From Candidatus Acetothermia bacterium (GTDB lineage Bacteria > Bipolaricaulota > Bipolaricaulia > M55B111): 12,353 nucleotides of DNA. This document shows positions 1 to 12,353 of the stretch, piece by piece. The stretch spans positions 1-12,353 of the forward strand of contig JBKGZT010000038.1 of the NCBI GenBank assembly GCA_046543235.1, written 5' to 3'. Within the stretch, counting starts at the first letter, position 1. Each line of letters begins with the position of its first letter. The notes beneath the pieces are model-generated. The model saw only the letters and a list, made by a program, of their open reading frames with translations. It made no database searches and was not told the origin of the DNA. A program made the translations under genes and the position numbers.

Positions 1-138
1 CCGTTTTTCTTTGGTAACAAGCAGTTGATATGGACCAAAGTACAGAAACTGGCATCTAGACCACAGTCGCAGCTAATTTTCAGCTTTGGAAACCGTTCAG
101 GAAAATCCTATCGGAGGCGAGCGGGCACGGTTCCAGCT

Positions 139-753
139 CTACTCGCCTTCCCCTTCCTCTATCACCGTCAGTTCCCGACGGCACTCCGGACAGAGAATCC
201 TGATCCTATCGCTTCTGTGGCTCGGGCGCTCCTTTAACCTATCCCGGCGGGCGAGGTCGAGGTTTTCCAGGTAGGTCAGGAAAATACCCGGATTCGAGTA
301 AGCAACGTTTCCCAGCTTGTCGTACAGCCAGAGCAGGTGATCCCTGGTTCCGACTACTTCTCCACAGGCGTCACAAATTACCAGGTCCTTCTCGGTTTCG
401 GACCTCGGGCCCTCGTCCCCGCTAAACGACAGGGCGTATTCCCGCGAGAGCTCTATTCCTTCCCCCGTGGTACAGAACTTCTCGCACTGCCCACAGTAAA
501 TACATTCCTCCAGGTGGACGCTGAGCTTTCTCTCACCGCCAGCTCCATCCACCGAATCGTCCAGATGAATGGCATCCGCCGGACAGACGTGGTAGCAGCC
601 GCTACAGCCGACGCAACCGTCGGGCTGGTATTCCGGCGCTCCGCGGAAAGACGATGCCAGGTCGGCCTCCTCCTCCGGAAACCTGGAAGTAAACCTCCCT
701 GAAAATACGGCCCTTACTGCTTCTGCCAGCTCCCGGACCTTCGGTTTCTTCAT
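139..753 (-). CDS. NuoI/MbhN/HycF-like 2x[4Fe-4S] ferredoxin-like subunit of a group 4 hydrogenase, with an extra C-terminal CxxC...CxxC site
   Basis: 204 aa. It has an N-terminal FTSRFP...FRGAP signature, CVGCSGCYHVCP and CIYCGQCEKFCT motifs, and later CDAC and CPEC. The ATG overlaps the mnhG stop (ATGA), with SD GAGGAGG upstream. Confidence 0.9.
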   Translation of the reverse strand: MKKPKVRELAEAVRAVFSGRFTSRFPEEEADLASSFRGAPEYQPDGCVGCSGCYHVCPADAIHLDDSVDGAGGERKLSVHLEECIYCGQCEKFCTTGEGIELSREYALSFSGDEGPRSETEKDLVICDACGEVVGTRDHLLWLYDKLGNVAYSNPGIFLTYLENLDLARRDRLKERPSHRSDRIRILCPECRRELTVIEEGEGE

Positions 754-1076
754 GACTTATCCTCCTCGTATTTGTCGACCAGACTTCCTTCCCAGAGAGG
801 TATTCCGGATTCGTGGGCTCCGCGCGAAAGGGCGTGTGCCGCCGTAGGTGCAGTAATGACTATGAAGAGAATCGCGGCCAGAGCCTTCAAACCGGTGGGA
901 CTAACCCCTGAACTGATTAGGACGCCCAGGAGAATTGAACAGGTTCCCAGGGTAACGCATTTTGTAGCCCCCTGAAGCCTGTTATATACGTCTGGTAGCC
1001 TTATCAGGCCGATACAGCCGAACAAATTGAACAAAGTTCCGATGACTACTATCGCTTTTCCGGCTAGTTCACTCAT
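750..1076 (-). CDS. mnhG: Mrp/Mnh Na+/H+ antiporter subunit G (MbhC-like)
   Basis: GLIRLPDVYNRLQGATKCVTLG and TAPTAAHALSR are MnhG signatures. Start moved from 1106 to the ATG at 1076 (MSELAG...), which has GGAGGG upstream and overlaps the mnhF stop; 108 aa. Confidence 0.92.
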   Translation of the reverse strand: MSELAGKAIVVIGTLFNLFGCIGLIRLPDVYNRLQGATKCVTLGTCSILLGVLISSGVSPTGLKALAAILFIVITAPTAAHALSRGAHESGIPLWEGSLVDKYEEDKS

Positions 1077-1326
1077 CGAATTTCTTACCCTCCAGGTGTT
1101 TGGCAAGAGCAGTAGTGCCGATAAAACTCAACAACCCCCATGCCAGTGCGATGTTGAGGTAAAACGCCCTTTCAGTAATGAGCGTTAGAAGACCACAGAA
1201 TCCCACCACTAAAATACCCAGTATGTCTATTCCAACCATTCTATCGGCGGGGGTCGGCCCCGAACCTATCCTGTAAAGGCAGAGAAACGCGGATAAGGTC
1301 AGTAAACCGAGGCTGAAACTTATCAT
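1069..1326 (-). CDS. mnhF: Mrp/Mnh antiporter subunit F (MbhB-like)
   Basis: 85 aa hydrophobic protein with the YRIGSGPTPADRMVGID motif (GPtxxDR) and FIGTTALAKHL. ATGA overlap with mnhE; SD GGGGAGG. Confidence 0.92.
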   Translation of the reverse strand: MISFSLGLLTLSAFLCLYRIGSGPTPADRMVGIDILGILVVGFCGLLTLITERAFYLNIALAWGLLSFIGTTALAKHLEGKKFDE

Positions 1327-1859
1327 TCGAATATCCTCCCCAGTAACGGTTCGAACCTGCCCACGATTTCGCGGGTTGAAGCTTCGACGTCCGTGGAACT
1401 GATGTTAATCCAGTGGACGTAGAGATAGCCGTCTTCGGAGATATCGACTGTCATCGTCCCCGGAGTCAAGGTAATCGAATTCGCCAGCGCCGTTCTGGCC
1501 GAGTCGCTTTCCAGATCAGTTTCGACCTTTACTATACCCGGGTTAATCGGCACGTCCGGGTGCAAAACCCGGAAAGCGACGTCAAAATTGGCCACCACTA
1601 CCCACCAGGCAAGAACGAAGACGTAACAGCCGGCCCAAAAATATCGAACCAAGTTCAACCCTTTTCCGGGGTGCTCGGTCGCCAAACCTTCCAGGAGTAC
1701 TCCGGACAGGCCGGCAACAACGGCTCCAGCAACTACCATTGGCCAGCTCACGGGGCCGAAAGGCCAGGTAAATAAAAGCCAGACCCCAAAGGTCAACGAG
1801 AAGACGAAGAGAATTCTGGAAAACTTCGTATTCTTTCCAGCTTTTTCCACTGTAATCAC
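1323..1859 (-). CDS. mnhE: Mrp/Mnh antiporter subunit E (MbhA-like)
   Basis: PGIVKV...LANSITLTPGTMTVD...LYVHWI is the MnhE signature. The GTG start at 1859 lies 4 nt after the mnhD stop and has a weak SD, so the exact start is uncertain. Confidence 0.9.
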   Translation of the reverse strand: MITVEKAGKNTKFSRILFVFSLTFGVWLLFTWPFGPVSWPMVVAGAVVAGLSGVLLEGLATEHPGKGLNLVRYFWAGCYVFVLAWWVVVANFDVAFRVLHPDVPINPGIVKVETDLESDSARTALANSITLTPGTMTVDISEDGYLYVHWINISSTDVEASTREIVGRFEPLLGRIFE

Positions 1860-1863
1860 CCAA

Positions 1864-3369
1864 TTATAAGCCCAGGACCAGTTCCGTATATCGGGTACCT
1901 TCCTGTAAAGCCGTGGCGGCCGGCTTTAATACTATCCCCCGAATTTCAGGCAGATATAGCAACCCAAGACCGACACAGCAGATAGCCAAAATTACCAGCG
2001 GGATGTACAATCCGGGAGAAATCGTCCCGGATAGCCCGGCCTCGTCGGTAATCTCACCCAGAAATAGCTCCTTTTGAACTTTGAGATAATAGGCAAGGGT
2101 GACCGCGCTTGTAATCAGGACGATCCCGGCCAGGGCGTACATTTCACCCCAGATAGCCGCTATGACTATTACCAGCTTGCTCCAGAATCCGTTAAATGGA
2201 GGAATCCCCGATATCGATAGCGTACCTATTGTTCCTGTCGCGCCGGAAACGGGACTAACCCGGGTTATCCCACCGATTTCCCTCAGATCCCTCGTCCCGT
2301 AAAGCTTTTCAACGCCACCGCTAAACAGGAACAACAGGGATTTGTAAGTTGCGTGGTTGACCAGATGAAATATCCCGCCTATCAGTGCCAGAGTCGCTAT
2401 AGCCGGTTTATCTTGAGCAATCAGGGTTCCACCCATGCCGAGCCCAAGCGTGATATAACCCATCTGAGAGACGCTTGAATAAGCCAGCAACCTCTTGAGG
2501 TCCTTCTGCCCCAGCGCGATCATACCCCCGATAAACATCGACCCCGCCCCGATCCAGGTCAATATCCCCGGTGCCAGCTCCGGCAGATTGAGACCGTTAA
2601 ACAACAATCTCGCCAGGGCGTAGATACCGAGGACCTTTATCAGCACCCCTGACAGCATGGCTGAAATCGGCGTCGGGGCTGAAGAATGAGCATCCGGCAA
2701 CCACGAGTGGAACGGAACGAACGCAGCTTTGAGACCGAAGCCGACGATAAACAGGGCGGTACTGAGGAAGATAAAGGACTCCTGCTCCAGCTCGCTCACC
2801 CTGACGGAGATATCCGCGATGTTGAGCGAGCCGACCGAACCGTAGAGCAACGCTATACCCAGCAATATGAATATAGACCCCACGGCTCCCATAACGAGGT
2901 ACTTGAAGGAGGCCTCTATCTCCTCCGGGCCTCGATTGAACCCGACGAGCGCGTAGGAGCTTATCGCGGCGACTTCGAGGTAGACGTACATGTTGAAGAC
3001 GTCCCCGGTGAGCGCTACACCGTAGATTCCGGCCAGCATTAGCGAAAACAACCCGTAGAACTTACCCTGGTTTTCGTACTCGCTCATGTAGGTGAAAGAA
3101 AACAGGGCAGTTACGAGAGCTATCGCGCTTATCACTACCAGCAACAACGAGCTAAGACCGTCCAGGACGTAATTGATCCCTACCGGGGGAGGCCAGCCGG
3201 CCAACCTGTAGATCCCCCGATCACCGAATTTTACCAGGGAAAGCGCAAGCAAGAACCCGGTTTGAAGGATCATGGCCCCGGCAAATAACCTGGTCCGCTC
3301 CTTAAATTTTTCTATCAGCGGCAACAGAAAACCGATACCCAGCGGTACTGCCACGAACAATGGGAGCAT
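1864..3369 (-). CDS. mnhD: Mrp/Mnh antiporter subunit D (MbhH/NuoN-like proton-translocating subunit)
   Basis: 501 aa polytopic protein with GDVFNMYVYLEV (TM5 Glu), GLKAAFVPFHSWLPDAH, SAMLSGVLIKV, DLKRLLAYSS, NHATYKSLLF and GIPPFNGFWSK. SD GAGGGGG. Confidence 0.92.
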   Translation of the reverse strand: MLPLFVAVPLGIGFLLPLIEKFKERTRLFAGAMILQTGFLLALSLVKFGDRGIYRLAGWPPPVGINYVLDGLSSLLLVVISAIALVTALFSFTYMSEYENQGKFYGLFSLMLAGIYGVALTGDVFNMYVYLEVAAISSYALVGFNRGPEEIEASFKYLVMGAVGSIFILLGIALLYGSVGSLNIADISVRVSELEQESFIFLSTALFIVGFGLKAAFVPFHSWLPDAHSSAPTPISAMLSGVLIKVLGIYALARLLFNGLNLPELAPGILTWIGAGSMFIGGMIALGQKDLKRLLAYSSVSQMGYITLGLGMGGTLIAQDKPAIATLALIGGIFHLVNHATYKSLLFLFSGGVEKLYGTRDLREIGGITRVSPVSGATGTIGTLSISGIPPFNGFWSKLVIVIAAIWGEMYALAGIVLITSAVTLAYYLKVQKELFLGEITDEAGLSGTISPGLYIPLVILAICCVGLGLLYLPEIRGIVLKPAATALQEGTRYTELVLGL

Positions 3370-3375
3370 TCTTTA

Positions 3376-3726
3376 TTACCCCCTCAACTTCCGTATTTCC
3401 GTGATGTCGAAGGTTCCGTAGTGCTGGTATAACCTTACGGCCAGAGCAACCATCAGTGCCACGACGCCCAGGCTAATTACTATCGAAGTAATTACCAGTG
3501 CTTGAGGCAGGGGATCCACGGCAGTACTCAAGAACTCCTGAACCGATGCCTCTTCCGAGATAATCGGTGCCTCTCCCGACATCCTGTACCCGATCAGGAT
3601 AAGAAAGGCGTTCACGGCGTGCTCCATGATGATTATACCCATGATTATCTTAATCAAGTTCCTCTTGTTTATGACGCTGTAAAGCCCGACGGCAAACAGG
3701 ATAAACGCAAGCAGATAGGTAAACAT
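3376..3726 (-). CDS. mnhC: Mrp/Mnh antiporter subunit C (MbhG/NuoK-like)
   Basis: KRNLIKIIMG and DPLPQALVITSIVI signatures. Start moved from 3804 to the ATG at 3726 (MFTYLL...), 1 nt after the mnhB stop with SD GAGGAGG; 116 aa. Confidence 0.93.
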   Translation of the reverse strand: MFTYLLAFILFAVGLYSVINKRNLIKIIMGIIIMEHAVNAFLILIGYRMSGEAPIISEEASVQEFLSTAVDPLPQALVITSIVISLGVVALMVALAVRLYQHYGTFDITEIRKLRG

Positions 3727-3727
3727 C

Positions 3728-4171
3728 TCAATCCTCCTCGATAGCCCGGAACGTAGCGAGAAAGGCAAAAACCATGAAGATCGAGCCGCCGACCTTGAAC
3801 CCAATTGCGAGGTTGATTATCGGCATGTTGCCACCGCTCAACAGGCCAAACGGTTCTCCCGGAAATCCCGACTGAATAAAATTACTCAGGAAGGCTCCGC
3901 CGAAGACGTAACCAAGAAATCCCATGCAGAGAAACGAGAGAGAGGCAAGGCTATCCGTTATTTCGGCAGCCCCGGTATCAAAAACCCCGTCCACCTTCTC
4001 CTTCCCAAACGCCAGGGTAAGCAGAATAAAGCAACCGGCGATGATCACGCCACCGGGAAAGCCTCCACCCGGAGTCAGATGCCCGGTCAGAGCTATATAG
4101 ATCCCGAAGGCGATTATAAACGGAGCGACCCAGCGGGTAACCGTCTTTACGATCTTGCTCATTCCGCTCAT
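3728..4171 (-). CDS. mnhB: MnhB-domain antiporter subunit (MbhF-like)
   Basis: 147 aa with GHLTPGGGFPGGVI and a C-terminal NLAIGFKVG, both typical of MnhB. SD GGGGAGGAG. Confidence 0.9.
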   Translation of the reverse strand: MSGMSKIVKTVTRWVAPFIIAFGIYIALTGHLTPGGGFPGGVIIAGCFILLTLAFGKEKVDGVFDTGAAEITDSLASLSFLCMGFLGYVFGGAFLSNFIQSGFPGEPFGLLSGGNMPIINLAIGFKVGGSIFMVFAFLATFRAIEED

Positions 4172-4173
4172 CT

Positions 4174-4716
4174 TTACTCCTCCCCTTCGTAGAAAACTTC
4201 CTTCCGCAGCAGCGTGATAGCACCGAGAATAGCGGCAAAGAGCACTGTCGCCTCACCCAGCGTATCGTAGGCCCGGAAGTCCATCAGGATGTCGTTAACT
4301 ATGTTCGAGCCGCCGGCCGCATCCAGTCCGGATTCCAGGTAAAACCCACTGGCCGTTTCGGAAAAGGTATCCATGGCGGCTTCGCCGAACTCGGGAAAAA
4401 CGCTGAGGTAATTGGCGAAAAAGGCCGAACCGAGACCAAATAGAACCAGACTTCCAATTAACATCGGCTTGCCCTCGTTTCCCCTGATTTCCGTTACGCC
4501 TTTACCGATCGTGGCCCTGATAAGAATTACCAGCGTCAAGATCTCTACTACTACCTGAGTAATGGCGATATCCGGAGCTCCCAGCCAGAGAAAAGCGATA
4601 CTCAGCCCAAAACCCACCGCTCCAAGGGAAATTATGGAAGAAAGCGTGGAAGGAGCCTCTACGGCAATCAGAGCGGCAATTATCGTAAAGACCAGAAAGA
4701 CCTGAATGAGAACCAT
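4174..4716 (-). CDS. DUF4040 / MbhD+MbhE-like membrane subunit (corresponds to the C-terminal part of MrpA)
   Basis: 180 aa. LGAPDIAITQVVVE (MbhD/DUF4040) is followed by GGSNIVNDILMDFRAYDTLGEATVLF (the MbhE/MrpA 'NxVnxIlxDfRxxDTxxE' motif). Confidence 0.88.
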   Translation of the reverse strand: MVLIQVFLVFTIIAALIAVEAPSTLSSIISLGAVGFGLSIAFLWLGAPDIAITQVVVEILTLVILIRATIGKGVTEIRGNEGKPMLIGSLVLFGLGSAFFANYLSVFPEFGEAAMDTFSETASGFYLESGLDAAGGSNIVNDILMDFRAYDTLGEATVLFAAILGAITLLRKEVFYEGEE

Positions 4717-4729
4717 CCTACCAACCCCG

Positions 4730-6601
4730 TTATTGAGTAGTTAGAAGCCAGAGTACTACGATCAGACCGGCAAACACCCACACCAGATAACGCGAGAGCA
4801 ACCCGTTATGCGCTCGGCGTAACGACCTGGTAAAAGCCTTCCCCACCCAGTTAGTGACCACGTAGGGATCGATGAACTTACGCTCTTCCGCGACGTAGAT
4901 CCAGTTGACCAGCCTCGAATTCCTCACGCTTTTATATATCTCGGAAGGGTTTGCGCCAAAATCCAGGTCCTCGAGATAGGGGAAGTACTTGTCCCTGTCG
5001 ATCGTTTCCGCGTTCTCGCCTCCGAGAAAAGCCGGCTTCCTGCTGGACCGCTTTTTAAGGCCGAAGAGGGCATATATAGCAACCCCAACTACTATAGCAC
5101 CAATCAGGAAAGCCGCAGCCATGTAGCCGACCCACGTACCCGTGAATAGAGGTATCCCACCTAAAATCGGCCTGACTGTATCCAGCAACAGGCGCGGGTA
5201 TACGCCGAGGCCGATGCATAGTAGGGCAGGCACAGCCACGGCCGTCTTCATCCACCCATCGGGATACCTCTTCACCTCGCTCTCTTTCTCTCCAAAAAAA
5301 GCCGAAAACAGGAACTTCGAAATGTAGATAACCGACAGCGTACTACCGAACAATGCCGCCACCAGAATAAACGGGGCAAAGTTTCGCTCGAATCCGATGG
5401 AAGCCTGGTACAGCACCCACTTGGAGTAAAACCCGTTTAGCGGCGGAACTCCCGCAAGGGAGAGCGCACCGACCGAGGTCGAGGCAAATACCAGAGGTAA
5501 TTCCTTACCCAGGCCTCCCATCTCGTCCAGTTTCCTGGTACCCGTGACGTAGACGACTATTCCCGCCCCAAAGAAGAGCAACCCCTTGAAGAGGGCGTGG
5601 TTAATCAGGTGAATCACCCCTCCGGCTATTCCCAGGCCGGTGCCAATACCTATTCCTACCATGATATAGCCTACCTGCGATATGCTGGAATAGGCAATCA
5701 GCCGTTTTAGATCGTTCTGAACTATCGCCAGCAGTCCACCGATCACGATCGTAAAGGCCCCTATTACTGCCAGCGCGCTGCCCCAGGCAGGGGAAGTCTC
5801 GAACAATTCCCAGAAGATCCTGAGGATCCAGAACAGGCCGACCTTTATCATAATCCCGGAAAGGAGGGCGGAAATCGGAGAAGGGGCCTCCGGGTGGGCA
5901 TCGGGCAGCCAGGAGTGAATCGGGAAGAATGCCCCCTTTACGCCGAAACCGAGCAGGAACAGTGCCAGGATCGCAAGTCCCGTCCCGGAACCGGCAGGGT
6001 TGATCCCCTGGAGGCCGCTCAACTGGGTCGTCCCCAGAGTTACCCAGGCCAGCACGATCCCCGCGAGAATCGCCAGGGCGCCGATCTCGCTCATCAGGAA
6101 GTACTTGTTACCAGCTTTGACGGAGTTCGGGGTCCGTTCGAAGGTAATGAGAAAGTACGCCGCGAGGGTCATTAACTCCCAGAAGACGAACATCGTAAAG
6201 AGCTCCGTAGCCATCACTGCCCCGATCATCCCACCCATGAAACCCAGGAGAAGCCCGTAATACTTGTTCTCGTTCGTCGGTTCCTCGTACCTCTCCAGAT
6301 ACCTCATCGAGAAGGCCGAGGCGAGAAAACAGAACAGCGAGATCAACGAAACCATTAGAAGAGACAGGGGGCCAAGCCCAAACGAAATTACGATTCCACC
6401 GACTTCCTTGCTGAAAAACTCCAGGCTACCGGATTGAACGGCGGGGAAGAAGGAAAGGGAGAAACCGAAAACCCCCAGAGTCACCACCGAGGGAATGATA
6501 TTCCGTAACTTCTGACTTACTCTGCCCGCTATCCAGGCCACGGGACCACCTACCAGAGGAAAGAAGAGCAGTCCCAGGCCGTAAACCCCTATTTCACTCA
6601 T
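4730..6601 (-). CDS. Large antiporter-like proton-translocating subunit (HyfB/NuoL/MrpA-MrpD family) with a NuoL-like C-terminal extension
   Basis: 623 aa with FVFWELMT, GVKGAFFPIHSWLPDAHPEAPSPISALLSGIMIKVG, DLKRLIAYSSISQ, NHALFKGLLF and GVPPLNGFYSKW. It ends in AHNGLLSRYLVW plus a hydrophobic helix. SD GGAGGAGGT. Confidence 0.9.
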   Translation of the reverse strand: MSEIGVYGLGLLFFPLVGGPVAWIAGRVSQKLRNIIPSVVTLGVFGFSLSFFPAVQSGSLEFFSKEVGGIVISFGLGPLSLLMVSLISLFCFLASAFSMRYLERYEEPTNENKYYGLLLGFMGGMIGAVMATELFTMFVFWELMTLAAYFLITFERTPNSVKAGNKYFLMSEIGALAILAGIVLAWVTLGTTQLSGLQGINPAGSGTGLAILALFLLGFGVKGAFFPIHSWLPDAHPEAPSPISALLSGIMIKVGLFWILRIFWELFETSPAWGSALAVIGAFTIVIGGLLAIVQNDLKRLIAYSSISQVGYIMVGIGIGTGLGIAGGVIHLINHALFKGLLFFGAGIVVYVTGTRKLDEMGGLGKELPLVFASTSVGALSLAGVPPLNGFYSKWVLYQASIGFERNFAPFILVAALFGSTLSVIYISKFLFSAFFGEKESEVKRYPDGWMKTAVAVPALLCIGLGVYPRLLLDTVRPILGGIPLFTGTWVGYMAAAFLIGAIVVGVAIYALFGLKKRSSRKPAFLGGENAETIDRDKYFPYLEDLDFGANPSEIYKSVRNSRLVNWIYVAEERKFIDPYVVTNWVGKAFTRSLRRAHNGLLSRYLVWVFAGLIVVLWLLTTQ

Positions 6602-7793
6602 CTAGGACCTCCTCCAGTGGACTTTTCTTCAGCCCTAGCTCCTCCTTTAACTCCTCCGTTTTTTCGTGACTTGCTTTCATCAGGTCGACCCCTTTCCTTC
6701 CCTTCAGACTGATGGCCCGTTCCGTGCAGCTATAACAGGGATCGACGGAAGCCAGAATAATCGTGGCATCGGCCACCGTCTCGCCTATACACGTCGCCTT
6801 GTACGTCGGGAAATTCATAAAGGTAGGAGCGCGAATTTTGTGACGAACCGGCCTGTTCGTTCCGTCGCTCTCTACGTAGTGGAAGCATTCCCCTCGAGGG
6901 GCTTCGTAGTTCCCTATACCCTCTCCCGGCGGTACCTTCTCCGGTTCGGAATCGATTGGACCGTCTTCGGGGATTTCTTCGATAACCTGCTCCACCATCT
7001 TTATCGATTCCAGGGTTTCCAGCAGCCGGACCTCCACCCTCGCCAGGACGTCACCTGCCTCCCGGGTAATCACGTTCCAGTCCAGATCATCGTATACGCC
7101 GTACGGATAATCGGTTCTGACGTCTATAGGGATTCCCGAGGCCCGGACCGTCGGACCCAGCGCACCGTAGGCACGGGCATCTTCCTCGGCCAGTATCCCC
7201 ACTCCCTCGAGCCGGGCCTTCATGACCGGGTCGTCCAGCACGGCGTCGTACAGCATCTCCGACTTTTCCTTCAGGGTGTCCAGAGTTGGTTTCACTTCTT
7301 CCAGTTGCCCCGGGTCGATTTCCCTCTGAACGCCACCCGGCTTCATCATAGCGTAGGCGTTTCTGTTCCCCGTAAGGGTTTCCAGGATATCAAGCACGTC
7401 CTCTCGATACTTCCAGGCCCACATAAACACGGTATCGTAGCCGATAAAGTGTCCGGCCAGACCGGCCCAGAGAAGGTGAGAATGAATCCTCTCCAGTTCA
7501 CCGATCAGCGTCCTTATGTATTTGGCTCTTTCCGGGACCTCTATACCTCCGCAGTCTTCGACGGCCAGACAGTAAGCGTAAGGGTGAGAATGAGAACATA
7601 TCCCACAGACACGTTCTACGAGGAAGGGAACCTGGTTGAACGTCTTCTTCTCGGATAGCTTTTCTATTCCCCGGTGGTTATAGCCAATCTGGACGTCCAC
7701 GTCCAGCACTTCCTCTTCTTCAACCGTCAGGAGATAATGCTCGGGTTCCTCCTGCAAAGGATGGTACGGTCCGATGGGTACGGTAGTAGCCAT
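6594..7793 (-). CDS. Group 4 [NiFe]-hydrogenase large (catalytic) subunit, MbhL/EchE/NuoD-like
   Basis: Contains IGPYHPLQEEP, GYNHRGIEK, the L1 motif ERVCGICSHSH (RVCGIC at 7596-7613), ELERIHSHL, EAPRGE and the L2 motif DPCYSCTER (6717-6743), followed by a 40-aa tail. The ATG at 7793 is preferred over the GTG at 7802 because GGAGG directly abuts that GTG. Confidence 0.95.
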   Translation of the reverse strand: MATTVPIGPYHPLQEEPEHYLLTVEEEEVLDVDVQIGYNHRGIEKLSEKKTFNQVPFLVERVCGICSHSHPYAYCLAVEDCGGIEVPERAKYIRTLIGELERIHSHLLWAGLAGHFIGYDTVFMWAWKYREDVLDILETLTGNRNAYAMMKPGGVQREIDPGQLEEVKPTLDTLKEKSEMLYDAVLDDPVMKARLEGVGILAEEDARAYGALGPTVRASGIPIDVRTDYPYGVYDDLDWNVITREAGDVLARVEVRLLETLESIKMVEQVIEEIPEDGPIDSEPEKVPPGEGIGNYEAPRGECFHYVESDGTNRPVRHKIRAPTFMNFPTYKATCIGETVADATIILASVDPCYSCTERAISLKGRKGVDLMKASHEKTEELKEELGLKKSPLEEVLDE

Positions 7794-7794
7794 A

Positions 7795-8253
7795 TCATTC
7801 ACCCTCCAGGTCCTCTACCTCGAAGTCCTTTCGGTAAGGAAAGTCATTGTCCCCGACCGATTCCGCCTTGAGCAACCTTTTTTGAGCCGGATGGTTCTCG
7901 AACTCGATCCCGAACATCTCCCGTACTTCCCGCTCTATCCACTCCGCCCCCGGTATGGTTTTCGCTATGCTCTCCGTTGAAGGCTCCTCGTCTTTCTCCA
8001 CGGGAAGCTTAACCGTAACCATTACCCCCCGCTCGTCAAGGGAAAAATGGTAGAGGAGCTTGAATTCTTCCTCTTCATCCTTACAAGTTATCGTGGCCAG
8101 CCTGCCGCCCTTCTCCTCTAACAGGAACTCGACAAGTTTTTCGAATATCTCCGGTTCCGGGCTGATGTAAAGCCTCCTACGGCCCTTGTTCGCCTTACCG
8201 AGTTTCCAACCAAACCTGCCCCTCAGCTCCTCTTCGAATTCGGCAGAATTCAT
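7795..8253 (-). CDS. NuoC/MbhK-like (complex I 30 kDa family) hydrogenase subunit
   Basis: RLATITC, LLYHF and SIAKTIPGAEWIEREVREMFGIEFENHP...RLL match the NuoC signature. Start moved from 8325 to the ATG at 8253 (MNSAEF...), which gives an ATGA overlap with the upstream stop; 152 aa. Confidence 0.9.
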   Translation of the reverse strand: MNSAEFEEELRGRFGWKLGKANKGRRRLYISPEPEIFEKLVEFLLEEKGGRLATITCKDEEEEFKLLYHFSLDERGVMVTVKLPVEKDEEPSTESIAKTIPGAEWIEREVREMFGIEFENHPAQKRLLKAESVGDNDFPYRKDFEVEDLEGE

Positions 8254-8696
8254 ACTCCCACTTCCCTGAGTCGATCGAGACCGGCATCCAGTCCCTCGAT
8301 TATCGCCTCCGGTCGAGGGGGGCAACCCGGGATGTTTACCACGGTCAAGTCCTCGTCGACGTCCCCGATCACTTCCCTAACCGGACCGACGCAGTTGTAG
8401 GCATCGTAAAATATCCCCTTCGAACAGGCGCACGTCCCCACGGCCGCGACGATAAACGGTCTGGCCGAAGCTTCGAGGATCCTCTCAAAACGCGGTTTCG
8501 ACTTTCTGGTAATCGGACCGGTAACCATCAGCACGTCGGCGTGTCTCGGCGAGCCGACGAGTTTTCCGCCGACCCGCTCGACGTCGAACTTCGGAGTCAG
8601 GCAATCGACTATCTCTATGTCACAGTTGTTACAGGAACCCGTATTTACGTGATAGAGCCAGGGAGACTTGCTTATCCCCCAACTTTTCCAGTTCAT
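8250..8696 (-). CDS. Group 4 hydrogenase small subunit, NuoB/MbhJ-like, with one proximal [4Fe-4S] cluster
   Basis: 148 aa with GSCNNCDIE, SPRHADVLMVTG, VGTCA and IPGCPPRPEAI. The CxxC spacing is hydrogenase-type, not the tandem CC of complex I NuoB. SD GGAGGT. Confidence 0.94.
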   Translation of the reverse strand: MNWKSWGISKSPWLYHVNTGSCNNCDIEIVDCLTPKFDVERVGGKLVGSPRHADVLMVTGPITRKSKPRFERILEASARPFIVAAVGTCACSKGIFYDAYNCVGPVREVIGDVDEDLTVVNIPGCPPRPEAIIEGLDAGLDRLREVGV

Positions 8697-8714
8697 TGAA
8701 CCGATACCTCCGTA

Positions 8715-9647
8715 TTATAACCAGCCTATCCCGATTAGGTCTCCGGTTATCGCCAGAACCAGCCCCAGCAGGGCAAGGGGAGCGGCACCGTACCAGAAAA
8801 ACCGAAGGGCCTGGTCCGACCTCAACCTCGGATTCGTGTTCTTGATTAGGATTACAGCCACCAGGACGAGGACGTATTTTAGTCCTCCCCACAACGCGCC
8901 CCAGCCACCGCCGAAACCACCGAGAAATACGGTGACCAAAAACAGCGGCAGGACCAGAAGCGCCATTAGATGAGAGATCTTAAATAAACCGAGAAGCGGC
9001 CCGGAATACTCGATCAGCGGACCGCCCATTAACTCCGTTTCGGCTTCCGGCGTATCGAAAGGAACGAACCCGAGCTCGGCCTGGATGCAAAATAACGCCG
9101 CGACAAAAGCGAGCGCCCCGGAAACGCTCGCGACGATCGGTTTCCCGGTAAACGCAACCAGCTTCAGCCCTCCGCCGGTCCTTACTATTGCCGCCGTGAC
9201 GGCTAGCAGCAGGGGCAATTCGTAGGAAACTATCAACCTCAACTCGCGGTTGGATCCCATGCTAGAGAGGGGGTTCCCGGAAGACATCCCGCCCAAAACG
9301 ACCGAGAGAGCGGGTAATACGAGCAAATACAGCACGACTATTACGTCTCCCAGAAAGGAAGTTCCCGGGTAGTTTGCCTTTACCAGGATTATCGAAGCAA
9401 GCAACAGCCCGGCCGGCCCGAGCAGGGGGACGAGCAGATAACTCCACTCCGTGCTTTCCTCCGGAATTATATTCTCCTTCCCGAACAGCTTCGCGATATC
9501 GTAGACGGGCTGCAGCAAAGGAGGGCCAACTCGCCACTGTACAAGAGCGGAGACCTTTCTAACCAGCCAGGAAGCCAGAATTCCCGCCGCGAGGGTAAAC
9601 AAAAGCCCGGGAAAGACGAAAAAATCGAAGACCAAACCTCCTACCAT
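8715..9647 (-). CDS. NuoH/MbhM/HycD-like membrane anchor subunit
   Basis: 310 aa with RKVSALVQWRVGPPLLQPVYDIAKLFGKE, SYE, PFDTPEAETELMGGPLIEYSG and PRLRSDQ. TAATG overlap with the upstream gene. Confidence 0.94.
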   Translation of the reverse strand: MVGGLVFDFFVFPGLLFTLAAGILASWLVRKVSALVQWRVGPPLLQPVYDIAKLFGKENIIPEESTEWSYLLVPLLGPAGLLLASIILVKANYPGTSFLGDVIVVLYLLVLPALSVVLGGMSSGNPLSSMGSNRELRLIVSYELPLLLAVTAAIVRTGGGLKLVAFTGKPIVASVSGALAFVAALFCIQAELGFVPFDTPEAETELMGGPLIEYSGPLLGLFKISHLMALLVLPLFLVTVFLGGFGGGWGALWGGLKYVLVLVAVILIKNTNPRLRSDQALRFFWYGAAPLALLGLVLAITGDLIGIGWL

Positions 9648-10189
9648 TACTTACCCCCTTTACGACCCAGGGTTTTCGGCTGCCAGCCACTGACATGAAC
9701 CATGAGCCCATCCCTCAACTCGTGCCAGTCCTCCCCTTTCGGCTCGTGTCCCGCCGGTACCAGCTTGAGCCCGTCGTGAGGGCAGGTGGAGACGCAGGAA
9801 GGTTCCCCTTCCCTTCCTTCGCATAGGTCACAGCTTGAATCCAGGAAGGGAATGAAGTCCGTGTAAATCGTCCCGAACGGACAGGCCATAACGCAGGAAT
9901 CACAGCCGATACAGAGCAGGTTCGCCCGCTCCACCAGACCTTCGTCGTTCTTCTCCAGCGCATCGACAGGACAGGCCCTCAGGCATGCCTGGTCCTCGCA
10001 TTCCCGGCAGTAATGAGCAAAAGTAGCCTGCTCCCTTAAATCCAGGACTCCGTTATTCCCCGGATGGGCCTGATTATCACATTGGACCTCGCAGCTCTCG
10101 CAATCGAACCCGTCGCAGACGTCCAGATCCAACAACAGGGTCCCGTCCTTCGTGGTCGCCGTTTTCCCGTCAGTTTTCATTCCGATCAC
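9647..10189 (-). CDS. Multi-[4Fe-4S] electron-transfer protein (HycB/CooF/DmsB-like polyferredoxin)
   Basis: Four Cys groups: CDGFDCESCEVQC, CRECEDQACLRACP, CIGCDSCVMACP and CDLC...PSCVSTCP. The start is either GTG 10189 (GTGA overlap) or ATG 10180. Confidence 0.88.
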   Translation of the reverse strand: MIGMKTDGKTATTKDGTLLLDLDVCDGFDCESCEVQCDNQAHPGNNGVLDLREQATFAHYCRECEDQACLRACPVDALEKNDEGLVERANLLCIGCDSCVMACPFGTIYTDFIPFLDSSCDLCEGREGEPSCVSTCPHDGLKLVPAGHEPKGEDWHELRDGLMVHVSGWQPKTLGRKGGK

Positions 10190-11040
10190 TCCCAGAGATC
10201 CGGAATACCTTTGACCTGGTCATAGGTAAATACCGGACCGTCCTTACAGACGTAGTACTGACCGAGCTGACAGTGTCCGCACATACCAATCCCGCAACTC
10301 ATGTTCTTCTCCAGGGAGAGATAGATGTCCTCGGGCTCGAAGTGATCCAGCAGGGTTTGGGCCGTAAACTTCATCATGATCGGAGGGCCACATACCACGG
10401 CCACCCCTTCTTCCGTATCTATATCCGGGTCGTCCAGCAAGGTGGTCACGACCCCTTCGTTTCCCTCCCAGTCCTCGTCGGCCTCGTCGACGGTCAGCTC
10501 CAGTTCTATCTCCGAGCCAGAATCCCAGCTATCCAGCTGGTCCTTGTAAATCAGGTATTCCGGCGTGTTGGCGCCGTATTTCAGGCTTATCCGTCCGAAT
10601 TCGGAGGAGTTATCGGTCAGTGCGTAAAGCAGTGACCTCAGAGGGGCTAGACCGACTCCCCCGCCGACCACCAGGACGTCCCGCCCCCGCATCTCGTCCA
10701 GGGGATAACCCTCTCCGTAAGGCCCTCTAATTCCCAAAGTTTCTCCGGGGGAGGTCCGGTGTAACCTTCCGGTGACCTCACCGGCCTCCATGATCGTGAT
10801 CTCCATTTTCTCGGCTACTGCAGGAGAGGAAGAAGGGGTAAAAGGAGCTTCCCCCAGGCCGGGCACGGACAACTGGACGAATTCCCCGGTTGCGAACTCG
10901 ATCGGCCTCTCCGGAACCAGCTCAAAGGTCTTTATATTGGGGCATTCCTCTTTGATATCAGTTATTTCCGCCGGAACCGAGCTATAGGGGTTTTCCAGCT
11001 CTTCGAGCTCCTCCTCTTCTAACTCAACTCGCGTTTGCAA
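10186..11040 (-). CDS. FAD/NAD(P)-binding oxidoreductase with a C-terminal [2Fe-2S] site (AsrB / sulfhydrogenase HydG / PyrK / FlxA family)
   Basis: 284 aa with GEFVQLSVPGLGEAPF, RGPYG, GGGVGLAPLRS, VCGPPIMM and MSCGIGMCGHC...VCKDGPVF. TTG start with GGAGGT 5 nt upstream. Confidence 0.92.
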   Translation of the reverse strand: MQTRVELEEEELEELENPYSSVPAEITDIKEECPNIKTFELVPERPIEFATGEFVQLSVPGLGEAPFTPSSSPAVAEKMEITIMEAGEVTGRLHRTSPGETLGIRGPYGEGYPLDEMRGRDVLVVGGGVGLAPLRSLLYALTDNSSEFGRISLKYGANTPEYLIYKDQLDSWDSGSEIELELTVDEADEDWEGNEGVVTTLLDDPDIDTEEGVAVVCGPPIMMKFTAQTLLDHFEPEDIYLSLEKNMSCGIGMCGHCQLGQYYVCKDGPVFTYDQVKGIPDLWE

Positions 11041-12058
11041 TTGAGACCTCCTTCAAAACGTCCCGCATATCTATCTCGCCCATGCAGCCGTCAATACACC
11101 TTCCACAACCCGTACAACCGTAGATATCGTGGTTCTCCGGTATTCGGCCGAACTTGTCGTAAAACCGGTTTCGGACGCGGCTCTCCAGAGATTCCATTGG
11201 GTTTGCCCCGCCAGCCACTCGGCTGAAACCCTCGAAGTTACAGCTATCCCAAACTTTATTACGACTTACGCTGCCCTCTTCACGCTGCTCGTAGAGCTGA
11301 AAACAATGACAGGTGGGACAGGATAGGTTACAGGCACCGCATTCGACGCAGTCTTCGGCAAATTGCCCCCAGAGGGGGTCGTCCGCCGGAAGGGCGGAGA
11401 GGTCCTCCGGCACTTCGAAATCACTGTTGTTTTTCTCCAGCTCCTTCTCCAGGGATTCCCTGAACGTCCGCCGTCTCTCCAGCATCTCCTCCGATGCCGG
11501 CGCGAAGAGATCAGAATTCTCCTCGTAGACTTCCTGCCCGCGGAGGGAATCCGAATTGACCTCGACGAGCAAGTCGTCGAGATCGGGGAGTTTCGTGACG
11601 TTCAAATCGAAGCCCTCCTCCGGATAAGGTCGGCTCTCGACCTTATTACAGAAACAGGTGTCGGAAGCTTCGTAGCAGTCACTTGAGATCAACAGGGTGT
11701 CGTGGCGCCTGAACGCGTAATACGGGTCGATTACCTCTTCCCCGAGAAATACGTTATCGAGCACCCGGAGCGAACCCAGATCGCAGGATTTGACCCCGAA
11801 GATGGCCTGCTTTCTTCTCTCCGGGCCCTTCTCCCCTTCGGGAAACTCCGCTACCTCTTCTTTTGGAGGAGTAAAAAAGACTTTCGGAGGCGTCGGTAGC
11901 CTGTTTTTCGGGAAGTGAACAGGAGAATCTCCCAACTCACTCCATTTGGTGTAAGAGATTTCGCCATGGGATTCGACGGGGACGAAAAGGTCCCTGCCGG
12001 AGGCGACGTTATCCAGGAGGGTAAGAAAGTTCTCCTCCGAGAGGCGATAGAGATCCAT
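11024..12058 (-). CDS. 4Fe-4S dicluster protein of the AsrA / sulfhydrogenase HydB (beta) / FlxCD family
   Basis: Contains FGVKSCDL, C...TCFC, CVECGACNLSCPTCHC, WDSC, RVRNRFYDKF and GCTGCGRCIDGC. Start moved from 12091 to the ATG at 12058 (MDLYRL...), preceded by AAGGGAGGTATT; 344 aa. Confidence 0.9.
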   Translation of the reverse strand: MDLYRLSEENFLTLLDNVASGRDLFVPVESHGEISYTKWSELGDSPVHFPKNRLPTPPKVFFTPPKEEVAEFPEGEKGPERRKQAIFGVKSCDLGSLRVLDNVFLGEEVIDPYYAFRRHDTLLISSDCYEASDTCFCNKVESRPYPEEGFDLNVTKLPDLDDLLVEVNSDSLRGQEVYEENSDLFAPASEEMLERRRTFRESLEKELEKNNSDFEVPEDLSALPADDPLWGQFAEDCVECGACNLSCPTCHCFQLYEQREEGSVSRNKVWDSCNFEGFSRVAGGANPMESLESRVRNRFYDKFGRIPENHDIYGCTGCGRCIDGCMGEIDMRDVLKEVSIANAS

Positions 12059-12308
12059 AATACCTCCCTTAAATTGGTGGTAATGCCGCAAAAGTTTCTG
12101 CCGGAAGCCAGTAATCGTCCTTTAAGACAGCTTGACTTCGAAGCTACTTGGCCCTAGTTTTCGGAGCCCGCTGCCATTTATTTTTCCCGCTAGTACTCTG
12201 CAGGTAAATCGGTCAAGGACTTATCCATTCCCGGTGAGCCACTTCAGGGAGGTATCATTTACGTCGGCTCAAGAGTGAGAAAAGTTGCGTGAATATGATC
12301 CTTTTCAC
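12056..12308 (-). promoter_or_regulatory. Long (~250 nt) structured 5' leader; candidate translational attenuator or riboswitch-like element
   Basis: It lies between the promoter and the first ATG. A perfect 10-bp inverted repeat (12060-12069 with 12246-12255) covers the SD, and several local hairpins were found by eye. No known RNA family was recognised. Confidence 0.45.
12062..12070 (-). promoter_or_regulatory. Shine-Dalgarno site of the first operon gene
   Basis: The minus strand reads AAGGGAGGT-ATT-ATG, with the ATG at 12058. Confidence 0.8.
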
Positions 12309-12310
12309 AT
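12293..12310. promoter_or_regulatory. Possible repressor operator (Rex- or CRP-family-like palindrome) at the predicted transcription start
   Basis: The minus strand reads ATGTGAAAAGGATCATAT: 9/10 match to TGTGA-N6-TCACA and 10/14 to TTGTGAA-N4-TTCACAA. It starts 4 nt downstream of the -10 box. Confidence 0.35.
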
Positions 12311-12314
12311 TCCT

Positions 12315-12342
12315 ATTATACATACATCTAACACTTTGTCAA
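12315..12342 (-). promoter_or_regulatory. Sigma70/SigA-type promoter, TTGACA-N16-TATAAT
   Basis: Plus-strand tgtcaa at 12337-12342 is the -35 TTGACA and attata at 12315-12320 is the -10 TATAAT, with a 16-nt spacer. It sits in the AT-rich end of the window and points into the operon. Confidence 0.85.
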
Positions 12343-12353
12343 ATCAAGTACAA

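Follow-up and report, generated by a model that had tools for sequence, protein, structure and literature searches.

The window analyzed here, a 12,353-nt stretch of DNA from a Candidatus Acetothermia bacterium (GCA_046543235.1 JBKGZT010000038.1:1-12353), encodes a group 4 [NiFe]-hydrogenase behind genes resembling asrA, asrB and those for sulfhydrogenase beta and gamma subunits, which raises the question of what donates electrons to such a membrane-associated enzyme. ORF and domain analysis (Pfam and NCBIfam profiles) placed 16 tightly packed genes in a single operon, running on the minus strand from 12058 to 139 in the order HydB/AsrA-like, HydG/AsrB-like, HycB-like polyferredoxin, NuoH-B-C-D, a complete Mrp-type set and, last, a HycF/NuoI-like subunit. 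The genes are as follows, named after the Hun system discussed below.

hunA, 11024..12058, minus strand: HydB/ShyB/AsrA-like Fe-S protein, 344 aa, Fer4_22 domain
hunB, 10186..11040, minus strand: HydG/ShyC/AsrB-like flavoprotein with FAD_binding_6, NAD_binding_1 and DHODB 2Fe-2S domains
hunC, 9647..10189, minus strand: HycB/CooF/HydN-like polyferredoxin (Pfam, NCBIfam)
hunD, 8715..9647, minus strand: NuoH/HycD/MbhM-like membrane subunit (Pfam NADHdh, 3.9e-63)
hunE, 8250..8696, minus strand: NuoB-like hydrogenase small subunit (Pfam)
hunF, 7795..8253, minus strand: NuoC-like subunit, likely start ATG 8253 (Pfam)
hunG, 6594..7793, minus strand: group 4 [NiFe]-hydrogenase large subunit (Pfam, motifs, PDB)
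hunH, 4730..6601, minus strand: MrpA/NuoL-like antiporter subunit (Proton_antipo_M, 3.8e-69)
hunI, 4174..4716, minus strand: fused MbhD and MbhE domains, the C-terminal part of MrpA (Pfam, NCBIfam)
hunJ, 3728..4171, minus strand: MnhB/MrpB-like (Pfam)
hunK, 3376..3726, minus strand: MrpC/NuoK-like, likely start ATG 3726 (Pfam)
hunL, 1864..3369, minus strand: MrpD/NuoN-like antiporter subunit (Pfam, NCBIfam)
hunM, 1323..1859, minus strand: MrpE-like (Pfam)
hunN, 1069..1326, minus strand: MrpF-like (Pfam)
hunO, 750..1076, minus strand: MrpG-like, likely start ATG 1076 (Pfam)
hunP, 139..753, minus strand: HycF/NuoI-like 2x[4Fe-4S] subunit (Pfam, NCBIfam)

The largest intergenic gap, 18 nt, separates the NuoH and NuoB genes, and all other junctions are overlaps of 1-17 nt or smaller gaps; these lengths rest on start codons chosen with a GGAGG-like Shine-Dalgarno sequence 5' of them. 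For hunA, ATG 12058 with GGGAGG ahead was preferred to TTG 12091, which would open a longer ORF, and the final stop codon of the operon lies at 139. The initial annotation had described an operon with these ends, this gene content and no gap above 18 nt, and had seen no AsrC, group 3 hydrogenase or Hdr gene in it. The gene starts and Shine-Dalgarno sequences bear out the packing and the ends, and the Pfam and NCBIfam domains bear out the content as well as those three absences.

The architecture itself is not new, as the initial annotation had allowed. In its accessible text, the preprint of Glass et al. (bioRxiv 10.1101/536078) already names a 16-subunit operon "Hun" (HunA-P), assigned to HydDB group 4g, with the same gene order of AsrA-like, AsrB-like, Fe-S protein, NuoH, NuoB, NuoC, NiFe large subunit, Mrp-type set and NuoI-like subunit; there, HunG is placed in 4g and yet lies distant from other 4g sequences. 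A related cluster was also noted in Saganbacteria RX5A (Matheus Carnevali et al., 2019; PMC6349859), which shares the group 4 NiFe hydrogenase, Mrp-like subunits, cooF, asrA and asrB, read in that paper as an "oxidoreductase module". The RX5A cluster additionally contains an unclassified molybdopterin oxidoreductase (PMC6349859), whereas the window has none. The carriers that the accessible text of Glass et al. (bioRxiv 10.1101/536078) lists are MAGs of Atribacteria, Firmicutes, Omnitrophica, Elusimicrobia and Bacteroidetes and isolates of Kosmotoga; Candidatus Acetothermia/Bipolaricaulota is not among the lineages named there. The operon thus belongs, as a Candidatus Acetothermia/Bipolaricaulota representative, to a family that is already known but biochemically uncharacterized, the literature searched having yielded no biochemical or structural data for any Hun complex.

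The association of the front genes with the hydrogenase is not a chance neighborhood. Among the 63 related loci with at least 4,400 nt upstream of the large subunit gene, 62 carry the AsrA-like, AsrB-like and polyferredoxin genes upstream in the same strand and order; in the exception (L059) the contig end falls 604 nt before the polyferredoxin gene. Absence of this neighborhood in relatives was one of the observations that, according to the initial annotation, would refute its proposal, and the count comes out in the proposal's favor. Of the loci with enough downstream DNA, 53 of 54 contain hunP and 51 of 54 at least six of the eight Mrp-type genes. The operon is widespread among uncultured anaerobes: the 80 loci recovered carry 21 named phylum labels (14 loci are without a label). 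In some Hun relatives, hunB and hunC are separated by a gene for a molybdopterin protein: an insert of 1.6-1.8 kb, which agrees in size with the RX5A oxidoreductase, occurs in 6 of 62 loci, and the two of these six that were scanned both contain divergent molybdopterin domains, while Pfam finds no molybdopterin domain in the window.

HunG retains intact [NiFe] ligand motifs at L1 (RVCGICSHSH) and L2 (DPCYSCTER), as recognized by the patterns RxCGxCxxxH and DPCxxCxx[HR], and its four Ni-Fe ligand cysteines are invariant in 77/77 relatives. The HunG motifs given in the accessible text of the Hun preprint are CGIC and CYCC, whereas the window has CGIC and CYSC; CYCC occurs in 70 of the 77 family members and CYSC in seven, and on these counts CYSC is a minority variant inside the Hun clade and no ground for exclusion. 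A HycI-type protease gene lies 3' of hunP in 27/48 loci, and a C-terminal extension is present in every one of the 77 HunG sequences (31-48 aa; 40 aa in the window); together these features argue for a matured, active hydrogenase. The group 4 partner set is complete (Pfam Oxidored_q6, Complex1_30kDa, NADHdh and Fer4), with four cysteines of HunE invariant in 73/73 sequences. In HunP, 12 cysteines are invariant in 56/56 sequences, four of them (C127, C130, C188 and C191) being additional to its cluster ligands. Unlike respiratory complex I, the operon has no NuoE, NuoF or NuoG domains and keeps the NiFe ligands.

The front module is conserved as well. HunA residues 4-331 align with sulfhydrogenase 1 beta (PDB 9nez_B, 9.5e-44), and 15 cysteines are invariant in 60/60 family sequences. 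Some HunA relatives are labeled "sulfhydrogenase subunit beta (sulfur reductase)" by JGI. HunB residues 47-282 align with sulfhydrogenase 1 gamma (PDB 9nez_C, 5.9e-53), and its FAD, NAD(P) and 2Fe-2S motifs (PFTPSS, GGxGxxP, CGP and four 2Fe-2S cysteines) are invariant in 64/64 sequences. HunA scores 183.9 bits with the ShyB, 157 with the HydB and 109.7 with the AsrA model of NCBIfam, each under its own cut-off (323.15 for AsrA), and HunB likewise falls below the curated cut-offs for ShyC, HydG and AsrB (211.5 against 288.6 for the last); the function of both is therefore assigned through homology alone. HunC has 16 cysteines, enough for four 4Fe-4S clusters, of which eight are invariant and six nearly so across 63 sequences, and its PDB matches include HycB4 and HycB3 of HDCR (7qv7) and HycB of FHL (7z0s_B).

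Comparison with characterized systems suggests how these parts may fit together. The best PDB match of HunG is MbhL of Pyrococcus furiosus MBH (Mrp-Mbh, group 4d; 6cfw_L, 1.5e-90), followed by HycE (7z0s_E, 5.8e-82). The operon shares with MBH a group 4 NiFe core and a full Mrp-type arm (in the window, MrpA/NuoL, MbhD+E, MnhB, MrpC, MrpD, MrpE, MrpF and MrpG domains). MBH, however, takes electrons directly from ferredoxin at MbhN, with no added dehydrogenase module, whereas the window has the conserved HunA, HunB and HunC; HunP is moreover closer to HycF of FHL (7z0s_F, 5.5e-19) than to MbhN (3.5e-9). With E. coli FHL-1 (group 4a, 7z0s) it shares an arm extension in which a HycB-type polyferredoxin sits on a HycF-type subunit. 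The donor of FHL-1 is the molybdopterin protein FdhF, in whose place the HunAB flavoprotein pair stands here, and the window lacks the molybdopterin formate dehydrogenase subunit of formate hydrogenlyases (groups 4a and 4b). FHL-1 is not known to have a full Mrp set. HunA and HunB are homologous lengthwise to the beta and gamma subunits of P. furiosus sulfhydrogenase I (group 3b, 9nez) and share their cofactor motifs, but in that soluble enzyme the beta/gamma pair works with an alpha/delta hydrogenase of group 3, whereas the only hydrogenase subunits in this operon are of NuoD/NuoB type (Pfam, NCBIfam).

Given these similarities, we favor a Hun-type complex in which an NAD(P)H-linked HunAB module feeds an ion-translocating group 4 hydrogenase, with a probability of about 55%. 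The core (HunD-G with HunP) would be built on HunH-O, an ion-translocating membrane arm of Mrp type. The cytoplasmic arm would be lengthened by the four-cluster polyferredoxin HunC as in formate hydrogenlyase, and its tip would consist of HunA (Fe-S) and HunB (FAD, 2Fe-2S, NAD(P)-binding), replacing formate dehydrogenase. NAD(P)H would reduce the FAD of HunB, and electrons would then pass through the HunB 2Fe-2S cluster, the HunA clusters, four clusters of HunC, two of HunP and one of HunE to the NiFe site of HunG. At the HunG/HunD interface, proton reduction would be coupled to H+ or Na+ movement via the Mrp arm. The bridging role of the polyferredoxin, proposed in the initial annotation, is consistent with solved structures (HunC resembling HycB3, HycB4 and HycB, and HunP resembling HycF). 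The proposed NAD(P)H link likewise gains support from the full-length homology of HunA and HunB with the beta and gamma subunits of sulfhydrogenase I and from the invariant cofactor motifs; NAD(P)H as the putative donor is plausible and, judged from sequence, arguably better supported than ferredoxin. Sequence cannot tell NADH from NADPH. The reaction is expected to be reversible: at low ambient H2, NAD(P)H would be disposed of as H2 almost or entirely unaided by the gradient, and at high H2, NAD(P)H would be made and ions pumped. H2 formation from NAD(P)H is endergonic at standard conditions on textbook potentials, and to this extent the initial view of the reaction as uphill stands; at sediment-level H2, however, the step from NADPH to H2 may be downhill.

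The published reading differs in the donor. In the accessible text of the sole naming paper (Glass et al., bioRxiv 10.1101/536078), ferredoxin is proposed; HunABC would then be an extended Fe-S antenna for reduced ferredoxin, H2 evolution would drive H+/Na+ export as in Pyrococcus MBH, and the NAD(P) site of HunB would be vestigial, structural or regulatory. In HydDB, group 4g is entered as "ferredoxin-coupled (putative)", other MAG papers assume as much, and the nearest solved core is the ferredoxin-dependent MBH (6cfw_L). In addition, hunA is preceded in four loci, at a distance of 78-171 nt, by a gene for a 2x[4Fe-4S] ferredoxin with a NIL domain. We nevertheless consider this reading rather unlikely, because a vestigial site would hardly keep its FAD, NAD(P) and 2Fe-2S motifs invariant in 64/64 sequences across many phyla, and because MBH takes ferredoxin electrons without such a module. 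Further, the nearest solved relatives of HunAB come from Pyrococcus sulfhydrogenase I, which uses NADPH.

Somewhat more doubtful still is the use of both donors, with ferredoxin docking at HunC or HunP and NAD(P)H entering via HunAB into one Fe-S chain. Such a complex could take the place of confurcating [FeFe]-hydrogenases in a membrane-coupled form, or could also pass electrons between ferredoxin and NAD(P). An Fe-S inventory that is long and looks branched (four clusters in HunC, four extra invariant cysteines in HunP) is compatible with this, as is the Rex control of relatives described below. Ace Lake Omnitrophota MAGs are reported to have a single hydrogenase type each (4g, A3, 3b or 3d; PMC8542988), which suggests equivalent redox-balancing roles. 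On the other hand, domain and PDB comparison reveals no evident bifurcating flavin site in the operon, where HunB is the sole flavoprotein and of the simple PyrK/HydG type, and an uncoupled short circuit from ferredoxin to NAD(P) would waste energy.

A further alternative, in which HunAB would be a reductase module for sulfur, polysulfide or sulfite and would link such reduction to H2 or membrane energy, is very improbable: homology to AsrAB and to sulfhydrogenase beta/gamma, for which a sulfur role was once proposed, and the JGI label of some HunA relatives favor it, but the operon has no AsrC or siroheme subunit, the NiFe ligands and the signature of maturation are conserved throughout, which is not so in MBS/Mbx-type sulfur reductases, and the flanks of relatives' loci show no recurring genes for sulfur handling.

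Two candidate regulatory elements precede the operon in the window.

Promoter-like site, 12315..12342, minus strand: TTGACA-16 nt-TATAAT, 12/12 consensus matches, a consensus match only
Inverted repeat, 12287..12308, minus strand: TGTGAA-N10-TTCAC(G), a candidate operator immediately 3' of the -10 hexamer

The promoter-like site lies ~250 nt upstream of hunA and is the sole 12/12 match among six promoter-like sites found (shuffles averaged 5.8 sites). The inverted repeat has N10 spacing in place of the N4 of Rex boxes, and no Rex box with up to three mismatches was detected upstream of hunA in the window. Rex boxes also stand before a ferredoxin-dependent Ech operon of Thermoanaerobacterium (PMC5886521), so Rex control does not tell one donor from another. 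Among relatives, Rex-type boxes (TTGTGAA-N4-TTCACAA, allowing up to 2 mismatches in 14 positions) reach a density of 0.79 per kb over the 300 nt 5' of hunA, compared with 0.0076 per kb elsewhere in the loci, and precede hunA in 13/58 loci. The exact N4 spacing is found in 11 of 12 near-perfect palindromes (0.62 in shuffles), and rex-like genes adjoin the operon in 11 loci, including the closest relative (L001).

All long ORFs of the hun operon lie on the minus strand. Matches to Pfam and NCBIfam assign their products, in order, to an AsrA/HydB/ShyB-like Fe-S protein (Fer4_22), an AsrB/HydG/ShyC-like flavoprotein (FAD_binding_6, NAD_binding_1 and a DHODB 2Fe-2S domain), a CooF/HydN/HycB-like polyferredoxin, then NuoH, NuoB, NuoC and a NuoD-type [NiFe] large subunit, followed by MrpA/NuoL, fused MbhD+MbhE, MnhB, MrpC/NuoK, MrpD, MrpE, MrpF and MrpG, and finally a HycF/NuoI-like 2x[4Fe-4S] protein. 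With start codons picked by preceding GGAGG-like ribosome-binding sites, adjacent genes share 1-17 nt or lie no more than 18 nt apart. This confirms the tightly packed operon reported in the initial annotation, which had also placed the ends correctly, at the true first ATG (12058) and the last stop (139). The window ends 138 nt past hunP; a plus-strand ORF at 1-237 overlaps the 3' end of this gene, has no family match and was rejected as spurious. The features that bound the operon are:

12342-12315, minus strand: promoter-like site, a perfect sigma-70 consensus match (TTGACA-16-TATAAT)
11024-12058, minus strand: hunA, first gene of the operon
139-753, minus strand: hunP, last gene of the operon

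The architecture has been described before. In the part of their preprint available to us, Glass et al. (bioRxiv 10.1101/536078) name a putative 16-subunit operon Hun, report it from MAGs of Atribacteria, Firmicutes and other deep-biosphere lineages and from Kosmotoga isolates, note that a molybdopterin protein sometimes sits between HunB and HunC, and place HunG in HydDB group 4g yet distant from other 4g enzymes, with the motifs CGIC and CYCC. Extracts of other papers describe a Saganbacteria group 4 cluster with Mrp-like subunits, a molybdopterin enzyme, cooF, asrA and asrB (Matheus Carnevali et al., PMC6349859), and Omnitrophota, Cloacimonadota and Auribacterota versions from Ace Lake termed “group 4g, Mrp-linked,” for which ferredoxin was assumed (PMC8542988, PMC9324843). 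Full-text literature, in which subscription journals were mostly outside the scope, yielded neither a biochemical study of the Hun complex nor a proposal that it uses NAD(P)H. For a characterized NAD(P)H-linked Mrp hydrogenase it yielded nothing past 10.1101/536078 and PMC6349859, and nothing relevant to such an enzyme was found in PMC7082340, PMC9585477 or 10.1101/322537. Thus, as far as these extracts go, the suggestion that similar clusters exist in uncultured genomes is borne out by the MAG papers (10.1101/536078, PMC6349859), and the claim of novelty holds for the biochemistry but not for the architecture, which already carries the name Hun (10.1101/536078). The window operon is a new Acetothermia/Bipolaricaulota member of this named and, in the literature covered, biochemically uncharacterized family. 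Its nearest named relatives are MAG proteins: HunA is 99% identical to one labeled Candidatus Acetothermia, and the large subunit is 84% identical to one labeled Candidatus Bipolaricaulota/Bipolaricaulia.

To place the operon among its relatives, 22 large subunits were aligned and used to scan one genome per species. At least 600 stretches matched, and 597 of those listed encode relatives; analysis went on with the best 80 loci, so that the statistics cover the closest relatives only (55-88% identity), and the 16 proteins of the window were placed on them by tblastn. Named phylum labels on these 80 loci number 21, the largest groups being Omnitrophota (25), Bacteroidota (11) and Planctomycetota (10); 14 loci have no label. 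The closest species-level locus among them (L001, large subunit 88% identical) is labeled “uncultured Thermotogae bacterium.” Of the 63 loci that extend 4400 nt or more upstream of the large subunit, 62 have genes for the AsrA-like protein, the AsrB-like protein and the polyferredoxin upstream on the same strand; in the sole exception, L059, the contig ends 604 nt short of the polyferredoxin gene. All three genes are also present in three loci with 4228-4356 nt upstream, and the remaining 14 loci are too short to judge. The AsrAB-like genes are therefore conserved beside the hydrogenase in relatives, as the initial annotation's proposal entailed, and synteny does not refute it. At the other end, hunP was found downstream in 53 of 54 of these best loci with enough DNA, and 51 of 54 have at least six of the eight Mrp-type genes.

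Alignments of the individual subunits omitted ORF rows with in-frame stops (three HunA, two HunB, four HunC, three small subunit and four HunG), all but one of these stops being artefacts of BLAST matches extended past gene ends. Four further rows were left out, including a HunA fragment (L071), a HunB fragment (L054) and a HunC ORF with an in-frame stop (L076). Across the best loci, the catalytic core is intact: the window HunG retains RVCGICSHSH and DPCYSCTER, and the four Ni-Fe cysteines of HunG (77/77), the four cysteines of the small subunit (73/73) and the eight cluster cysteines of HunP (56/56) are invariant. Every HunG has a C-terminal extension of 31-48 residues (40 in the window). 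Of 48 loci with sufficient sequence past hunP, 27 carry a gene for a HycI-type maturation protease within 300 nt after it, and hyp genes recur near the operon in relatives. Four HunP cysteines outside the two 4Fe-4S motifs (C127, C130, C188 and C191) are also invariant (56/56) and may form an extra metal site, such as a zinc ribbon or a further cluster.

The sole strong PDB match of HunA is the beta subunit of Pyrococcus sulfhydrogenase 1 (9nez_B, 9.5e-44, residues 4-331 of 344), and HunB best matches the gamma subunit (9nez_C, 5.9e-53), with PyrK and NfnA-type proteins next. In the sulfhydrogenase it is the gamma subunit that binds FAD and NADPH; in Asr, NADH is bound by AsrB. Neither Hun protein reaches the curated NCBIfam cut-offs of ShyBC, HydBG or AsrAB, and by sequence the two make up a separate subfamily. 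All 64 HunB sequences keep the PFTPSS flavin motif, both nucleotide motifs (GGxGxxP and CGP) and the four cysteines of the 2Fe-2S cluster without change. In HunA, 15 cysteines are invariant (60/60), three of them (C250, C252 and C273, in CPTCHC...C) beyond the need of three cubane clusters. The window HunC has 16 cysteines, of which eight are invariant and six nearly so among 63 sequences. PDB matches of HunC include HycB4 and HycB3 of HDCR and HycB of E. coli formate hydrogenlyase, and HunP is far closer to formate hydrogenlyase HycF (5.5e-19) than to MbhN of the Pyrococcus membrane hydrogenase (3.5e-9). Together with the HydBG-type pair, these matches point to a peripheral arm built like that of formate hydrogenlyase, except that FdhF stands at the arm's end in the latter, whereas Hun has the flavoprotein pair in that place.

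We consider it most likely, with a probability of roughly 55%, that Hun is an NAD(P)H-linked, reversible, ion-translocating hydrogenase. This hypothesis exceeds the published interpretation and gains support from the conservation of the motifs. Electrons would pass from FAD and the 2Fe-2S cluster of HunB through the HunA clusters to four clusters in HunC, and onward over two in HunP and one in HunE to the NiFe site, and the HunG/HunD interface would couple the reaction to the Mrp arm; the subunit contacts, including the docking of HunA on HunC, are presumptive. By calculation from textbook values, driving H2 formation with NAD(P)H costs about 18 kJ/mol at standard potentials, and becomes favorable at a few Pa H2 with an NADPH couple near -370 mV, so the environment would set the direction of the reaction.

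The foremost alternative is a complex that uses ferredoxin only. HydDB lists group 4g as “ferredoxin-coupled (putative), undetermined role” (PMC5037454), and Glass et al. proposed that HunABC accept electrons from ferredoxin, the available part of their text mentioning NADH once and NADPH nowhere (10.1101/536078); set beside the invariant nucleotide motifs of HunB, we regard this as unlikely. A dual-donor complex, fed by both ferredoxin and NAD(P)H, ranks next and is likewise improbable, and a sulfur-reducing module, despite the sulfhydrogenase-like front proteins, is very hard to credit. Since Glass et al., in the part available, report the operon in cultured Kosmotoga (10.1101/536078), the donor question is directly testable.

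A broader and more tentative picture, to which we give slightly less than even odds, sees Hun as a reversible NAD(P)H:proton oxidoreductase that translocates Na+/H+. It would mirror complex I in function, a group 4 hydrogenase having gained, independently, an input module for pyridine nucleotides that is of HydBG rather than NuoEFG type. Found under upward of 20 phylum labels, and in many cases with Rex control, Hun might serve many uncultured fermenters and acetogens as the chief means of balancing NAD(P)H against H2, with an ion gradient conserved or spent in the process. We know of no characterized hydrogenase class with this NAD(P)H:proton, ion-translocating function, and Hun would be a second, independent complex-I-like machine to gain a nucleotide-oxidizing head. 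Uncultured anaerobes with group 4g/Hun hydrogenases are very numerous, Omnitrophota, Planctomycetota, Bacteroidota and Atribacterota among them, and metabolic reconstructions routinely show these enzymes as ferredoxin-driven H2 producers; should HunAB link them to NAD(P)H, the redox balance, H2 flux and energy yield modeled for sediments and digesters would need revision.

Regulation in relatives points to redox balance. Near-perfect TGTGAA-Nx-TTCACA palindromes number 12 in the 300 nt before hunA, compared with 0.62 in shuffles, and 11 of the 12 have the exact N4 spacing. Sites with at most 2/14 mismatches to an 18-nt consensus, which we take to be the Rex operator, number 0.79 per kb ahead of hunA vs. 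0.0076 per kb elsewhere in the loci, an enrichment of about 100-fold, and precede hunA in 13 of 58 loci (within 300 nt in L007, L021, L030, L036, L037, L040, L050, L062, L063, L070 and others). ORFs that cluster with a Rex-domain protein adjoin the operon in 11 loci; ten of these ORFs lie upstream of hunA, among 55 loci that have 1 kb or more of DNA on that side. In L001 the rex-like gene (L001:8525-9139) follows hunP by 233 nt, its two Rex domains were confirmed, and convergent TrkH/TrkA potassium-uptake genes lie beyond it (L001:9243-11346); the L001 intergenic region shows no conservation with the window DNA 3' of hunP. Rex control in relatives indicates a role in redox balance and says nothing about the donor. 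The 12th palindrome is the window's own repeat, TGTGAA-N10-TTCAC(G), directly after the promoter-like site (both within 12287-12342, minus strand); it was rejected as a Rex box for its spacing (N4 in relatives). No Rex box with up to three mismatches lies upstream of hunA in the window, and its only three-mismatch Rex-type site overlaps the hunB ribosome-binding site. This, and the Rex boxes that also precede a ferredoxin-dependent Ech operon (PMC5886521, Table 5), call for caution in using Rex as evidence. The hunA leader of about 250 nt (12059-12310) has no Rfam match at E ≤ 1 and an unremarkable fold energy (z = -0.93), and a riboswitch was rejected.

Several layouts depart from that of the window. 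In six of the best 80 loci (L030, L038, L048, L060, L074 and L075), an insert of 1.6-1.8 kb separates hunB from hunC. Each of the two inserts scanned (L030:1980-3725 and L075:5864-7738) codes for a divergent molybdopterin oxidoreductase of about 580-620 aa, which gives the operon a layout like that of formate hydrogenlyase. The six require three changes on the HunG tree and are thus clustered without forming one clade; as this tree is unrooted, it does not bear on gain vs. loss. In L022, L023 and L027, hunP directly follows hunG; L022 has its Mrp-type genes upstream on the other strand, and no Mrp-type genes occur downstream in L023. The hydrogenase and Mrp modules are thus separable. Four loci carry a gene for a NIL-domain 2x[4Fe-4S] ferredoxin 78-171 nt upstream of hunA (domains scanned in L010 as representative), which could be a dedicated ferredoxin partner:

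L010:4886-5290, NIL-domain ferredoxin gene
L016:5235-5639, NIL-domain ferredoxin gene
L056:5237-5641, NIL-domain ferredoxin gene
L057:4823-5275, NIL-domain ferredoxin gene

In L080, codon 44 of hunG (near L080:10118) is an in-frame TGA in place of the invariant GYNHRGIE glycine, which may reflect an assembly error, a pseudogene or recoding. Finally, a 3.8 kb insert between hunB and hunC in L021 (L021:3375-6847) is unrelated to the molybdopterin inserts and holds a prepilin-type N-methylation-motif protein together with ORFs of 668 and 310 aa that have no Pfam match.

Follow-up and report, generated by a model that had tools for sequence, protein, structure and literature searches.

A conserved long-range anti-Shine-Dalgarno pairing as a candidate translational lock in the leader of a [NiFe] hydrogenase operon

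In an uncultured bacterium assigned to Candidatus Acetothermia, the Shine-Dalgarno (SD) sequence and start codon of the first gene of a hydrogenase operon are complementary to an anti-SD sequence far upstream in the leader, and this pairing is kept in all 14 leaders of our comparison set and dominates their predicted folds. We analyzed a stretch of 12,353 nt (hereafter the window; contig JBKGZT010000038.1) and read its leader as a long-range, default-closed, SD-sequestering element, in effect a cis-acting translational lock, a reading to which we give a probability of roughly 0.7. The anti-SD, about 50 nt into the transcript, would pair with gene 1's SD and start codon some 180 nt further 3', closing a long irregular stem around a variable structured domain. 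This closed form, the ground state in folding models, would block 30S binding at gene 1 and so repress its translation, would lower translation of the following genes too through their overlapping starts and stops, and would probably shorten the life of the mRNA. As the lock lies below a consensus sigma-70 promoter and an operator-like start element, expression would need two permissions. The features are collected in Table 1.

Table 1. Features of the leader and operon in the window
Feature	Position	Strand	Remark
-35 hexamer TTGACA	12337..12342	(-)	promoter scan
-10 hexamer TATAAT	12315..12320	(-)	promoter scan
Start element P0, GTGAA-N10-TTCAC	12289..12308	(-)	best conserved leader block
Local hairpin, 5' arm, UGAGCCGAC	12263..12271	(-)	pairs with 12242-12235, G12265 bulged
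Anti-SD	12246..12258	(-)	reads AUGAUACCUCCCU
Local hairpin, 3' arm (12242-12235)	within 12235..12244	(-)	overlaps long-range inward extension (12244-12239)
Enclosed structured domain	12078..12234	(-)	variable between lineages
Inward-extension partner CCAAUUU	12071..12077	(-)	sequence and duplex prediction
SD, spacer and AU of AUG	12057..12069	(-)	reads AGGGAGGUAUUAU
Gene 1 start codon	12058-12056	(-)	
Gene 1, ShyB/HydB/AsrA-like iron-sulfur subunit, 344 aa	11024..12058	(-)	
Genes 2-16	139..11040	(-)	

The operon comprises 16 genes for a membrane hydrogenase, preceded by an untranslated leader of ~250 nt. Genes 2-16 include a ShyC/AsrB-like FAD/NAD subunit, a ferredoxin, NuoH/B/C-like subunits, the [NiFe] large subunit, MrpA/D-like subunits, MbhD/E, MnhB/E/F/G and a NuoI-like ferredoxin, with several starts overlapping the preceding stop. 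The large subunit (6594-7802) retains both cysteine pairs (CGIC and CYSC). The original prediction had spoken of an energy-converting operon, and this is borne out, as the genes encode an Mrp-linked group-4 [NiFe] hydrogenase with NAD(P)H-type subunits.

The complementarity first noticed in the letters of the window is also as described, with 13 contiguous pairs (12258-12246 with 12069-12057) that span the SD and the AU of the AUG; 12 of them are Watson-Crick, and G12256-U12059 is a G-U pair. The inward extension claimed for it is present beyond a single mismatch (G12245/A12070), and consists of four pairs (12244-12241 with 12071-12074), one being G-U, followed by a bulged A12075 and by G12240-G12239 paired with C12076-C12077. 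For the window's own leader RNAduplex gives -22.6 kcal/mol, with 13 bp, the mismatch and 4 bp, and with extensions the helix reaches ~17-20 bp in several leaders. A CCUCC-type block occurs exactly once per leader (12 leaders counted), and the anti-SD resembles the 3' end of the 16S rRNA.

How unusual such a helix is depends on the measure used. None of 200 dinucleotide shuffles of the window's own leader reached -22.6 kcal/mol, and among 632 control starts (crude SD-bearing ORF starts of the same genome) none had an ungapped RBS helix of more than 10 Watson-Crick pairs within 250 nt upstream, against 12 in the leader itself. Duplex energy was as low or lower at 62 of the 632, so energy alone is unexceptional. 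The minimum free energy fold of the whole leader includes the long-range helix, with a z-score of only -2.0 and 8 of 200 shuffles folding equally well. Opening the RBS is predicted to cost 15.1 kcal/mol, a figure equalled or exceeded in 5 of 110 controls; across leaders the cost spans 11.7-18.4 kcal/mol, the closed form being favored. Partition functions computed at 37, 50, 60 and 70 C give the core pairing a probability of 0.79-1.0 in 14 of 14 leaders.

The comparison set consists of 12 orthologous leaders of the genus and two metagenome leaders. In each, the RBS finds its best partner in the same anti-SD block, placed 172-224 nt before the SD; conservation of the complementarity among related leaders, on which the original prediction had been staked, therefore holds in 14 of 14. 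Duplex energies run from -22 to -31 kcal/mol in 13 leaders and stand at -17.9 in one, while shuffled leaders give -12 to -17 kcal/mol; the observed energy was matched by 0-5 of 200 shuffles in 13 leaders and by 13 of 200 in one. The majority fraction is 0.90 in the anti-SD core versus 0.58-0.63 in the flanking leader, and 0.92 in the RBS. RNAalifold, run on 12 leaders, predicts the transcription-start element and the anti-SD:SD helix and nothing else, and 85.6% of cells in the helix alignment are paired versus 42-51% when the partner is shifted by 1-3 columns.

Pairing-compatible changes are seen (CG/UG/UA at one position, UA/AU at another), and in three divergent leaders the flanks of the anti-SD and of the SD are altered in step: CCUCCCGCU accompanies AGCG(C)GGAGG in G013/G012, and CCUCUCAAGG accompanies UCUUGGGAGG in G011. 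Strict covariation is weak, with two of 13 pairs changed on both sides, a number reached by 54 of 500 shuffles, and a covariation score reached by 23 of 500. The SD strand is already constrained by the ribosome, independent of any pairing. All 14 leaders belong to one genus, in about five sub-lineages, and so are not independent of one another. Since the complementarity is genuine, falls 3' of a conserved consensus promoter and persists in every leader compared, sequestration of the SD is very likely a selected function, judged from sequence.

The leader element appears restricted to one uncultured genus. The orthologous operon of a sister genus (G017) has a different leader, whose 10-bp anti-SD match does not stand out from shuffled sequence (74 of 200). 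A covariance model built from the first 82 leader positions found one strong match per genome in 12 genomes of the genus, and the leader is present in one copy in its own genome at E <= 0.001; being single-copy, it is not a mobile insertion, and we rejected a mobile repeat (MITE/PATE) as the source of the fold. Weak model matches in other families (G127, G102, G068, G080 and G107) proved either to lie in coding sequence or to represent an SD on the opposite strand. Pattern scans covered genome contigs with the 20-nt start element and metagenome contigs with the start element plus CCTCC; with 80 loci examined from each, at least one true leader was among the matches listed for the first and at least two among those for the second. 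Most of the other loci listed fall within coding sequence, many of them encoding, by eye, a conserved peptide motif on the opposite strand.

The promoter matches consensus at 12 of 12 positions with a 16-nt spacer, and is shared by 13 of 13 related leaders with upstream sequence, the 14th being truncated by a contig end. Its geometry would place the transcription start near 12308, give or take a few bases, and its conservation upstream of the anti-SD suggests that both strands of the helix lie on one transcript. A divergent regulator gene was considered and rejected: upstream of the promoter, the ORFs differ among the 10 relatives examined, with no conserved neighbor seen. Intrinsic terminators numbered zero in the window and one weak site among three relatives scanned, and with one weak site in four leaders we rejected a terminator hairpin before the SD, and hence a terminator-type attenuator.

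P0 begins 4-8 nt past the -10 and has the highest mean majority fraction of the leader (0.94). The element is also present in another genus, behind a promoter of the same type; the operon it precedes there is a different Mrp/Mbh one without a CCUCC-type anti-SD, and its right arm reads TGCAC, which breaks the RNA stem. P0 thus probably acts at the DNA level, as an operator, and not as an RNA hairpin, and it resembles a repressor operator. The Rex operator is given as TTGTGAA-N4-TTCACAA (PMC2883068), and, like it, P0 presents GTGAA and TTCAC half-sites, overlapping the start of a redox operon; the genome encodes two Rex homologues, one on contig C16 around 2624-2770 and one on contig C4 around 11234-11374, and the left half of the sister-genus P0 is a perfect TTGTGAA. 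However, the perfect halves of P0 stand 10 apart, and those of Rex 4 (PMC2883068). At a spacing of 4 the P0 half-site fits only four of seven Rex positions by eye, and P0 read as an N4 version carries two mismatches in 12, so it is not a canonical Rex inverted repeat. Canonical N4 Rex sites are present elsewhere in the genome.

A local hairpin that would compete with the long-range helix, displaying the anti-SD in its loop, had also been proposed. In the window it can be formed as proposed, with eight pairs, a bulged G12265 and a 20-nt loop (12262-12243) containing the anti-SD, and the relatives share it in part: by eye, the window's own/G014 lineage and most of the G001-type lineage allow a comparable stem of 4-8 bp flanking the anti-SD, which is weak or missing in the other lineages. 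Folds predicted before the SD has been transcribed also differ by lineage, the anti-SD being free in the window's own leader, paired with a downstream GGGA in G001-type leaders and paired with the transcription-start element in G003-type leaders, and fold prediction found no alternative partner common to the lineages. We considered whether the centre of the start element (AAGGGAU) acts as an SD mimic competing for the anti-SD. Such competition is predicted in G003-type leaders only, and we rejected it as a general mechanism as the centre and the anti-SD do not co-vary; the start element also lies only 4 nt past the -10 in six of 13 leaders, so its left arm is possibly untranscribed, which counts against mimicry.

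If the leader is a lock, its opening would more plausibly be a trans-acting event than the binding of a small ligand. A protein or an RNA might capture the loop-exposed anti-SD, or the long stem might be cut (the lineage has RNase III) and the anti-SD fragment then degraded. No conserved opener was found among those examined, namely CsrA, Hfq and an alternative anti-SD partner. CsrA was detected in control genomes and in none of the 19 genomes of the family, and a CsrA-controlled leader was rejected; Hfq above cut-off was likewise found in none of the 19, with two weak sub-threshold matches, which does not fit a leader activated by Hfq and small RNAs in the rpoS manner. It would be odd for the main operon of an energy-conserving complex to carry an RBS that stays closed permanently, and this counts against the lock.

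The lack of an opener is what a constitutive damper or stability element would predict, that is, a non-switching helix which holds initiation behind a very strong promoter at a low, fixed rate or influences the stability of the mRNA. The predicted closed state is indeed uniform over 14 of 14 leaders at all temperatures tested. However, a weaker SD would suffice for this at no cost, and here the leaders keep both an extended SD and an anti-SD that are nearly perfect, so we regard a fixed damper as unlikely.

Activation of translation by processing is rather unlikely. Here RNase III, or another endonuclease, would cut the stem, the anti-SD fragment would be degraded and the RBS freed, a course for which E. 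coli adhE offers a precedent. The length of the extended helix in several leaders would suit such an enzyme, and RNase III was detected in 13 of the family's 19 genomes and, at genus level, in 10 of 14. Cleavage might alternatively trigger decay, as in S. aureus icaR, the other precedent (PMC3868564). Against processing, RNase III was not found in the window's own genome, which is 87% complete, and a cut within the SD helix would damage the RBS.

The original prediction had suggested an undescribed ligand-sensing switch, and this part is unsupported; the signals put forward for it (Na+, Ni2+, NAD(H) or pH) are guesses. A ligand riboswitch would make the enclosed domain an aptamer, with a small molecule or ion deciding whether the helix forms. 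The layout is riboswitch-like in that the closing helix contains the SD; an inner helix (UUUACAGU/ACUGUAAA), conserved in nine of 14 leaders and of different sequence in the window, together with a lineage-specific hairpin before the SD, suggests a three-way junction; and a short GGGA-type motif lies 3' of the anti-SD in most leaders (by eye). However, the enclosed domain varies in sequence and length across lineages, with large insertions and deletions, and besides the start element, anti-SD and SD the leaders have only four invariant and five near-invariant columns. The suggested Infernal search of Rfam 15 gave no family match in the window or the 14 related loci. At the gathering threshold the whole window gave zero matches; even at permissive E-values its leader gave one (E = 8.3, 15.5 bits, where the gathering score is 56), and the 14 loci gave three (E 0.23-0.55), each of them to a eukaryotic family and short of the gathering score. 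The closed form is favored by ~14 kcal/mol, beyond what most ligands supply unless control is kinetic. With no Rfam family, a variable domain and no conserved alternative partner or fold, a ligand riboswitch is conceivable yet unsupported, and we think it distinctly doubtful. The broader idea of a new class of RNA switch, its closing helix opened by a metabolite, an ion or a dedicated protein reading redox or ion state, is one we would advance only tentatively, as an unlikely case. If true, an uncultured halophilic lineage would regulate an NAD(P)H-linked, ion-pumping [NiFe] hydrogenase directly at the post-transcriptional level, beside an operator at the start site.

Control by transcript isoforms is very unlikely. 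It would pair a silent long transcript with a regulated promoter between the anti-SD and the SD yielding a translatable short mRNA, as in the sigma-A versus sigma-B isoforms of B. subtilis (PMC8208050), but the four leaders scanned held no internal sigma-70 site able to yield such a form, there being no usable site in the window, and internal matches in relatives being poor or starting inside the coding region.

Less probable still is a leader peptide, in which a ribosome on a mini-ORF over the anti-SD (MIPP-stop in the window) would shield it from the SD. An in-frame AUG or UUG followed by AU(A/G) CCU CCC occurs in seven of 14 leaders; in the other seven the frame has no start, three of these having no overlapping ORF in any frame, the peptides vary in length and sequence, and no SD-like sequence was seen by eye within 16 nt upstream of the starts, so we set aside a translational attenuator of this type. 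Chance complementarity or an RNA thermometer is hardly credible, for although controls based on energy alone are unremarkable, position and sequence are conserved in all 14 leaders and the core is predicted to remain paired up to 70 C, for which reason the thermometer was rejected. Growth temperature estimated from amino-acid composition was 69 C, a value we distrust because the DNA runs carry the labels hypersaline lake and microbial mat and adaptation to salt distorts composition. No RNA run was listed among those containing the sequence, and in four DNA runs it was identical, without variants.

Hiding of an RBS by a distant anti-SD is a known form of translation control, and such sequences have been argued to be normally selected against. 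Here the position and complementarity of the anti-SD are retained genus-wide, before a large energy-conserving hydrogenase operon, which offers a natural, testable case of long-range RBS control outside model organisms and a candidate structured leader absent from RNA family libraries. Should a specific opener exist, it would be, to our knowledge and from a non-exhaustive search, the first post-transcriptional regulator described for this hydrogenase class. Practical value is modest, the element being limited to one genus.

The translational lock has relatives among known systems. In the E. coli rpoS leader an inhibitory stem is opened by small RNAs with Hfq. Both leaders are long and, in our case by prediction, fold onto the RBS and are closed by default, rpoS being opened by a trans-acting partner of the upstream strand; they differ in that no Hfq above cut-off was found here, as set out above, and no candidate small RNA was identified. 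With translational riboswitches the leader shares an SD within the helix closing a structured domain, but it differs in matching no Rfam 15 family and in enclosing a domain that is poorly conserved and variable in length. Another parallel is S. aureus icaR, where a UCCCCUG motif in the distant 3' UTR base-pairs with the SD, keeps ribosomes off and attracts RNase III (PMC3868564). In both cases the SD has a remote, pyrimidine-rich anti-SD partner within its own mRNA; in icaR the pairing blocks ribosome access and makes a double-stranded RNase III target, which for our leader is a prediction. Unlike icaR, the anti-SD here lies in the 5' leader, ~180 nt before the SD, and the helix is longer, at 13 bp plus extensions (PMC3868564). 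The long sigma-A isoforms of B. subtilis are likewise repressed by long-range intramolecular pairing of the RBS and are relieved by an internal promoter (PMC8208050), of which none was found in the four leaders scanned here. Finally, anti-SD-like sequences hundreds of nucleotides away have been shown in B. subtilis to pair with the RBS, block initiation and speed decay, and to be depleted from genes (PMC12697547). What is avoided there is conserved here, and since such sequences are usually depleted (PMC12697547), an anti-SD that has been conserved is likely to have been kept for a purpose.

The distal block of the leader, AUGAUACCUCCCU, faces AGGGAGGUAUUAU at the start of the first gene in 13 contiguous pairs, one of them G-U; the helix takes in the SD, the spacer and the first two bases (AU) of the start codon at 12058-12056. 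This complementarity was the core of the original prediction and is borne out on the minus-strand sequence, as is the local hairpin with its 20-nt loop; the inward extension of the helix is also present, with one correction: the gap described within it corresponds to A12075, bulged from the SD strand. The promoter upstream matches the consensus at 12 of 12 positions and would start the transcript near 12308, so that both strands of the helix would lie within it.

Coordinates of the features discussed (window positions unless a contig or locus is named)
Feature	Location	Strand	Detail
Consensus promoter	12342-12315	minus	12 of 12
Start element	12308-12289	minus	GTGAA-N10-TTCAC
Local hairpin	12271-12263 with 12242-12235	minus	
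Anti-SD	12258-12246	minus	
SD strand	12069-12057	minus	
Mini-ORF	12244-12258	minus	AUG AUA CCU CCC UGA (MIPP-stop)
80-aa ORF	11915-12157	plus	
Gene 1	11024-12058	minus	ShyB/HydB/AsrA-like iron-sulfur protein
[NiFe] large subunit, NuoD-like	6594-7802	minus	CGIC near N-terminus, CYSC near C-terminus
Other operon products		minus	ShyC/AsrB-like FAD/NAD-binding protein; ferredoxin; NuoH-, NuoB-, NuoC-like subunits; MrpA/MrpD-like antiporter subunits, MbhD/E, MnhB/E/F/G; NuoI-like ferredoxin
Start element copy	G018 contig C163, about 2901-2972		
Start element copy	G015 contig C111, about 36630-36664		
Rex-like site	G000 contig C22, about 11351		upstream of gene-1 paralogue; exact GTGAA-N4-TTCAC core
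Rex-like near-site	G000 contig C64, about 6467		upstream of gene-1 paralogue; TGTGAACATGTTTACT, right half TTTAC
Coding-motif matches to start-element pattern	L078, L087, L094, L116, L135, L137, L138 and many of L182-L261		
Promoter-like match, G001 leader	L033 2531-2560	minus	TTGACG-18-TATCAT, 10 of 12; overlaps SD-AUG spacer

When the leader was shuffled 200 times with its dinucleotide content preserved, no shuffle reached the duplex energy of -22.6 kcal/mol. Within the source genome (G000), 632 crude SD-bearing ORF starts served as controls, each RBS being compared with the 250 nt upstream; 62 of these had an equal or lower duplex energy, and energy alone is unexceptional. None had an ungapped helix of more than 10 Watson-Crick pairs, against 12 in the window's leader, and the single-genome case therefore depends on the long perfect helix and not on energy. 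The cost of opening this RBS, 15.1 kcal/mol, was matched or exceeded in five of 110 controls (mean 8.9, s.d. 3.3), and the fold of the entire leader has a z of -2.0.

Across the 19 genomes of the family surveyed, 12 of the 14 others in the genus carry an orthologue of gene 1 (62-86% identity), as does one of the four genomes of two sister genera. Eleven full leaders were recovered from genus relatives, with one truncated (G002) and at least two from a metagenome scan; the set compared numbers 14, the window's own included, and as all belong to one genus (about five sub-lineages) the leaders are not independent. The same block is the best partner of the RBS in every one of the 14. Its core sits 172-224 nt before the SD (measured in 12 leaders), and each leader holds exactly one CCUCC-type sequence (12 counted). 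Duplex energies lie between -22 and -31 kcal/mol in 13 leaders, where 0-5 of 200 shuffles attain them, and at -17.9 in one, where 13 of 200 do. RNAalifold, run on 12 leaders, returned two features only, the start element and the long-range helix. Paired cells make up 85.6% of the 14-sequence alignment, a count lowered by one row (G008) that is off by one column, and 42-51% once the partner is slid by 1-3 columns. The mean majority fraction is 0.90 for the anti-SD core, 0.92 for the SD and 0.58-0.63 for the leader to either side.

Covariation in the strict sense is weak: two of the 13 pairs are changed on both sides, a number attained by 54 of 500 shuffles, and the covariation score is attained by 23 of 500. 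Poor strict covariation would be expected because one strand is an SD. Among 12 leaders, one helix position reads CG in five, UG in two and UA in one, and another reads UA in eight and AU in one. The flanks change together in the three leaders that diverge most: G013 and G012 have CCUCCCGCU opposite AGCG(C)GGAGG, and G011 has CCUCUCAAGG opposite UCUUGGGAGG. The leader of the sister-genus orthologue (G017) is unrelated to the genus type; it contains an anti-SD match of 10 bp at a distance of 232 nt upstream, but 74 of 200 shuffles do at least as well. We consider a leader selected for long-range sequestration of the SD to be the best explanation, with a probability of about 0.68.

Such a leader is predicted to form a stem that is long and interrupted, carries a side hairpin and has the anti-SD:SD helix at its base. 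When the leaders are folded one by one by partition function, the core pairing has a probability of 0.79-1.0 in all 14 at 37, 50, 60 and 70 °C, a persistence that argues against an RNA thermometer, and 11.7-18.4 kcal/mol is needed across leaders to hold the RBS open. An inner helix, UUUACAGU with ACUGUAAA, lies within the outer one in nine of the 14, with lineage-specific extensions; the outer helix gains a second segment in several lineages (in the G001 group, UACGUGG paired with CCGCGUA), the hairpin just before the SD is lineage-specific, and the apical part differs by tens of nucleotides.

The lock could feasibly be opened by cutting the long stem, with RNase III found in 13 of 19 family genomes (10 of 14 in the genus), though not in the incomplete source genome, and a protein or RNA binding the exposed anti-SD might conceivably do so too. 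An alternative partner for the anti-SD was sought by folding each leader to just short of the SD, and none common to all lineages appeared in these folds: in the window's own leader the block is predicted to stay unpaired within a loop, in the G001 group its predicted partner is a GGGA further downstream, and in the G003 group it is the start element. A scheme based on CsrA or Hfq is unlikely, since CsrA, and Hfq above the cut-off, were found in none of the 19 family genomes. The original prediction suggested that this may be an undescribed switch. The general architecture of the leader fits a small-molecule switch, but positive support goes no further than architecture, and we regard the reading as an undescribed riboswitch as possible but quite improbable. 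No Rfam family matches the leader, the window or the 14 related loci. Control by a leader peptide from the mini-ORF over the anti-SD is improbable: seven of 14 leaders have an in-frame start, inspection by eye showed no SD ahead of it, and the leaders share no peptide. A repeat or mobile copy is dismissed by the single copy in the source genome and by a model of the first 82 positions, which finds one strong match per genome in 12 genus genomes. Internal promoter-like matches in the relatives scanned are all either poor or placed so that transcription would begin within the coding region. The one in the G001 leader, of the latter kind, is probably chance. Intrinsic terminators were not called in the window, and one weak example was called in three relatives scanned.

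The start element is the most conserved part of the leader (0.94). It begins 4-8 nt past the -10 hexamer. Two sister-genus genomes have it too, after a promoter of the same type and upstream of an Mrp/Mbh operon of different order, with an MnhE-like gene first and no CCUCC-type anti-SD block; in these copies the right arm reads TGCAC, a change that would disrupt an RNA stem. For these reasons it is probably a DNA operator for a repressor, which would be independent of the anti-SD lock. Its half-sites resemble those of the Rex operator, given as TTGTGAA-W4-TTCACAA (PMC2883068), but the spacing is 10 rather than 4 and it does not qualify as a Rex site. Two homologues of Rex are encoded in the source genome, on contigs C16 and C4. 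The 20-nt start-element pattern is also matched by a conserved N-terminal coding motif (...EYNPFH...) read on its reverse strand, with many Firmicutes and gut-metagenome contigs among the matches listed, and such matches crowd both wide scans.

The window's real genes, all on the minus strand, form a single 16-gene operon, correctly described beforehand as energy-converting. Because the NuoD-like large subunit keeps both metal-site cysteine pairs, i.e., both CxxC pairs of the [NiFe] site, the operon encodes a true group-4 [NiFe] hydrogenase, Mrp-linked and equipped with an input module of the NAD(P)H type, and the same pairs rule out a sulfane- or quinone-reducing derivative for the complex. 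ShyB/ShyC-like NAD(P)H subunits and hydrogenase genes are here joined in one operon. The 80-aa ORF, which runs antisense to the leader and to the first part of gene 1, is presumably spurious. The source genome is metagenome-assembled (1.32 Mb, 97 contigs, 87% complete; the window is the entire contig C40), and its IVYWREL fraction of 0.431 predicts a growth optimum near 69 °C, probably skewed by salt adaptation since runs with its DNA are labelled hypersaline lake and microbial mat.

The putative sequestering leader is confined to one uncultured genus, and its principle is already known from other systems. The closest cases include the rpoS leader and adhE, whose translation is RNase III-dependent. 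They also include S. aureus icaR, where pairing of the SD with a distant UCCCCUG motif keeps ribosomes off and brings in RNase III (PMC3868564), long sigma-A isoforms with a sequestered RBS in B. subtilis (PMC8208050), and anti-SD-like 8-mers that repress an RBS hundreds of nucleotides away and are depleted from genes (PMC12697547). The mode of action of the present leader would be like that of all these systems; what sets it apart is an anti-SD that is located upstream, in the 5' leader, is loop-exposed in some lineages and has been conserved genus-wide.
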